Shown here one piece after another: positions 1 through 64,000 of a DNA stretch of 64,000 nucleotides. The DNA is from an uncultured Anaerolineaceae bacterium. GTDB taxonomy: Bacteria > Chloroflexota > Anaerolineae > Anaerolineales > Villigracilaceae. The notes beneath the pieces were generated by a model. It saw only the letters and a program-made list of their open reading frames with translations, ran no database searches and was not told the DNA's origin. A program made the translations under genes and the position numbers. The DNA lies in NCBI GenBank assembly GCA_964502095.1, contig CAZCUF010000011.1, positions 10,459-74,458 of the forward strand. The letters run 5' to 3'. Within the stretch, counting starts at the first letter, position 1. The number at the start of each line of letters is the position of its first letter.

Positions 1-7
1 GCGATGT

Positions 8-496
8 TCACTTGGCATGTTTATTCTCCGGTTCGGCAAAAATATCCAGTAATTGCAAGCGCGTGACCATCAGACGGCTGGCAACTATATTGGCTAACCT
101 GCGCATGGTCAGATAGCCCAAATCGTGATCGTCCTCGCATAGCTGTCGAAGTTTTTCCGCGTCCACGGCGGCAAGCAGGCTATCGGTAACTGCCACTGCG
201 CCGGCTGTGCGCTGGTGGACAGTGGGCGTAACGCTCGACCAGCCCACGAGCTCCCAAAGTTCCGCGGTGTAGAAGCGCACCTTTCCGCGCGGCGGGGCGG
301 CCATCTCCAGCGCGATCCGCCCTTCCAGAATGATGTAAATATGATCGGCTTTATCTCCCTCCCGAAACAAAGTATCGCCGGCCTTGATGGTCTTTAGGTG
401 GGTGATTTGCGCGATCTTCTCCAAGTGTTGAGGCGACAGCTCGCGAAACCAGGGGATTTTCGTCAAATTGTCTTTTAGCGCATCGGCCAAGTCCAT
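8..496 (-). CDS. Stand-alone cyclic-nucleotide-binding (CAP-effector type) domain protein; no DNA-binding domain
   Basis: 162-aa ORF. FRELSPQHLEKIA...IKAGDTLFREGDKADHIYIILEGRIALE matches the cNMP-binding beta-barrel pattern. The protein ends after the C-helix. Confidence 0.7.
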   Translation of the reverse strand: MDLADALKDNLTKIPWFRELSPQHLEKIAQITHLKTIKAGDTLFREGDKADHIYIILEGRIALEMAAPPRGKVRFYTAELWELVGWSSVTPTVHQRTAGAVAVTDSLLAAVDAEKLRQLCEDDHDLGYLTMRRLANIVASRLMVTRLQLLDIFAEPENKHAK

Positions 497-653
497 GATG
501 GCTCCTTTCGCAGGGCATACAGTTTACAGATAATTTGTACTATTTTCCACAAATAATTACCAGTGCGTTCCATCATTTTTGCATGGGCAGTTTGTCATAC
601 AAGCCGCCGGTGAAATATGCTACAATGCGCCTCAGTTTTCCCGTGGAGTTATT

Positions 654-1925
654 ATGAAAAAAGTGATACCTGCCGTAAAAGGGACGCGCGAGTTCTATCC
701 CGAGCAGATGGCCCTGCGCAATTACATTTTCGATAAAGTGCGCGCGGCTTCTGAAGCGTTCGGCTATCAGGAATGGGACGGCCCGTTTCTTGAAACGCTG
801 GACCTGTACGCGGCAAAATCGGGGGAGGAACTGGTCAAGAAGCAGGCGTTCGTCTTTCAAGACCGCGGCGGCGATGAAGTGACTTTGCGCCCCGAATTAA
901 CTCTCTCATTGGCGCGTATGATCGCGGCTAAACAAGGCGAGCTTACTTTCCCGGCGCGCTGGTGGTCGTTTGGCCCGTTCTGGCGCTATGAACAGCCGCA
1001 AAAAGGACGCACGCGCGAGTTCTTTCAATGGAATATCGACATGCTGGGCGTTAACTCTCCCGAAGCGGATGCAGAGCTGATCGCGGTCGCGGCCGCTTTT
1101 CTCCGGTCGGTCGGGCTGGACCCTCAACGGGCCGCCATTTACGTGAACGATCGGCGTCTGATGGACTCCGAACTCGACGCCCTTGATATCCCTGTGGACA
1201 AGCGACTCGATGTATCCAACCTCGTGGATCGCCGCTCCAAAATGACTCCGAATGCGTGGGATGAGAACGCGCTGGAACTGGGATTGACAAGCAAACAACT
1301 GGACGGTTTGAAGGCCATTCTGGGCAATTACGATTTGTGGAAGAAAAGCGAGGAGTTGGTTCGTCTCTTCGCCGCGCTGGAAGTTTTGGGTGTGAAAGAG
1401 TACGTCAAGTTCGATCCAAACATTGTGCGCGGACTGCTCTATTACACCGGAACCGTGTTCGAGGCGTACGACCAGAGCGGCGCGTTGAAGCGCGCCATCC
1501 TCGGCGGCGGCCGTTACGATAATCTATTGGCCGATGTTGGCGGACAGCCTCTTTCAGGCGTGGGTTTTGCCATGGGCGACGTGGTCATTGGCATTATTTT
1601 GCAGGAGAGCGGCTTACTGCCCGAATTCGATTCCACGCCGGCGCGCGTCATGGTGACGATCTTCGACGAAAAACTCTGGCTTCAGTCCTATACATTGGCG
1701 GCGGAATTGCGGAAAGCTGGCTTGAACGTGCTGGTGTACCCCGAACCGGCAAAGTTGCCGAAGCAATTCAAATTCGCCGATAAGATGAAAATGCGCGTTG
1801 TGCTGACAATCGGGCCGGACGAAGACGCGCAAGGAAAAGTGGCCGTCAAGAATCTGTTGAACGGCGAGCAAATTCTCGTCCCGCGCGGCGCGCTGGTTGA
1901 ATCGCTCAGAAAGATTCTTGCCTAG
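654..1925 (+). CDS. hisS: Histidine--tRNA ligase
   Basis: Class II HisRS hallmarks (GTREFYPEQM, RPELT, RYEQPQKGRTREFFQ, YYTGTVFE, GGGRYD). I place the start at ATG 654 (MKKVIPAVKGTRE) rather than the ORF-track ATG 579, because the N-terminus then aligns with canonical HisRS. Confidence 0.9.
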   Translation: MKKVIPAVKGTREFYPEQMALRNYIFDKVRAASEAFGYQEWDGPFLETLDLYAAKSGEELVKKQAFVFQDRGGDEVTLRPELTLSLARMIAAKQGELTFPARWWSFGPFWRYEQPQKGRTREFFQWNIDMLGVNSPEADAELIAVAAAFLRSVGLDPQRAAIYVNDRRLMDSELDALDIPVDKRLDVSNLVDRRSKMTPNAWDENALELGLTSKQLDGLKAILGNYDLWKKSEELVRLFAALEVLGVKEYVKFDPNIVRGLLYYTGTVFEAYDQSGALKRAILGGGRYDNLLADVGGQPLSGVGFAMGDVVIGIILQESGLLPEFDSTPARVMVTIFDEKLWLQSYTLAAELRKAGLNVLVYPEPAKLPKQFKFADKMKMRVVLTIGPDEDAQGKVAVKNLLNGEQILVPRGALVESLRKILA

Positions 1926-1962
1926 CCCCCTGCAGGATGATATAATCCGTCCGCTGATTCAT

Positions 1963-2035
1963 GGTGCCTGTAGCTCAACGGCAGAGCGCCACACTGTGGA
2001 TGTGGATGTTGTGGGTTCGAAACCCATCAGGCACC
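1963..2035 (+). tRNA. tRNA-His (anticodon GTG) with genome-encoded G-1 and C73; CCA not encoded
   Basis: Cloverleaf read by eye. Acceptor GTGCCTG/CAGGCAC is preceded by an extra G. Anticodon stem CCACA/TGTGG with loop CTGTGGA. T-arm GTGGGTTCGAAACCCAT. It lies 38 nt after the hisS stop. Confidence 0.85.
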
Positions 2036-2042
2036 CAATCTT

Positions 2043-2068
2043 GGGCGGACAACGGTCCGCCCTTTTTT
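2043..2068 (+). terminator. Rho-independent terminator after tRNA-His
   Basis: 8-bp GC-rich stem GGGCGGAC/GTCCGCCC, 4-nt loop, then TTTTTT. Confidence 0.75.
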
Positions 2069-2081
2069 CTGAAAAGGTACC

Positions 2082-3530
2082 ATGCCTCAAACGATCAATG
2101 TTTTGTTCCTGGCCGCAGAAGCTGACCCGTTTGTGAAAGTAGGCGGGTTGGGCGATGTGGCTGGGGCTCTGCCGCGCGCTTTGCGCGCTTTGCCGCCTGA
2201 GGTGTTGGGCGATATTAAATTGGATATCCGAGTCGTTTTGCCTTTGCATTCTGCGGTTCGGACTGAGTCGCTTCGGCCGCTGACCGTTTATTCGATTCCG
2301 CGCGGCGAAACCGAGCTCCAGGTGGAGGCGTTTGAAACGTCGCTGGGCGAGATACCCGTTTATTTCATCACCGGCGACCCAATTCGGAACAGCGGTTCGG
2401 TATATTCGTCGAACGCGGCCGAAGATGGGGAGAAATATTCTTTTTTTTCATTGGCCGCTTTGGAACTGCCGCGCCAGTTGAATTGGAACGTCGATCTGAT
2501 CCATACGAACGACTGGCACACCGCGCTTGCCGCTTATGGCAATCTGACCAAACGCTGGGAGCAAGGCGCGCGCAAAGTCGCATCACTGACTACTTTGCAC
2601 AATCTGCCTTTTATGGGTCCGGATATTTCCGATATTTTGCAATCCTACGGACTGCCGCTCGCGCAAACCGATTTACCCGAATGGGCGCGCGTGCTTCCAC
2701 TGCCGTTGGGATTATGGGCGTCCGACGCGGTTGTGCCGGTCTCGCCGGGATATGCGGAGGAAATCCTCGGCCATGAATTCGGTTGCGGCTTGCAGGATTT
2801 TCTGAATACGCGCCGCTCCACACTGCATGGAATATTGAACGGCATCGACACTCTTTCTTATGATCCACAGACGGATGAGGCGTTGACCGCCCGATTTTCC
2901 GCGGAGATGCTTGAAGGCCGCGTCCAGAATAAATCCGCTTTGCAGGAACACGCGGGCTTGCCGCTGGAACCCGACCTGCCCTTGCTGGGAATCGTTTCGC
3001 GCATGGATCGTCAAAAGGGAATCGACCTTGCCATTCATGCCCTCCATTCGTTCAAGAGTACGAAATTTCAAGCCGTGATCCTGGGGGCGGGCGATTCGAA
3101 ACTGGAGGAAGCCGCGCGCGAATTACAGAATGCGCGGCCCAATCAGGTGCGGTCGGTGACACGCTTCGATCCCCGTCTGGCGCGCCTGATCTATGGCGGC
3201 TCCGATTTACTATTGATGCCCTCGCGTTATGAGCCATGCGGGCTGGCGCAGATGATCGCCATGCGGTATGGATGTTTGCCGCTGGCGCGCGCGGTGGGCG
3301 GTTTGCGCAATACCGTTGACGATGAAGTCGGGTTTCTGTTCGAGAAGGCGACGGTCGCATCTTTGACTTCGGCGCTGCGCGGCGCACTCAAAATCTACCC
3401 GGACCGCGAGCGGTGGATTCGAATGCAGAAGGCGGGCATGGCGCGCGATTTTTCATGGGACAATTCCGCCCGGCAATATTTTTCCTTGTATAAAAAACTT
3501 GTTCACGAGTCCATTTCTTCCATTTCCTAA
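2082..3530 (+). CDS. glgA: Glycogen synthase (ADP-glucose type, GT5)
   Basis: N-terminal AAEADPFVKVGGLGDVAGALPRAL motif. C-terminal PSRYEPCGLAQM motif. 482 aa. Confidence 0.9.
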   Translation: MPQTINVLFLAAEADPFVKVGGLGDVAGALPRALRALPPEVLGDIKLDIRVVLPLHSAVRTESLRPLTVYSIPRGETELQVEAFETSLGEIPVYFITGDPIRNSGSVYSSNAAEDGEKYSFFSLAALELPRQLNWNVDLIHTNDWHTALAAYGNLTKRWEQGARKVASLTTLHNLPFMGPDISDILQSYGLPLAQTDLPEWARVLPLPLGLWASDAVVPVSPGYAEEILGHEFGCGLQDFLNTRRSTLHGILNGIDTLSYDPQTDEALTARFSAEMLEGRVQNKSALQEHAGLPLEPDLPLLGIVSRMDRQKGIDLAIHALHSFKSTKFQAVILGAGDSKLEEAARELQNARPNQVRSVTRFDPRLARLIYGGSDLLLMPSRYEPCGLAQMIAMRYGCLPLARAVGGLRNTVDDEVGFLFEKATVASLTSALRGALKIYPDRERWIRMQKAGMARDFSWDNSARQYFSLYKKLVHESISSIS

Positions 3531-3536
3531 GATGCC

Positions 3537-5039
3537 ATGACATTCAAACGTTCGTCCGGAATCCTCTTTCATCCCACCAGCCTGCCGGGGCCGTATGGCA
3601 TTGGCGATCTGGGGCCGCGTGCCCATCAATTTGTGGATTTTCTAGCCGAGGCGGGCAGTCATCTTTGGCAGGTGCTTCCGCTGGGACCGACGGGTTATGG
3701 CGATTCGCCTTACCAATGTTTTTCCGCGTTCGCGGGGAATCCGTATTTGATCAGCCCTGATGAATTGGTCGCGGACGGCTTGCTGACTGCCGATGACTTG
3801 AAGGACGCGCCTCCGTTTTCCGCTTCACGCGTGGACTATGGCCTGGTCATCCCGTGGAAGCTGAATCTCCTCGGACGCGCTTTCCAGCGTTACACTGCCG
3901 CGCCCGATAAAAAGATTCAGCAGGCCCTCGAACAATTCCATACGGAGAACGCGCACTGGTTGGATGATTTTGCCCTTTTTATGGCTTTGAAGGAAATGCA
4001 CGGCGGCGGTTCGTGGGATGGCTGGCCCGAGGAACTGCGCAAGAGAGAGCCGTCTGTTTTGGCCGATGCGCGCAAAACATGCGCGGAGCAGGTTGCCCGG
4101 CAGATCTTTCAACAATTCCTGTTCTATCGCCAGTGGAACGATTTGCGCGCGCATGCCCGTCAGCGCGGTATCCAGATCATTGGGGATATTCCAATTTTCG
4201 TCGCGAACGATTCGGCGGATGTTTGGTCTCATCCCGATTTGTTTTTTTTGGATGAACACGGAAAGCCAACCGTTGTAGCGGGCGTCCCGCCGGATTTATT
4301 TTCCGCGACGGGACAGCTCTGGGGCAATCCGCTTTACAACTGGGATGCCCATAAAAAGACCGGCTATGCCTGGTGGCTGGAACGTATGCGCGCCATTCTG
4401 GGCATTGTAGATATTGTGCGCCTTGATCATTTCCGCGGCTTTGCAGGATATTGGGAAATTCCGGCCGGCAACCCAACCGCCGAGATTGGCCGCTGGGCGC
4501 CCGGCCCCGGCGCGGACTTCTTCGATGCGCTGATGGCTGACCTTAAATCCGGGCTGAATACCAGCGACCTGCCGATCATCGCGGAAGATTTGGGCGTGAT
4601 CACGCCCGATGTAGTTGCATTGCGTGAGCGTTATCATTTGCCCGGAATGCGCATTCTGCAATTTGCGTTTTCAGGCCCGGATAACCCTTTCCTGCCTCAT
4701 CACTATATCCAAAATTCCGTCGCTTATACCGGCACACACGATAACGACACGGCGCGCGGCTGGTTCGAGTCGGCCACGGACGATGAACATAAATTTGCCA
4801 TTGACTATTTGAAAATTGATGGAAGCCGTTTCGCCCATGATTTAATCCGAACGCTCTGGTCTTCGGTGGCTGTGTTTGCCATTGCGCCCATGCAGGACCT
4901 GCTCGATCTCGGCACTGCCGCGCGCATGAATTTCCCCAGTAAACTGGGAGGCAATTGGCAGTGGCGGATGCAGGATGGCGCTCTGACCGATTCGCTCCGG
5001 GAAGATATCCGTAGTTTGAATTACCTGTACAGCAGGTGA
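3537..5039 (+). CDS. malQ: 4-alpha-glucanotransferase (amylomaltase, GH77)
   Basis: RSSGILFHPTSLPGPYGIGDLG, VRLDHFRGF, IAEDLG and YTGTHDND motifs. 500 aa. Sits 6 nt after glgA. Confidence 0.9.
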   Translation: MTFKRSSGILFHPTSLPGPYGIGDLGPRAHQFVDFLAEAGSHLWQVLPLGPTGYGDSPYQCFSAFAGNPYLISPDELVADGLLTADDLKDAPPFSASRVDYGLVIPWKLNLLGRAFQRYTAAPDKKIQQALEQFHTENAHWLDDFALFMALKEMHGGGSWDGWPEELRKREPSVLADARKTCAEQVARQIFQQFLFYRQWNDLRAHARQRGIQIIGDIPIFVANDSADVWSHPDLFFLDEHGKPTVVAGVPPDLFSATGQLWGNPLYNWDAHKKTGYAWWLERMRAILGIVDIVRLDHFRGFAGYWEIPAGNPTAEIGRWAPGPGADFFDALMADLKSGLNTSDLPIIAEDLGVITPDVVALRERYHLPGMRILQFAFSGPDNPFLPHHYIQNSVAYTGTHDNDTARGWFESATDDEHKFAIDYLKIDGSRFAHDLIRTLWSSVAVFAIAPMQDLLDLGTAARMNFPSKLGGNWQWRMQDGALTDSLREDIRSLNYLYSR

Positions 5040-5132
5040 TGTTGGCGGCGAGGCTCGTTGAACTATTTTCAGCTTTAACTGCTATAATAATTATGTCGTT
5101 ATTCGATATTCATTTTACCGGTCGGAGGAACT

Positions 5133-5549
5133 ATGCCAGAGAGAGCAGTTTCAGCCCGCAGAGGAAGCCCGCGCAGATTTAGTATTCCGGCCGATAACGC
5201 CGCCGAGCGCGAGGTGATGATCGTCCTGCCGGATGATAGGGATCCGGTACAGCACCGAATCGTGAAAAAAGATATCCCGCAAAGCGCGAGAGATCAACTA
5301 TGGAACGGAAGACCCGTCGAATGGTTCAATAATTTCGGCATTAGGCGCGCCGGCCAGTTTGTCAACTTTGCCTACTCTGTTGTTATTGATCCGCCGGACG
5401 GCGAAAAGACGCTGGTGTATTTCGACGGGAAGACTGTGCAAGCCTTTGCCGATACAGACCTCGACCGCGCCCCCGGCGATCATCCCGGCAAGTGGAGAGC
5501 CACACTTCGGCTGGGCGATCCGCCTCTTGGATGGGGCGGCGGCTGGTAG
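5133..5549 (+). CDS. Hypothetical protein (138 aa), no family recognised
   Basis: GGAGG Shine-Dalgarno 5 nt upstream of the ATG. Followed by a strong hairpin terminator. Arg-rich N-terminus and a GWGGGW C-terminus. Confidence 0.45.
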   Translation: MPERAVSARRGSPRRFSIPADNAAEREVMIVLPDDRDPVQHRIVKKDIPQSARDQLWNGRPVEWFNNFGIRRAGQFVNFAYSVVIDPPDGEKTLVYFDGKTVQAFADTDLDRAPGDHPGKWRATLRLGDPPLGWGGGW

Positions 5550-5562
5550 TTCTTGCAATATG

Positions 5563-5594
5563 AAAAGAAGCTCCTTTATCGGAGCTTCTTTTTT
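5563..5594. terminator. Bidirectional hairpin terminator between convergent genes
   Basis: AAAAGAAGCTCC / GGAGCTTCTTTT stem with a TTTATC loop, flanked by an A-run and a T-run. Confidence 0.75.
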
Positions 5595-5608
5595 GGAATC
5601 GTGACTGC

Positions 5609-8600
5609 TTATTTATTCATCCATGCCATCATGATTCCGTTTCTCCAGGGGACATTCCTTACATACATTTGCCTGTCGTCGTCGCTGTGGAAGCGGTTCA
5701 CTTGTTCCTGTAAAAGCTCATAGGCCTCGTCGAGGATTCGATTCGCCCTCGGATCGTTATTCGCCTGCAGAGCCTGATACACTGACCAGTAAATTCTGAT
5801 CGGCTCCTCGGTTCCATCCAGGTTGCCGCCTTGATTCAGATGCGAAAGAATCTCCTCGGCGTATTTCAAGGACAGTCCCGAATTTTTTTCCTCCAAAGCG
5901 GTTTGCGCCAGGCCTGCCAGGGGTTCCGTGGCCAGCGCGGCCTGCTTAAGCGTGCGGCGCAGGTTCAGCGCCTGTTCGTAAGAATGAGCGGATTCGATCA
6001 GATCGGGCAACAGGAAATGCGCGTGCCCGAGACAGGTCCATGCCCAGGCCTCGCCCGACGGATCGCCCATCTTGCGCATTAATTCCAGGCTTTTGTTTGC
6101 GTACGCGAGCGCGGCCGCTCTTTGGCTCTGAGCGACCGCGAGTCCGCTCAGGTTGATTAGCGTGTAAGCCTCGTTGTAAATGCTTCCAACTTCGCGCGCG
6201 ATGCGCAGGGCTTGCTTCTGATATGTTTGCGCGGAATCGAAGTCGCCCTGCATTCCCGCGACCCAGCCTAGATTCGCGAGCACCAATCCCTCCCCGGCCC
6301 GCGAGCCGGTTTCCCGCGCGATTGCCAGCGCCTGTTCATATCGTTCGCGCGCCGCGCTGTAATCCGATTCGACCGTTCCGGCCGCATTGCCGATATTGTT
6401 CAAAACGCGCGCCTCCAGCCGTTTGTCGCCGGCTTTGCGCGCAAAGAAGAGACTTTTTTCGAATGTAGAACGAGAAACGCGCGGCTCTTTCTGCTCCAGA
6501 TAGATCAGCCCAAGTGTATTCAAAATTTCCCCTTCCCGTTTTTCCTCCTCGAGAGATTGAGCCAGACCGATACCTGTTTCCGCTTCTTGAATCGCCGTAT
6601 CGATTTTTCCCAGGCGGCAGAGCGCCAGAGGCAGGGTTACGTAGGAATGCAATGCGATCCTCGGCGTATCGGCCAAACGCGAGAGCTGAATGACCCGCTG
6701 ACCGGCAATAACGCTCTGCTCGAGGTCGCCCGCTTCAAAAGCGAAAAGCTCGCGCTGAAGCGCGGCCTTTGCCCGGTTGGCGTCACTGTTTTGTGTTTCG
6801 GCGATCCGCTCGAGGCTCAGTAAATCCTCCTTCTTTTGATCCTGCCTGCCCAGGTAACCAAACAACGGCACGCGTGCCAGCAATAACTCGAATTTTATTT
6901 CGAGGTCATTAGTTGGCGTGAGTTCGATCGCTTTCGAGTAATTTTCAATGGCTTGGTTGTTTTGATAGGCTTCCGCGGCCAAATCGCCTGCCAGCCGATA
7001 ATAACTCCGCGCCTTCTCGATTAGCTCGGCTTGCTCGGCGTGATAAGCCAATTGACGGTAATACGGTTGAAGCTCGTTTCGATAAAGTTCTTCGAGCGCA
7101 TTCAGCGCGAGTCTGTGGAGTTCCTTTTGCCGCGACCGTAATTGCATGTTGTACGCGGCGTCTCTCATCAGGGCATGCCGGAAGATATATCGGATCTCGC
7201 TGATCGCCGCCCAAATATTTGCCTGTGCGCCCTGCTCGATCTTCGCCGGAAGGCGCGGGTCGCCGCGCAGCATGCGCGACAAAATTTGGACTTCGAATTC
7301 CCTGCCCAGAACCGAGGCGGTTTGGACCACGTCCCGCACTTCCTGTTTCAGACGGTCGAGACGCGCGATCAGAACTGAGCGAACGTCCGTTGGGAGCGAT
7401 TGAGATGGGTCGCCTGTAAGATGCCAGCGATCCTCCTCGAAGCGGACCAGGTTCTCCTCCAGCAGGTAGCGGACGACTTGTTCCACAAAGAATGGATTTC
7501 CCTCGGCGCGCTGATGAACGACATTCAAGAGTTCATCTTCGATCTCGCCGTGCAGAATTGCCCGCACCATTTCGTGCAGTTTGTTATCCGCGAGATCCTT
7601 CAAGCCGATCTCCAGATTCGGACAACCTTCCCTGAATTTCAAATTGGATTTTTTGCTTCTGCTGGTTGCGATGATCGCGATCGGGTAGGAATTATTTTGG
7701 CCGGGCAGGGCGATGCGCGAAAGATATTCGAGAAATGCAAGCGAATCTTCATCTGCCCAGTGCGTGTCTTCGATCAATAGGATAACCGGCCGCGAAAGGC
7801 TTTCTGCCTGCATCAAGGTGCTCAGTGCGATGAATGTATTTTCGTATCTTCCCTGGGCATCCAATTTTTCATAGAGCGAGTCCGGCCAATGGACGTTCAC
7901 CAGCGCGCCCAGAAAGGATTGAGTCCGCTCAAGGTCGTCGGCCAATGCCGATTCCGGGATGGACGCTATCAGTTCTCGAATTTTCGCCTGAAACCTGTTT
8001 CGATTGGTGTTCTCATCGTCTGTATACGAGATGCCGAAATATGTTTTCAGCCAGTATCGAAACGGATTGAGGGATTGCCGGATGATCTCGTCCGTTTGGC
8101 CGACCGCCCAAAGCACATCCGCATTTTGAAAAATCGAGGAGTTCCTGAATTGATGAATAAGCCTGCTTTTTCCGATTCCAGCTTCGCCCAACAGCGAGAG
8201 GGCGCCTGCAAATTGGCCTGTCCAAAGCGGCGCGATGAAATTCAGCAATTGTTTTAGCTCCGCCTCCCTCCCGAAAAACTCGCCGGGAAATACTTTTTCC
8301 CCGATATCTTCCTTGCGATTGATCAACTTCCAAACCTTGTGCGGTTGGGCGAATCCCTTGAAATTCTTATCGCCTTCAAAGGACAGGTTGAATTTATATT
8401 CGATACGGCGGGCAACCTCCTCGTGAAGCCATATTTCCCCCGCGCGCGCTGAAGACATCATGCGCGCGGCAAGGTTGATGCCCCAGCCGTAGCAAGTGTA
8501 GTCTTCGCGGAGAGAGCCGCCCATGAAACCGGAGAAGGAATTGAAGTAACTGACGCCGGCCCTTAATGGCATGCCCGTTTCTTTCATGAGGTCCAGGACA

Positions 8601-9523
8601 AAATTCAGCGCGCGCTCCACGTCGTTTTCCTGTATGACCGGCGCGCCCCAGAAGAGCAGTAAATTCAGGCCTTTATCTCCGTAGTCGGGCCGCGTTAACA
8701 AGCCGCCATATTGATCCTGTAACGTCAGGGCTTTTTGAAGCAGGGGAATAAAAGCCGCTTCACTCTGCGCCGACGGCGGTATGCCGATAAATAGATTGAC
8801 TGCAGGCCGGAACTCTCCGCCATGAACCTGTGAGATGATCTGATCCGGCCAGAACGGCTGAATTTGTTCCGGTGTTGGCGGACTGCCCGCCGCGGGATGA
8901 AACTCAGGCTTTTGGCTTCGAATCGATTTCAGCAGAAAGTGATTCCCTTTTTTGGCGGAGACGATGCGCTTCCCTAATTTTTCAGCGATGAGCTCGCCTG
9001 CGATGATTTCGCCCGCCTCCGCGCAATTGAACGATTGTACGCTTCGCTCGATGGCGGTGCCGTGAAAATAATAAACCGCCTTGCGTTTGTTTTCGGTCTC
9101 GACGATCCGCCAGCGGGATTCACCCAGTCCAAGCCCAATGCGTACCGAAATTTTGAAATCTCCATGCTCGGTCCTGAACAAATCGTGTCTCGATAACTTT
9201 TCCTGAATTTCGAGCGAGCAAGTCAATGCCTGAATCAGGGCTGGGCGCGAATCGCGGTCGGCGGGAAACAAGGCCGTAAACGAATCGCCTGCAAAGCCGA
9301 TCACGAACCCGCCGCGATTATGAACGCTTTCCACCATTGGGTCGAATACGGATTGCATCACCCAGGCCAGCGTTTCCGCTCCGTTCTGGCCGAATTGAGC
9401 CAGCACATCCGCCATTTTTGAAAAACCGGAAGCGTCCAGCAGTAAGGCAACCGAATGAAATCGCCCTTGTAGATTACCCACCGCGTAGTTGTCTAGAATG
9501 AAAGAAGGAACGAGACGACGCAT
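5609..9523 (-). CDS. Tandem class III adenylate/guanylate cyclase domains + AAA/STAND P-loop NTPase + long TPR array (1304 aa)
   Basis: Cyclase domain 1 (about aa 20-180: LLLDASGFS, GFAGDSF). Cyclase domain 2 (about aa 235-372: GDKGLNLLLFWGAP, GWGINLAARM). FFGREAEL...LLGEAGIGKSRL P-loop. The C-terminal about 550 aa are TPR-like repeats. Confidence 0.8.
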   Translation of the reverse strand: MRRLVPSFILDNYAVGNLQGRFHSVALLLDASGFSKMADVLAQFGQNGAETLAWVMQSVFDPMVESVHNRGGFVIGFAGDSFTALFPADRDSRPALIQALTCSLEIQEKLSRHDLFRTEHGDFKISVRIGLGLGESRWRIVETENKRKAVYYFHGTAIERSVQSFNCAEAGEIIAGELIAEKLGKRIVSAKKGNHFLLKSIRSQKPEFHPAAGSPPTPEQIQPFWPDQIISQVHGGEFRPAVNLFIGIPPSAQSEAAFIPLLQKALTLQDQYGGLLTRPDYGDKGLNLLLFWGAPVIQENDVERALNFVLDLMKETGMPLRAGVSYFNSFSGFMGGSLREDYTCYGWGINLAARMMSSARAGEIWLHEEVARRIEYKFNLSFEGDKNFKGFAQPHKVWKLINRKEDIGEKVFPGEFFGREAELKQLLNFIAPLWTGQFAGALSLLGEAGIGKSRLIHQFRNSSIFQNADVLWAVGQTDEIIRQSLNPFRYWLKTYFGISYTDDENTNRNRFQAKIRELIASIPESALADDLERTQSFLGALVNVHWPDSLYEKLDAQGRYENTFIALSTLMQAESLSRPVILLIEDTHWADEDSLAFLEYLSRIALPGQNNSYPIAIIATSRSKKSNLKFREGCPNLEIGLKDLADNKLHEMVRAILHGEIEDELLNVVHQRAEGNPFFVEQVVRYLLEENLVRFEEDRWHLTGDPSQSLPTDVRSVLIARLDRLKQEVRDVVQTASVLGREFEVQILSRMLRGDPRLPAKIEQGAQANIWAAISEIRYIFRHALMRDAAYNMQLRSRQKELHRLALNALEELYRNELQPYYRQLAYHAEQAELIEKARSYYRLAGDLAAEAYQNNQAIENYSKAIELTPTNDLEIKFELLLARVPLFGYLGRQDQKKEDLLSLERIAETQNSDANRAKAALQRELFAFEAGDLEQSVIAGQRVIQLSRLADTPRIALHSYVTLPLALCRLGKIDTAIQEAETGIGLAQSLEEEKREGEILNTLGLIYLEQKEPRVSRSTFEKSLFFARKAGDKRLEARVLNNIGNAAGTVESDYSAARERYEQALAIARETGSRAGEGLVLANLGWVAGMQGDFDSAQTYQKQALRIAREVGSIYNEAYTLINLSGLAVAQSQRAAALAYANKSLELMRKMGDPSGEAWAWTCLGHAHFLLPDLIESAHSYEQALNLRRTLKQAALATEPLAGLAQTALEEKNSGLSLKYAEEILSHLNQGGNLDGTEEPIRIYWSVYQALQANNDPRANRILDEAYELLQEQVNRFHSDDDRQMYVRNVPWRNGIMMAWMNK

Positions 9524-9587
9524 GTTTATTGTTCGAAAACCTTCTGCAATGATTTTAAGCGAATCGGATTTAAAAAAGCAAGAGCGA

Positions 9588-10076
9588 TTATGGGATCACA
9601 GGTTTTTCCCGATCGGTTAAATTGACGACGATGGCTTTGCTGGCGCGGACGAGTTGTTCGGGTGTGATGAAAATCTCTTCGCCCCACTGACCCGCTCCAA
9701 CGCCCAGCATTGATTCGTTCAAAAGGCTCGCTTCCAGAAAGGAACGGAATCCCTCGGTCTGCCAGCTAAATGGAGGAATCGAACCGATCACATAACCGGT
9801 CACTTCCTTGACGATTTCCGGCGCGGCCATTTGAATATTGCGCGAGCCGATGGCTTTTTTTAGATTCCCTGAAACGGCAGACTGATCCCCGCCGAGCATG
9901 ACCAGCACGCGCTCACCGCTATCCACTTGGAAGATCAGCGTCTTGACGGCTTGCCGTTCGGGAAAACCAAGCGTATGAGCCACGGAGGCGGCGCCTTTTT
10001 CTGTGGTTGAGGGAAAACTCTTCGCTTCGTATGGAATGTTCAATTTATCCAGATATAGATGAGCAGGCAGTTTCAT
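9588..10076 (-). CDS. YbaK/EbsC-type aminoacyl-tRNA deacylase (trans-editing domain)
   Basis: KTLIF...VLVMLGGDQ...NLKK...GYVIGSIPPF pattern. I place the start at ATG 10076 (MKLPAHLYLDKLNIPYE). The longer ORF-track form overlaps the upstream gene. Confidence 0.7.
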   Translation of the reverse strand: MKLPAHLYLDKLNIPYEAKSFPSTTEKGAASVAHTLGFPERQAVKTLIFQVDSGERVLVMLGGDQSAVSGNLKKAIGSRNIQMAAPEIVKEVTGYVIGSIPPFSWQTEGFRSFLEASLLNESMLGVGAGQWGEEIFITPEQLVRASKAIVVNLTDREKPVIP

Positions 10077-10095
10077 GATCTGTATCCTTGTAAAT

Positions 10096-11064
10096 TTACG
10101 CGGCTCCCGGCCGGCTGGATAGGTAGATGCCAAGCAGGATGAAGAGCGCGCCAAAGATCTTAAGCGTACCCGGCACTTCGCCCAAAATTATAAAAGCCAA
10201 TATGGACGAGCCGATCGGCTCTCCCAAATTTACAGTTGCGACCAATGTGGCGGGAATATATCTCAGCGCCCAATTGTATGTGGAGTGGCCGATCAATTGT
10301 GGGACTAGCGCCAATAATACAATCCAAAGATAGGTGACGGGTTTGTAGCCGGTCAGCGGTTCGCGGGTAATGAACACAGTTGCGAGCAAAGCCAACGCGG
10401 AGACGCTGTATACGAGAAAAATGTACGGAATCAAAGACATCCCAGCGCGCAATTTGCGGCCGATCACGAAATAGCCGGTCACAGCCCAGGCGCCCATCAG
10501 CGCGAGGAAATTGCCCCACATGGCCCGTCCCTCCAGTGCAGTGGACAGCGACGGACAGTTTAATCCGGAATTCCAACTGCACGCGTCGGCCAGGCCAACA
10601 ATTGTTCCGCCTAACAGCGAGAGCCCCAATCCCACCAATGCGGCGCGTGAAAGATGTTCTTTCAAGAAGATCGGCGAGACCAATGCCACCCATAACGGCC
10701 CGGTGCTGACGAATACAACCGAACTGGCCACGGTTGTATATTCGAGCGAGGAAATCCAAGTGGCGAAGTGCACAGCGAGAAATAAACCGGAAAACAGGGC
10801 CAGCCAAAGTTCCCGGCGTGTCAGCGCGCGCAATTCCGCGCTGTGACGCACCCAGGCGATGGGCGCAAGGGCAAGGCTGGCGACCGCGATGCGCAGGGCG
10901 GCGATCACGAGTGAGGGCGCGTCGCTTTGCGCGAAACGGATCAGAATCGCAGAGGTGGAAACAGCCAGGACAGCGGTCAGCAGGCCCAGGCCTGTTTTGA
11001 CCGAGATTCGACTTGGCGCGGGAGTATTTTCGAGAACGGCTGGTTCCGTGGGCGTGGAGGTCAT
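10096..11064 (-). CDS. EamA/DMT-family transporter (10 TM)
   Basis: 322 aa, two hydrophobic 5-TM halves, typical EamA repeat organisation. Confidence 0.75.
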   Translation of the reverse strand: MTSTPTEPAVLENTPAPSRISVKTGLGLLTAVLAVSTSAILIRFAQSDAPSLVIAALRIAVASLALAPIAWVRHSAELRALTRRELWLALFSGLFLAVHFATWISSLEYTTVASSVVFVSTGPLWVALVSPIFLKEHLSRAALVGLGLSLLGGTIVGLADACSWNSGLNCPSLSTALEGRAMWGNFLALMGAWAVTGYFVIGRKLRAGMSLIPYIFLVYSVSALALLATVFITREPLTGYKPVTYLWIVLLALVPQLIGHSTYNWALRYIPATLVATVNLGEPIGSSILAFIILGEVPGTLKIFGALFILLGIYLSSRPGAA

Positions 11065-11126
11065 GATGTCATCTTTTCGCGTTGGTATTGCGCAAGTATA
11101 AGCGAAATGCAGTGAATCATTTTAGC

Positions 11127-11155
11127 TTGACAGGCTCATTGGGCGGGAATACAAT
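11127..11155 (+). promoter_or_regulatory. sigma70-type promoter for sodA (TTGACA-17-TACAAT)
   Basis: TTGACA at 11127-11132, a 17-nt spacer, TACAAT at 11150-11155. It is about 60 nt upstream of the sodA ATG. Confidence 0.5.
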
Positions 11156-11216
11156 TTTTGTTATAATTATCTTAAATATCTGCCGCGTGGCAGAATCATT
11201 TATAAAGGAGAGGATC

Positions 11217-11822
11217 ATGGCATACGAACTTCCAAAGCTGGCATACGCGTACGATGCTCTTGAACCGCACATCGACGCGCGCACAATGGAGATTCATCAC
11301 ACGAAACATCATCAGGCTTATATTACCAATTTGAACGGCGCGTTGGATAAACACCCCGAACTGGCGAAAAAATCGCTCGAGAGTTTGTTGAGCGATTTGA
11401 ATTCCGTGCCTGAAGATATACGCACCGCTGTCCGGAATCACGGCGGCGGAACGTGGAACCATTCGATGTTTTGGGAAATTATGAGTCCGAAGAAAGGCGG
11501 CGCGCCGAAGGACGAATTGGCGAAGGCAATTGACGCGTCTTTTAAATCGTTCGACGCGTTCAAGGAAGATTTCGCCAAAACGGCCAATGGGCGCTTTGGT
11601 TCCGGCTGGGCCTGGCTTGTGAAGAAGGGCAGTGGGCTGGCTGTTGTTTCCACGGCGAATCAGGATAATCCCTTCTCGGACGGTGTGACGCCCATTTTGG
11701 GAGTCGACGTATGGGAACACGCCTATTATCTGCATTACCAAAACCGCCGCGCGGATTATGTAACCGCCTGGTGGAATGTAGTCAACTGGGATGCGGTTGC
11801 CGAACGGTTTGCCGCTAAATAG
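11217..11822 (+). CDS. sodA: Fe/Mn superoxide dismutase
   Basis: [32 protein letters not shown] and DVWEHAYYL motifs. AAAGGAGAGG Shine-Dalgarno before ATG 11217. The ORF-track start at 11082 looks like an upstream extension. Confidence 0.9.
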
Positions 11823-11829
11823 TTCGATA

Positions 11830-11859
11830 AAAAGAGATGGAAAACCCCATCTCTTTTTT
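11830..11859 (+). terminator. Rho-independent terminator after sodA
   Basis: AAAAGAGATGG / CCATCTCTTTT stem followed by a T-run. Confidence 0.75.
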
Positions 11860-11946
11860 ATTCCAATGGATTTTAGTCTTGCGCGCTGTAGGAAGCAGGA
11901 TATAATTGCGCCGATTTGAACCGTCAAAATTCACAGGAGGTTTCGC

Positions 11947-12360
11947 GTGACCCATATTATTACCAGCTTGTGCGTGCGTGACCGCGGCTGTATTGATGTT
12001 TGTCCGGTGGAGTGCATGATCCCGGGTTTTCCGCTCGATGAGTGGCCCTGGATTTACATTGACCCCGATACTTGTATTGATTGCGGCGCATGCGTTCCGG
12101 AGTGTCCGTACGCCGCCATCTTCCCTGAGGATGAAGTGCCCGCGGCTTACACAGCGAAAGGCGGGGAGCCTATCAGTAAAATTGACCTGACCGGCCACTT
12201 TGAAGCGGTCAACCATCACGGCAATCCGATCATTCTGGATACCGTTAGATTGCTGGAAGCTGGCGAGGTGCTCGATTTTACGCCCGACATCAAACCCAAT
12301 TACGATTTCTTCAAAACCGGTCCCGGTTATACCGCCAAAGATAGCGATGACGGCAGGTAA
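11947..12360 (+). CDS. Ferredoxin with two Cys clusters (7Fe/8Fe type) and a C-terminal extension
   Basis: CVRDRGCIDVCPVEC and CIDCGACVPECP motifs. GTG start. 137 aa. Confidence 0.8.
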   Translation: MTHIITSLCVRDRGCIDVCPVECMIPGFPLDEWPWIYIDPDTCIDCGACVPECPYAAIFPEDEVPAAYTAKGGEPISKIDLTGHFEAVNHHGNPIILDTVRLLEAGEVLDFTPDIKPNYDFFKTGPGYTAKDSDDGR

Positions 12361-12375
12361 TTGAATCCGCAAGTA

Positions 12376-12405
12376 AAAAGCCGGGCGAAAGTCCGGCTTT
12401 TGTTT
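12376..12405. terminator. Bidirectional hairpin terminator
   Basis: AAGCCGG / CCGGCTT stem flanked by A- and T-runs, between a convergent gene pair. Confidence 0.65.
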
Positions 12406-12416
12406 TAAATCCATGT

Positions 12417-14837
12417 TTATGGCTGGCGGGCTTTATCGAGCAGGGACCTTCCAATTTGCCAGGCCAGCGTCAAATTATTTTCCTCGATCGCCACAACGAC
12501 AACCAGCGGCGTTCCCTGTAAATCTGGCGAAGTTCCGCCGATGTACCAGCTGATCGTTTCCGTATTCTCCGACGACCAGCTGACATATTCCCAATAGGAT
12601 TGTTTCGCGGCGATAAAAGACCGCGCCGCCTCATCCGCCGCCGACGGCTGGATCGCTTGAACCGGCTGATCCAACGCCGGTAGAATGACCCATCCCTGCT
12701 GAGGGGTTTTCACCGCCAACGCGATCCGTGAAGCGGGCACCAGACCGTGATTGCTCAGCGCCGCGGCCGCCAGCGCGGTCTGCAGAGGCGTTACGCGAAA
12801 ATCGCTTAAGTCTTTATTCTTTGCATCTGGCGCAACTGGCATGCGTATTTGCGGCGCACGGAATAGTCCGAGTTTTGAATAAAAAGTTTGCAAGTCCTTG
12901 TCGCTGGGTTTTTGCGCGCCAAACTCTGCCTGCGCCAACGGCTGTAATAGGTTCCCCGGCGGATACAAACCCTGCGCCGCGCGGTTGATCAAAGGCGCGC
13001 GGGGATCCTGTGCGAGTGCAGACCCCTGTTCCCTGAGTAGGTTGGGATCAAAGCCGGGATGGGAAGCCATGATGAACACTTCGCCGCTTTGCGCGTTGAG
13101 CAGAACGATTGCGCCGGTATGATTGCCCAGCAATTTGTCTGCGGTTGTTTGCAGGGACAAATCCAGACTCAAACGCACATCCAGGCCCGGCGGGGGAGTG
13201 CCGTAGAGCAGGTAATCCCACCAAAGCAAACTGGCCGGGTTGCCCTGCAGGCCGCGTAGATAGTTATCGAGGCTGGCTTCCAAACCAGCCTGTCCGAACA
13301 CGGGATCGGTGTAGCCGATGATTGGGCCCAAAGCCGGATACTCATATTGGCGCGTGTAACTGCCACTGGCGCCCACCGTTTTATCCAGGGGATTGTCTGC
13401 ACGGTCAATGATGTTGCCGCGCGGAACATAACGATCTGCAATGGCGCGGCGCGGATTGTCGGTTCGTTCCAGCAGATCGGGGCCGCGTATCACTGTCCAC
13501 CAAATTCCGCTGAGGGCGGCGGCCGCGAGTCCCAACCCCAGCAGAATGGAAAGCCCCATGAAAGGTTGAGCCGAGGCCAGAGGCGCGGGTTCTTCTTCTG
13601 TTTTAGCGCTGATCACAAGCAGAAGCCAGATAGCAATAAAGGCAGTTATCAACGATGAACCGCCATAGGAGACAAACGGCAGAGTCACTCCGGTGAGCGG
13701 AACCAGACGGAGGTTGCCGCCGATGATTACTAGACTCTGGACGCCGAGATATGCAGTCAACCCGGCGGCAAGGAATCGCCGGAAACGGTCGGGTGCGTTG
13801 AGCGCGGCGCGCAAGCCGCGGCTGATGAGCAGTCCAAGAACGGCGAGCAGGCCGATCATCCCGATAAGACCGGTTTCTTCCACGATCGCCGAGAAAATAA
13901 AATCGGAAATCGCGACCGGCACCAGCGTCGGGCTTCCCAAACCGGGGCCGCGTCCGATCACGCCGCCGTTGGCAATGGCGAGCAGGGATTGCACGATCTG
14001 ATAAGAACGTCCGCTGGGATCGTTCCAGGGACTCAACCAGGCGTTGACGCGAATCTGAATTACGCTGATAAAGAAATAGCCAACCAGCCCTGCCAGGGCC
14101 AGCGCTCCGCCTGTGAAAAGCAGGGTGCGGCGGCGCGCGGTGGCAATGTAAAGCACAAAGGTGAACAGGAGAATAAAAATGGAAGCGGTGCCGAGGTCCC
14201 GTTGAATCAACAAGATAAGAAGCGCGAGTCCAGTGACGAAGAGTGTCGGCAAAATCAGTGGAAAGATTTTTAGATGGATCGGTAAACGATCTGCAAGATA
14301 AGCGGAAAGAAAGACGATCAACAAAAGTTTCAACGGCTCCGACGGCTGGAAATAAACGCCACAACAACCGAGCCATAAACGCGGGCCATAGCCTTCGGGG
14401 TTTGTTCCGAAGATCAATGTCAGCGCGGTAAGAAGTAAACCGCTGGTGAGTAACAGGTATTTATAGCGGCGGAGAAATTCGATCTTGATGTGGAAGCGGA
14501 CGGCCAATATCAGAACGCCGAAGCTCAACCCGAGCCAGATCATTTGGCGCAGTCCGAAATTTGAATCGAGCCGCCAGATTGTCAGCAATCCCCAGCCGCT
14601 GAGCAGGGCGGCCACCGGCAAAATATAGGGATCGCGGTCAGAGAGATGCGCGGCAGTGATTCGGTTTGCCGCGGCGACGATGAGTATCCAGACCAAGAAA
14701 CCCAGCCAGTGCGACCAGCGATATGTGACCGCGAAACTCCTCTCGCGGACGGCGGGTGAGAGGGTGAGAATCAGCGAATATAAAAAAAGAAAACCTGCGG
14801 CCCAACGCAGCAGGCGGTTTTGAATCGCATCGGTCAT
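12417..14837 (-). CDS. Fusion protein: SEDS peptidoglycan polymerase (RodA/FtsW family) + class-B PBP-like module with a degenerate transpeptidase domain
   Basis: aa 1-410 carry the SEDS motifs (FQPSEPLKL, RDLGTA, GRGPGLG...VAISDFIFSAIVEETGLIG, LPFVSYGGSS). aa 425-450 form an extra TM. aa 450-806 are PBP2/PbpA-like (GAIVLLNAQSGEVFIMASHPGFDPN, VTPLQTALAAAALSNHG). The active-site positions read N-L-L-Q instead of S-x-x-K. Confidence 0.85.
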   Translation of the reverse strand: MTDAIQNRLLRWAAGFLFLYSLILTLSPAVRERSFAVTYRWSHWLGFLVWILIVAAANRITAAHLSDRDPYILPVAALLSGWGLLTIWRLDSNFGLRQMIWLGLSFGVLILAVRFHIKIEFLRRYKYLLLTSGLLLTALTLIFGTNPEGYGPRLWLGCCGVYFQPSEPLKLLLIVFLSAYLADRLPIHLKIFPLILPTLFVTGLALLILLIQRDLGTASIFILLFTFVLYIATARRRTLLFTGGALALAGLVGYFFISVIQIRVNAWLSPWNDPSGRSYQIVQSLLAIANGGVIGRGPGLGSPTLVPVAISDFIFSAIVEETGLIGMIGLLAVLGLLISRGLRAALNAPDRFRRFLAAGLTAYLGVQSLVIIGGNLRLVPLTGVTLPFVSYGGSSLITAFIAIWLLLVISAKTEEEPAPLASAQPFMGLSILLGLGLAAAALSGIWWTVIRGPDLLERTDNPRRAIADRYVPRGNIIDRADNPLDKTVGASGSYTRQYEYPALGPIIGYTDPVFGQAGLEASLDNYLRGLQGNPASLLWWDYLLYGTPPPGLDVRLSLDLSLQTTADKLLGNHTGAIVLLNAQSGEVFIMASHPGFDPNLLREQGSALAQDPRAPLINRAAQGLYPPGNLLQPLAQAEFGAQKPSDKDLQTFYSKLGLFRAPQIRMPVAPDAKNKDLSDFRVTPLQTALAAAALSNHGLVPASRIALAVKTPQQGWVILPALDQPVQAIQPSAADEAARSFIAAKQSYWEYVSWSSENTETISWYIGGTSPDLQGTPLVVVVAIEENNLTLAWQIGRSLLDKARQP

Positions 14838-14846
14838 GACATTATC

Positions 14847-15713
14847 TTACTTCAAGTACTTCTTTACAAGCAAATCGAGCTTTTGGCGCGTGGCAGGCGG
14901 AATCGCATCCGGCTGTGTGATGAGCGCGTTGGCCAGGGCAGATTCACAGTCGCATTTTCTTTCAGAGTCCAAATCTCGCGCCAGCGCCCGAACTGCTTCC
15001 TGCGCCAAAGCTGTATTTTTGTTCAAGGTTTGAATCACCAGTTCAACCGTCACCGGGGACTCGGTGGTATGCCAGACATCGTAGTCTGTTACGTGCGCCA
15101 TAACCGCGTAACACATTTCCGCCTCGCACGCTAGAAATGCTTCAGGAGAGGTGGTCATTCCGATCAGCGACATGCCCCAGGCACGATAGGCGTTCGACTC
15201 GGCTTTGGTCGAGAAGCGCGGGCCTTCGATGGTGATAAAGGCGCCGCCGTGATGAGTCGTTGCGCCAGCCGCGCGTACCGCGCGTTCCAATTGCGCCGAA
15301 AGATCGCCGCAAAACGGCTCAGCTACACTGATATGCGCGACCAAGCCCTCGCTGAAGAATGTGCGTGCGCGGTCTTTGGTGAAATCAAAGAGTTGATCGG
15401 GGATCGCAATGTGCCCAGGCGCATAATCCTCGCGCAAAGAACCGCAGGCGCTGATGCTGACGATTCTTTCGACCCCCAGCGATTTCAACGCGTAAATGTT
15501 GGCGCGATAATTTATCTCGGAGGGCGAAATGTGATGACCGATCCCATGCCGCGCCAGAAAGGCCACTGTTCTGCCTTCCAGCTTTCCCACAATGACGGGC
15601 GCGCTGGGCTTTCCGAAAGGCGTAGCGATCGCGCGTTCCTGCGTATCTCGCAGGCCGGGCATGGCGTACAACCCTGAACCGCCGATTACAGCAAATGATA
15701 TTTTTTCCGGCAT
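14847..15713 (-). CDS. mtnP: S-methyl-5'-thioadenosine phosphorylase (PNP/MTAP family)
   Basis: FAVIGGSGLY, ARHG..H.ISPSEINYRANIYALK, and EGPRFSTKAES...MTTSPE motifs. Confidence 0.85.
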   Translation of the reverse strand: MPEKISFAVIGGSGLYAMPGLRDTQERAIATPFGKPSAPVIVGKLEGRTVAFLARHGIGHHISPSEINYRANIYALKSLGVERIVSISACGSLREDYAPGHIAIPDQLFDFTKDRARTFFSEGLVAHISVAEPFCGDLSAQLERAVRAAGATTHHGGAFITIEGPRFSTKAESNAYRAWGMSLIGMTTSPEAFLACEAEMCYAVMAHVTDYDVWHTTESPVTVELVIQTLNKNTALAQEAVRALARDLDSERKCDCESALANALITQPDAIPPATRQKLDLLVKKYLK

Positions 15714-15728
15714 GGGCGCTCCGCAGAC

Positions 15729-16166
15729 TCAGGCAGGTTCTATGGTTCGGACAACGATACGCGTGGAGCCTAAAACAATCTCGTCGCCGGTTGTCAACAC
15801 AATCGGCTGGGCAACGGTCTCCTGATTTAAGCGCGTGCCGTTTGTAGAGTTCAGATCCTCCAGCCACCATTGCCCGTGATGAAAAATCAAACGCGCGTGG
15901 CGCGCTGAGACGGTTTCATCGGCGACGGATATATCGCAGATCGGGTCCCGTCCAAGCATAATCTCCGGCTGAATAAAATGTTTAACGCCGCCGGCTTCCT
16001 CGCTCCCAGCTTGAACGGTGAGGTTGATGCCGGGAATTCGGCGTGAAGCCACCCCCGCCGCCTGACGATGCACATCCTGCCATAATGTGTATAACGCCCA
16101 GCCCAGAAATCCATACAAGGCGAACGCCAGCAGGAGGCGCAGGACCAGGACAATCGATCCGCTCAT
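15729..16166 (-). CDS. FhaB/FipA-like protein: N-terminal TM helix + FHA domain
   Basis: 145 aa. TM helix IVLVLRLLLAFALYGFLGWALYTLW. FHA signature LGRDP..DISV.D..VSARHARL......WWLEDLNSTNGTRLN. ATGA overlap with the upstream gene. Confidence 0.75.
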   Translation of the reverse strand: MSGSIVLVLRLLLAFALYGFLGWALYTLWQDVHRQAAGVASRRIPGINLTVQAGSEEAGGVKHFIQPEIMLGRDPICDISVADETVSARHARLIFHHGQWWLEDLNSTNGTRLNQETVAQPIVLTTGDEIVLGSTRIVVRTIEPA

Positions 16167-17005
16167 TTATTGTTGTTGTTTTTGAGTTTGGCGGTGGAAT
16201 GATCTTTTAAGATCGCGGTCGGCCTGTCGGAGGTGGCAGGCTGGAAGGGCGCGGTATCCAGCAGGTCCGGGCGTTGAGGCGGGTTGTCCTGCCCGAAGAT
16301 GAGGGCTACTCCGGCCAGTGAAATCACGTCGCCCGGATACAGCACGGATTGGCTGGCGCGCTGTCCATTGACGAACGTGCCGCCGGTCGAATTTAGATCG
16401 AACAGCACAAAGCGCCCGTTGATGGCGCGCAATTGTGCGTGATTGCGGGAGATGCGCGGGTCGTCGATCACCAGCTGATTATCCATGCGGCGGCCGATGT
16501 TGACCACCGAATCTTTGAGCGGGAACACTTTGACGCCCTCGATGATCAGAAACGCGTTTTCGGGAATCCGATCGTCCTCGTTGGTTTCGGCGTTTTCGTT
16601 TGGCATGCCTTTTGTCTCGGCCATAGGATCTACCCGATGTGATGCCACTACATTGACATCCTTGAGTGAAAGAGATTTGTCGGTTGAAATGCTGATGACT
16701 GGCTTGGATATGAACTTATAACCTGCTTCCTGCCCGGCGTCGGTGAGCGCCTCGATTAAAATGTCCAACAGTCCCGGCTTTTGCCAATAGTTGACGGCTT
16801 CCGGATGCACGATCACGGTATATACATTGGGCGCCAGAGCGGCGCCGTCTTCCTGCGTGACCAGATTGGCATGCATCGCTCCGGCCAGGTTTCGAATGGC
16901 TACTTCCTCCACGCTTTGGCTGGGCAGGGCGTTTAGCAGTCGGACCTCCACCAGGTTTTGCAAACGGGCTTCCAAGTCATTTAGGTTCATACTTGCTGAA
17001 GGCAT
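16163..17005 (-). CDS. FhaA-like protein: DUF3662-type N-terminal domain + C-terminal FHA domain
   Basis: N-terminus LEARLQNLVE...APNVYTVIVHPE...EAGYKF resembles the FhaA N-domain. C-terminal FHA signature (IGRRMDNQLVIDDPRISRNHAQL...LFDLNSTGGTFVNG). The start is uncertain: ATG 17005 or 16990. The ORF-track start at 17155 overlaps the upstream gene. Confidence 0.7.
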   Translation of the reverse strand: MPSASMNLNDLEARLQNLVEVRLLNALPSQSVEEVAIRNLAGAMHANLVTQEDGAALAPNVYTVIVHPEAVNYWQKPGLLDILIEALTDAGQEAGYKFISKPVISISTDKSLSLKDVNVVASHRVDPMAETKGMPNENAETNEDDRIPENAFLIIEGVKVFPLKDSVVNIGRRMDNQLVIDDPRISRNHAQLRAINGRFVLFDLNSTGGTFVNGQRASQSVLYPGDVISLAGVALIFGQDNPPQRPDLLDTAPFQPATSDRPTAILKDHSTAKLKNNNNK

Positions 17006-17076
17006 TATAGAGGGGAGGGGGGGATTCTGCAAGTCATTTTTCCCGGCCACTTTGCCTATTTGAAAACAATCCCCGC

Positions 17077-17685
17077 TTAAGGCGGGGATCGATGAAAGAC
17101 TGGCTTTCCGCAATTCGGACAATTCGCTTCCCCCCGCTTTAGCACAAACCCGCAATTAGGGCAGGTCGTTGGCTGTGCGCTTCCCAGGGGCGCGCCGCAG
17201 GCGATGCAGGCGGGTTCGCCTATCGGATTGGCGGTTCCGCAGTATTCACAAGTTATGCGACTCAGTCTCTCAGAGAGTTGTTTCGAAGCGCCCAGCGTGC
17301 GCGCGCATTCGTTGATCACGCGCCAGATGTTCTCGCTTAACTGGATGTTTTGGATATCCTGCGCAATATCGTCCAGGCGGGTCAATAAATTCAGCGGGTT
17401 GCGCAGCGCCCACAATGCCGTCGTCCCCAAACTGGCGGCTACACCGAGCCAGGCTTGCTGGCCAAGCTCGACCATCAGCCCATCTGCCACCTTGCGGATG
17501 CTGACCGTGAGCGCGGTCTCGCCGCCCGAGCTTACGCCCGGCCGCGACCCAATCTGCACCACCATCATTGTGTTGTCGCTTTGGCTTAAAGCTTGCGCGC
17601 GCAAATTTCCGCGATTGAATTCGGCCATAAGGGCCTGCGCTATATCATTGGGAGTCAGCGAGCCATGGAAAATTCTTCGTTCCAT
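17077..17685 (-). CDS. Hypothetical protein with C-terminal double zinc ribbon
   Basis: 202 aa. CEYCG...CIACG...CPNCG...CPNCG gives four CxxC pairs. The N-terminal about 140 aa match no family I recognise. It is the first gene of the FHA/SEDS-direction gene string. Confidence 0.55.
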   Translation of the reverse strand: MERRIFHGSLTPNDIAQALMAEFNRGNLRAQALSQSDNTMMVVQIGSRPGVSSGGETALTVSIRKVADGLMVELGQQAWLGVAASLGTTALWALRNPLNLLTRLDDIAQDIQNIQLSENIWRVINECARTLGASKQLSERLSRITCEYCGTANPIGEPACIACGAPLGSAQPTTCPNCGFVLKRGEANCPNCGKPVFHRSPP

Positions 17686-17735
17686 CTTTTCGATTATAAT
17701 CGCCTTCGCGATTCTCCTTGTGAATACTTACGAAA

Positions 17736-18338
17736 ATGAATGGATTCCGGTTTCAATTCCCTGTTTTGACAATTGGCCTTTCGGTTGTTATCGGCCTGGT
17801 TTTTCTCGTTCATCATCCGACCGAGGTGCTGGCTCAGGGACCCGCGACGGCGACCCCCGCATCGGCTGGCGGCGTATTCATCACGGTTACATATGCCGAT
17901 GAGCCATTTGTGAACGTCCGCAGTGGGCCAAGCACTTTATATGACATTATTGGCCAGTTGGCCGCTGGAGATACGGCCCCAGCCTTGGGCGTTTCTCCCG
18001 GACATGAATGGATTCAGATTTCGTTCAACGGCGGTATAGGGTGGGTTTATAGCGCCTTTGTCGCGGTTTCGCCAGGCGCATTACAAATCGTCGAGCCGCC
18101 GCCAACCGCAACGCCTCTGGCCAGCCCGACTCTTGATCCCACGCTCGCCGCGGCATTTAATGCCGCGCCTACGGCTACCCGCCTGCCAACTTTTACGCCG
18201 CCGCCGCCTCTTGTCGTCCCGAGTTTTACTCAAAGCTCCTCGGCTTCGGATGGCAGTTTTTCACTGGGCTGGGTGATTATCGGCATCGGTCTGGTCGGCG
18301 TTATTGGATTTTTACTCTCGTTTCTTCGCCGCTCGTGA
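17736..18338 (+). CDS. Surface protein: signal/TM + SH3b-like domain + Pro/Thr linker + C-terminal TM with basic tail
   Basis: VNVRSGPSTLYDIIGQL..GD...ALG......WIQI....GIGWVY matches the SH3_3 pattern. PT-rich segment. The protein ends GWVIIGIGLVGVIGFLLSFLRRS. Confidence 0.6.
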   Translation: MNGFRFQFPVLTIGLSVVIGLVFLVHHPTEVLAQGPATATPASAGGVFITVTYADEPFVNVRSGPSTLYDIIGQLAAGDTAPALGVSPGHEWIQISFNGGIGWVYSAFVAVSPGALQIVEPPPTATPLASPTLDPTLAAAFNAAPTATRLPTFTPPPPLVVPSFTQSSSASDGSFSLGWVIIGIGLVGVIGFLLSFLRRS

Positions 18339-18970
18339 TGTTTAAAGTCCAGCTTTCTGCCCGATTTCGATTCATGGCGCACTTGCTCATCGCGGCCGGC
18401 ATCATGGCAGTCGCTTTTCTGATGCCGGGTGGGATTCCGGTTTCGGCGCAACAGCCCACCGGTTCCGTGCCGACCGTGACGGGGACTCCCTCAGGGCCGC
18501 TGGTAAAAGTCTATCAGGATTTGGGGCAGATCATCGTGTATGCGGGGCCCAGTTCCTTTGATTATCCGGCAATCGGACTTTTGCTTCTGAATCAGCAGGC
18601 TCCGGCTCTAGGACGATCTCCGGACGGGAGCTGGATTCAAATCTACTATCCGGGTGTGCCGGGTTCAGTTGGGTGGATTTACGCGCCGTATGTTTCCATC
18701 ACGGCAGTTCCTTCCTTGCCCGTCCTCGATATACCATCTACGCCGACACCGTTATCGACTCCGACCATTGACCCTACGTTGGCCGCAGCCTACATTACAA
18801 CAGATCAGCCTCAACGTCTTGCCACTTTTACTCCGCCCGCTCCGCTTGTGGTACCAACCTTTGTGGATGAGACCCCCGCGCCGAGCAGTATTCCTATCGG
18901 TTTGTTGATTTTCGGCTTTGGCTTTGTGGGCGTATTGGGCGCGTTGATTTCCTTCCTGCGAGGCAGGTGA
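18335..18970 (+). CDS. Paralogue of the preceding SH3b-like surface protein
   Basis: Same architecture. A conserved block PTPLSTPTIDPTLAAAY...LATFTPPAPLVVPTF corresponds to ATPLASPTLDPTLAAAF...LPTFTPPPPLVVPSF in the neighbour. ATGA start/stop overlap. Confidence 0.6.
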   Translation: MMFKVQLSARFRFMAHLLIAAGIMAVAFLMPGGIPVSAQQPTGSVPTVTGTPSGPLVKVYQDLGQIIVYAGPSSFDYPAIGLLLLNQQAPALGRSPDGSWIQIYYPGVPGSVGWIYAPYVSITAVPSLPVLDIPSTPTPLSTPTIDPTLAAAYITTDQPQRLATFTPPAPLVVPTFVDETPAPSSIPIGLLIFGFGFVGVLGALISFLRGR

Positions 18971-18979
18971 TCTTAAATC

Positions 18980-19006
18980 AAAAAAGCCGGTTTGTCCGGC
19001 TTTTTT
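18980..19006. terminator. Bidirectional hairpin terminator
   Basis: AAAAAAGCCGG / CCGGCTTTTTT stem with a TTTGT loop, between convergent genes. Confidence 0.75.
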
Positions 19007-19024
19007 GATTCTTATCTGTTTTGT

Positions 19025-19405
19025 TCAGCTATTGCAAGAACAGGAACCGCCGCAGGCACAGCCGCCTTCGCCATGTTCGTGTTCATGCTGGGCGGCGATG
19101 GGGCTGTCCACCAGGAAGCCCGCGCCCTGCACCGGGTCGTTGACGAAATCAACGGTGGCGCCGCGTAAGTAATCGATCGAGGTGTTATCGACCACAACCT
19201 TTACGCCATCGGAGTTGAATGTGAGATCGGTGGAATTGAAGGTATTATCGAGCGCCATGCCGAAGTTCACGCCACAACATCCTCCGCCAGCCACGTACAC
19301 GCGCAAAGCATATCCTTCCAGGTTGCGCTGTGCGAAAATATCCTTTACAGCTTTGGCGGCGGCATCGGTTAGAGTGATCGTTTGTACGTCGATTTCTGTG
19401 AGCAT
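19025..19405 (-). CDS. A-type Fe-S cluster carrier (IscA/ErpA/HesB family) with a His/Cys-rich C-terminal tail
   Basis: ITLTDAAAKAVKDI...LRVYVAGGGCCG.NFGMALD...VDFV motifs. The tail reads HEHEHGEGGCACGGSCSCNS. Confidence 0.8.
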   Translation of the reverse strand: MLTEIDVQTITLTDAAAKAVKDIFAQRNLEGYALRVYVAGGGCCGVNFGMALDNTFNSTDLTFNSDGVKVVVDNTSIDYLRGATVDFVNDPVQGAGFLVDSPIAAQHEHEHGEGGCACGGSCSCNS

Positions 19406-19509
19406 GATACTCTCCTCGTGGATGAATATGACGCATAATATCAGAATTATGGGTGGTTGTCAACGACAGCGAAGGCGGCAGGTACAGGCCCGGTCTTTCA
19501 ATACTTTGC

Positions 19510-19538
19510 TTGACACATTGCAAACGCGCCTGTAAAAT
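19510..19538 (+). promoter_or_regulatory. Near-consensus sigma70 promoter upstream of hppA (TTGACA-17-TAAAAT)
   Basis: TTGACA 19510-19515, a 17-nt spacer, TAAAAT 19533-19538. It is about 60 nt before ATG 19599. Confidence 0.55.
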
Positions 19539-19598
19539 CGCCCTGCTCGTTTCGGCGCGCGGCGCGCCTTATACTTTGTTCGGGAGGAAACCCCTTTT

Positions 19599-21941
19599 AT
19601 GTTCACCATGGGACTCACCGCTTTTGAATCGACTGCGATCTGGGCTGTACTTGGCATTGCCATCCTCGGCCTGGCATACGCAGTCTTTTTGCGTTCCCAG
19701 ATTTTACGCGAGGATAAGGGAACCGCAAAAATGCAGGAAGTGTGGGGCGCGATTCGAGATGGAGCCAACGCTTATCTCGTTCGCCAACTCCGTTCGATCC
19801 TGCCTTTGATCGGCATCCTGACCATTGCCTTGTTTTTCTCCGTTTATATTGTTCCCCCCAGCGCGGAAGCCCTGGAACGATTCCCCGGCCAGGCTCCTGA
19901 GCAAGTGCGCCTGATCATCGGCTTTGCGCGTGCCATCGCGTTCGTGATGGGCGCTTCATTTTCTCTGGCTGTCGGTCAAATTGGAATGCGCATGGCCGTC
20001 GAGGGAAATGTGCGCGTGGCCTCCGCCTCGCGCAGGTCCTTCGGTGACGCCCTGCGCATCGCGTACCGCGCCGGAACGATCACCGGTATGCTGACCGATG
20101 GCCTCGGCCTGTTGGGCGGCACTTTGATTTTCATTGTTCTCGGCATCGCCGCGCCGGATGCTTTATTGGGTTTCGGTTTTGGCGGCACGTTGTTGGCGCT
20201 GTTCATGCGTGTGGGCGGCGGCATTTTCACCAAGGCGGCTGACGTCGGCGCAGATTTAGTCGGTAAAGTGGAAGCAGGCATCCCTGAGGATGATCCGAGA
20301 AATCCGGCAGTGGTGGCTGATTTGGTCGGCGATAACGTCGGCGACTGCGCGGGAATGGCCGCAGATATTTTTGAATCCTATGAAGTGACCATTGTGGCCG
20401 GTTTGATTTTAGGCCTGGCTTTACATGCCTTCACCGGCCGCCTTGAATGGATTATCTTCCCATTGATCGTGCGCGGCGTGGGCGTGCTGTCTTCGATTGT
20501 TGGAACGTATCTGGTGCGCGGCGGCCCGGGAAAGAGCGGCAACGCGATGAAAGCCATTTTCCGCGGCTTCCTTTCCTCTGCGGTGATTTCAGCCGTGCTC
20601 TTTTTTGGCGCTGGTTTTCTGTATTTGAACAATCCGGGAATGAGTCAGTTCGGCGGCTGGTGGCGCGTTCCGGTGACAGTGGCCGTTGGGGTTCTGTTGG
20701 CAATTTTGATCGACCGTCTGACTGAATACTTCACCGGCACCGACCAATCTCCGGTTCGAGACATCAAGAAGGCGGCGGATACCGGCCCGGCTACGCTGAT
20801 TCTGCAGGGCGTCGCGGCCGGCTTCGAGTCCTCGGTCTGGTCTGTGATTGTCATCGCGCTGACGATTGTCGCGTCTATTTTCGTCATGGGTACGATTCCG
20901 GGAGTGGATGCCGCACAGCGCATTAACTTTATTTTATACGGCGTGGCGATGACGGGCATCGGCATGTTGACCCTGACGGGCAACAATGTGGCGATGGACT
21001 CATTCGGCCCCATTTCGGACAACGCGAACGGCATCGGCGAAATGTCCTGGCACGGAATGGAAGATAAAGAGACGCGCGATGCCCAACAGATCATGGCCGA
21101 TCTCGACGCGGTGGGCAACACTACCAAGGCAATTACCAAGGGTGTTGCGATTGGTTCGGCGGTCATTGCGGCGGTGGCGCTCTTTGGCTCCTTCCTGGTG
21201 GACGTGAGCCGGGCGCAGGCTAGTTTGGGTGTTGCGGTGACGGAACAGATCAAGACCATGGGCATCCGTGTTGACGTGCCGCAGGTGTTCGTCGGCATGT
21301 TGATCGGCGGCGCCCTGCCGTGGCTGTTCTCTTCGTTTGCAATTCAAGCGGTTTCCCGCGCGGCTTCGTTGATCGTGCTGGAAGTCCGTCGTCAGTTCAA
21401 GCTCGGCGTGCTGGAAGGCAAAGTAGCGCCCGATTACAAACAAGCAGTCGGCATTTCGACTACGGCGGCGCAAAAGGAACTCGCTTCCCTGGCTTTGCTC
21501 GGCATCGTGACGCCGATTGTGGTCGGCCTACTTTTACAGGTTGAAGCGCTGGGAGGCTTCTTGGCGGGCATCATTGTCTCAGGTCAACTACTGGCGGTAT
21601 TCCTGAACAACTCGGGCGGCGCCTGGGATAATGCCAAGAAGTTGATCGAGGATGAGCCCCGCAAGCCCGCCGAGAATTTAGGGAAAGGCTCTGAACGCCA
21701 TAAGGCCGGCGTTGTGGGCGATACGGTCGGCGATCCGTTCAAGGATACGGCTGGCCCCGCTCTGAATCCGATGATTAAAGTGGTAAACCTGGTCTCGGTC
21801 ATCATTGCCCCGATCGTTGTGCAATATGCCAGAGCCGAAGGGATGACCCAAGTTGTCATTTGGATCGTCGCATTGCTCCTGATCGCGGTGCTTGGCTGGG
21901 CAATCGTCCGCTCGAAAGCACCGGCGCAAGCGATGAAGTAA
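19599..21941 (+). CDS. hppA: Membrane-integral H+-translocating pyrophosphatase, K+-independent subtype
   Basis: 780 aa, polytopic. GGGIFTKAADVGADLVGKVE, DNVGDCAGMAADIFESY and GDTVGDPFKDTAGPALN motifs. GNTTKAITKG carries Lys at the position that specifies K+ independence. Confidence 0.9.
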   Translation: MFTMGLTAFESTAIWAVLGIAILGLAYAVFLRSQILREDKGTAKMQEVWGAIRDGANAYLVRQLRSILPLIGILTIALFFSVYIVPPSAEALERFPGQAPEQVRLIIGFARAIAFVMGASFSLAVGQIGMRMAVEGNVRVASASRRSFGDALRIAYRAGTITGMLTDGLGLLGGTLIFIVLGIAAPDALLGFGFGGTLLALFMRVGGGIFTKAADVGADLVGKVEAGIPEDDPRNPAVVADLVGDNVGDCAGMAADIFESYEVTIVAGLILGLALHAFTGRLEWIIFPLIVRGVGVLSSIVGTYLVRGGPGKSGNAMKAIFRGFLSSAVISAVLFFGAGFLYLNNPGMSQFGGWWRVPVTVAVGVLLAILIDRLTEYFTGTDQSPVRDIKKAADTGPATLILQGVAAGFESSVWSVIVIALTIVASIFVMGTIPGVDAAQRINFILYGVAMTGIGMLTLTGNNVAMDSFGPISDNANGIGEMSWHGMEDKETRDAQQIMADLDAVGNTTKAITKGVAIGSAVIAAVALFGSFLVDVSRAQASLGVAVTEQIKTMGIRVDVPQVFVGMLIGGALPWLFSSFAIQAVSRAASLIVLEVRRQFKLGVLEGKVAPDYKQAVGISTTAAQKELASLALLGIVTPIVVGLLLQVEALGGFLAGIIVSGQLLAVFLNNSGGAWDNAKKLIEDEPRKPAENLGKGSERHKAGVVGDTVGDPFKDTAGPALNPMIKVVNLVSVIIAPIVVQYARAEGMTQVVIWIVALLLIAVLGWAIVRSKAPAQAMK

Positions 21942-21957
21942 AATACACTAAATCCAG

Positions 21958-21990
21958 AAACTGCTCCCAGTAAACGACTGGGAGCAGTTT
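21958..21990 (+). terminator. Hairpin terminator after hppA
   Basis: 13-bp stem AAACTGCTCCCAG / CTGGGAGCAGTTT with a TAAACGA loop. Confidence 0.65.
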
Positions 21991-22005
21991 GCAATTATTT
22001 ATTGC

Positions 22006-23520
22006 ATGAGATCAATCGCGCGCATTCACCCCTTCCTGTTTCTAATCGTCTCGTTGATGTATCTCTATCGCGGCGCGGCGATCATTGCTTCGCCGGAACA
22101 GGTTGTTCGCCCGGCGGTAATCTTGATCGCGCTTTTACTGCTATTGGAATTTCCAGCGCGTTGGATATCCGGCGACTGGGACAGCGCCGCGCTCCTGCTC
22201 TCGATTTTTGTGCTGGGGGTTTGTTCCAACTGGCGAACTTCTCTGGCCGTGGGCATTATTTCCATTATTGTTCTTGCCATTGGCTTGATTTTAATCCGGA
22301 TCAGACGCATCCGCGCAAAATTATTTCAGCTGAATATACTGCTCACCATGGTCGGCTTGATATTTGTGTTCAGCCTTGGCTTGCCCCTTGCGGGGACTCT
22401 GCCGCCCGCCTCGAAAGTTTTTTCCCAACCCGTCTGGTCTCACGTCGACCTCGTGCCTGTCAACCCGCCCCCGGATATTTACTATATTGTTCTGGACGGC
22501 TACGCTCGCGCAGACATTCTGAAGGACTTATATCAATTCGACAATTCAGGGTTTATCGAAGAGCTCGAATCTCTCAGTTTCGTTGTCCCAACGCGAAATC
22601 ACTCCAATTATTCCAGGACCGCCCTTTCAGTGACTTCGACCCTGAACATGGATTACACGGAAAACTTCGCGCCGGGCCTGGAGGAATATCCTTATTGGTG
22701 GTTGATGTCGCCGGCCTTGAACTATAGCCGCGTGCGAAGCATGCTGGAAGAAATGGGCTACACCTCGGTCGCGATTGCCACAGATTGGGGCGTCACGAAT
22801 AACACTACCGCAGATGAATATTATGCTCCCGCGCCGGTGGTTTTAAACGATTTTGAAAATTATTTTTTATTTCAAACGCCAATGGACACGATCCGTCCAT
22901 TGTTCGGGACGTTCGCCTATGTTCAATCGTACGACGCGCACCGCTCTTTGATCCGCTTTCAATTTGAAACGCTGGCCCAAATGTCATCCCGGGCCGGTCC
23001 GAAATTCATTTTCGCTCATATTCTTGCGCCTCATCCTCCATTCGTCTTCGATGCGGACGGGAAGCCTCTCCAGCCCAGCTATCGATTCAATTTTAACGAT
23101 GCGAACGATTTTCCACTCCAGGATAAGGAGATATATCGTCAGGGTTATGTCGCTCAAGTTCGTTATGTCAATACTCAACTGCTGGATATGATCGAGACGA
23201 TTCTGCATAATTCGAAAACCCCGCCCATCATCATTTTGCAAGCGGATCATGGTCCGGGCATGCTCACGGATTTCAACTCAGCGGAAAACACCTGCCTGGC
23301 GGAGCGTTTTTCCCCGTTTGCCGCCTATTATTTGCCGGGCGTCGACTCCTCTGTCGTTCCCAATGATATTACGCCAGTCAATCTATTTCGAATCGTTTTC
23401 AACGAATATTTTTCCGCGGACTTCCCCCTCCTTGAGGATCGACAGTATTATAGCGATGGGGTTTTTCTTTATCGCCAGGAAGATGTGACCGAACAGGTAG
23501 ATACCTGCGCAAGACAATAG
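22006..23520 (+). CDS. Membrane-anchored alkaline-phosphatase-superfamily protein (sulfatase/phosphodiesterase/LTA-synthase-like)
   Basis: About 5 N-terminal TM helices. The soluble domain has YYIVLDGYARADIL, HILAPHPPF and ILQADHGPG motifs. Confidence 0.6.
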   Translation: MRSIARIHPFLFLIVSLMYLYRGAAIIASPEQVVRPAVILIALLLLLEFPARWISGDWDSAALLLSIFVLGVCSNWRTSLAVGIISIIVLAIGLILIRIRRIRAKLFQLNILLTMVGLIFVFSLGLPLAGTLPPASKVFSQPVWSHVDLVPVNPPPDIYYIVLDGYARADILKDLYQFDNSGFIEELESLSFVVPTRNHSNYSRTALSVTSTLNMDYTENFAPGLEEYPYWWLMSPALNYSRVRSMLEEMGYTSVAIATDWGVTNNTTADEYYAPAPVVLNDFENYFLFQTPMDTIRPLFGTFAYVQSYDAHRSLIRFQFETLAQMSSRAGPKFIFAHILAPHPPFVFDADGKPLQPSYRFNFNDANDFPLQDKEIYRQGYVAQVRYVNTQLLDMIETILHNSKTPPIIILQADHGPGMLTDFNSAENTCLAERFSPFAAYYLPGVDSSVVPNDITPVNLFRIVFNEYFSADFPLLEDRQYYSDGVFLYRQEDVTEQVDTCARQ

Positions 23521-23573
23521 ATAATACATAAGTCAACTTTTCCTCCGGCTTTGTTGCACAGCGAGACCTGTCT

Positions 23574-25781
23574 TCATTGAAGGGTATTAGTCACTTGCCA
23601 GACTCCATCTGCGTTTCGCCGACAGGCTTCTTCCTTTTCAATTGGCGGGTTTGTAACTTTGATTTGATATGAAATGACAGCATCCCCGCTTCTGCCGTAA
23701 AGAGGCTGGAGTTGCATCCAACTGGGCGTATTGTTAGGGCTGGGAATCATCCCGAACTGCAGATGCCTTACTGTGTACTCATTTTCGTATGCAATGTAAC
23801 TGTATCCTTCCCGATAGACCTCTGCCCAGAATGCGTCAGGATTCTGATGAGATAGGTCGTGCAACAAGCTGTACTCCTCGTTGTTTGTCGAGCAGGAGAA
23901 CAGGTCGGTCCGAAGATAGTAGCGATAGGCCCCCAGGGTAAGGACGCGGTCGCCCTGGCCGGCAGTTTGATTGATCGGGGCGAGATATTCGCAGAATACC
24001 TTATCGTAGCAATGCGGATTGCCCTGCGAGTCGATCGGCGAATATGCGTTGATCGAAATGAAAATAGTGCGAAGATTGATGAAGATCAGAAGCGCTATGA
24101 CCAGGCCGGATTCAAAATAATTAAAGTATCTATCGGAGTTGTTCAGCAATGCGGCGAGTAATTCCGAAACGGGATAGTACAAAATAATCCAGAGAAAGAA
24201 AACATATCGAATCTCCGTCACGGTGAAAAAAGTAAATATCCATGCGATAAGCGTAACAATGGAGGCGCTTAGGATAATACCCGTTATTTTTTTAAGTCCG
24301 ATTTTTTCGCGGATGCTCCCCAGAAAAAGGGCGGGCAGGAAGGCAATAAAGAGCGGACTGATATTTCCAAGACTCTGTGGAGTATTATCGAAGGAGACTG
24401 CAAGCGGATAGAGAAGCCTGACTGTGAGCAATTGACCTGGTTTATAGTTCCATGGGCCGGTTGCGGGATTTATATTCGAAACGCTCGACATAAAAGCGAA
24501 CGGGTCTCTGAAGATCATCCAATTTGCAAAGAGATGATAGATACCCAAGCCAACAGCCCCGATTGAAATCCAAATTAAAGTCTGCAAGAAATGGGGAAGC
24601 TTATTCCGGGCTGTTTTGTTTTTGTCTTTCTGTAATAGGACAGTCTGAAAATAAAAAAGGAGAATAAATATCGCTAATAGAAAGGCATTGAATGGTCTTG
24701 CGACGATTGATAATCCCGATAGAAAGCCTATGATGAGAAGACCGGATTTGTCCTGCCCCTGCCGCCGGAATCGCGCAACCATCCAATACACTGCCGCAAG
24801 CGCGGGCATGAAACTGATCAAATCGACTTTGCCATCTCCAAGAAGATCGAGAAAAGACGTCGAACTGATCAGCATGGCGAGGGAGAGAATTTTCGCCCGC
24901 CCGGACAGTTCCAGTTTTTCTGCCAGTGCCAGGGCGAATATGATAATAGTGGCTCCGCAGACCCATGAGAATAAACGTGCGGCCTGATCTCCAAAAAGTT
25001 GGATTAGAGCCGTAAACTGGATCGCCGTTTGAAAGACACTGGCAACGAATGTGTCATTGGTAAAAAAGTGAATCCGGCCTGTCAGCGCGGTGATTTTTGC
25101 GTCGGAGAAATAGATCGCCGAAGCATCGTAGCTAATTCTGGCGGTTGATAAAAACAGGGAGAAAAATAAGATACTGCAGGCCAGACCGATAAGAATTTTG
25201 TCGTATGTTCGCAGGGAGAAATGGTTCTTACCTGCCTTTACTCTGGAATAAATTCGGAAGAGAAGGGCTTTTAAATGGCGAAAGCCCAATATAAAACCGA
25301 GAAATAAACTTATGCCGACCTCGACGGAAGTGATTTTATAAAGCCCGGCCAGGGTCATGAATAGGAGGGCAAATATCCCATGTCCGATTATGAATCCGGT
25401 TCCTAAATAGGCAAACCAATCTAAACCAGTGTAATGTTGCTCAAAAGGTTTTTCTTTTAGAAAATGAAGAATAAACAATCCCAGGGATGCGCAGGAGACG
25501 GAAAACAAAGCAACCCCTGCAATGGCTTTCGTCGAATCCAGCAAATACTGAATAAAATTTATTCTTTGAATTTCCGTTATGATTCGAGGAAAATCTATCA
25601 GATTCGACCAATGAATATAACTTACCCGCCCGGGAAAAGCGATAAAAATGCCTACGCATAGAAGGGTCCAGCCAAGTAGCAGGACGCGGGCCGTGCCGGA
25701 TAGTTGCTTTACATTTTGCATGAGTTCTTCGCTCTGGCGCAGGTATAAGTCACTGCCCTTTATTCTACTTCGTATGGGCAA
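23574..25781 (-). CDS. Large polytopic membrane protein, putative GT-C-fold glycosyltransferase (ArnT/PMT-like), with a C-terminal soluble domain
   Basis: 735 aa with more than 12 predicted TM segments, then a soluble tail of about 150 aa. It sits next to GT2 and PIG-M-like genes. The family call is by architecture and context only. Confidence 0.4.
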   Translation of the reverse strand: MPIRSRIKGSDLYLRQSEELMQNVKQLSGTARVLLLGWTLLCVGIFIAFPGRVSYIHWSNLIDFPRIITEIQRINFIQYLLDSTKAIAGVALFSVSCASLGLFILHFLKEKPFEQHYTGLDWFAYLGTGFIIGHGIFALLFMTLAGLYKITSVEVGISLFLGFILGFRHLKALLFRIYSRVKAGKNHFSLRTYDKILIGLACSILFFSLFLSTARISYDASAIYFSDAKITALTGRIHFFTNDTFVASVFQTAIQFTALIQLFGDQAARLFSWVCGATIIIFALALAEKLELSGRAKILSLAMLISSTSFLDLLGDGKVDLISFMPALAAVYWMVARFRRQGQDKSGLLIIGFLSGLSIVARPFNAFLLAIFILLFYFQTVLLQKDKNKTARNKLPHFLQTLIWISIGAVGLGIYHLFANWMIFRDPFAFMSSVSNINPATGPWNYKPGQLLTVRLLYPLAVSFDNTPQSLGNISPLFIAFLPALFLGSIREKIGLKKITGIILSASIVTLIAWIFTFFTVTEIRYVFFLWIILYYPVSELLAALLNNSDRYFNYFESGLVIALLIFINLRTIFISINAYSPIDSQGNPHCYDKVFCEYLAPINQTAGQGDRVLTLGAYRYYLRTDLFSCSTNNEEYSLLHDLSHQNPDAFWAEVYREGYSYIAYENEYTVRHLQFGMIPSPNNTPSWMQLQPLYGRSGDAVISYQIKVTNPPIEKEEACRRNADGVWQVTNTLQ

Positions 25782-25785
25782 TGCT

Positions 25786-26775
25786 TCATTTGCCGGGATT
25801 TAGGCGTGTTCTTGCTCTTGCAATCGCTCTTTCCCAAATTCGCGAGTCTCTCAAGTATCGACGAATGCCAAATAGCCCTAATCGAAGCAGTCCGAAAAAT
25901 AATTTCAGGACGCCGATCTTTTCGCCGTGAACTGCGCTGGCGAAGGCGACATTGACATCTATCGAGAAGGCCGATGTTTTACGAATCCCGTCTTCCCGCG
26001 ACTTGGCGCTATTTAAATGATTGAAATACCTGCCCGGCACAAGTTCCAATTGTTGTCTGAACTCGCTCAGGTATGCGCTTCGTGTTTCGGTCTGTGAATG
26101 AGGATGGATTCGGAAACCGCAAAGCGATTCTGCGCAATAGACGATTTGACCGCGAAGCGTTAATTTTAGCCAGAAATCCCAATCCGCTGTGTACCATAGT
26201 TTTTCATCCAGGCCGCCAAGGGTAATCGCGGTCTCTCGTTTGATGATTGGAGCCGCAATCGCGACGAAGTTTTGGGTCAGTAAGCGTTCCAGCATAATAT
26301 CCGGGTCGACTATCGAAGGATAAGCGGGGAGAGGACAGCGCCAATGTCCCAGATATCTGCCGCGTGAGTCGATAAAATCAGCGGAATGTAGAAAAAAATC
26401 GACTTTCGGATGTGCTTTGGTCAATGAGCGAACGACCTTGAGCCGGTCTTTATGCCAGACGTCATCCTGATGCAGGATACTGATGTAATCGCCGCTCGCC
26501 AGACTCAAGGCATGGTTTGTAGCGGCAACCCAATTTCCTTTTCTCTCCTGCCCAACCAGAACGAGATTTAATTTTTTCTTGCACTGCTCCAGTATGGACA
26601 GTGTTCGATCGGTGGAGCCATCGTCAACCACGATACATTCTATATTTGGATCCTCCTGGGCAAGGACGGAATCCAGCATAAAGGGGAGATAGCTTTCGCC
26701 GTTGTAGGTTGGAATAAGAACAGAAAGCCAGGGACGCATCTTTTTATCGACTAGAATTGGACGAAGAGTAGACAA
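25786..26775 (-). CDS. GT2-family glycosyltransferase
   Basis: LSVLIPTYNGESYL...SVLAQEDPNIECIVVDDGSTDRT and a downstream DxD-like HQDDVW motif. Confidence 0.8.
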   Translation of the reverse strand: MSTLRPILVDKKMRPWLSVLIPTYNGESYLPFMLDSVLAQEDPNIECIVVDDGSTDRTLSILEQCKKKLNLVLVGQERKGNWVAATNHALSLASGDYISILHQDDVWHKDRLKVVRSLTKAHPKVDFFLHSADFIDSRGRYLGHWRCPLPAYPSIVDPDIMLERLLTQNFVAIAAPIIKRETAITLGGLDEKLWYTADWDFWLKLTLRGQIVYCAESLCGFRIHPHSQTETRSAYLSEFRQQLELVPGRYFNHLNSAKSREDGIRKTSAFSIDVNVAFASAVHGEKIGVLKLFFGLLRLGLFGIRRYLRDSRIWERAIARARTRLNPGK

Positions 26776-26785
26776 TCAAACGGTT

Positions 26786-27895
26786 ATGGCAAATACTTGG
26801 AAGATTGTACGGCATGAATGGCCAATGATGGCTGTGTTATTTGTAGGGCTTACAGCTCGATTGTTGGTTGCGGTATTCGGCCATAATTACGACTTCAATT
26901 CGTACCTGATTGTGTTGAATATTCTCGATCGCGGTCAGAATGTATATTCCGGCACATCCCGGTATAACTATGGGCCTGTCTGGTTCAATATTATCGGCAT
27001 TATATATGATTTGGTTTCCGAGAATCAAGGCGCCTTCAGGTTTGCATTGACCGTGTTTTTATCTTTTGTCGATGTGGGTATTTTTTCCATTGTCTGGAAA
27101 CGCTTTGGCCGGGTAGCCGCAAGCCTGTTTTTTCTCAACCCGATTTCGGTCATTATTACGAGCTACCATAACCAGTTTGACAATTTAGCCGTTTTATTGG
27201 GGATGATCTCAGTGGAGCTGTTCGCAGATGAATTCGATAAACCGTTGAATTGGCGAAAATTATCGGGGTCCCTGATCTTGGGTTTATCTTTAGCCGTGAA
27301 GCACATCCTTTTTGCTTTTCCGCTTTGGCTTGCGGTGAAACAAAAGGGGATGGCTCATAAGGCAGTCGTTCTTCTTCTGCCGGCTGCCGTCTTCGTTTTG
27401 GGATTTCTCCCGTATTGGAGCGGCGGGACGCAGGGGATCGTTCGGAATGTTTGGCTTTATGAATCCTCCCAAAATGAATATTTTTATCGTTTGTTTATTC
27501 CTCAGGTTTTACGCTCCATTATTTCGGCCAAAACGATTTGGGCGCTTCTTCTGATCGGCTTTGCCTTTTACTTTAAAAAACAAAATGGATTTAAATCCCT
27601 GCTTCTATATACGAGCGTTCTTGTTTGGGCTTCCCCCTCGATTGTCAACCAATATCTGGCGATCCCGGATGCATATTTGGCGGCCTTCTTTAATCCATTT
27701 CATTTGGCCTATGTTCTGGTCGGCGCGTGGCAGCTTGTCGTTGATTATGACGGTCTGCATGTTGCGGCATTTCAGCAATATGCAAATCGCGACATCTATT
27801 ACAGTGCCGCGATCGTTTTATTGCTTTTGGGCTTTATTCGGGAGGTGTGGGGTGAACAAATTCGGCGAATCTTCGCGAGGCGTTCTCGGAATTAA
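26786..27895 (+). CDS. Polytopic membrane protein, PIG-M/PimE-like (GT50/GT87-type) putative polyprenol-P-sugar-dependent glycosyltransferase
   Basis: The first-loop motif NYDFNSYLIVLNILDRGQNVYSGTSRYNYGPVWF resembles D.DY..F..A...L..G.sPY...YRYTPL of PIG-M-type enzymes. 369 aa, multi-TM. Confidence 0.5.
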   Translation: MANTWKIVRHEWPMMAVLFVGLTARLLVAVFGHNYDFNSYLIVLNILDRGQNVYSGTSRYNYGPVWFNIIGIIYDLVSENQGAFRFALTVFLSFVDVGIFSIVWKRFGRVAASLFFLNPISVIITSYHNQFDNLAVLLGMISVELFADEFDKPLNWRKLSGSLILGLSLAVKHILFAFPLWLAVKQKGMAHKAVVLLLPAAVFVLGFLPYWSGGTQGIVRNVWLYESSQNEYFYRLFIPQVLRSIISAKTIWALLLIGFAFYFKKQNGFKSLLLYTSVLVWASPSIVNQYLAIPDAYLAAFFNPFHLAYVLVGAWQLVVDYDGLHVAAFQQYANRDIYYSAAIVLLLLGFIREVWGEQIRRIFARRSRN

Positions 27896-27937
27896 ATAAT
27901 CGTCGAGAATCAGGCCATGGAAAAACCTGACCGTTGG

Positions 27938-29125
27938 TTACCCTGCGCGGTTGGCGATGTTAATTCCCAAAATGCTTAATACAAAACTGGTCAATATAAC
28001 CTGACCGCCGACGATCAAAGCCAGACTGCCCCCGAAGACGAGGCGCACGCTGATATCAAAGCCGATTTGGGAGAAGATGGGGGAGAGTTGGATGGCCCTG
28101 ATCATTACCAGAATGCCGGCCAGCAAAATGATAAAGCCTGCCGCCAATCCTTTCTCCAGGTTGATATATTGAAAGAGTGCAAAGAATCTCGGCTTGACGG
28201 GCAGGAGGCCGGTTTGAAATGCGAAAACTCTGGTGATCGTCGCAAATGAAATCATGCTGATGCCCAGGAACAGCAGTGTTCCTGCGGCGATGAAGGTATG
28301 GAAATCAATGAAGCGGAAGCCGATGTTAACCGGGCCGAAAAACAGGATCAGGCTGAAGACGCTTCCCAAAATCACCAGAATCAAACCGGGGTAGAAGAAC
28401 AGCCAGCGCGGACTGTAGATCAGCAGAAATCGCAAATGCCGCCAGCCGTCCCGAAAGGAGCGCAGGTGCGGAGGCCGATCCCTTCCGTCCGGCGCGAGCG
28501 TGGTGGGGACCTCGCAGACCTTCATCCCCAGAATGGAGGCTTTGATCACGATCTCGCTCGCCAACTCCATCCCCGTCGTCTGCAGATTCATCCTTTGGAT
28601 CGCCTTCCGTGTAAACCCCCTTAAGCCACAATGAAAATCTTTGGCCGGTGTTTTGAAAAATGCCTGACCGATAAAAGACAGAATCGGGTTGCCAATGTAT
28701 TTATGATGCCAGGGCATGGCGCCTTTTTTGATTCCGCCTTCGAAGCGGTTTCCCATTACCAGGTCGTAACCTTCGCGCAGTTTCTCAATGAACGGCATGA
28801 GATGGACGAGGTCGTAGCTCAGGTCGGCATCGGCCATGATGACGTACTTTCCCTTCGCCGCTTCGAATCCCGCGCGCAGTGCACTGCCATAACCCTTTTC
28901 GCTGACGTGCACCACCACTGCCTTCTTCTGCTGTGCGATCTTTACGGACCTGTCTTCGCTTCCGTTATCGGCGACAATGACCTCGCCCTTGATTTTGTGT
29001 GCGCGCAGAAATGTTCTCGCCTGAGCAATACAGGCCCCAACGGTCCGCTCTTCGTTCAGGCAGGGCAGAACGATGCTCAACTCCAATTTTTCCGAAGCTC
29101 TTCGTCCCTTCAGCGCCATGATCAA
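27938..29125 (-). CDS. Polyprenol-phosphate glycosyltransferase (GT2, GtrB/DPM1/ArnC-like) with C-terminal TM helices
   Basis: LSIVLPCLNEERTV...VIVADNGSEDRS...IMADADLSYD motifs, plus 4 C-terminal TM segments. Confidence 0.8.
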   Translation of the reverse strand: MIMALKGRRASEKLELSIVLPCLNEERTVGACIAQARTFLRAHKIKGEVIVADNGSEDRSVKIAQQKKAVVVHVSEKGYGSALRAGFEAAKGKYVIMADADLSYDLVHLMPFIEKLREGYDLVMGNRFEGGIKKGAMPWHHKYIGNPILSFIGQAFFKTPAKDFHCGLRGFTRKAIQRMNLQTTGMELASEIVIKASILGMKVCEVPTTLAPDGRDRPPHLRSFRDGWRHLRFLLIYSPRWLFFYPGLILVILGSVFSLILFFGPVNIGFRFIDFHTFIAAGTLLFLGISMISFATITRVFAFQTGLLPVKPRFFALFQYINLEKGLAAGFIILLAGILVMIRAIQLSPIFSQIGFDISVRLVFGGSLALIVGGQVILTSFVLSILGINIANRAG

Positions 29126-29128
29126 GAG

Positions 29129-31696
29129 TTATCCTTTCAAATATTTCTTCTGCCACTCGAACAACTTATTTAACGCCTCGATGGGGGATAACTCATTCAC
29201 GTCAATTTCATTCAACTCATCCAATAGCGGACTCGTCTCCGGGAACAACATCGCTTGTTGTGCCGCTTGCGGATTGATTTTTACCGCGCGCCCCGAAGTC
29301 TTTTCGAGCTCGGCCATGATCTCATCGGCGCGCGTGATCACCGGCTTGGGCAATCCGGCCAGCTGTGCCACGTGGATGCCGTAGGAACGATCCGCGCCGC
29401 CGGGCACGATCTTGTGCAGGAACACTACTTTACCGTCTGCCTCGCTGACCGCCACGTTGTAATTGCGCACGCCCGGCAACAACTCGGCAAGCTGTGTTAG
29501 TTCGTGATAATGCGTTGCGAATAACGTTTTGGCGCGCACCTGCGGGTGATTATGAATATATTCGACGACTGCCCATGCAATCGAAACACCGTCGTATGTT
29601 GACGTTCCGCGCCCGATCTCGTCGAGGATCAACAGACTGCGCGGCGTGGCATGATGCAAAATGTTCGCGGTCTCGATCATCTCCACCATGAATGTGGATT
29701 GCCCCGCGTGAATCTCGTCCTGCGCGCCGATGCGCGTGAAGATGCGGTCCACGAGTCCGATTTTTGCCGACTCGGCAGGCACGAACGATCCCATCTGCGC
29801 CATCAGCACGATCAATGCCGCCTGCCGCAGATAAGTGGACTTGCCCGCCATATTCGGCCCGGTAATGACGCGTACGATCTCGCCCTGTTCGAAGGTGATA
29901 TCGTTCGGAACGTAGCGTTCGCCATGAGAGCTTTGCTCGACGACCGGATGCCGCCCCGCGCGGATATCCAATCCGTCTCCTGCATGGACCTCGGGCCTGG
30001 TATAGCCTCCGAGCGCGGCGGATTCGGCTAAGGCGGCCAGCACGTCCAGCTCGGCCAGTGCGCGCGCAATATCCAATAATTTTGACGCAGACTTGGCCAG
30101 TTCCGCACACACCTCGCGGAAGAGCCGCACTTCGATTTCCCGGATGCGCTCCTCTGCGTTCAACACCAGCGTTTCATATTCCTTCATTTCGGGCGTGATA
30201 AAACGCTCGGCATTGACCAGCGTTTGTTTGCGAATGTAATTTTCGGGGGCTTTATCGGCCGCGCCGCGCGAGATTTCAATGTAATAGCCGAAGACTTTGT
30301 TGTAACCGACTTTGAGCGTCTTGATGCCCGTCCGCTCGCGTTCCACCGATTCGAGGTTAGCGATCCACTCACGCGCGTGTTTGGAAGCTTCGATCACGCC
30401 GTCCAATTCAGTCGAATACCCAGTGCGGATAATGCCTGTGTTTTGCAGAGTCGCAGGCGGGTCGTCTGCAATGGATGATTGCAGGAGCGCCAACTCGTTT
30501 TCGGCTTGCTGAATTTTAGGCAGGCGGACTTTTGAGTTACCAACTGCTTCGATGACTTTGGGCAATTGTTCGAGTGTGCTTCTCATCGCGATTAGGTCGC
30601 GCGGTTGGACGTGACCAGCCAGCACCCGGTTGACGAGTCGTTCCAAGTCCGCCAGCGGCTTCAACCCCGCGCGTAGTTCGGCGCGCCGCATGCCGTCTGC
30701 GAAGAAATAAGCCACACCTTCCTGACGCACATGAATTTTTTGGAGTTCCAAAAGCGGCTGGCTCACCCATTGGCGCATCAGCCGTTTGCCCATCGGCGTG
30801 ACTGTATGATCGAGTACGCTCAACAGCGAGCCTTTGGATTCGCCGCGTAAGCCCTGCCCTGAGTTTTGCCGAAGGGTTTCGGTTAATTCGAGATTGCGGC
30901 GCGTGGCGGCATCGAGCGTCATAAATTCGGCGAGGCTGTAAGCGCGCAAGCCTGTAAGTAAGTGCAGGGCGTCGGGCTGTGTTTTTTGCAGATATTGCAC
31001 GAGGGCGCCCGCCGCGCGGGTGGATAAAGTTTGATTCTTGATTCCAAAGCCGTCCAGGGCCGCGGCATGAAAATGGGCAAGCAGGGTTTCTTCGCATTTA
31101 CCCGGTTCAAAGCGCCAGGCCGGCCAGGGCGTGAGGTGACCGGAGATACCGTCGTTTAATTTCTGCGAATCGGGATGAAGGATTTCAGCCGGGTGGAGCC
31201 GGGTCAACTCGGCGCGCAACGCTTCGGGGTTGAGTTGGGTAACGGCAAATTCCCCGGTGGTGATATCGGCATAGGCAACGGCGGCCAGGTTTTCGTCCAG
31301 AATGACCGAAGCCAGATAATTGTTTGCATCGCCGGGTAGCAGTCCCGGTTCGACCACTGTCCCGGGTGTTACGATCCGCACTACTTTGCGCGCGAACAGC
31401 CCTTTGACCGGTTCGCCGCCGACCTGCTCGCAGATGGCAACGTGATAGCCTTTTTCGATCAGGCGCGCCAGATAATTTTCCGCGGCGTGATAGGGAATGC
31501 CCGCCATGGGGATGCGCGTCCCTTTGGCGACACTACGGGAGGTGAGCACGATCTCGAGTTCGCGCGAGGCGGTCTGGGCGTCTTCATCGAAGGTCTCGTA
31601 GAAATCGCCGAGGCGGAAAAACACGATCTCGTTTGGATGCTCGCGCTTGATCTCCAGATATTGCTGGCGAATCGGCGTTACGTCTTCGTTGGGCAT
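29129..31696 (-). CDS. mutS: DNA mismatch repair protein MutS
   Basis: TPIRQQYLEIKREHP..IVFFRLGDFYETF, GPNMAGKSTYLRQ and LILDEIGRGTSTYDG motifs. 855 aa. Confidence 0.92.
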   Translation of the reverse strand: MPNEDVTPIRQQYLEIKREHPNEIVFFRLGDFYETFDEDAQTASRELEIVLTSRSVAKGTRIPMAGIPYHAAENYLARLIEKGYHVAICEQVGGEPVKGLFARKVVRIVTPGTVVEPGLLPGDANNYLASVILDENLAAVAYADITTGEFAVTQLNPEALRAELTRLHPAEILHPDSQKLNDGISGHLTPWPAWRFEPGKCEETLLAHFHAAALDGFGIKNQTLSTRAAGALVQYLQKTQPDALHLLTGLRAYSLAEFMTLDAATRRNLELTETLRQNSGQGLRGESKGSLLSVLDHTVTPMGKRLMRQWVSQPLLELQKIHVRQEGVAYFFADGMRRAELRAGLKPLADLERLVNRVLAGHVQPRDLIAMRSTLEQLPKVIEAVGNSKVRLPKIQQAENELALLQSSIADDPPATLQNTGIIRTGYSTELDGVIEASKHAREWIANLESVERERTGIKTLKVGYNKVFGYYIEISRGAADKAPENYIRKQTLVNAERFITPEMKEYETLVLNAEERIREIEVRLFREVCAELAKSASKLLDIARALAELDVLAALAESAALGGYTRPEVHAGDGLDIRAGRHPVVEQSSHGERYVPNDITFEQGEIVRVITGPNMAGKSTYLRQAALIVLMAQMGSFVPAESAKIGLVDRIFTRIGAQDEIHAGQSTFMVEMIETANILHHATPRSLLILDEIGRGTSTYDGVSIAWAVVEYIHNHPQVRAKTLFATHYHELTQLAELLPGVRNYNVAVSEADGKVVFLHKIVPGGADRSYGIHVAQLAGLPKPVITRADEIMAELEKTSGRAVKINPQAAQQAMLFPETSPLLDELNEIDVNELSPIEALNKLFEWQKKYLKG

Positions 31697-31790
31697 GTTG
31701 TGATTTTACTATGGGAGTCAGACTTGGACTACGGTACAGCCCCTTTCGGCGGTTGTAAGCCGATCGGGTTAAAATGGAATTATTCAGGCT

Positions 31791-32972
31791 ATGAATAGAT
31801 TATTTGCTTCGCGGCTGGGCTTCATTGCCTTCTCCGTTTTTATAGTTCTGAGCGCGGCTCTGGCTGTGCTGGCTTATTCTTATGGAGGGGTGGATTTTGG
31901 AGTGTATTACGCGGCAGGACGCGTCCTTTTGCATGGCGGCAATCCCTATGATTACGCTCAATTGTCGAAGGAAATCGTTTCGGTAACAGGGAAACTGAAC
32001 AACCCGTATTATTATGCCCCGTGGTTTACCTGGTTTGCGCTTCCCTTTTCATTATTGTCTTTTCATACAGCCAGGTTGTGTTGGGCTGTGACGAATTATG
32101 CATTGTGGATCTGGTCTCTTTTCAACATCGATCATTTTATGAAGTGGAATCTGGCGGCCTGGAAGCGTTGGGGAATGTATCTTTTGGCAACGATCATCTT
32201 TGCCTGGGCTACCTGGGGCTCGGAACAGGCGGGAATTTTGATTTTGTTCCTGCTTACGCTCCTGCTGTTTTCATTTGAAAAAGGACAATGGGCCTGGATG
32301 GGGGTTTGGATGTCACTGCTTCTGTTCAAGCCAAACATCACCGCTTTTCCAATTCTTATGCTGGTTGCGTGGCTGGTTTTTCGCAAACAATGGCGTCCTG
32401 TGATTTACATGATCGTTACGCTCTGCGTACTATCGATTCTTTCCCTGATGATTACGCCGGGCTGGTACCTGGCTCTGCTCCAGCCGGATAAACTGACAGG
32501 GCTTTCTTATACATTGAACGCGGCGGGCGGGGAACAAGTCCTCAGATATTCATCCACATTGCATGCCTGGCTTGCCGCCTACGGCGTGACAGGGTTCTGG
32601 GCTATTTTCATACAAGCGCTGGCAATTTTCCTGGTTTTGGGCGTTTCCCTTTGGCTCGTCCGCAGGGCGGATTCAATCGTCGAGTTCGCGGCTTATATTT
32701 TTCTCGCAAATTTCATCGTAACACCCTACGCGTTATTCTATGATTATGTTGCTTTGACCCTGACCTTGTTCTTTGTGAACGCCGAATTGGCCCAGCAACG
32801 TTCGTTGAATTGGCTCCGGTATTCGATGAACCTGTTGCTGGCCGTCAGTTTATTGATCGGCGAAAACATCTCGTACCGATATTGGATGATCGTTATTTTG
32901 TCTGGCGCTGTGGTTGTGGCGGCTGGCCGCAAGGTTTTGGAAAGTAGGCCCGCTCTCGAATCGCCGCTTTGA
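31791..32972 (+). CDS. DUF2029/GT87-like polytopic membrane glycosyltransferase
   Basis: GVDFGVYYAAGRVLLHGGNPYDY first-loop motif. About 10 TM. 393 aa. Paralogous in motif logic to 26786-27895. Confidence 0.55.
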   Translation: MNRLFASRLGFIAFSVFIVLSAALAVLAYSYGGVDFGVYYAAGRVLLHGGNPYDYAQLSKEIVSVTGKLNNPYYYAPWFTWFALPFSLLSFHTARLCWAVTNYALWIWSLFNIDHFMKWNLAAWKRWGMYLLATIIFAWATWGSEQAGILILFLLTLLLFSFEKGQWAWMGVWMSLLLFKPNITAFPILMLVAWLVFRKQWRPVIYMIVTLCVLSILSLMITPGWYLALLQPDKLTGLSYTLNAAGGEQVLRYSSTLHAWLAAYGVTGFWAIFIQALAIFLVLGVSLWLVRRADSIVEFAAYIFLANFIVTPYALFYDYVALTLTLFFVNAELAQQRSLNWLRYSMNLLLAVSLLIGENISYRYWMIVILSGAVVVAAGRKVLESRPALESPL

Positions 32973-33062
32973 TTTTTCCACAAGTCGAAGTTGTACTATA
33001 ATTTTCCCGCAACATAAAAATTTATTGCTGTGAACGATTGGGCACAATAGCTAGGAGTCGCA

Positions 33063-33809
33063 ATGTATAAACTTGTACTGGTCCGTCACGGGCAAAGCAC
33101 GTGGAACCTGGAGAACCGTTTCACCGGATGGACCGATGTGGACCTGACCGATCAGGGCCGGGCCGAAGCACATTCGGCAGGAAAGCTTTTACGCGGGGAA
33201 GGTTATGCGTTTGATATGGCTTTTACATCGGTTTTGAAGCGGGCTATTAAAACGCTGTGGATCGTGCTGGAGGAAATGAATCTGGAGTGGATTCCGGTGA
33301 CGCGCGCCTGGCAATTGAACGAGCGTCATTATGGCGCGTTGCAGGGCCTGAATAAAGCCGAAACGGCCGGGAAGTTCGGCGAGGCACAGGTCAAGCTGTG
33401 GCGTCGTTCGTACGATGTGCCTCCGCCCGCGCTGGATTTGACCGATGAGCGCCATCCGCGCTTTGACCGCCGCTATGCGGATCTGACTCCCGAACAACTG
33501 CCCGCTACCGAGTCGCTTAAGATTACGCTTGAACGGGTTCTGCCTTACTGGCATTCAACCCTGACGCCCTCCATTAAATCGGGAAAGCACATCCTGCTTG
33601 TGGCGCATGGTAATTCCATCCGCGCTTTGGTGAAGCACCTCGATAACATCTCCGATGCCGACATTTCGGAGTTGAATATTCCGACCGGCGTCCCGCTGGT
33701 CTATGAATTGGACGATAACCTCAAGCGGATCAAGAGCTATTATCTGGGCGATCCTGAAGAAATCGCCAAGGCGGCCGCCGCAGTGGCTGCGCAGGCAAGC
33801 AAGAAGTAG
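33063..33809 (+). CDS. gpmA: 2,3-bisphosphoglycerate-dependent phosphoglycerate mutase
   Basis: [37 protein letters not shown] and AHGNSIRAL motifs. Confidence 0.9.
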
Positions 33810-33882
33810 GGCTTCCATTGACTGGATGTATCGGACCCTAAAGGATATCGGCCTTTAGGGTCTGTGCGTTAAAAATTAAAAC

Positions 33883-36798
33883 ATGACTCTGCCTCAGGAA
33901 TTGATTGCCGAATTAAAAAAGAATCTTTCAGGCTCCATCCGCGATGACCGGGCCGCGAGGATTCTTTACAGCACGGACGCATCGATTTATCAGATCGAGC
34001 CGCTGGGCGTGGTCATCCCCCGCGACCAGGACGATTTGCAGATGACGGTTGAATTGGCCGCCCGATACAACGTGCCGATTCTGCCGCGCGGGTCGGGCAC
34101 ATCGCTGGCGGGGCAGGCGGTCGGCGCGGCACTGATCGTGGATTGCTCGCGCTGGCTCGACCGCATTATAGAAGTTAATCCAGAAGAGAAAACGGCAATT
34201 GTCGAACCGGGGGTGATTTTATCTGCTTTGAACAAAGCCCTTGCGAAATATGATTTGCAATTTGGCCCCGATCCTGCGTCAGCGGAACGCGCTACGCTGG
34301 GCGGCGTGATCGCCAATAATGCTACCGGCGCCCACTCAATTTTATATGGCATGACTGCCGATCATTTGCTTTCCGCGGATGTGATCATGGCGGACGGAAG
34401 CGCCGCAACCTGGGGAGTTGTTGATCATAGTCAAATCCGTGGCGGCCAGTCTTTGTTTTCGGCTGTGTTGGCGTCTGTCTCTGAAATTCGCGCGAAATAC
34501 GCGGACGCGGTCAGGCAACATTATCCTCAATCGTGGCGCAATTCGGCGGGTTATCGAATCAATTATCTCCTGCCTTATTCGCCTTCCAAGCCGCCGCGCT
34601 GGGAGGGCGAATATCCCAAACGCGAATCTTCAACGTTGAATCTCGCGCCTTTGCTGGCAGGCAGTGAAGGGACGCTGGCGGTCATCCGCCGCGCCAAAGT
34701 GAATTTGGTGCCAAAGCCGAAGCATACCGTTCTCGCGGTGCTTACTTATCGAAGCATTGACGAAGCCTGCGATGATGTGCCGCGCTTGCTGGAGCATGAG
34801 CCCTCTGCGATTGAACTGATTCCGTATTCCATTGTTCGGTTGGCGCAATCCGTCCCTGCATACGCGGCGCAAGCCGCGATCTTGCCGGGCGATGCACCGG
34901 CGTTGTTGATCGTCGAATTTAGCGGCGGCCAGTTTTCGGCGTTGAGCGATGCGGCGCGGGCGCTGAATCCCGCGCGCGTGGCGGAATCGGTTGAAGATCA
35001 AACGCGCATCTGGAACGTTCGTAAAGTGGGGCTGGGTATTCTGGCTTCGCGTACAAGCGACGCGAAGACCACCGCGTTCATCGAAGACTGTGCCATTCCT
35101 GTGACGCGGCTCGGCGAATTTGTGCGCGGTGTGGAGCTAATCATGCGCGCGCATCAGACGGAGGCGGAGTTTTACGCGCACGCTTCGGCGGGCTGTTTGC
35201 ATATCCGCCCGATTTTGGATTTGAAGAAGAATGCGCCTGCTTTGCGCTCGATCGCCGAGTCTGTTTTGAAATTGACTCTCTCATTGGGCGGATCGATGAG
35301 CAGTGAACACGGCGACGGACTGGCGCGTTCGGAATGGCTGAGACAAATTTACGGCGATGAAGTACTCGCGGCATTCCGGACCTTGAAGCGGGCCGCAGAC
35401 CCTAAAGGGATTCTCAACCCCGGCAAGATACTCGACGCGCCGCCCATGGATGTTAATCTGCGGTTTAATCCCAATTATCGAACTACGACATGGAAATCTG
35501 TCCTGCACTTTCCGCATCAGAGCGGTTTGGCCGGGGCAATCGAACAGTGCAACGGACAGGGCGTGTGCAGAAAATCCGATGGCGCGATGTGCCCGTCGTT
35601 TCAGGCTACGCGCGAGGAAATGCACTCGACGCGCGGACGCGCGAATCTGTTGCGCGCGTTGATCTCAACGCCCATACCCGCGCGCTTCAGCTTGAAGTTG
35701 GATGAGTCCGCCGCTGAGGCGCTCGACCTATGCCTCGCTTGTAAAGCCTGCAAAGCGGAATGTCCCTCCGGCGTGGATATGGCCAAGCTGAAATATTCAT
35801 TCGAGTCGGAATACTATAAAACGCATCGGCGGCCCCTGCGCGATTATTTATTCGGTTACTTCCATGTGGTTTCCGCCTGGCTCGCGCCGATTGCTCCGCT
35901 TGCGAACTATGTGATGCAAGCAAAATGGACGCGCGAGGCCATTTCCGAAATTGCCGGGATTACCAAAGCGCGCCCGTTCCCGAAATACGCGCACAGGCTG
36001 GCGAAAGTAAGTCTGCCTTCGAACGACGCTTCGCGTAAGGTTTTATTTTTAGCGGATGCGTTTACCCATTATGTGGAGCCGCGCGTTGAACAGGCCGCCT
36101 TCGATGTGTTGGCGCGCGCCGGTTACGAAGTTCAAGTTCTGCCGATTCTTGGGGCAGGGGCGTCCCTGCTTTCAAAAGGATTTGCGGAGGCCGCGCGCCG
36201 TCACGCTGAGCGCGTTTTGAAATCGATTCATCGGCTCGATCCTGATTCGTCTGCTGTTGTGATCGGATTGGAACCGCCGGAGATCTATTGTTTCAAACAC
36301 GATTATTCCGATTTCTTCCCGGAGCGGCGCGCCGAACTGGAAAAATTGTCGCGCCGCGCGTGGCTGATGGATGAGTTCCTAATGCGCTCGAGAGAATTTG
36401 ACAAACTTCGCGTAGCCACTTTAGGACAAGATTTTAGGCCCATAAATAAGAAACGAAAAATACTCTTCCAGCCCCACTGTCATCAGCGCGCTGAAGCGCC
36501 GGCAGACGACGGCTTGCCGAACGGTGCCGATGCGACGGTTTCGCTGTTACAAAGCTTTGGCTGGGAGGTTGAGTTGGTCAGTGGGGGGTGTTGCGGCATG
36601 GCCGGGACGTTCGGCTATGAGGCGGAGCATTATGAGTTATCGCAAAAAATTGGCAGGCTGAATCTTTTTCCTGCGGCGTGGAATCAGCCGGATGCGCTGA
36701 TCGTCTCCACGGGTTCCGCGTGCAGGATGCAGGTCGAGCAGGGAACCGCAATTCCAGCGATTCATCCCATTGTTTTGGTGGCGGAATCTTTGTTGTAA
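33883..36798 (+). CDS. FAD-linked oxidase fused to an Fe-S/CCG-domain module (YdiJ-like, GlcD+GlcF-type fusion)
   Basis: FAD_binding_4-like N-terminus (ILPRGSGTSLAGQA). SSEHGDGLARS motif. CxxCxxCxxxCP motif (CLACKACKAECP). C-terminal Cys-rich CCG-type region (GGCCGMAGTFGYE). 971 aa. Confidence 0.8.
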   Translation: MTLPQELIAELKKNLSGSIRDDRAARILYSTDASIYQIEPLGVVIPRDQDDLQMTVELAARYNVPILPRGSGTSLAGQAVGAALIVDCSRWLDRIIEVNPEEKTAIVEPGVILSALNKALAKYDLQFGPDPASAERATLGGVIANNATGAHSILYGMTADHLLSADVIMADGSAATWGVVDHSQIRGGQSLFSAVLASVSEIRAKYADAVRQHYPQSWRNSAGYRINYLLPYSPSKPPRWEGEYPKRESSTLNLAPLLAGSEGTLAVIRRAKVNLVPKPKHTVLAVLTYRSIDEACDDVPRLLEHEPSAIELIPYSIVRLAQSVPAYAAQAAILPGDAPALLIVEFSGGQFSALSDAARALNPARVAESVEDQTRIWNVRKVGLGILASRTSDAKTTAFIEDCAIPVTRLGEFVRGVELIMRAHQTEAEFYAHASAGCLHIRPILDLKKNAPALRSIAESVLKLTLSLGGSMSSEHGDGLARSEWLRQIYGDEVLAAFRTLKRAADPKGILNPGKILDAPPMDVNLRFNPNYRTTTWKSVLHFPHQSGLAGAIEQCNGQGVCRKSDGAMCPSFQATREEMHSTRGRANLLRALISTPIPARFSLKLDESAAEALDLCLACKACKAECPSGVDMAKLKYSFESEYYKTHRRPLRDYLFGYFHVVSAWLAPIAPLANYVMQAKWTREAISEIAGITKARPFPKYAHRLAKVSLPSNDASRKVLFLADAFTHYVEPRVEQAAFDVLARAGYEVQVLPILGAGASLLSKGFAEAARRHAERVLKSIHRLDPDSSAVVIGLEPPEIYCFKHDYSDFFPERRAELEKLSRRAWLMDEFLMRSREFDKLRVATLGQDFRPINKKRKILFQPHCHQRAEAPADDGLPNGADATVSLLQSFGWEVELVSGGCCGMAGTFGYEAEHYELSQKIGRLNLFPAAWNQPDALIVSTGSACRMQVEQGTAIPAIHPIVLVAESLL

Positions 36799-36823
36799 TC
36801 CGTTCCTGTTGTTGTCAATACGT

Positions 36824-37471
36824 TCATAGTTTCCCTTGTTGGCTGGTAAGCGCGTAAGCCGCCGCGCCGAAAGCTACGCTCACGTTGAATGACCGTTTAC
36901 CGCCGCGCATGGGGAGATAAACAATCTGTTCCGCAAGATTCAATAATCCGGGGTCAACGCCCGTGACTTCATTGCCAACGACCAGGACTGTCTTTCGATG
37001 CAAATTTGCTTTGGCGAGCGATGTTGCCGAGTTGGTTAGTTCCAATGTCCAGATCGCCCAGCCTTCAATCTTCAACTGATCTGCAAGTTTCACCGCGTCT
37101 TTATGGGCCGACCACGTTACGTACTTTTCCGCGCCGAGCGCGGTCTTTTTCACTTCGTCTTTTTCCGGCGTGGGCGTTATGCCGCACAGGTACGCGTGAG
37201 TAAATCCGAATCCATCGGCAGAACGGAGAATCGAGCCGACGTTCCAGGCCGAGCGCAGGTTGTCCGCCAGCACTGCCAGCTCATATTTCCGCTCGAGCCC
37301 TTGATCTTCTCCTGGCAGGTCTTCGCGCGCGAGCGGCTGGTTGGACACAGCGCGCGTCTCGCTCAAGCAGTGCGGACAGCGCTCGCCAAAAGGATGGTCT
37401 TTTACCAAAGGGTAACGCAAGCCGCAGGCTGGATTCTGGCAGACGCGAATTTCAAATGAATCAATCGTCAT
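36824..37471 (-). CDS. SpoU/TrmH-family RNA 2'-O-methyltransferase with N-terminal zinc ribbon
   Basis: CQNPACG...CPHC at the N-terminus. SpoU motifs NVGSILRSADGFG, LVVGNEVTGV and PMRGGKRSFNVSVA. Confidence 0.75.
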   Translation of the reverse strand: MTIDSFEIRVCQNPACGLRYPLVKDHPFGERCPHCLSETRAVSNQPLAREDLPGEDQGLERKYELAVLADNLRSAWNVGSILRSADGFGFTHAYLCGITPTPEKDEVKKTALGAEKYVTWSAHKDAVKLADQLKIEGWAIWTLELTNSATSLAKANLHRKTVLVVGNEVTGVDPGLLNLAEQIVYLPMRGGKRSFNVSVAFGAAAYALTSQQGKL

Positions 37472-38046
37472 CGGGTATGATTATATACGTGCCTGTGATC
37501 CTGTTCAATAAGCCCTATGGTGTGCTTTCGCAGTTTACTAATGAAGGCACAGGTCATCCCACGCTCAAGGATTTCATTGATGTTCCCGACGTGTATGCGG
37601 CAGGCCGTCTCGACCGCGATTCGGAAGGCTTGCTGATTCTTACCGATGACGGCGCGCTGATCAAGAGACTGACAGATCCCGAATATCATCTTGAAAAAAC
37701 ATATTGGGCGTTGGCGGAGGGAAACCCGACTCGCGATGCGCTTTCGCGGCTCGAGCGCGGGATTCAACTTAAGGAATATAGGACGCGCCCCGCGCAAGTC
37801 CGCCTCATCCCGGACCCAAACCTGCCGCCGCGGCCGAAACCGGTCACCCCGCATGGACCGACCGTCTGGCTTGAGATCAGGCTGAGGGAGGGGAAGAAGC
37901 GGCAAATCCGCCACATGACGGCCGCGGTTGGCTTGTTCACGCTCAGGCTGGTGCGCGTGGCGATCGGTCCGATTCAGCTTGGCGATCTTCAACCCGGTCA
38001 ATGGCGCGCGCTGACATCTGCCGAGCGAGAATCTCTCAATTCATAA
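37456..38046 (+). CDS. RluE/RsuA-family pseudouridine synthase
   Basis: ILFNKPYGVLSQF and GRLDRDSEGLLILTDDG catalytic Asp motif, plus EGKKRQIRHM. The start is ATG 37456 or ATG 37477. Confidence 0.8.
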   Translation: MNQSSSGMIIYVPVILFNKPYGVLSQFTNEGTGHPTLKDFIDVPDVYAAGRLDRDSEGLLILTDDGALIKRLTDPEYHLEKTYWALAEGNPTRDALSRLERGIQLKEYRTRPAQVRLIPDPNLPPRPKPVTPHGPTVWLEIRLREGKKRQIRHMTAAVGLFTLRLVRVAIGPIQLGDLQPGQWRALTSAERESLNS

Positions 38047-38066
38047 ACGGGTATAATTTTTTCAAG

Positions 38067-39068
38067 ATGATTCGAATTCACGCGATTTTTCTGGCGCTCA
38101 GTTTACTTGTCGCACTGACGGCTGGTTTATATCCTATTGATGTGCGCGCGCGGTCGTCCGGTTCTATTCTGCCGCAAACAGGTTCCGATCTGCTGGCGGC
38201 TGTGAATGCTTTGCGCGCTTCTCATGGACTGCCACCTTATAATGCCAATTCGATTTTGATGCAGATCGCGCAAAACCAGGCGGATTATTTGGCCGCGACC
38301 GGCGGCGCTTCGGGTCATGTTGGCCCGGGCGGGACTCGTCCAGTGGATCGCGCGGCCGCGGCAGGCTATCCTGTGAGCAGTTTCTTCTCTGAGAATTGGT
38401 GGGGCGGCGCGGGGCTTTCACCTGCCGGCGCCGTGAGCGCGTGGCAGGGCGACGCTCCGCACTTGAACACGATGCTCTCTCAGAATCTTATCGACGCGGG
38501 CGCGGGCGTGAGCAAAGCAGGCGGGACGGTATATTACGTATTGGATGCCGGAGCGCCGGCGGGATCGAACGCAGGCCCCGGTGGAACGGAAAACAACCCT
38601 GTGGTAACGCCCGGCACGCCCCAGTCTTCGCAATATATCGTGCCTGTGACCACCAGTACGCCGCGCTCTGACGGATTGGTCTATCACGAAGTCGCCTATG
38701 GTCAGACTTTGTGGAGTATCGCCATTGCTTATGGCACGACGATCGAGAGCATCAAACAACTAAATGGCTTGACGTCCATTGATATTATTCTCGGCCAGAA
38801 ATTGTTGATTCGAAAAGGCCCTACGCCGATACCGGAAACGCCGACTCTGATCGCCACGTCCACGTTGACGCCGTTGCTTCCCACCTCGACCCCGACTCTG
38901 GTTCAAACAGTACCCGGGACTGATGCGGCCTCTGATACGCCCACGCCGACGGCAAAACCTTCTTCCCCGTCCGCCAGCAGGCTCAACCTCACAGCCCTTT
39001 TGATCATTGGAGGCGCTTTGCTGTTCGCGGCATTAGGCACCTGGCTGGGGACTCGAAAACCGGTTTGA
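38067..39068 (+). CDS. Secreted CAP/SCP (PR-1-like) domain + LysM + Pro/Thr linker + C-terminal TM anchor
   Basis: Signal-like MIRIHAIFLALSLLVAL. NALRASHGLPPY...AQNQADYL...GH matches a CAP domain. YHEVAYGQTLWSIAIAYGTTIESIKQLNGL is a LysM. PT-rich tail, then LLIIGGALLFAALGTWLGTRKPV. Confidence 0.7.
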   Translation: MIRIHAIFLALSLLVALTAGLYPIDVRARSSGSILPQTGSDLLAAVNALRASHGLPPYNANSILMQIAQNQADYLAATGGASGHVGPGGTRPVDRAAAAGYPVSSFFSENWWGGAGLSPAGAVSAWQGDAPHLNTMLSQNLIDAGAGVSKAGGTVYYVLDAGAPAGSNAGPGGTENNPVVTPGTPQSSQYIVPVTTSTPRSDGLVYHEVAYGQTLWSIAIAYGTTIESIKQLNGLTSIDIILGQKLLIRKGPTPIPETPTLIATSTLTPLLPTSTPTLVQTVPGTDAASDTPTPTAKPSSPSASRLNLTALLIIGGALLFAALGTWLGTRKPV

Positions 39069-39235
39069 GCCGATCCGCTTCATGAAAAGACTCGATCAAC
39101 TGACCTTTACCGATTTCCGCTTATCTAACCCGCGCTGTCCGATGCGGCGCTGAATAGTCTCTGTAACCATAAAGCCGGTCTGACCAAAACAAATTCTCAG
39201 GGGACGGGAATTATGGTATCCTCGATTCCCCACCT

Positions 39236-41038
39236 ATGAAACCCTTACTTCGTCTTCGCGGCTTCTTGAAGCCGTATGCCTGGCAAATTGCCGCCAACCT
39301 CGCCTGCCTCTTCCTGGCCACCGGCTTGTCGTTGATTATTCCGCAGATCATCGAGCAAATCGTTGACGACGGCCTGATTAAAGGCGAAGTTCAATATTTA
39401 ATTCGTTCCGCCGTCATTCTCCTCCTGCTGGGTCTGGTCACCGCGCTTCTCAATTTGGGACAACGTTATCTTTCAGAATGGACCGCGGCGCGCATTGGAT
39501 ACGATCTTCGTAATGCCATGTACGACCGCATTCAGTATCTTACTTTTACCTATCACGATCACGCCCAGACCGGCCAACTGATCTCGCGCTGTATCGAAGA
39601 TGTGCGCGCCATACAAAATTTCGCGGGCGACGGCATCCTTCAGATCGTTCAACTGCTTTTCATGTCGGTTGGCGTAATTACGCTTCTGGTGCTCGCCAAC
39701 CCGATGCTGGCTCTTATTTCACTTCTGCCGTTAATTCCGATGATCATGATGACGGCCGATTTTGGGAACAGGGCGACGCGCCTGTTCTACAACGTGGACT
39801 TGACGCTCGGCGACCTGTCTTCGCGCTTGCAGGAGAACGTCTCCGGCGTTCAAGTGGTACGCGCCTTTGCGCGTGAACCGTACGAGATCGACCGTTTTGA
39901 AAAAGCCAACCGCCAGTACTTCGATTCGCGCATCAAGGTTATGAGCGAGTGGGCGAAAGTAATGCCCACCACAAACCTTCTGATCACGCTTGGGACGATT
40001 CTGATTCTGATCTTCGGCGGTCAGCTGGTTTTGCAGGGCCGGATGACAGTTGGCGAACTTGTGGCTTTCAATTCTTATGTGCTTATGCTCTCGGCGCCGG
40101 TGCAACAGATCGCGTGGATGGTCAATGGCGCGGGCGAAGCCGCGGCGGGCGCGCAACGTGTGCTGGAGATCATCGAAACGGAACCGGAGATCGAGTCGCC
40201 GCCGGATGCGGTCACGCTTCCGCCTTTGACGGGACGCGTCGTCTTCCAGCACGTCTCGCTTCGCTATCTCGACGAAAAATCGGTTGCCCTTTCGGATATT
40301 GACCTCGACGTTCAGCCGAATCAGATCGTTGCGCTTATCGGGCAAACCGGCTCGGGAAAGACCTCGCTCGTCAACCTGATCCCCCGCTTTTACGATGTGA
40401 TGGACGGCGCGGTGCTGGTGGATGGCATGGATGTTCGGAAGGTGGATTTGATTTCACTGCGCAAGCAGATTGGCATCGTCCTACAAACTTCATTGCTGTT
40501 TTCGGATACGATCAAGGCCAATATCGCGTATGGGAGGCCCAAGGCCAGCGACGATGATGTGGTCGCGGCGGCCAGGGCCGCGCAGGCGCATGAATTTATC
40601 CGCGGCTTTCCAAAAGGCTACGACACAATTGTTGGCGAACGCGGCGTGACGCTTTCCGGCGGCCAGCGCCAGCGCGTGGCGATTGCGCGCGCGTTGTTGA
40701 TGAATCCGCGCATTCTTATTCTGGACGATTCAACCTCCTCAGTCGATACGCAGACCGAGAAATTAATTCAGGAGGCGCTCGACCGCCTGATGGAAGGCCG
40801 CACTACTTTTGTGATCGCCCATCGCCTGTCCACGGTGCGCCGCGCGGATTTGATCCTCGTCATGGACAATGGCCGCATTGTCCAGCGCGGCAGGCACGAG
40901 GAACTTTTGGCGCAAGGCGGCCTGTATCGCGAAATTCACGATTTGCAACTCAATCAAAACCGCGCCTTCATGGATACTCTCGAGGAGATCAAACCCGCTG
41001 AAACCGCGCGCCCCTCTGTCGATCGTTCGCTTTCATAA
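39236..41038 (+). CDS. ABC exporter, fused TMD-NBD half-transporter (MdlA/type IV exporter-like)
   Basis: 6-TM domain + GQTGSGKTS Walker [16 protein letters not shown] signature, ILILDDSTSSVD Walker B. Confidence 0.85.
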   Translation: MKPLLRLRGFLKPYAWQIAANLACLFLATGLSLIIPQIIEQIVDDGLIKGEVQYLIRSAVILLLLGLVTALLNLGQRYLSEWTAARIGYDLRNAMYDRIQYLTFTYHDHAQTGQLISRCIEDVRAIQNFAGDGILQIVQLLFMSVGVITLLVLANPMLALISLLPLIPMIMMTADFGNRATRLFYNVDLTLGDLSSRLQENVSGVQVVRAFAREPYEIDRFEKANRQYFDSRIKVMSEWAKVMPTTNLLITLGTILILIFGGQLVLQGRMTVGELVAFNSYVLMLSAPVQQIAWMVNGAGEAAAGAQRVLEIIETEPEIESPPDAVTLPPLTGRVVFQHVSLRYLDEKSVALSDIDLDVQPNQIVALIGQTGSGKTSLVNLIPRFYDVMDGAVLVDGMDVRKVDLISLRKQIGIVLQTSLLFSDTIKANIAYGRPKASDDDVVAAARAAQAHEFIRGFPKGYDTIVGERGVTLSGGQRQRVAIARALLMNPRILILDDSTSSVDTQTEKLIQEALDRLMEGRTTFVIAHRLSTVRRADLILVMDNGRIVQRGRHEELLAQGGLYREIHDLQLNQNRAFMDTLEEIKPAETARPSVDRSLS

Positions 41039-41044
41039 TATGCA

Positions 41045-42847
41045 GTGATCATGACTCACACAATTACACCACCCGCCTACGTAACTCAATCTGAAGAACT
41101 CTACGATAAAGGCTATGATCCTAAAGTCGCGCGGCGGCTGTTCGGATACGCGCGGCCTTACTCGGGTCAATTGCTCATTGCCGCTGTTCTGATGTTTCTG
41201 GCTTCTGCCGCGGCGGTGGCCGGGCCTTATTTCGTAAAGGTTGCCATTGACAGCGGCCTGACCGCCAAAAATTACGATGCGTTACGATACACGGTGCTGG
41301 CTTATCTTGGCGCCGCCGTCGTGCAATGGGTTTCCACGTACTTCCGCGTGAATATCATGTCCTGGGTGGGGCAGGCGGTTATTTACGATCTGCGAACTGT
41401 CCTTTTTCAACATCTGCAACAACTTTCTTTGAGTTTTTACAGCCGCTATTCGGTCGGACGCGTCATCACGCGCGTCATCAACGATGTGGAGATTTTGCGC
41501 GACTTTCTGACCTGGGCTGTGCTGGCCGTTACGCGCGATTTATTCACGCTGATCATGATCATCATTGTGATGCTCACCATGAATGTCCGCCTCGCGCTTC
41601 TGACCTTTAGCGTGCTTCCGTTTATGGTGCTGGCGACTCTGCTCTTTCGGCGTTTCTCGCGCGCGGCCTATCGTAAAGTGCGCGCCGCGATCTCGTGGGT
41701 GAATTCGGTTCTGGCGGAGAATGTCAACGGCGTGCGCGTGGTACAGGCGTTCTCGCGCCAAATCTATAATTACAATAATTTTGCCGAATATGTAAATCGG
41801 TATCACCTCGAGCGCGCCATTGACGCGGCGCGCATTGCTTCGTTCTTCAGCCCGGTGGTGGACGTGCTCGGCGCGGTTGCCACTGCGCTGGTTGTGTGGG
41901 TTGGGGGAACGGCAGTATTGGGAGAGCAGATTACGGCGGGAGTGCTGGTCGCGTTCATTCTTTACATTGACCGATTCTTCGATCCCATCCGCGACCTGAG
42001 CCGCCGTTTCGACGCATTGCAATCCACTATGGCGGGCGGAGAGCGCATTCTGGCCCTGCTCGATACCGATGTGGATGTGCAGGATGCGCCTGACGCGCGC
42101 GACCTGCCTGTCATCAAGGGTGAAGTTCAGTTCGACCATGTGTCTTTCCATTACTCGGATGATCCTCAGCCGGTATTGACGGACATTGACTTGCGCGTAC
42201 ATCCCGGCGAGACCGTCGCCTTGGTCGGTGAAACCGGCGCGGGCAAAACTACGATCGTCAAATTACTCTCGCGTTTTCATGACCCAACCGTCGGCCGCGT
42301 GCTGGTGGATGGTCACGATCTGCGTGAAGTCACGCAGGCCAGTTTGCGCCGTCAGATGGGAATTGTGTTACAGGATCCGTTTCTATTCAACGGTTCGGTG
42401 CAGGAGAACATTTTGTTCGGTCGTTTGAGCGCGAACGACGGAGATGTGATCGCCGCGGCGCAGGCGGTAGGCGCGCACGAGTTTATTGTCCGCTTGAAAA
42501 ACGGATACAACACCTCGGTCGAGGAAGGAGGCGTGTTGTTGTCCGTCGGCCAGCGGCAATTGCTGTCATTTGCGCGCGCTTTATTGGCGGATCCGCGCAT
42601 CCTGATTCTCGACGAAGCTACCTCCAGCGTAGATACACAGACCGAGCAAATCATCCAACGCGCGCTGGCGCGGCTATTGAAGGGGCGGACCGCGTTCGTG
42701 ATCGCGCATCGCCTGTCTACCATTACGAGCGCCGATCGGATTGTTGTGATCGTGGGCGGGCGGATCGTGGAGCATGGAACACACGCGGAATTGCTGGAAA
42801 ATAGGGGAACGTATTACGAGTTGTATCGCACGGGATTTCAGGAATGA
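41045..42847 (+). CDS. ABC exporter, fused TMD-NBD half-transporter (partner subunit)
   Basis: GETGAGKTT Walker A, LSVGQRQLLSFARAL signature, ILILDEATSSVD Walker B. It lies 6 nt after the previous gene, so a heterodimer is likely. The start is GTG 41045 or ATG 41051. Confidence 0.85.
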   Translation: MIMTHTITPPAYVTQSEELYDKGYDPKVARRLFGYARPYSGQLLIAAVLMFLASAAAVAGPYFVKVAIDSGLTAKNYDALRYTVLAYLGAAVVQWVSTYFRVNIMSWVGQAVIYDLRTVLFQHLQQLSLSFYSRYSVGRVITRVINDVEILRDFLTWAVLAVTRDLFTLIMIIIVMLTMNVRLALLTFSVLPFMVLATLLFRRFSRAAYRKVRAAISWVNSVLAENVNGVRVVQAFSRQIYNYNNFAEYVNRYHLERAIDAARIASFFSPVVDVLGAVATALVVWVGGTAVLGEQITAGVLVAFILYIDRFFDPIRDLSRRFDALQSTMAGGERILALLDTDVDVQDAPDARDLPVIKGEVQFDHVSFHYSDDPQPVLTDIDLRVHPGETVALVGETGAGKTTIVKLLSRFHDPTVGRVLVDGHDLREVTQASLRRQMGIVLQDPFLFNGSVQENILFGRLSANDGDVIAAAQAVGAHEFIVRLKNGYNTSVEEGGVLLSVGQRQLLSFARALLADPRILILDEATSSVDTQTEQIIQRALARLLKGRTAFVIAHRLSTITSADRIVVIVGGRIVEHGTHAELLENRGTYYELYRTGFQE

Positions 42848-42886
42848 TCTTGAAGACGCGCTGACGAAAATCGAGATAATTGGCTC

Positions 42887-42915
42887 TTGCCTTACCCTGC
42901 CGATTTCCGTATACT
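42887..42915 (+). promoter_or_regulatory. Candidate sigma70 promoter (TTGCCT-17-TATACT) for the small-protein/NLR pair
   Basis: TTGCCT 42887-42892, a 17-nt spacer, TATACT 42910-42915. GGAGAGAG Shine-Dalgarno before ATG 42959. Confidence 0.45.
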
Positions 42916-42958
42916 ATTAAAGTTCTTTTAGCCTTATTTAACCGAATCGGAGAGAGCT

Positions 42959-43405
42959 ATGGATCCAATTACATTGGCCGCGTCTGTCACGACCCTGCTT
43001 GCGCCGTATCTTGCCAAGGCGGGAAAGGTATTGGCCGATAAGGCCGCCGAACAACTGCCCGGAGCAGTTGGCGCGTTGTGGGACAAAATTTCCCAAAGGT
43101 TCCAGTCCAAGCCTGCCGCGCAGGATGCGGTCGTAGATCTGGTGCAAAATCCGAGCGATCAGGATAATCAGGCCGCGTTCGAAACTCAACTGCGGAAGAT
43201 GTTGAAGGATGACCCCGCCTTCCTGAAAGAATTATCCGATTTGACCGACAAGGCTCAACAGGAAACGATCAGGTTGCAGGGCAGTGGCGCGGTTGCGACG
43301 AATGGCGGTGTTGCGGCCGGGCAGGGCGGTGTGGCCGTCGGCGGAAACGTGCAAGGCAACATCGTGGTTGGCAACAATAATAAAGTTTCGAATAAACCGA
43401 AATAG
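42959..43405 (+). CDS. Small helical protein with a C-terminal G/N/V-rich beta-solenoid/amyloid-like motif (candidate Bell/HeLo-like effector)
   Basis: 148 aa. Hydrophobic N-terminal helix MDPITLAASVTTLLAPYLAKAG, then charged helical region to about aa 105. aa 106-143 read GSGAVATNGGVAAGQGGVAVGGNVQGNIVVGNNNKV. The motif recurs at the N-terminus of the next gene. Confidence 0.5.
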   Translation: MDPITLAASVTTLLAPYLAKAGKVLADKAAEQLPGAVGALWDKISQRFQSKPAAQDAVVDLVQNPSDQDNQAAFETQLRKMLKDDPAFLKELSDLTDKAQQETIRLQGSGAVATNGGVAAGQGGVAVGGNVQGNIVVGNNNKVSNKPK

Positions 43406-43417
43406 CTGTTCATCTGC

Positions 43418-43447
43418 CGCCCTGCCCTAAATCAGCAGGGCGCTTTT
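43418..43447 (+). terminator. Weak intrinsic-terminator-like hairpin between the small gene and the NLR gene
   Basis: 8-bp stem CGCCCTGC / GCAGGGCG, a 9-nt loop, then CTTTT. It ends 8 nt before ATG 43455. Confidence 0.4.
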
Positions 43448-43454
43448 ATTTCCT

Positions 43455-45833
43455 ATGGCAACTGTCAATGTGCAAGGTAACGTCGAAGGCAATATCGTCG
43501 TCGGCGATAATAACTTTGTAGTTAATACAAATTACGGCACGGTTGTATATAAGCAGGCCGAGCCGCGCGTTCAGGCGCGGAGTCTTTCACCCAAGGCGCC
43601 GCGCAGACCGCGCGGTTTTATCGGACGCAAAGCCGAGCTGGAGAAACTGGAAAGCTGGATTGCCGCTTCCGACCCGATCCTCCTGCACGGCATGGACGGT
43701 ATGGGGAAGACCACGCTTGTCAAGCAGGCCGCTAACGGCGCCGCCGCGACTTCACAGCCCAATGGAGTTGTCTATCTCGAAGGCGTAGATGAAACCGGGC
43801 AGATGCTCGGCTTTGGGGATATTGTTCAACGCCTCTTCGATGCGTTGTTCGAGTCCGACCCTGCGCTCAAGGTGGACCTGACGACTGCGCGTACATATTT
43901 GAGCAATGTGCGCGCTTTGGTACTGCTCAACTCACTGACCCTCACAGACGACAATCTGCAAAAATTACTGGATCTGTTTCCGTCCGCGCCGATTCTGATC
44001 GCGGCCGAAGCCGGTTCGCGCCTCGACGCATTTCAGGACCTTTCGCTTTCACCGATGCCGCGTGCCGATGCGCTGGCTTTGTTCTTCGACCGCGCCGAAT
44101 TGAAATTGGATGACGCCAACCAGGTTCCTGCCGATCGGATCGCTCAATTGCTGGATGATGTACCTGCCGCGCTGGCGATCGTTGCGAATGTGATCCGCGA
44201 AAAGGGACTCAAGCTGATAGACGTGCTGGACCAATTGCGCACCGCGGCCGCCTCCTCGAAAGAAGCTGGGCGCGCCGCGCTCGAACGCGCCTGGGCTTTG
44301 ATGTGGAATCAATTATCCGAGGATGAGCGCGGCATGATGACCATGTCCGCCGCGGCCTTCGGCGTTTCTGTAGATCGAAAATGGCTGGAGGGCCTGGCGG
44401 GCGGAAAAGCTGTCAGCGGAAAATTAGAGTCGATGGAACTGTTGCAGGCTAATAGTCCGCGCCTGAGGCTGATGCCCGGCATGCGCGCCATGATGCTCGA
44501 CCGCGTAAATCTTCAGTCGGCGCGCGAGCGCTGGCTGGAAGAAATGTCTTCCGCCATGGACGAACGATGGGACGATTTCGATTTCGTGGGGGATGAGCTG
44601 GGAAATTTAATTGGGTTGATCGAATGGTGCGCGGCCAACCGTAATTGGGCCAAGGTGATTTCGCTGGGACGAAAGCTCGACCCGTATCTTACCCTGCACG
44701 GCTTGTGGGATGTATGGCAGAGATTGCTCGGTCGTTTGTTGGAGGCCGCGCGCGCCTCAAAGGATCATTTATCGGAAGGCTGGGCTTTGCATCAGTTGGG
44801 TACGCGGGCTTTGGGAATGAACGACGCGCACACGGCCCGCAATTTTTTGCAACAGGCTTGTGTGGTGCGCCGCGCCGCCAAAGATGAAGTTGGGCTGGCC
44901 TATAGCCAGCATAACCTGGGATTACTTGGGCCGGTTGCCGTTGCAAGGCCCGCAACCGTAAAGCGCGGATGGTTCGCGTGGCTGGTCGGCGGATTGGTGA
45001 CCGCCGCGGCGCTGGGAGGGACGCTCCTCGGCGGCGCGGGAGCTATGCTCTTGAATCTGCTTTCGCCGCCCAGCGCGACCCCCACATTGACGGTCACTTG
45101 GACGCCAAGCTCAACGCATACACCGACTTTTACCGCCTCGGTGACTGCCTCAGCGACTCCTTCGCTCACCGCCTCGCCGACATCTACTGTGACGTTCACG
45201 CCAACGATGACAGACACCCCAACCGTTACGCCAACTCCGGTTTACACAATTTTACGCGGCACCGTGATTGACGATGTGGCTTGTTATTATGGGCCGGGCC
45301 GTATGTATTTGTATAAATATGGTCTCAAGCAAGGCGCGAATTTGAGTGTGCTGGGGATCAACCAAAACACCGCTGGCACATGGCTGTTAGTGGGGAACAC
45401 ATTCACTCTTTCCACGCGGCTATCGAATCCGTGTTGGGTGAGTTTGAAGAGCATGGATGTGGATGGAGATCTCGCCGGGCTCTTCCCGGCTTATCCTGAT
45501 CAAACGCCTTTGCCGAAATCGCCGCTTTACCCGCCGCCGATGAACGTGATTGCCATCCGTAGCAAGGATCAGGTGACGATCACCTGGGATTACACCACCC
45601 CACTCCCGCCGGGTATGCGCGGAGATCACAGCACCAAGAGCCCGCTTTGGCTGGTCGAATTGTGGACGTGCCAGAAGGGCCGGCTGGTATTCACACCGAT
45701 TGGCGCTTACGATTCGACAGTGATAATTACGGACGAGCCGGGCTGTTCCGAGGCGTCGCATGGGCGCGTGTATCTGGTCGACTCCGATGGCTACGATGGC
45801 CCATCTGCGATCAAGTGGCCGGGGTTCCAATAG
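43455..45833 (+). CDS. NB-ARC-type STAND NTPase with N-terminal G/N/V motif, short helical repeats, a TM helix, a PT linker and an extracytoplasmic SH3b-like C-terminal domain
   Basis: MATVNVQGNVEGNIVVGDNNFVVNTNYG N-terminus. FIGRKAELEKL...LLHGMDGMGKTTLVKQAA P-loop. PILIAAE (RNBS-B-like). DVPAALAIVA (GxPLA-like). TM WFAWLVGGLVTAAALGGTLLGGAGAMLLNLL at aa 506-536. PT-rich aa 537-596. The C-terminal 196 aa contain 4 Cys. Confidence 0.7.
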   Translation: MATVNVQGNVEGNIVVGDNNFVVNTNYGTVVYKQAEPRVQARSLSPKAPRRPRGFIGRKAELEKLESWIAASDPILLHGMDGMGKTTLVKQAANGAAATSQPNGVVYLEGVDETGQMLGFGDIVQRLFDALFESDPALKVDLTTARTYLSNVRALVLLNSLTLTDDNLQKLLDLFPSAPILIAAEAGSRLDAFQDLSLSPMPRADALALFFDRAELKLDDANQVPADRIAQLLDDVPAALAIVANVIREKGLKLIDVLDQLRTAAASSKEAGRAALERAWALMWNQLSEDERGMMTMSAAAFGVSVDRKWLEGLAGGKAVSGKLESMELLQANSPRLRLMPGMRAMMLDRVNLQSARERWLEEMSSAMDERWDDFDFVGDELGNLIGLIEWCAANRNWAKVISLGRKLDPYLTLHGLWDVWQRLLGRLLEAARASKDHLSEGWALHQLGTRALGMNDAHTARNFLQQACVVRRAAKDEVGLAYSQHNLGLLGPVAVARPATVKRGWFAWLVGGLVTAAALGGTLLGGAGAMLLNLLSPPSATPTLTVTWTPSSTHTPTFTASVTASATPSLTASPTSTVTFTPTMTDTPTVTPTPVYTILRGTVIDDVACYYGPGRMYLYKYGLKQGANLSVLGINQNTAGTWLLVGNTFTLSTRLSNPCWVSLKSMDVDGDLAGLFPAYPDQTPLPKSPLYPPPMNVIAIRSKDQVTITWDYTTPLPPGMRGDHSTKSPLWLVELWTCQKGRLVFTPIGAYDSTVIITDEPGCSEASHGRVYLVDSDGYDGPSAIKWPGFQ

Positions 45834-46130
45834 GAATCCCGCGCTCGCTGTATTTCAAGTTTTCACGATAAAATCGAAGCGTTTGATCATTGCGAGCCAA
45901 ATCGTCTTTGCGATTTTGGCGCTTTGTAATTTTGTGCGAATCGAATAAGAGAGTGTTAAGTCCGTATCGTCCCTCTTCGGATACGCGGATTTCTCGGAAG
46001 TCATGGGAAAAAAGACGGAATCATAAACGGCTTGCCGCAGAAGCCAGTGAGCCTCGTGTTGTTCGTGCTTAAAACCCGAAGTTGAGAGATGCCCTCCATG
46101 GAAAATTGCCGCCTGTTCATGAACACCGCC

Positions 46131-48638
46131 ATGCGAAAAATATTCTTGACGATAATCGTTTTTCCCTTTCTTGCCGCCTGCCAGCCTCAGGCAGTTCCGA
46201 CTCCCGTGCCGACCACAGTTGCCGCCGGTCCGAGCTCGCCTTTGGATGGAAATTGGAACGCACAAGGGCAGGATTCGAACGGGTTGAAGTTCGAGATCAA
46301 TTTCATTGTGCGCGCTGAAAAACTGGCGGGGTTTTCGTACAACTTTATCGGCACCGATGGAATTCCCTGTTATTCCTTTCAATTCGTAAACATGCCTCCC
46401 GAACGACAAATTGCGATTCAATCGAATCGAGCCGCCGCCTCATTGGGATCGGACTCCCTCGAAATTGTTTTTACAAACGATCAATCTGCTTCGGGCCGCA
46501 GTGAAATCCATTGGCATGAACGTAATCCGCGCTGTAACGGCGATTATGATGTGACTTGGAGCGCGGTCAGGCAGGCGGCCCCTGTTGCGCAGGCGACCCA
46601 ATCCACTCAGCCGCCGCAATCTCAGGCCCCGCATCCATTCCAGACCCTGATCCAGATTCTGGTCTTTGGCCTCTCCAACGGCGCAGTACTGGCGCTGAAT
46701 GCCATCGGCGTGACCCTGATCTACAGTACGGTGCGCGTGCTGAATCTTGCGCATGGCGATGTTTTCGCGTTGACGACCGCCCTGGTCACCTCGTTGATTA
46801 ACTTTATCGGCGTACAGCGAAGCTGGCCGCCGTTACAAATCGCAGGAATTCTGTTAATGGCTTTGTGCGCGGCCATGGTTTTGGGCGCACTCCTTAGCAT
46901 GGGCGTTGACCAATTCGGATTCAGGCCCTTCCGCGGCGCGTCCCAGCTTGCGCCGTTGATCGCCACTTTGGGCATTTCATTTATTCTGTATCAGGGGTCG
47001 CTGATCTGGCGCACATTTCAGGGATCGTGGATTCCGGGCGAGCATCGCAGTGTGCCGGGCTTGCCGGAAGTGCCCACCGACGGCATCCCAAATCTTTTGC
47101 CTGAAATCAATCTGGCGGCGAAACTGGGCTTCTCGAATCTTGTGATTCGCTTCAGCGACGTGTTTGTCCTGTTCATGGCTATCGCGTTCGTGCTATTGGC
47201 CATCTGGTTCCTCAAAAAGACTTATACGGGCCGCGCGATCCGCGCTTTGGCGCAGAATCAGGAACTGGCGCAGATTCTCGGCATCAACATCAATGCCGCG
47301 ATTCGAAATGCCTTTGCTGTCGGCGGGGCCTTTGCGGGCGCGGCCGCCTTTATCTTTGCGCTGTATTATTCGCGTCCGTTCGGCGCGGCCGGCGCGCAAA
47401 GCGGCTTGATCGCTTTCGCGGCCGCGCTGTTGGGCGGCATTGGCTCACCGGTTGGCGCACTGCTGAGCGGGTTGACCATGGGCGTTTTCTCCTCGCTTAG
47501 CGATTACTATCTCAGCGCGCAATGGACGCCGTTTTTTGTTTTGGCATTGCTGGTGATCCTGCTTGCCTGGCGGCCAACGGGCCTCGCCTCTGTGGAAGGC
47601 GCGGAAACGGAATCCGCTTCCACGCGCGATTCGGTCATTTTAACGGCGGCTAATTCGGGGTCCCGAACGAATCGCTGGCTGGTCATCCTGCTGATTGCTT
47701 TGGGCGCGTTTCCTATTCTTTCGGGCTGGTTTCATTGGGGCGGGCAGATCATCCTGCGCACGGTGGAAGTTTTTATTTTGCTGGCGTTGGGTTTGAATCT
47801 GGCGCTGGGTTTGGCGGGCTTGCTGGATTTCGGCTTCGCGGCCAGTTTTGGGTTAGGCGCCTATGCGGGCGCATTATTGAGTCATTATGATGCTGTGGTG
47901 GCCTTGTTGGTGGGCGCGGGCGCGGCAAGTCTGCTTGGATGGCTCAAAGGCGGCCTGGCGTTTCGTTTGCGAGGAGATTTTTTGGCAGTGGCCACCCTCG
48001 CGCTGGGACTCATGGTGCGGCAGGCGGCGATCAACTTGCACGACCTGACGGGCGGGGCGGGCGGCTTTGGCGGTTTCCCTGCGCCTCATTTCCTGGACTT
48101 TAGCCTGGCAGACCCGACGATCAAGTTTTATCTCGTCTTTGTGTTTGTTGTGCTTATCTCGCTGGCGAGTCAGCGTTTGATGCGCTCGCGCACGGGCCGC
48201 GCTTGGGTGGCCTCCAGCGAAGACGAATCTGCCGCACAAGCCTCCGGTGTGAATGTGGGCCGGGAACGTATGTGGGCTTTGATCTTCAGTTCCGCTCTGG
48301 CAGGGTTGGCCGGTGCGCTGTACGCGGGAACGTTTTCGTATGTGGACCCTGAGACGATGTCGTTTCAAACCACTTCCTTGATTCTGACGATGGTGATTCT
48401 CGGCGGGGCGGGGAATGTGCCCGGCCTGTTGATCGGCGCGGCGGCCATTGTGCTGTACGATAAAGTTTTCGTGACCAAAGTGGCCGATCTGGTCGCGCTG
48501 ATCTGGCCGCATAATCTTAGTATCGGAAATATCGGCTCCGCGCCGGATATTCGCGGGGCGAGCTTCTTCAATTTTGGAATTGCTTTGTATTTGACGGTGC
48601 TTCTCAGGGCGCGCAGAAGAAAAGAACGGCGTGAGTGA
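46131..48638 (+). CDS. Fused LivH-like + LivM-like branched-chain-amino-acid-type ABC permease with an N-terminal lipoprotein head domain
   Basis: Lipobox MRKIFLTIIVFPFLAAC. About 150-aa Cys-containing soluble domain. LivH-like (LVFGLSNGAVLALNAIGVTLIYS...LAHGD). LivM-like (ALGLNLALGLAGLLDFGFAASFGLGAY). Start chosen at ATG 46131. Confidence 0.75.
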   Translation: MRKIFLTIIVFPFLAACQPQAVPTPVPTTVAAGPSSPLDGNWNAQGQDSNGLKFEINFIVRAEKLAGFSYNFIGTDGIPCYSFQFVNMPPERQIAIQSNRAAASLGSDSLEIVFTNDQSASGRSEIHWHERNPRCNGDYDVTWSAVRQAAPVAQATQSTQPPQSQAPHPFQTLIQILVFGLSNGAVLALNAIGVTLIYSTVRVLNLAHGDVFALTTALVTSLINFIGVQRSWPPLQIAGILLMALCAAMVLGALLSMGVDQFGFRPFRGASQLAPLIATLGISFILYQGSLIWRTFQGSWIPGEHRSVPGLPEVPTDGIPNLLPEINLAAKLGFSNLVIRFSDVFVLFMAIAFVLLAIWFLKKTYTGRAIRALAQNQELAQILGININAAIRNAFAVGGAFAGAAAFIFALYYSRPFGAAGAQSGLIAFAAALLGGIGSPVGALLSGLTMGVFSSLSDYYLSAQWTPFFVLALLVILLAWRPTGLASVEGAETESASTRDSVILTAANSGSRTNRWLVILLIALGAFPILSGWFHWGGQIILRTVEVFILLALGLNLALGLAGLLDFGFAASFGLGAYAGALLSHYDAVVALLVGAGAASLLGWLKGGLAFRLRGDFLAVATLALGLMVRQAAINLHDLTGGAGGFGGFPAPHFLDFSLADPTIKFYLVFVFVVLISLASQRLMRSRTGRAWVASSEDESAAQASGVNVGRERMWALIFSSALAGLAGALYAGTFSYVDPETMSFQTTSLILTMVILGGAGNVPGLLIGAAAIVLYDKVFVTKVADLVALIWPHNLSIGNIGSAPDIRGASFFNFGIALYLTVLLRARRRKERRE

Positions 48639-48670
48639 GCCGACCATGCAATGCGACTTTCCGAGCTCTC

Positions 48671-48699
48671 TTGACCGATACGGGCTCGTCGGCTAGAAT
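48671..48699 (+). promoter_or_regulatory. Candidate sigma70 promoter (TTGACC-17-TAGAAT)
   Basis: TTGACC 48671-48676, a 17-nt spacer, TAGAAT 48694-48699. It lies upstream of a small ORF with a strong Shine-Dalgarno. Confidence 0.45.
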
Positions 48700-48739
48700 T
48701 CCGGCACTGCCATTCTCGAAAGGAGGTACGTCACAACCG

Positions 48740-48802
48740 ATGAAAGCCATCCTGGTTCTTTACTCAGCTGTTGTTAGCGCGCCTCCTGCCGGGTCGATTT
48801 AG
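48740..48802 (+). CDS. Candidate 20-aa leader/micro-ORF (MKAILVLYSAVVSAPPAGSI)
   Basis: AAAGGAGGT Shine-Dalgarno at 48719-48727. ATG 48740, TAG 48800-48802. Not in the ORF track because it is too short. No homology evidence is possible here. Confidence 0.3.
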   Translation: MKAILVLYSAVVSAPPAGSI

Positions 48803-48823
48803 TTCATTTTGATTCTCCTCGAA

Positions 48824-48884
48824 CCGCAGGCGCGCTTGTCCTGCGGTTTTTTGATTCCCGCCGCAGGGCCGACCTGTGGTTTTT
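48824..48884 (+). promoter_or_regulatory. Two tandem terminator-like hairpins with mutually exclusive alternative pairing (attenuator-like)
   Basis: Segments: 1 CCGCAGG (48824-30), 2 CCTGCGG (48840-46) followed by T6, 3 CCGCAGG (48861-67), 4 CCTGTGG (48873-79) followed by T5. Segment 2 is also perfectly complementary to segment 3. Confidence 0.45.
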
Positions 48885-48901
48885 ATTTAAGGAAAATCAA
48901 G

Positions 48902-49870
48902 ATGAATCTGAATGACGCATATGAATACTTCGAGGATCTCGACGATCTCGATCAAGATACTGCAAGCCGATTGAATAGAAAAGTATCCAAAAAACGCGAA
49001 TCGCACAAGCTGGAAGCGGACGCAAATCTATTTGTCCGCGCGCAGGAGGCGGCTCGCGAATTTAAGTTCACTTACAAAGCCGCTCGCTTCGAGGAAGCCT
49101 GGCTGTTATCTTCCCTGGCCGATATTGCCGGACAGCAATGGATTTCAGATGTGTTGCGCAAGGTCAAGGCCGGGAAGGAGGCCTCCGTCTATCTTTGCAA
49201 AGCGGGCGCGGCGACCCCCGGCGCGGAATTCGTTGCGGCCAAAGTCTATCGTCCGCGCATGCTGAGAAATCTGCGCAATGACGGTATGTATCGCAATGGG
49301 CGCCCCGATCTTGACGAAGGAGGCCGTGTTGTAATAGATGGCGGCAAACTGCACGCCATGCAGAAGAAAACCGAGTATGGCCGCGCGCTGTTGCATCAAT
49401 CCTGGATCGCGTATGAATTTACCTGCATGCAGGAATTGTGCGCGGCAGGCGCGGATGTACCCAGACCGTACGCGATGTCGAGTAATGTCATCGTGATGGA
49501 CTATGTCGGCAATGAAGGCATGACCGCTCCGTCTTTGAGCGGGATCGATCTTGAGCCATCCGAAGCGAAACTGTTATTTGACCGCGTCTTGCGCAATATC
49601 GAGATCATGCTTGCAAACGAGCATATTCATGGCGATCTATCGGCGTATAACATCCTGTACTGGGATGGCGGCATTAAGCTGATTGATTTCCCGCAGGTTG
49701 TCTCGCCGAAAGCAAATCGCCGCGCCTTTGAGATCTTCCAGCGTGACGTACAGCGCGTCTGTGAATATTTTGCCGGGCAGGGCGTTGAACTCGATGCGCG
49801 CGCAATTGCACTTGATTTATGGACTTCACACGGCTATCGCGTTGCGAGCGCCGATACTGAAGGCGATTGA
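48902..49870 (+). CDS. RIO1-family atypical serine protein kinase/ATPase
   Basis: VKAGKEASVYLC (ATP-binding Lys), HIHGDLSAYNILY catalytic loop, KLIDFPQVV metal-binding loop. Start placed at ATG 48902 (MNLNDAYEYFEDLD). Confidence 0.8.
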   Translation: MNLNDAYEYFEDLDDLDQDTASRLNRKVSKKRESHKLEADANLFVRAQEAAREFKFTYKAARFEEAWLLSSLADIAGQQWISDVLRKVKAGKEASVYLCKAGAATPGAEFVAAKVYRPRMLRNLRNDGMYRNGRPDLDEGGRVVIDGGKLHAMQKKTEYGRALLHQSWIAYEFTCMQELCAAGADVPRPYAMSSNVIVMDYVGNEGMTAPSLSGIDLEPSEAKLLFDRVLRNIEIMLANEHIHGDLSAYNILYWDGGIKLIDFPQVVSPKANRRAFEIFQRDVQRVCEYFAGQGVELDARAIALDLWTSHGYRVASADTEGD

Positions 49871-49883
49871 AGGACAAGACCGA

Positions 49884-51065
49884 TCATTGATTAACCTGCT
49901 CTGATTTCTTTCCCCATAAGCCATAGCCTGCGTTTCGGCGAAATTCTCTGCGCGCGTATTGCTCGTGGATTTCCTCCACGTGAGCGATTTTTTCCTCAAC
50001 GGCCGCTTCCAGCCATAAGCGGCCCTTTTCCGCGGTGGCGAGACTACCCGCTCCGTACGCGCCTGTCTTTGTATCGTCATCCCAGGGTGGATTCGCGATC
50101 AGGGAGCCGCTCTCGATCCAGTCCATGAAATAGGATGGCGTGGCGATAAAGTCTGTTTCATCCACTACGCGCTCCATGTGACACAAGTCCGGGCGCAGAT
50201 ACAGCATGAACGATGTTTCCAGTTCGCCCGCGTGGCCCATGCCGCCAATCTTGGACTCCCGATATTTTTCCAGCGCGGCCGCACCGATCGGACCTGACGT
50301 ATGCAGAAAAGACGTGGCGCAGAAAATGCGGCGATGGCGCTCCCCGGCATATTTCACTATATTGACGAGAAACGACATATTGCCGCCGTGCCCGCTCATG
50401 AAATAAAAACGGTCGAAGCCGCGTTCTGTAAGCGCGTCGATCACAGCGACCCAGAAATCTTCGAAAGCGCGCCCGCCGGCATTCATTGTCGCGGCAAAGG
50501 AACTGCGATGCGCGCTCACTCCGAACGGCATGACCGGCAGAGTATAAGCGCGGGCTGAAGCCTTTCCGGCTGTTTCTTTTGCGATTGCGTCAATGATGAT
50601 CGTATCCACAGAGAGGGGCAGGTGCAGGCCGTGTTGTTCTGTGTGCCCGATGGGGATCAAAATCACTTTGCCGCGCTCGGAATCGGGAGGTAGGGAATAG
50701 ACTCCGGCCAATTGCGATGAGTGGGGCAGGGCGATGTACGATTCGCCGTTGCGTTCGCGAATGAAGAATTGCGCATCCAACCCCTGCGGCGCCAGGCAAT
50801 ACACGCGCGTAAAGCCATCGTCGCGCAAACTGTCAAGCAGGTTTTCAACGTACGGGAAGAACACGGACTCTGGAATAGCGAGTCCACTGCCGCGCCAGCC
50901 GAACGGAAAAGATGGCAGGAGTCCGATTCGGCTGGGATTACCCAACGAAACGGTGAGCTGGCCCAAGTCATAGCCTGAGCCCAGCGGAAGAATGAGCGGC
51001 GTGTTACGCGCCAGATTTGCAACTTCCGGCCAGGTCAGGTGATCGTAGTGAAAAAAATCAGTCAT
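49884..51065 (-). CDS. Creatininase-family amidohydrolase with an N-terminal degenerate repeat of its own fold
   Basis: VILIPIGHTEQHGLHLPLSVDT and HAGELETS motifs in the C-terminal two thirds. The N-terminal 130 aa contain LTWPEVANL...PLILPLGSGYDLG, resembling the same strand-loop but without the metal-ligand residues. Confidence 0.7.
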   Translation of the reverse strand: MTDFFHYDHLTWPEVANLARNTPLILPLGSGYDLGQLTVSLGNPSRIGLLPSFPFGWRGSGLAIPESVFFPYVENLLDSLRDDGFTRVYCLAPQGLDAQFFIRERNGESYIALPHSSQLAGVYSLPPDSERGKVILIPIGHTEQHGLHLPLSVDTIIIDAIAKETAGKASARAYTLPVMPFGVSAHRSSFAATMNAGGRAFEDFWVAVIDALTERGFDRFYFMSGHGGNMSFLVNIVKYAGERHRRIFCATSFLHTSGPIGAAALEKYRESKIGGMGHAGELETSFMLYLRPDLCHMERVVDETDFIATPSYFMDWIESGSLIANPPWDDDTKTGAYGAGSLATAEKGRLWLEAAVEEKIAHVEEIHEQYARREFRRNAGYGLWGKKSEQVNQ

Positions 51066-51097
51066 TTAGTGGATTTCGCGTAGCCAATATATTATAA

Positions 51098-52954
51098 TTA
51101 TTTCGGCAATAAATACCAATCTAAAAACTGCTCGAGCCGGGCATACACGTCCAGCAGATTCTCGCGCCGCAGGAAGCCGTGCGGTTCATCGTCGTAGGTT
51201 TTATATTCGAAAGTTTTGCCTGCCTTGCGCAAAGCTTCAACCCACTCTTCGGAAGATTCCGGCGGAACGATTTCATCCAATAGCCCATGCAGGATAAGCA
51301 CCGGTTTTTTTACGTTCTGCACTTCCGCGATGGGGGAGCCGTCCAGATATACCTGCCGATGCCTGGCGGGATGGCCGAGGAAGATTTCCGTGTAAAGACG
51401 AAGTTCGCGGCAACATTGCGCCCAGGAACTGAGCAAATTTGAATCGCCGTATTTGGCCGCGCCGCAGGCGAAGAGATATTCAGGATCGCGCGAAAGCGAG
51501 CAGACCGTCAGATAGCCGCCATAACTGCCGCCAAAAACACCGATGGCGGCGGGATCGATGCCCGGCATAGTTCTCAAATATTTTGCGCCGTATAAGCAAT
51601 CCTGCGTATCGCCCTTGCCCCAATCTCCGTAGTTAAGATGCTCGAACTCCACGCCGAAACCTGTGGAGCCGCGATAATTCAACGCCAAAAATGTATAGCC
51701 TTTGGCAACCAGATATTGTGCAAGGATGTCCCATTCGAATCCGTACAACGAGGAGGGACCGCCGTGCGGATGCACGATCGCCGCTCCGTTCGATTTTTTC
51801 GGTTTGAAGAGCAGGGCCGGTATCTCGAGCCCATCGAAACTTTTATAGCTCACGCGCTCCGGCATCAGCATGTGGTTGAGCGTCAAAGCGGGCGATTGTG
51901 AGAATGTCAATTGAGTTGTTTGCCTGCTTTCGATATCGATGCGATGGATATCCGGAACGCGGATTGGAGATTCAAACTCAAAGGTCAGCGACTTGCCGTC
52001 CGGGGACCAGGTGGGACGGGAGTGGAATCCCAGCTCGCTTCTCAGCGCGGACACCTGTCCTGATTCCGGATCGATAAGAACCAGTTCGAACGACATATCG
52101 CGGTTCAACGTCGCGGCAATAGACTTGCCGTCCGGCGACCAGTCTATATCTGCAATATCGTAGCCTTCCTTCGTAACCTGATGCATTCCTTCGCCGCTGG
52201 CTTTGATCATCCACAGATCGTCGTGACCGGCTTCCTGCGAAATAAACGCCAGCCATTCCCCGCCCGGCGACCAGCGCGGCGCCCACATGCGCACTTTGGG
52301 CAAGCCATGCACAAGATGGGTTTGACCGGTTGCCATATCCAGCAGGCGGATATCCAAACGATTCAAATCGTCGAAAGGGCGATAAACGAAAGCGATCTTT
52401 GTTCCATCCGGCGATGGTTGAGGATCCCAATGATCGCCGTTCGAGTCGGTGGTTAGCGCGCGCGGCCAGGCGCCTTCAATATCGGTGAGGATGAGTTGAT
52501 CGGCATCATTGCGTTCCACGCCGACGATGATGCCGTGCGAATCCGGCATCCATTTTGGGCTGGAGGCGGATGCGGTGAAATCGGTCAGCTTGCGCGGAAG
52601 CCCGCCGTCCACCGGAACAATATGAACATGATCTTTCATGGTAAATGCGATCCAGCGCGAGTCGGGCGACCACTGTGGAATTTCATCGTCCCAATACGGC
52701 ACAAGTCCGCGCTCGGTGCTGATTCGGCTGGGCCAGCCCCCATTTGACGGAAGCAGATAAACGTCGGAGAGAGTTTCGCTGTCTTTGATGAATGCGATAG
52801 TCTTTCCATCGGGCGATAACGCCTGGCAACGAATCCGTTCAATCGAAGTGATCAGAGAAAGATTCCAGCCTGTTGGCGGCTTGAGGTCCGGCCGCGCGAC
52901 CGACGGCCATCCGTTGCGCTCGTATTTTTCGACCAATTTGACGGGTTTTTCCAT
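51098..52954 (-). CDS. S9-family serine peptidase (acylaminoacyl-peptidase/dipeptidyl-peptidase type) with a TolB-like beta-propeller
   Basis: Repeated SPDG.../WSPDG... propeller blades. GGSYGGYL nucleophile elbow. C-terminal D and H (EPHGF). AAGGAG Shine-Dalgarno before ATG 52954. Confidence 0.8.
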   Translation of the reverse strand: MEKPVKLVEKYERNGWPSVARPDLKPPTGWNLSLITSIERIRCQALSPDGKTIAFIKDSETLSDVYLLPSNGGWPSRISTERGLVPYWDDEIPQWSPDSRWIAFTMKDHVHIVPVDGGLPRKLTDFTASASSPKWMPDSHGIIVGVERNDADQLILTDIEGAWPRALTTDSNGDHWDPQPSPDGTKIAFVYRPFDDLNRLDIRLLDMATGQTHLVHGLPKVRMWAPRWSPGGEWLAFISQEAGHDDLWMIKASGEGMHQVTKEGYDIADIDWSPDGKSIAATLNRDMSFELVLIDPESGQVSALRSELGFHSRPTWSPDGKSLTFEFESPIRVPDIHRIDIESRQTTQLTFSQSPALTLNHMLMPERVSYKSFDGLEIPALLFKPKKSNGAAIVHPHGGPSSLYGFEWDILAQYLVAKGYTFLALNYRGSTGFGVEFEHLNYGDWGKGDTQDCLYGAKYLRTMPGIDPAAIGVFGGSYGGYLTVCSLSRDPEYLFACGAAKYGDSNLLSSWAQCCRELRLYTEIFLGHPARHRQVYLDGSPIAEVQNVKKPVLILHGLLDEIVPPESSEEWVEALRKAGKTFEYKTYDDEPHGFLRRENLLDVYARLEQFLDWYLLPK

Positions 52955-53167
52955 ATATAAACTCCTTTGACTACCTTTATGAAATAGAGTATATACTCTT
53001 TTCCTAAATAAAAAAATCCAGTACAATCTTTTGCAAGGAATGATGAACCGCTATTTCAGAGATCGTTCTTCTTTCATCAGAGATGACCGCTAGGCAACTC
53101 GCGTGAGGCTGTGTTCTGCCCTCATGCGGGTTGCTTTCGTTTTAGACCAACAAAAGAGGAGAATGGC

Positions 53168-54793
53168 ATGAAACAAAAGATTTTCTATTTAATTGTGCTG
53201 GCCGCTTTGATTCTTTCGGCGTGCGGCACGCAGGCTTCATCTGCACCTGCCGTTTTGCATATCGGCTGGGATGAGAATCCAGATACATTGAACCCGGCCT
53301 ACGCTTTTCTGACTCAAGCGTACACGGTCTTTGATCTGGTGTACAGCACCCTGACCACCGAAGCGCCGGATGGAAAATATGTGGGCGTCCTGGCGAAAGA
53401 TTGGTCTGTGGCCTCGGATGATATGACCTGGACTGTTCATTTGAAGAGCGGGATCAAATGGCATAACGGGGAAGCGTTCAAGGCCAGCGACCTTGCCTGG
53501 GCGATCAACGCCATCATGCAGGACCCCGATGGGTGGTCCACGTCGTCGAGCTATACCAGCGGCTTCAAGGAAGTCACTGCGCCGGACGATACGACCCTCC
53601 AAATTGTGACAGAGTATCCGATCGCGAACATGGATTATCGCCTGTCCTTCCTGTACGCAGTCTATCCGCCCGATTTTGAAGGTTTCAAAACGTCTGAAGA
53701 CCTGCAGAATTTCAATAACTCCAATATCGTCGGAACAGGCCCGTTCAAGATCAATACTTTCGATAAAGACAAAGGTATTCTAATCCTCGACGCCAACAAG
53801 GATTATTTCGAGACTCCGCCGATTCTGGATCAAGTCATCTTCCAAAAGTTCGATAACGCCGATGCCATGGTGCAGGCCCTTAAAGCCGGCGATATTGACC
53901 TGATCGACGAAGTGCCCGCGACCGCATTCCAAACAATCCAGGGGCTTGCAAATGTCAAAGCCGTGGAGGAAGATGGCCGCTACTTCAACGAACTGATCAT
54001 CAACTCGGTCGATCCCAAGAATGATCCGGCTCCCAAACGCAACCCGGCACTCGAAGATCCTCAAGTCCGCCTTGCGCTGGAGACTGCCATCAATCGCAAG
54101 GACCTGGTTGACATCGCGCTTCAGGGACTCGGCTCTCCCGGAGATACGATCGTGCCGCCGACGCTGGGCGGCGGTTTCTGGCATAACCCAAATATCCAGG
54201 TGGTTTCTTTCGATATTGCCAAGGCCAATCAGATTCTGGATGCGGACGGCTACACACTCGGCTCGGACGGCGTTCGTACCAAAGGCGACTTGCGACTCGA
54301 GTTCCGCCTGCAATTCCCAACCTCCAACCCGGTTTACCCGCGCATCGCGGACATGCTGGCAGGTTGGTTCAAACAAATCGGCGTGAAAGCCAACGTCGAA
54401 GCGGTTGATTCGGACAGCCTCACCGCGGCGATGACGCCCACCGGAGATTATGATCTCGTTATCTGGGGCTGGGGCCCCGATCCCGATCCGGATTTCATCC
54501 TGAGCGTTTTGACCACCGACCAATTTGTTTCGGGCGGCTGGAGCGATAGCGGCTATCACAATCCGCAGTACGACCAGTTGTATCTCGATCAGCAGAAAGC
54601 CATCGACAAGAATGAACGCCAACAGATCGTCTGGCAGATGCAGGACATGGTTTACAACGACCGTCCCTACGTTGTGCTGTACTACGAGAAATTCCTGCAG
54701 GCCTATCGCTCCGATCGGTTCACTGGATTCATCGAATCGCCGCTCGGAATCGATATCGCCCAATCGCTGGTGAGTGTAAAACCCGTAAAGTGA
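53168..54793 (+). CDS. ABC transporter substrate-binding lipoprotein, family 5 (peptide/nickel, OppA/DppA-like)
   Basis: Lipobox LILSACG. Family-5 SBP pattern (TLNPA..., KWHNGE.F.A.D..., GW..D.DPD). AAGAGGAG Shine-Dalgarno before ATG 53168. Confidence 0.85.
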   Translation: MKQKIFYLIVLAALILSACGTQASSAPAVLHIGWDENPDTLNPAYAFLTQAYTVFDLVYSTLTTEAPDGKYVGVLAKDWSVASDDMTWTVHLKSGIKWHNGEAFKASDLAWAINAIMQDPDGWSTSSSYTSGFKEVTAPDDTTLQIVTEYPIANMDYRLSFLYAVYPPDFEGFKTSEDLQNFNNSNIVGTGPFKINTFDKDKGILILDANKDYFETPPILDQVIFQKFDNADAMVQALKAGDIDLIDEVPATAFQTIQGLANVKAVEEDGRYFNELIINSVDPKNDPAPKRNPALEDPQVRLALETAINRKDLVDIALQGLGSPGDTIVPPTLGGGFWHNPNIQVVSFDIAKANQILDADGYTLGSDGVRTKGDLRLEFRLQFPTSNPVYPRIADMLAGWFKQIGVKANVEAVDSDSLTAAMTPTGDYDLVIWGWGPDPDPDFILSVLTTDQFVSGGWSDSGYHNPQYDQLYLDQQKAIDKNERQQIVWQMQDMVYNDRPYVVLYYEKFLQAYRSDRFTGFIESPLGIDIAQSLVSVKPVK

Positions 54794-54850
54794 AATTAAC
54801 AGCCAAAGCCCCTTTCAGCAGGAAGAAAGGGGCTTTGGCAAAATCGACTC

Positions 54851-55828
54851 ATGAACCGCAGGGATTATCTCCTTCGCAAACTTGGCTTTTCCTTGATGAC
54901 CGTGCTGATCGTGCTGGTCGTCAATTTTGTATTATTTCGAGTCTTGCCGGGCGACCCGGTGCGGGCAGTGATCGGGCGCAACGTGCGCATTTCGCCGCAG
55001 GTTCAGCAGGCTCTGCGCGTCCAATTCGGTCTGGATAAGCCGGTCTTTCCCGATCAGTTCTTCGATACGCTCGGGCAATGGTTGCAGGGAAACCTGGGCA
55101 TTTCGTGGTCTCAAAGACAGCCTGTTGCCGATATTCTGATCGCCAAATTGGGAAACACGCTTTTACTGATCGGCCTCGGGCAGATTCTTTCGATATTCTT
55201 CGGTGTGGCGCTTGGCCTGTTGGCCGGCTGGAAGCGCAAAACATCGGTTGACGTGGGCGCATTGACCTTTTCGCTGATCGCGTGGGCCATACCCACTTTT
55301 TGGCTTGGCATCATCTTATTAGCCGCCGGCAGTACCTGGCTCGGGCTGCCCACGGGCGGTATCGTCAGCCCGGCCAATATCAACAAGCCGCTCTACACGG
55401 TCATTCCCGATGTGGCGTGGCATCTGGCACTGCCCACGCTCACTCTCACCATCCTTTACCTCGGCGAATATATGCTTATCATGCGCTCCTCGGTGCTCGA
55501 AGTGCTGAATGAAGATTACATTCTGACTGCCAAGGCCAAAGGCATGAGTCACTGGCAGGTGCTGATGCGCCACGCGCTCAAGAACGCCATGCTCCCGGTG
55601 GTCACGTTGATCGCGTTGAATCTTGGCTTTACCGTCTCGGGCGCAATTTACATCGAAGCTGTTTTTTCCTACGACGGACTCGGCAAGCTTTTTCAGGATG
55701 CGCTCACGAAGCAGGACTATCCGCTTTTACAGGGCGCGTTTTTATTGCTGGCCGTCAGCGTGATCTTCGCCAATATGCTGGCGGACATCCTTTATACTTA
55801 CCTCGATCCGCGCGTGAAGGCAAATTAG
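54851..55828 (+). CDS. Peptide ABC transporter permease (DppB/OppB-like)
   Basis: YLLRKLGFSLMTVLIVLVVNFVLFRVLPGDPV N-terminus and an EAA-loop region (ILTAKAKGMS). Confidence 0.85.
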   Translation: MNRRDYLLRKLGFSLMTVLIVLVVNFVLFRVLPGDPVRAVIGRNVRISPQVQQALRVQFGLDKPVFPDQFFDTLGQWLQGNLGISWSQRQPVADILIAKLGNTLLLIGLGQILSIFFGVALGLLAGWKRKTSVDVGALTFSLIAWAIPTFWLGIILLAAGSTWLGLPTGGIVSPANINKPLYTVIPDVAWHLALPTLTLTILYLGEYMLIMRSSVLEVLNEDYILTAKAKGMSHWQVLMRHALKNAMLPVVTLIALNLGFTVSGAIYIEAVFSYDGLGKLFQDALTKQDYPLLQGAFLLLAVSVIFANMLADILYTYLDPRVKAN

Positions 55829-55829
55829 G

Positions 55830-56768
55830 ATGCGCGGCCTGACCGAATTTTGGCGGACGTTCCGCCGCAACAACCTCGGACTTTTGGGCGGGTTCCTGAT
55901 TCTGACGGCTCTGCTGGCCGCCATCTTTGCCCCGCTGTTGACTCCATATCAGCCCACCGATGTGATCCGCGATGTAAATGGAAGCGGCATGACCTTTGCT
56001 CCCCCGTCCGCTCACGGGCCGCTTGGCACAGACGACGCCGGACGCGATGTTTGGTCGGAGCTTGTTTACGGAGCGCGCATCTCCCTGACAGTCGGATTCA
56101 TGGCGGGTTTCATTGCCATGTTCGTGGGAAGCCTGTTTGGAATTCTCGCCGGTTACTTCGGCGGTTGGACCGATAACCTGCTCATGCGCGCCACCGATCT
56201 TTTGCTGGTCATCCCCGATCTGCCCTTGATGCTGGTGCTGGTCGCGACTTTGCGTCAGATGAAACTCAATGTTTCCCCACTGGTGATCATTATCCTCGTA
56301 ATCGGTCTCCTCTATTGGACCGGCGCCGCGCGCCTCATTCGTTCGCAGGTGTTGACCGTCAAGGAACGTCAATACGTGGCGCGGGCGCGCGCCATCGGCG
56401 CAGGGCATATTCACATCATTCGCAAACACATCCTGCCTCAGATTATGCCGTTGATCGTCGCGAACACTGTGTTGACCATTTCAACCGCCATCCTGGTCGA
56501 ATCCGGTTTGGCTTTTCTTGGCCTTGGCGACCCGACCAAACCGTCCTGGGGAACCATGCTCAACTTTGCCTTCGACCGTAACGCAGTCACGAACGGCGCG
56601 TGGTGGTTCTATCTTCCGCCGGGACTGGCCATCGTCTGGGTTTCGCTGGGCTGTATTTTATTGGGCAATATATTGGAGGAAATGCTCAATCCGCGTTTGA
56701 CCGCGCACCATCTTGAAGGCGATGAAAACATGATCGCCATCGCGGCCAGTCAAAGGTCCGAATCATGA
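55830..56768 (+). CDS. Peptide ABC transporter permease (DppC/OppC-like)
   Basis: PLGTDDAGRDVWSELVYGARISL motif and QYVARARAIGAGHIHIIRKHILP EAA loop. Confidence 0.85.
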   Translation: MRGLTEFWRTFRRNNLGLLGGFLILTALLAAIFAPLLTPYQPTDVIRDVNGSGMTFAPPSAHGPLGTDDAGRDVWSELVYGARISLTVGFMAGFIAMFVGSLFGILAGYFGGWTDNLLMRATDLLLVIPDLPLMLVLVATLRQMKLNVSPLVIIILVIGLLYWTGAARLIRSQVLTVKERQYVARARAIGAGHIHIIRKHILPQIMPLIVANTVLTISTAILVESGLAFLGLGDPTKPSWGTMLNFAFDRNAVTNGAWWFYLPPGLAIVWVSLGCILLGNILEEMLNPRLTAHHLEGDENMIAIAASQRSES

Positions 56769-57748
56769 GCGAACCCTTGTTGAGTGTGCGCGGACTAAGC
56801 ACCGAATTCATCACGCCGAACGGAAAAGTGGCGCGCGCGCTCGAGGACGTCTCGTTCGATGTGATGCCAGGGCAGACCGTCGGCCTGGTGGGTGAATCGG
56901 GTTGCGGTAAAACGACCACGCTGATGTCGGTCATGCGGCTTCTGCCGTCCAATGGCCGAATCGTAAACGGCCATGTGAAGTTCAATGGAAAAGACCTGCT
57001 GACGCTCAGCGAACCGGAAATGCGCGCTTATCGCTGGAAGGAAATGGCGATCGTATTTCAGAGCGCCATGAACGCGCTCAACCCGGTGATGAAGGTCGGC
57101 GATCAGATTCGCGAAGCGATTTTACTGCACGATTTGATGGACCGCGAGGCCGCGGAAAAACGCGTCGGCGAATTATTGGAAATGGTCGGCATCGCCCGCG
57201 CGCGCCGCGATCAATATCCGCATCAATATTCAGGCGGCATGCGTCAGCGCGCCATGATTGCCATGTCGCTGGCCTGCGCGCCCGATCTGCTGTTTGCCGA
57301 CGAACCCACTACGGCGCTGGATGTGATGATTCAAGCGCAAGTATTGGAACTTCTGCGCGATATTCAGAAAGCGCTCGGCCTGGCTGTGGTGCTGGTCACT
57401 CACGATCTCGGAGTTGTGGCGGAGGTCTGCGATTCGGTCGTTGTGATGTATGGCGGCCGGGTGGCGGAATACGGCACTGCGGATGCCATCTACAATCACG
57501 CTTCGCATCCATACACTCAACGGTTGCTGGCTTCCTTCCCGGACTTGAATCGGCCGGTTGACTCCCTCGCCTCGATTCCGGGCACGCCGCCGCGCCTTAC
57601 CGACCTGCCGACCGGCTGTCGTTTTCACCCGCGCTGTGACGTGAAGATTCCCGAATGTGAAACAAAGGTTCCGCCGCTGATCACCATCGCCGACGGACAT
57701 TATGCGGCCTGCCTGCTCTGCAAGGGCCGGGAGGCGAACTTTACATGA
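56765..57748 (+). CDS. Peptide ABC transporter ATPase (DppD/OppD-like)
   Basis: GESGCGKTT Walker A, YSGGMRQR signature, LLFADEPTTALD Walker B, C-terminal oligopeptide-ABC Cys motif (GCRFHPRC). Confidence 0.88.
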   Translation: MSEPLLSVRGLSTEFITPNGKVARALEDVSFDVMPGQTVGLVGESGCGKTTTLMSVMRLLPSNGRIVNGHVKFNGKDLLTLSEPEMRAYRWKEMAIVFQSAMNALNPVMKVGDQIREAILLHDLMDREAAEKRVGELLEMVGIARARRDQYPHQYSGGMRQRAMIAMSLACAPDLLFADEPTTALDVMIQAQVLELLRDIQKALGLAVVLVTHDLGVVAEVCDSVVVMYGGRVAEYGTADAIYNHASHPYTQRLLASFPDLNRPVDSLASIPGTPPRLTDLPTGCRFHPRCDVKIPECETKVPPLITIADGHYAACLLCKGREANFT

Positions 57749-58740
57749 ACGAACCTTTGGTTTTGAACGTGCAGGGGTTGTATAAATATTTCCCCGTTCG
57801 GCAGGCCATGTCCGACGTACTGCTTCATCGGCCGTTGAATTACGTCAGAGCGGTGGACGATGTTTCATTTACGTTAAAGCGCGGAGAAGTGCTGGCGATC
57901 GTGGGCGAATCGGGTTGCGGCAAAACGACCATTGCGCGCACGCTGATCGGCCTCGAGGAGCCGACGCGCGGCGAAATTCTTTTCGACGGTCAAATGGTGG
58001 GGCAGGATCAGGCCATTTCGCTGAAAGAACTTCGCCTGCACGCGCAGATGATCTTCCAGGACCCGTACGAATCGTTGAACCCGCGCTCGACCGTTTACGA
58101 TATCGTCTCCGAACCGCTCGAAGTACACGGCCTGCTCAAGGAACGCGCGGAACGCAAAGCGCGCGTCAAGGCCGCGCTGGAAGATGCCGGCTTGCGCCCC
58201 GCGGAAGAATATCTCCAGCGTTATCCGCATGAACTTTCCGGCGGACAGCGTCAGCGCGTAGTGATCGCAAGCGCGATGGTGCTCGACCCGAAACTGTTGA
58301 TCGCCGATGAACCCGTTTCGATGCTGGATGTTTCCATCCGCGCCGAGATTCTCAATTTGTTGCGCGAACTTCGCCAGAAGCGCGGCGTGAGCCTGGTGTT
58401 CATCACGCACGATCTCAGCACAGTTGCCTATTTCGCCGACCGCATTGCGGTGATGTATCTTGGCCGCATCGTGGAAACGGGCGCGGCGCGCGAAGTGCTG
58501 GCCAATCCACAGCATCCCTATACCAAGGCATTGATCTCCGTCATCCCCGTTCCGAATCCGCGTTTGCGCCGCGAGCGGCTTATTCTGCAAGGCGAAACTC
58601 CCAACCCGATCGACCTGCCGGGCGGTTGTCGTTTTCATCCGCGCTGTCCCGTTGCAATGGAACGTTGCAAGATCGAAGATCCGGCCTATGTGGAAGTGGG
58701 CGAACAGCACTATGCCGCATGTTTGCTGTTACAGAAATGA
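57745..58740 (+). CDS. Peptide ABC transporter ATPase (DppF/OppF-like)
   Basis: GESGCGKTT Walker A, LSGGQRQR signature, [12 protein letters not shown] Walker [10 protein letters not shown]. Confidence 0.88.
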
Positions 58741-59513
58741 CAGACATCACCAGTTTGCAAAACCCGCGCGTCAAGCAGGTTGTGAAACTGCGCGAGGACA
58801 AACGCCAGCGCCAACGCGAAGGGTTGATGCTGGTCGAGGGATTCGACGAACTGACCCTGGCGCTCGCGGCCGGCTTTCAGCCGCAGACGGTCTTCACCGC
58901 CCCCGAACTTGTTGCGCGTCCGATTGACAACATCGCCGCCGAAACTCTCACCGTCAACCGCGCGGTATTCGAGAAGATGTCCTACCGGCAAAACCCGGAC
59001 GGCTGGCTGGGCATCTTTCCCATCCCCAATAAAACACTGAACGACTTGAAGTTAAGCCCGAAACCGCTGGTGATTGTGGCTGAGTCGGTGGAGAAGCCCG
59101 GCAACCTCGGCGCCATTTTGCGCACAGCCGACGCGGCGGGAGTGGACGCACTGCTGGTCTGCGACCCGCGCGTGGATTTATGGAATCCCAACGTGGTGCG
59201 CGCCAGCCGCGGGGCGTTGTTCTCGGTGCCAGCCGTCGAGGTGGATAACGCCTCGGCGCTGACCTGGTTGAAGTCGCGCGCGATGCGGATTCTTGCCGCC
59301 GCGCCCTCAGCCGAAACGTCGTACACATCCGTGGATTTGAATCAGGCAACCGCGCTCGCAGTCGGTACGGAAGACCGGGGCCTCTCCGATTTCTGGTTGA
59401 ACGCAGCGGATCTGAAAGTTTCGATCCCGATGCGCGGCAAGGTCAATTCGTTGAATGTTTCGATCGCCACCGCGCTGATCGTTTACGAAGCGATTCGCCA
59501 GCGGTCAAAATAG
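58737..59513 (+). CDS. TrmH/SpoU-family RNA methyltransferase
   Basis: NPRVKQVVKLRE..., EKPGNLGAILRTADAAGV, GTEDRGLS and PMRGKVNSLNVSIA motifs. ATGA overlap with the oppF-like stop supports a start at 58737. Confidence 0.8.
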   Translation: MTDITSLQNPRVKQVVKLREDKRQRQREGLMLVEGFDELTLALAAGFQPQTVFTAPELVARPIDNIAAETLTVNRAVFEKMSYRQNPDGWLGIFPIPNKTLNDLKLSPKPLVIVAESVEKPGNLGAILRTADAAGVDALLVCDPRVDLWNPNVVRASRGALFSVPAVEVDNASALTWLKSRAMRILAAAPSAETSYTSVDLNQATALAVGTEDRGLSDFWLNAADLKVSIPMRGKVNSLNVSIATALIVYEAIRQRSK

Positions 59514-59627
59514 TAAGGTTTGCGGGAACTTGAGAGTCGAGATAAATGAATTTGAGAGGCGCTTTTACCGGTTAGGGGTTACAATTCTAAAAGTTTTAGG
59601 TAGGTAGGAACGAAAGGAGAACCTGTT

Positions 59628-60887
59628 ATGAGTGAAACTACCGAATCGACAGAATCCACACAAACTTCTGTCTCGTTTTTCGACCGGCCGAACGTCAACC
59701 GGACGACGATTCCCGTGAGCAAGGGAGTTCCATTTGGATTTGAGAAAGTCTCGAATTCCGCTTTGGGAATCGGCGGCGCGTACGGAACCTGGGGGATGAG
59801 CTACGATAACCTGTCTTTGCCGGGATTGGTCGAGCACCGCATGGGCGCGCCGCTGGATAAAAGCGATTTGATGAGCCTGGGCGACCTTGGCTTTGTAAGC
59901 CGGCATCATACTCCGGACATGGAAGACAACGAGCATCTTGAGTTGGAAACCCAGGTGGGCGCGCGTCTTTTGCGGGCGGCCGCCGAAGCCAACGGCTGGA
60001 ACATCGAAGATGTGGAGGCGGTTTTGATCGGCATGAGCGGGCCGATCGCCACCGACTACGTCGAGAGAATTGCGCGGCGGGCCGGCGTCTCTGAAAGCGC
60101 GTTGAAGGTCAGTGTGCACAAGGCCTGTGACGGTTCGGTGGGCAGTTTGAATCTGGCGATGAATCCGGGGTTGGGAATTCCGGGCAAGTTGAATGTGGCT
60201 GAAGAACTGCAGGGCAGGAAAGTCCTGCTGGGCGGCATCGAAGGGTTGAGCCGCTTCACCCAGCACTCGCACGATAAGAATGCACTCCAGTTATTCGGGA
60301 ACGGCGCGGGGATCATCGGTGTGGTGCCGGGCGAATCGATGAAATTCATCACCGGTAAGACGCACGAGAATTTCGACGAAGACGGTGTGCTGGCTGTGCG
60401 CATGTACTACCCGCATTCCGGCGAGCGGATTCCGGGACATTCCCTGGTGGAAATCTCGCAAAACGGACAATCCATCCGCGTGGCCGGGCTGATGCACGAA
60501 CCGGAAGACGGCGCGCCGATCGAAATGGCCGGGCCGATGGGCATGGTGAAATTGTTCGTCCGAACCGGCGTGCAGGTGGTGGCCGACGTCTATGAGGCCT
60601 ACCAGAACATGATGGCCAAACTGGGACAGCCCACGCAGATCGCAGTGGCCATCGTACATCATGCCAATTACAAGATCAACAAGCTCAAGGAAAAACACCT
60701 TGCGAATCTGGGCATCCGATTCCCTATGCCGTGGGTGATGAACGATTTCGGGAACGTCAGCGCGGCCAGCAATATGATCGCGTTCCTGCGTGAACTGCCG
60801 AAGATGAGACCGGGCCAGCATATTCTGTTCGACGGTTTCGGCGCAGGCACTTATTACGACGTGCTGGCTGTCGCCCTGGGCGGATAG
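59628..60887 (+). CDS. Thiolase-fold condensing enzyme, KAS III (FabH)/type III PKS-like, orphan
   Basis: Candidate Cys-His-Asn triad: HKACDGSVGSL, VHHANYKIN, NDFGNVSAAS. GGAG Shine-Dalgarno before the ATG. No ACP or other fab/PKS genes nearby. Confidence 0.65.
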   Translation: MSETTESTESTQTSVSFFDRPNVNRTTIPVSKGVPFGFEKVSNSALGIGGAYGTWGMSYDNLSLPGLVEHRMGAPLDKSDLMSLGDLGFVSRHHTPDMEDNEHLELETQVGARLLRAAAEANGWNIEDVEAVLIGMSGPIATDYVERIARRAGVSESALKVSVHKACDGSVGSLNLAMNPGLGIPGKLNVAEELQGRKVLLGGIEGLSRFTQHSHDKNALQLFGNGAGIIGVVPGESMKFITGKTHENFDEDGVLAVRMYYPHSGERIPGHSLVEISQNGQSIRVAGLMHEPEDGAPIEMAGPMGMVKLFVRTGVQVVADVYEAYQNMMAKLGQPTQIAVAIVHHANYKINKLKEKHLANLGIRFPMPWVMNDFGNVSAASNMIAFLRELPKMRPGQHILFDGFGAGTYYDVLAVALGG

Positions 60888-60909
60888 CTCATTCCGCGAA
60901 TTGCAAACG

Positions 60910-60953
60910 AAAAACAATGTGGATGCCGGAAAGCATCCACATTGTTTTTTTTT
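60910..60953 (+). terminator. Strong rho-independent terminator
   Basis: Perfect 14-bp stem AACAATGTGGATGC / GCATCCACATTGTT flanked by an A-run and T9. Confidence 0.85.
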
Positions 60954-61022
60954 CTGCCGCCTGCGGATTCGTTCCGCAGTACAATTGAAAGCGCCCCATC
61001 GCAAAACCGGTAAATGAACCGC

Positions 61023-61051
61023 TTGCATTTTAGCGGGCTTCTTTCTACAAT
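61023..61051 (+). promoter_or_regulatory. Candidate sigma70 promoter (TTGCAT-17-TACAAT) for the second NB-ARC gene
   Basis: TTGCAT 61023-61028, a 17-nt spacer, TACAAT 61046-61051. Confidence 0.45.
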
Positions 61052-61089
61052 AAGCGGGTATCCTCCAGAGCAGGGAAGCAGAGGCGTGC

Positions 61090-63018
61090 ATGGCAAAGAA
61101 AGACAAATCGTCGGCTCCGCCCAAATCCGTTCACGCGGAAAACGGCGGCACTGGCATTGGCGGGAATGTTGTTAATTCCACGATCATCGCGGGCGATGGC
61201 AATACTGTAATCCAGCAAGCTCCTCCGCCGCCAGAGACTCACGACACCATCGGTTTCATCCCTCCCGCCAAAGCGGAGACGTATGTGCATCGCGGCAAGA
61301 TCGAAGAGGATGTGATCGCCCATATCCGCAAGGGAAATGCGGGAGCGATCGTTGGCGTCCACGCCCCGGGCGGACTTGGAAAAACCGAGCTCGCAAAGCA
61401 AGCCGCAGAAAAGTTGAAATCCGAATACGAAGTCCTGTGGGTGGACGTGGGCAAAAAGGAGCCGCGCCAATTACTCAGCGAGATTATGGGAAAGTGCGGC
61501 GTGCAAATTCAGCCGACCGATTCGGATGAACGGTTGAAGAACGAACTTCACCACGTCTATCTTTCCAGAAAAATATTCCTGATTCTCGATGATGTGCGCG
61601 AGGAATCGTTGAACCAGCTGGCGGAAATCCTGCCGCCCAGCCCCTGCGCCGCGCTGGTGACCAGCCGCATCCAGGACATTGGCGGCGTAAAAAACTTTGC
61701 GCTGGATGCGATGGATTGGAATCAAGCCCGCCAGTTATTCGAAGCGGTCCTGGGCGAAGCGGTTGTTGCGCCCGAACTCGATACGGTGAAAACGCTTGCT
61801 GAACGGTGCAAATTCAACCCGCTCGCCATGGAGATCGCCGCGCGGCGCATCCGCCAATTCGAAGGGACGCGTAAACCTGTGGCGCGCTATTTCGAGATCG
61901 CGCAAACCAGATTCTCGGAATTAAAAATGACCGGCGACGCTCGCTGGGATATGGACAAGGTCTTCGACATCAGCTATTTGGATTTGAGCGCGGAAGACCA
62001 GCAGAAATTCCAAAAGTTATCGGCGTTTCACCCGACGGGCTTTTCCGTGGAAGCGGTCGCCTTTCTTTGGAACGACGACATCCCGCTGGCGCGGAATCTG
62101 CTTTCGCGCTTCATCAACCTGTCGCTTGTAAAAATCGTCGAGATGGATTTGGAACGCTATCGCCTGCACGATCTGTTGGATGAGTTCACAACCCCGAAAC
62201 TCAAAGCCAGCGGAAAGTACAATGAGACAAAAACCGCGCTGGCGCAATGGCTGGTGAATTTATTCGGCGAACACTACACTGCGGATATCAGCACGGCTCC
62301 TCATGTTGCCGTTGAACGGGATAATTTACTCCACGCCTGCGAGTGGGCGAGGGGAGAAAAACAAGCGGAGGTTCTTGCCCTGCTGACGACCAAGCCTTGG
62401 AACTGGTTTTACAATATCTTTAGAGATTCATGGGGGCAATGGTTTGCCTGGCTCGAAGCCTCCTTGCAATTGGGTATTGAAGATAAGCAATTAAAAGCCA
62501 ACGTGCGAAAAGCGATGGGCGATGTGCAACAGTTCCGCGCTGAGCGAGATGCCGCGCTCGACAGTTACAACGAAGCCTTGAAACTCTTCCGTCAGGTCGG
62601 GGATAAATTGGGCGAAGCCAACGTGCGAAAAGCGATGGGCGATGTGCAACAGTTCCGCGCTGAGCGAGATGCCGCGCTCGACAGTTACAACGAAGCCTTG
62701 AAACTCTTCCGTCAGGTCGGGGATAAATTGGGCGAAGCCAACGTAATGGCAGCTAAAAGTCGAATGTCCATTCGCGCAGGCGAGATCGAAAACGCCGAAA
62801 AGCAATTAACAGAGATCATTCAAACGAGAAGACTGATAGGCGATCTTTACGGCGAGGGCGCTGACTATGGAAATTTTGCCATCGCTCTACTAGAGAGTGG
62901 ATATCGGGAAAAGGCAAGAGAGTACGCGCTCAAAGCGCGTCTGATTTTTGAGCAAATAAAACTGCCTGCCATTGTAGAGATGATGGATCGGGTTATTTCG
63001 GCGAGCCAAGAAGAATAA
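61090..63018 (+). CDS. NB-ARC-type STAND NTPase with N-terminal G/N/V/I motif and C-terminal TPR sensor
   Basis: ENGGTGIGGNVVNSTIIAGDGNTVIQQ N-terminus. VGVHAPGGLGKTELAKQAA P-loop. KIFLILDDV Walker B. ALVTSR (RNBS-B). FNPLAMEIAA (GxPLA-like). 40-aa TPR-like repeats at the C-terminus. Confidence 0.75.
   Translation: MAKKDKSSAPPKSVHAENGGTGIGGNVVNSTIIAGDGNTVIQQAPPPPETHDTIGFIPPAKAETYVHRGKIEEDVIAHIRKGNAGAIVGVHAPGGLGKTELAKQAAEKLKSEYEVLWVDVGKKEPRQLLSEIMGKCGVQIQPTDSDERLKNELHHVYLSRKIFLILDDVREESLNQLAEILPPSPCAALVTSRIQDIGGVKNFALDAMDWNQARQLFEAVLGEAVVAPELDTVKTLAERCKFNPLAMEIAARRIRQFEGTRKPVARYFEIAQTRFSELKMTGDARWDMDKVFDISYLDLSAEDQQKFQKLSAFHPTGFSVEAVAFLWNDDIPLARNLLSRFINLSLVKIVEMDLERYRLHDLLDEFTTPKLKASGKYNETKTALAQWLVNLFGEHYTADISTAPHVAVERDNLLHACEWARGEKQAEVLALLTTKPWNWFYNIFRDSWGQWFAWLEASLQLGIEDKQLKANVRKAMGDVQQFRAERDAALDSYNEALKLFRQVGDKLGEANVRKAMGDVQQFRAERDAALDSYNEALKLFRQVGDKLGEANVMAAKSRMSIRAGEIENAEKQLTEIIQTRRLIGDLYGEGADYGNFAIALLESGYREKAREYALKARLIFEQIKLPAIVEMMDRVISASQEE
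62495..62744 (+). repeat. Perfect 120-bp tandem direct duplication (2 full copies + 10 nt of a third) inside the TPR region
   Basis: 62495-62614 and 62615-62734 read identically base for base, and the identity runs on through AAGCCAACGT. Each copy encodes ANVRKAMGDVQQFRAERDAALDSYNEALKLFRQVGDKLGE. Confidence 0.95.
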
Positions 63019-63032
63019 ACTTGCTACGCAAA

Positions 63033-63068
63033 AGCCCTCCGAGACCTTGCCTTATCGGAGGGCTTTTT
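63033..63068. terminator. Bidirectional hairpin terminator between convergent genes
   Basis: 10-bp stem AGCCCTCCGA / TCGGAGGGCT flanked by AAA and TTTTT. Confidence 0.75.
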
Positions 63069-63110
63069 CTGTTCACCGATCACTGATTACTAATGACCAT
63101 TCACTGATTG

Positions 63111-64000
63111 CTAATCCGTCGCCACAGCCTCATCCACTTCCACAACACCTTCCTCGCCCACGCCATACTGCGTTTCAAGCTGATGGCGGAACTGTTGGGT
63201 GTACAGGTTGTAGTAATGCCCGCGCTGGCGCAGGAGTTCGGCGTGCGTTCCCTGCTCCGCGATGCGGCCATTTTCGATGACGAGAATACGGTCCGCGCGG
63301 CGGATGGTGCTGAGGCGGTGCGCGATCACGAAGGACGTGCGTCCCTTCATCAGCGCTTCCATGCCGCGCTGGATCAACGCCTCGGTCAATGTGTCCACTG
63401 AAGAAGTGGCTTCGTCCATGATGAAGAGTTCCGGTTTGGCCAACACGGCGCGCGCCAGGCTGATCAACTGCTTCTGCCCAACGGAGAGCAGGTTGCCGCC
63501 CTCGCCCACGTTCTGCTCGTAGCCCTTTTCCAGGGTCACAATGAAATCGTGCGCGCCCGCGATTTTTGCGGCGGACTCGATCTCCTCGTGTGCGGCGTCC
63601 AACCGCCCGTAGCGGATGTTGTCGCGCACCGTGCCGGAGAAGAGATGCGGCGTCTGCAAAACGATGCCGATGCGGCTATGGATGGAGGCGAGGGTGTAAT
63701 CGGTGTAGTCGCGGCCGTTGATGCGAATCGTTCCCTCGCGCGGTTCGTAAAAGCGGCAGAGCAGGTTCACGATCGTGGATTTACCGCCGCCGGTCGGCCC
63801 GACCAGGGCGATCATCTCGCCGGGACTCGCTTTCAGCGTGAAATCGGTCAGCACAGGTTTGCGATCCTCATAATAGAAGTTCACGTGATCGAATTCGATC
63901 TCGCCGAGCAGGGTGTGCGCGGGGAGCGCATCCGGCTTGTCGTGAACTTCGGGCGGCGTATCCACCAGCCTGAAGATTCGTTCCGCTGAGGCGATGGAAT
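63111..64000 (-). CDS. ABC exporter (TMD-NBD fusion), C-terminal NBD part only; the gene continues beyond the window edge
   Basis: GPTGGGKST Walker A, LSVGQKQLISLARA signature, LFIMDEATSSVD Walker B. The frame stays open upstream of the annotated GTG (…SIASAERIFRLVDTPPEV), which is typical of the TMD/NBD junction. Confidence 0.8.
   Translation of the reverse strand, partial: SIASAERIFRLVDTPPEVHDKPDALPAHTLLGEIEFDHVNFYYEDRKPVLTDFTLKASPGEMIALVGPTGGGKSTIVNLLCRFYEPREGTIRINGRDYTDYTLASIHSRIGIVLQTPHLFSGTVRDNIRYGRLDAAHEEIESAAKIAGAHDFIVTLEKGYEQNVGEGGNLLSVGQKQLISLARAVLAKPELFIMDEATSSVDTLTEALIQRGMEALMKGRTSFVIAHRLSTIRRADRILVIENGRIAEQGTHAELLRQRGHYYNLYTQQFRHQLETQYGVGEEGVVEVDEAVATD

Follow-up and report, generated by a model that had tools for sequence, protein, structure and literature searches.

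Pairs of Bell and NLR proteins that share a bacterial amyloid signalling sequence (BASS) have been described in filamentous bacteria, and their sequence sets are available (Dyrka et al., 2020, bioRxiv 10.1101/2020.01.06.895854; PMC8086366). The published pairs are adjacent or lie within 5 kb of each other, and each consists of one sensor and one effector (Dyrka et al., 2020). In fungi, NLR-side amyloid motifs outnumber effector-side ones and are not co-localised with them, and it has been speculated that many NLRs act on one effector (Wojciechowski et al., 2022; PMC9815663). No bacterial example of many NLRs per amyloid effector was found in the literature searched, the arrangement having been proposed so far for fungi. 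In Escherichia coli, amyloid signalling operates in the Bab/Agp antiphage system through BASS11, and there is experimental proof that amyloid templating by the pair leads to abortive infection (Ibarlosa et al., 2024, bioRxiv 10.1101/2024.11.07.622273).

The 64,000-nucleotide stretch of DNA analysed in the present study (the window), from a wastewater Anaerolineales genome, resembles the BASS6 Bell/NLR pairs in that an NB-ARC/TPR protein (NLR2) carries a short G/N/V-rich motif at its very N-terminus, the same motif class stands at the C-terminus of a helical Bell-type protein of about 150 amino acids (Bell), and the host belongs to a filamentous lineage of Chloroflexota. Unlike in the published BASS6 pairs, NLR2 lies 15–18 kb off behind a terminator, a neighbouring sensor (NLR1) is already available to the effector, and a profile dominated by actinobacterial sequences misses the window proteins, which the Chloroflexi subset alone detects. 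As in the fungal case, for which HET-S/NWD2 is the mechanistic prototype, the effector tail comprises two pseudo-repeats and the NLR one unit, whereas the fungal systems use other motif families (HRAM, PP, sigma). Bab/Agp likewise combines a small Bell-related effector carrying a C-terminal motif with a large sensor carrying the same motif N-terminally, but its sensor is a TPR-GreA/B-PIN protein instead of a STAND NTPase, the pair is adjacent and the motif class is another one. The motif closest to that of NLR2 occurs in ternary conflict systems that combine TCAD2 (PF19971, 'Ternary complex associated domain 2') with NACHT or nSTAND NTPases and are attributed to papers of the Aravind group; unlike in these systems, the window genome has no TCAD2 protein and NLR2 is of the NB-ARC/TPR type.

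Results

NLR2 and its surroundings

The features discussed here are collected in Table 1. The initial annotation had described a 642-aa NB-ARC/TPR protein with a G/N/V-rich N-terminal motif followed by a Pro-rich spacer and the P-loop, and both the ORF, which opens with MAKKDKSSAPPKSVHAENGGTGIGGNVVNSTIIAGDGNTVIQQAPPPPETHD, and Pfam agree with this layout. NB-ARC covers residues 74–254 (1.2e-16; 61.1 bits against PF00931, with a cut-off of 23.5), and TPR_12 was matched at 1.4e-10. By its P-loop GGLGKT, its Walker B sequence IFLILDDV and a profile score above the curated cut-off, NLR2 belongs to the NB-ARC clade of STAND NTPases, and it carries the short motif of about 20–40 aa at the extreme N-terminus of a repeat-bearing NB-ARC or NACHT protein that characterises the NLR side of BASS pairs. 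The open frame extends just 12 codons beyond the ATG on its upstream side, and the next in-frame start is a GTG at codon 66, downstream of the motif. The Lys-rich leader, the like of which also heads the motif-only NLR2 orthologs in alignments, is probably a charged 'gatekeeper' flank for the motif. The tandem duplication in the TPR sensor domain shows 100% matches, and its 40-aa repeated unit is seen in the translation. NLR2 has more than 400 homologs in Anaerolineales/Chloroflexota.

NLR2 is an orphan in position. The KAS III-like gene is followed by a perfect 18-bp hairpin with a U-run (−37.3 kcal/mol, z = −7.8; 0/200 shuffles equally stable), as strong a terminator as had been annotated; it closes that gene, and NLR2 thus constitutes a separate transcription unit. 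The promoter-like element assigned to NLR2 in the initial annotation was not recovered, a sigma-70 scan 5′ of the gene returning 0 sites. No small motif-bearing ORF was found beside NLR2 in the ORF list or with motif HMMs on the six-frame genome, as had been noted from the flanking genes. The Bell gene ends 17.7 kb before NLR2 starts, and the interval contains roughly twelve unrelated genes as well as the terminator; NLR1 ends 15 kb from NLR2, beyond the 5-kb linkage that defines BASS pairs. Such linkage, lacking for NLR2 in the window, is seen for its orthologs in GCA_016191495, at a distance of 3.3 kb, and in genome G096, at 1.4 kb.

Table 1 Features of the window considered in the present study
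Feature	Position	Strand	Basis
Bell-type small protein (Bell), 148 aa, proposed common target	42959..43405	+	Homologs; AF2 model
Bell tail, residues 104–148, units R1 GSGAVATNGGVAAGQGG and R2 VAVGGNVQGNIVVGNNNKV	43268..43402	+	Family consensus
NLR1, 792 aa, adjacent cognate sensor of Bell	43455..45833	+	Match to Bell R2
Intrinsic terminator after the KAS III-like gene	60909..60959	+	Hairpin and U-run
NLR2, 642-aa STAND NTPase (NB-ARC and TPR)	61090..63018	+	ORF; Pfam
Lys-rich leader MAKKDKSSAPPK, NLR2 residues 1–12	61090..61125	+	Translation
BASS6-class amyloid-signalling motif SVHAENGGTGIGGNVVNSTIIAGDGNTVIQQ, NLR2 residues 13–43	61126..61218	+	Chloroflexi BASS6 HMM; shuffles
Pro-rich spacer APPPPETHD of NLR2	61219..61245	+	Ortholog alignments; metagenome contig
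P-loop GGLGKT, NLR2 residues 94–99	61369..61386	+	Regular expression match inside NB-ARC
Perfect 120-bp tandem duplication of a TPR unit, 2.1 copies, NLR2 sensor domain	62495..62744	+	Tandem Repeats Finder

Bell and its adjacent sensor

Bell itself has no Pfam match; it has 57 homologs, the distant ones of which match PF20701 (HetE-N). In the AF2 model, residues 1–107 are helical (pLDDT about 80–89) and residues 106–148 are disordered, with the tail below 50. A fold search of the PDB with this model returned nothing below E = 0.9, which leaves a structural tie of Bell to Bab or HeLo without support. The units of the Bell tail have been gained and lost across the homologs. Residues 3–24 of NLR1 (VNVQGNVEGNIVVGDNNFVVN) match unit R2 at 15/21 identities, a match reached in 0/5000 shuffles, and NLR1 scored 18.1 bits (E = 0.006) against the Bell-tail HMM.

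Significance and class of the NLR2 motif

For the Chloroflexi BASS6 HMM, the 9 sequences of Chloroflexi origin were taken from the published BASS6 collection (PMC8086366, supplementary file 42); the search covered every six-frame segment of the genome (62,020 segments from 3.2 Mb). Genome-wide, the Bell tail, which also ranked first with the Bell-tail HMM, came top (20.1 bits, E = 0.0014), followed by the N-terminus of NLR2 (18.6 bits, E = 0.0043, gapless over residues 11–40) and an NTPase on contig C13 (12.7 bits), with noise below. After shuffling of the 31-residue core of NLR2, the real score was reached in 0/20,000 cases with this HMM and in 42/20,000 with an HMM from Bell-tail homologs; the motif thus exceeds the low-complexity expectation against which the initial annotation had asked for it to be judged. 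The Bell-tail HMM gave NLR2 7–8 bits on the six-frame genome (E about 9, rank 7), which is insufficient alone. An HMM of 114 of the published Bell-side BASS6 31-mers, mostly from Streptomyces, matched none of Bell, NLR1 and NLR2. With all three missed by this whole-set profile, we make no claim that they simply belong to the actinobacterial BASS6 model, and that assignment was dropped; just the Chloroflexi subset matches.

The annotated one-gap alignment of NLR2 to the Bell tail was reproduced at 12/27 identities with a score of 56, equalled by 3/5000 composition-preserving shuffles. This score falls inside the range of adjacent pairs (47–92), and a cognate adjacent pair likewise shows a gap of one residue in this arc. 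The motifs of NLR1 and NLR2 aligned with a score of 39 (22/5000 shuffles), compared with 70 for NLR1 and Bell. Against the Bell-side BASS6 of A9WJ48_CHLAA from Chloroflexus aurantiacus, the NLR2 motif showed 13/18 identities in a gapless alignment made by eye. The regular expression [IV][IV].G[DN][GN]N.[IV], which was derived post hoc, occurred in six frames at exactly three termini, those of Bell, NLR2 and the contig C13 NTPase, and nowhere else, and BASS6-bearing proteins of other genomes, used as queries on the six-frame genome, matched Bell, NLR1 and NLR2 only. Judged by sequence, the N-terminus of NLR2 appears to be a real amyloid-signalling tag of the Chloroflexi branch of BASS6 and of the same class as the Bell tail, and the homology of its motif to those of Bell and NLR1 is supported.

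Motif carriers in the genome

A genome-wide search for further motif copies, recommended in the initial annotation, added one terminus, that of the nSTAND1/WD40 NTPase on contig C13; the other STANDs of the genome lack the motif. A 46-aa Bell-like ORF on contig C13 was considered as part of a frameshifted all-in-one Bell-STAND together with the nSTAND1 gene. This was rejected, since the frames are never open together and one frameshift thus cannot join them, and the NTPase has no homology to the all-in-one proteins of relatives. PF19971 had no match in this genome even at E ≤ 10, and phmmer with four TCAD2 proteins returned the motifs of Bell, NLR1 and NLR2 only. Foreign queries, the BASS6 HMM and PF19971 revealed no small helical, TCAD2 or 2-TM BASS6 partner. 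In six-frame HMM searches of the 97%-complete assembly, Bell was the sole non-NTPase motif carrier; the carriers are this one effector and three NTPases, and no dedicated partner of NLR2 was found elsewhere. Of the two-sensor, one-effector network suggested earlier, the single effector therefore stands, whereas the candidate sensors number three because the contig C13 NTPase bears the motif.

NLR2 orthologs in relatives

In GCA_016191495, an NLR2 ortholog (57% identity) lies downstream of Bell/NLR1, and the three motifs align without gaps. The N-terminus of the ortholog near Bell in G096 is a near copy of Bell R1 (17/23 identities, 28 bits, 0/5000 shuffles). In G065, the same slot is held by an unrelated motif-bearing NB-ARC/TPR protein (25% identity). 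Two species that contain Bell and in which no TCAD2 match was detected have the ortholog beside it, and for several NLR2 orthologs no Bell gene was present within 8–10 kb; a search for related loci with a narrower alignment gave 6 loci. Own-genome motif pairs outscore permuted pairs (p = 0.03). With three genera sampled, a small BASS6-bearing protein is present in 8/8 further genomes whose NLR2 ortholog is motif-only, against 8/26 with TM-, TIR- or helical-type orthologs. The proposed link of NLR2 to Bell is thus strengthened by orthologs that adjoin Bell/NLR1 with clear motif matches and weakened by the NLR2 motif itself, for which the tail of its own Bell ranks 9/10 as a partner.

The Pro-rich spacer of NLR2 is the boundary where orthologs exchange N-terminal modules. 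In some orthologs the place of the motif is taken by an N-domain of 2-TM, TIR or helical type, ortholog alignments to NLR2 begin at residue 39, and a contig from metagenome run X4 changes to the 2-TM-type linker TIHEAPKPER exactly at 61234. The NLR2 motif is identical in contigs of wastewater metagenomes that were sequenced in four studies.

Discussion

Considering these results together, we propose that NLR2 is an NB-ARC/TPR STAND sensor with an approximately 30-residue BASS6-class adaptor for an effector domain, and that several sensors may converge on one Bell effector; argued by analogy, this is the reading to which we give somewhat better than even credence. Bell is the only compatible effector-type protein and has its own adjacent sensor, NLR1, and on these grounds several sensors on one Bell would be the likeliest wiring. 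A many-sensors-to-one-effector layout in this genome is plausible from the motifs, and the contig C13 NTPase is possibly a further sensor feeding Bell beside NLR1 and NLR2.

By analogy with HET-S/NWD2 and Bab/Agp, we infer amyloid formation, cross-templating of Bell by NLR2 and cell death as follows. Binding of a ligand by the TPR array would lead to nucleotide-dependent oligomerisation of NLR2, which would cluster several N-terminal motifs. By stacking as a beta-arch or solenoid, the clustered motifs would form a seed, and this seed would template the matching tail on a separate effector. The freed helical domain would then attack the membrane, resulting in abortive infection or regulated cell death.

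NLR2 could instead be a stranded sensor, because its motif is nearer to those of TCAD2-type proteins and the genome has no TCAD2 protein. We consider it unlikely, though worth weighing, that NLR2 carries a real BASS6 adaptor whose cognate partner of TCAD2 or 2-TM type was lost or lies in the unassembled 3% of the genome, the assembly being 97% complete, which would leave NLR2 without a link to Bell, as a sensor that is silent, in decay or waiting for a new partner. In relatives, a BASS6-like motif heads both a TCAD2 small protein and an adjacent NACHT/FGE-sulfatase NTPase, and 7/8 other genomes with a motif-only ortholog contain a TCAD2 partner, not Bell. The arc of the NLR2 motif is 7 residues long, as is typical for motifs of the TCAD2 type, and the motif aligns gapless with TCAD2 proteins from G153, G393 and G085 at scores of 73–83, against 56 for its own Bell tail, while the closest ortholog (G003, 78% identity) is of the fused 2-TM type. 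Against the loss of a partner, the NLR2 gene is intact, its motif is unaltered in the wastewater contigs, and the duplication in its TPR sensor is very recent. The similarity of NLR2 to Bell also matches what is seen among cognate pairs, and the two Bell species without detected TCAD2 in which the ortholog adjoins Bell, along with the Bell-tail copy acquired in G096, likewise speak against a stranded sensor.

Somewhat less likely still is that the G/N/V segment serves mainly the homo- or hetero-oligomerisation of NTPases, with NLR2 for example co-assembling as a helper with the membrane-spanning NLR1, or that the segment forms the 'neck' by which the 2-TM hairpin is joined to the NOD in fused orthologs; on this view NLR2 itself would not template Bell. 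The 2-TM-type orthologs keep a G/N/V/T-rich stretch from hairpin to NB-ARC (e.g. QSGDGTKVVVQGGNVTIHEAP) and need no trans partner there, but fusion of effector, BASS and NLR genes explains these forms equally well, and co-occurrence with small BASS6 proteins would not be expected of a purely cis element. The likeness of the NLR1 and NLR2 motifs is consistent with contact between sensors; however, their score is below those of both with Bell. Chance likeness of low-complexity G/N/V-rich segments without common function is very improbable. The Bell-tail HMM score within six-frame noise, the empty result of the whole-set BASS6 HMM and the post hoc regular expression would fit it, whereas the composition-matched shuffles and the genome-wide E-value from an independent published model speak against it, as do the conservation of motif position and pattern in orthologs of 45–70% identity and the far stronger matches of the Bell-adjoining orthologs. 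Convergence of several sensors on Bell is thus the reading that we retain.

More speculatively, and in our view improbably, the BASS6 motif might act as a shared amyloid 'bus' of Anaerolineales, in which unrelated sensors with exchangeable N-terminal tags address interchangeable executioners in a prokaryotic many-to-few immune-receptor network. The sensors may include NB-ARC/TPR, membrane-spanning AAA_16/TPR, nSTAND1/WD40 and NACHT/FGE-sulfatase types, and the executioners may be Bell, TCAD2 and the fused 2-TM hairpin. Different sensors may copy different units of the Bell tail, R2 in NLR1, R1 in the G096 ortholog and the R1/R2 junction plus R2 in NLR2 of the window. If true, such a bus, working by templated folding, would be a functional analogue of plant sensor/helper NLR networks and of death-fold adaptors.

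If unlinked sensors share an effector by a common tag, surveys of adjacent genes would undercount such systems, and tag similarity, not gene order, would set the wiring of bacterial NLR repertoires. The specificity of amyloid tags against cross-talk would then become a design principle of prokaryotic immunity that can be tested. The relatives provide a natural series in which one sensor body is found with tags that are R1-like, R2-like or TCAD2-like, or with a membrane or TIR domain fused to it, and this series makes wiring by tags testable.

Results

NLR2 and its surroundings

Residues 1–52 of NLR2, the NB-ARC/TPR NTPase under study (Table), comprise a Lys-rich leader (MAKKDKSSAPPK), a G/N/V-rich segment (SVHAENGGTGIGGNVVNSTIIAGDGNTVIQQ) and a Pro-rich spacer (APPPPETHD), after which the NOD module follows, with the P-loop GGLGKT at residues 94–99. 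The frame is open for only 12 codons further upstream, and the following in-frame start lies downstream of the motif. Metagenome contigs of all four runs compared break at the tandem duplication of one TPR unit, so the copy number given applies to this assembly. Homologues of the Bell and NLR2 proteins are annotated as Anaerolineales/Chloroflexota, and the locus is contained in wastewater and bioreactor-sludge metagenomes from seven studies.

The initial annotation had described NLR2 as lacking a small partner at its flanks, and neither ORFs nor motif profiles revealed a small motif-bearing ORF beside it. The strong terminator placed after the upstream KAS III-like gene was recovered as an 18-bp hairpin with a U-run (−37.3 kcal/mol, z = −7.8); the promoter-like element assigned to NLR2 itself was not, as a sigma-70 consensus scan found no site.

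Features in the studied genome (window positions, the window being C11:10459–74458, unless a contig is named)
Feature	Position	Strand	Description
Bell protein	42959–43405		148 aa; 57 homologues in family
NLR1	43455–45833		Next gene after Bell; N-terminus VNVQGNVEGNIVVGDNNFVVN
NLR2	61090–63018	+	642 aa; Pfam NB-ARC residues 74–254 (1.2e-16) and TPR_12
Duplication of one NLR2 TPR unit	62495–62744		Perfect 120-bp tandem, 2.1 copies
CHAT/caspase-like ORF	C11:80415–83702	−	1096 aa; ~6 kb beyond window end
nSTAND1/WD40 motif carrier	C13:75830–77842 (region C13:75648–77842)		Outside window; tag SIGGDVSRSVVIIGSGNKV

The Bell/NLR1 pair and the motif census

Across the Bell family the helical body is conserved, the shared tail reads GSGAVATxGGVAAGxGGxAVGGNVxGNIVxGNNNTV, and PF20701 (HetE-N) was found in distant members. 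The AlphaFold2 model of Bell is helical over residues 1–107 and disordered over 106–148, and a fold search of this model against the PDB gave no match. The NLR1 N-terminus and the final unit of the Bell tail share 15/21 identities. The pair has the same layout as the Bell/BASS/NLR of Dyrka et al. (2020; 10.1101/2020.01.06.895854), and the mechanism of such pairs was demonstrated in the related Bab/Agp system (Ibarlosa et al., 2024; 10.1101/2024.11.07.622273). At one relative locus (L033 10504–11709, 1.39-Mb contig), the NLR1 ortholog beside Bell has an open frame of just 402 aa, possibly through truncation or a frameshift.

An HMM built on the Bell tails of other genomes gave E = 0.006 for NLR1 in the six-frame genome and 7–8 bits for NLR2 (E about 9, rank 7, 62,020 six-frame segments). 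Bell, NLR1 and NLR2 all went undetected with an HMM of the whole published BASS6 training set (PMC8086366, file 42), which is Streptomyces-dominated. A profile of its nine Chloroflexi members ranked the Bell tail first in the six-frame genome (20.1 bits, E = 0.0014), the NLR2 N-terminus second and without gaps (18.6 bits, E = 0.0043), and the C13 NTPase third (12.7 bits), the remaining matches being noise. Composition-matched shuffles of the 31-residue NLR2 core reached the real score in 0/20,000 cases with this profile and in 42/20,000 with the Bell-tail profile. The one-gap alignment of NLR2 with the Bell tail contains 12/27 identities, at a score reached in 3/5000 shuffles, and motif-bearing proteins of other genomes, used as queries on the six-frame genome, matched Bell, NLR1 and NLR2 only. 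By these profile, shuffle, alignment and foreign-query results, the claimed likeness between NLR2 and Bell exceeds what low complexity would give. The NLR2 tag is very probably a genuine BASS6-class adaptor.

Genome-wide, Bell is the only effector-type protein that carries the motif, alongside three NTPases (NLR1, NLR2 and the C13 protein), and the other STAND proteins of the genome lack it; the single effector proposed initially was retained, and the two candidate sensors became three. The C13 NTPase, interrupted by a contig end, contains nSTAND1 (PF20703, 1.4e-132) and WD40, with the BASS6-like tag near its N-terminus. Ending 42 nt before it, a 46-aa ORF is similar to the Bell domain's first helix (profile E = 6.8e-4); a frameshifted fusion with the nSTAND1 gene was rejected since one frameshift cannot join the frames, and the ORF may thus be a relic. 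The CHAT/caspase-like ORF, named for its N-terminal region, also encodes a P-loop NTPase (weak NB-ARC match), and the C11 stretch holding it with Bell, NLR1 and NLR2 looks like a loose conflict island.

NLR2 orthologs

NLR2 orthologs are syntenic, with a convergent ABC exporter gene pair downstream and often a preceding SpoU methylase gene. A tagged NLR close to Bell/NLR1 was seen in three other species. The ortholog in GCA_016191495 (57% identity) lies 3.3 kb downstream of Bell/NLR1, and its tag (IRVGKDVSGNVVVGDNNVVSN) aligns without gaps to the Bell tail as well as to the NLR1 tag. In genome G096, the ortholog is 1.4 kb from Bell/NLR1 on the opposite strand, at a locus also present on a longer ENA contig. 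Its N-terminus (INQSGSGAVATKKGIAAGAGGVA) nearly duplicates unit 1 of the Bell tail (INVQGSGAVATNGGVAAGQGGIA; 17/23 identities, 28 bits, 0/5000 shuffles as high). Over its 35 N-terminal residues this ortholog (gene at L017 9536–11209; L042 10001–12013) nearly copies the whole Bell tail of its own locus, best at the first unit, which suggests transfer of the tail-coding segment onto the sensor gene. In G065, an unrelated NB-ARC/TPR protein (25% identity) with ISIGGDVSNSNIIQGDNNAITQQ occupies the NLR2-ortholog slot by Bell/NLR1. No second tagged NLR was found within 10 kb at one Bell locus with long flanks, and Bell is absent within 8–10 kb of several NLR2 orthologs.

The common body of the NLR2 family aligns from residue 39 on, behind an N-terminus that takes one of four forms: a K-rich leader with the motif, a membrane hairpin of two helices with a similar G/N/V/T stretch after it, a TIR domain in G084, or a helical domain in G078. 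Close orthologs (L005–L024, L043–L061) exchange these N-termini, with the Pro-rich spacer as junction. The closest ortholog (G003, 78% identity) belongs to the membrane type, and a contig of metagenome run X4 departs from the window sequence at exactly 61234, into a 2-TM/membrane-type linker. NLRs are expected to be modular in this way, with the amyloid tag standing in for a separate effector. Many relatives (e.g. G118:C26:15178–15651, G033:C21, G099:C4) encode ~1030–1085-aa 'all-in-one' proteins, in which an NTPase is fused to a Bell-like domain at the N-terminus.

Each of the eight other genomes whose NLR2 ortholog is motif-only (G118, G122, G085, G096, G176, G153, G347 and G393) encodes a small motif-bearing protein, compared to 8/26 genomes with the membrane, TIR or helical type (nominal Fisher p ~7e-4, the eight motif-only genomes representing three genera only). 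This carrier is Bell in G096 and, in the other seven, a ~140-aa TCAD2-domain protein (PF19971) bearing a BASS6-like tag and adjoining a likewise tagged NACHT/FGE-sulfatase NTPase (N-terminus ...AGDxSVAVGGSVTDSAIIHGQTIVLADRFW). The tag is N-terminal in the TCAD2 partner, whereas it is C-terminal in Bell proteins. The NACHT/TCAD2 gene order recurs at L025–L027, L031 and L062–L067 (relatives G118, G122, G085, G042, G153, G347, G176, G393, G353 and G308).

Discussion

Signalling from NLR2 to its own genome's Bell protein is the best available reading and, we consider, a somewhat probable one, because Bell is the only compatible effector in the assembly, orthologs elsewhere are coupled to Bell physically and by sequence, and the level of NLR2–Bell similarity is adequate. 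According to the main rival, which is possible though not probable, NLR2 is a stranded sensor, its partner, of the TCAD2 or the membrane type, being absent. The assembly (3.2 Mb, 39 contigs, 97% complete) contains no TCAD2 protein. Tag pairs from the same genome outscore permuted pairs (p = 0.03), with the own partner at rank 1 in G096, G347, G176 and G393; the window NLR2 tag is the exception, its own Bell tail ranking 9th of 10, and it is nearer to foreign TCAD2-type tags, with a 7-residue arc common to both. This low rank is softened because the one-residue indel between NLR2 and Bell also separates the cognate adjacent Bell/NLR1 pair at L038, and because the NLR2–Bell score of 56 falls inside the range of 14 adjacent pairs (47–92). 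A role of the tag in cis or sensor-to-sensor assembly is a less likely possibility, and a chance likeness, set against the shuffle results, is unlikely.

Signalling from NLR2 to Bell would parallel the fungal analogy drawn in the initial annotation, and control of one amyloid-gated effector by many NLRs is an existing proposal for fungi (PMC9815663). In the bacterial BASS paper (Dyrka et al., 2020), no passage was found that gives a Bell effector more than a single NLR. The kind of system is known (BASS); several NLRs per Bell effector, proposed here from sequence comparison, would be what differs in this genome.
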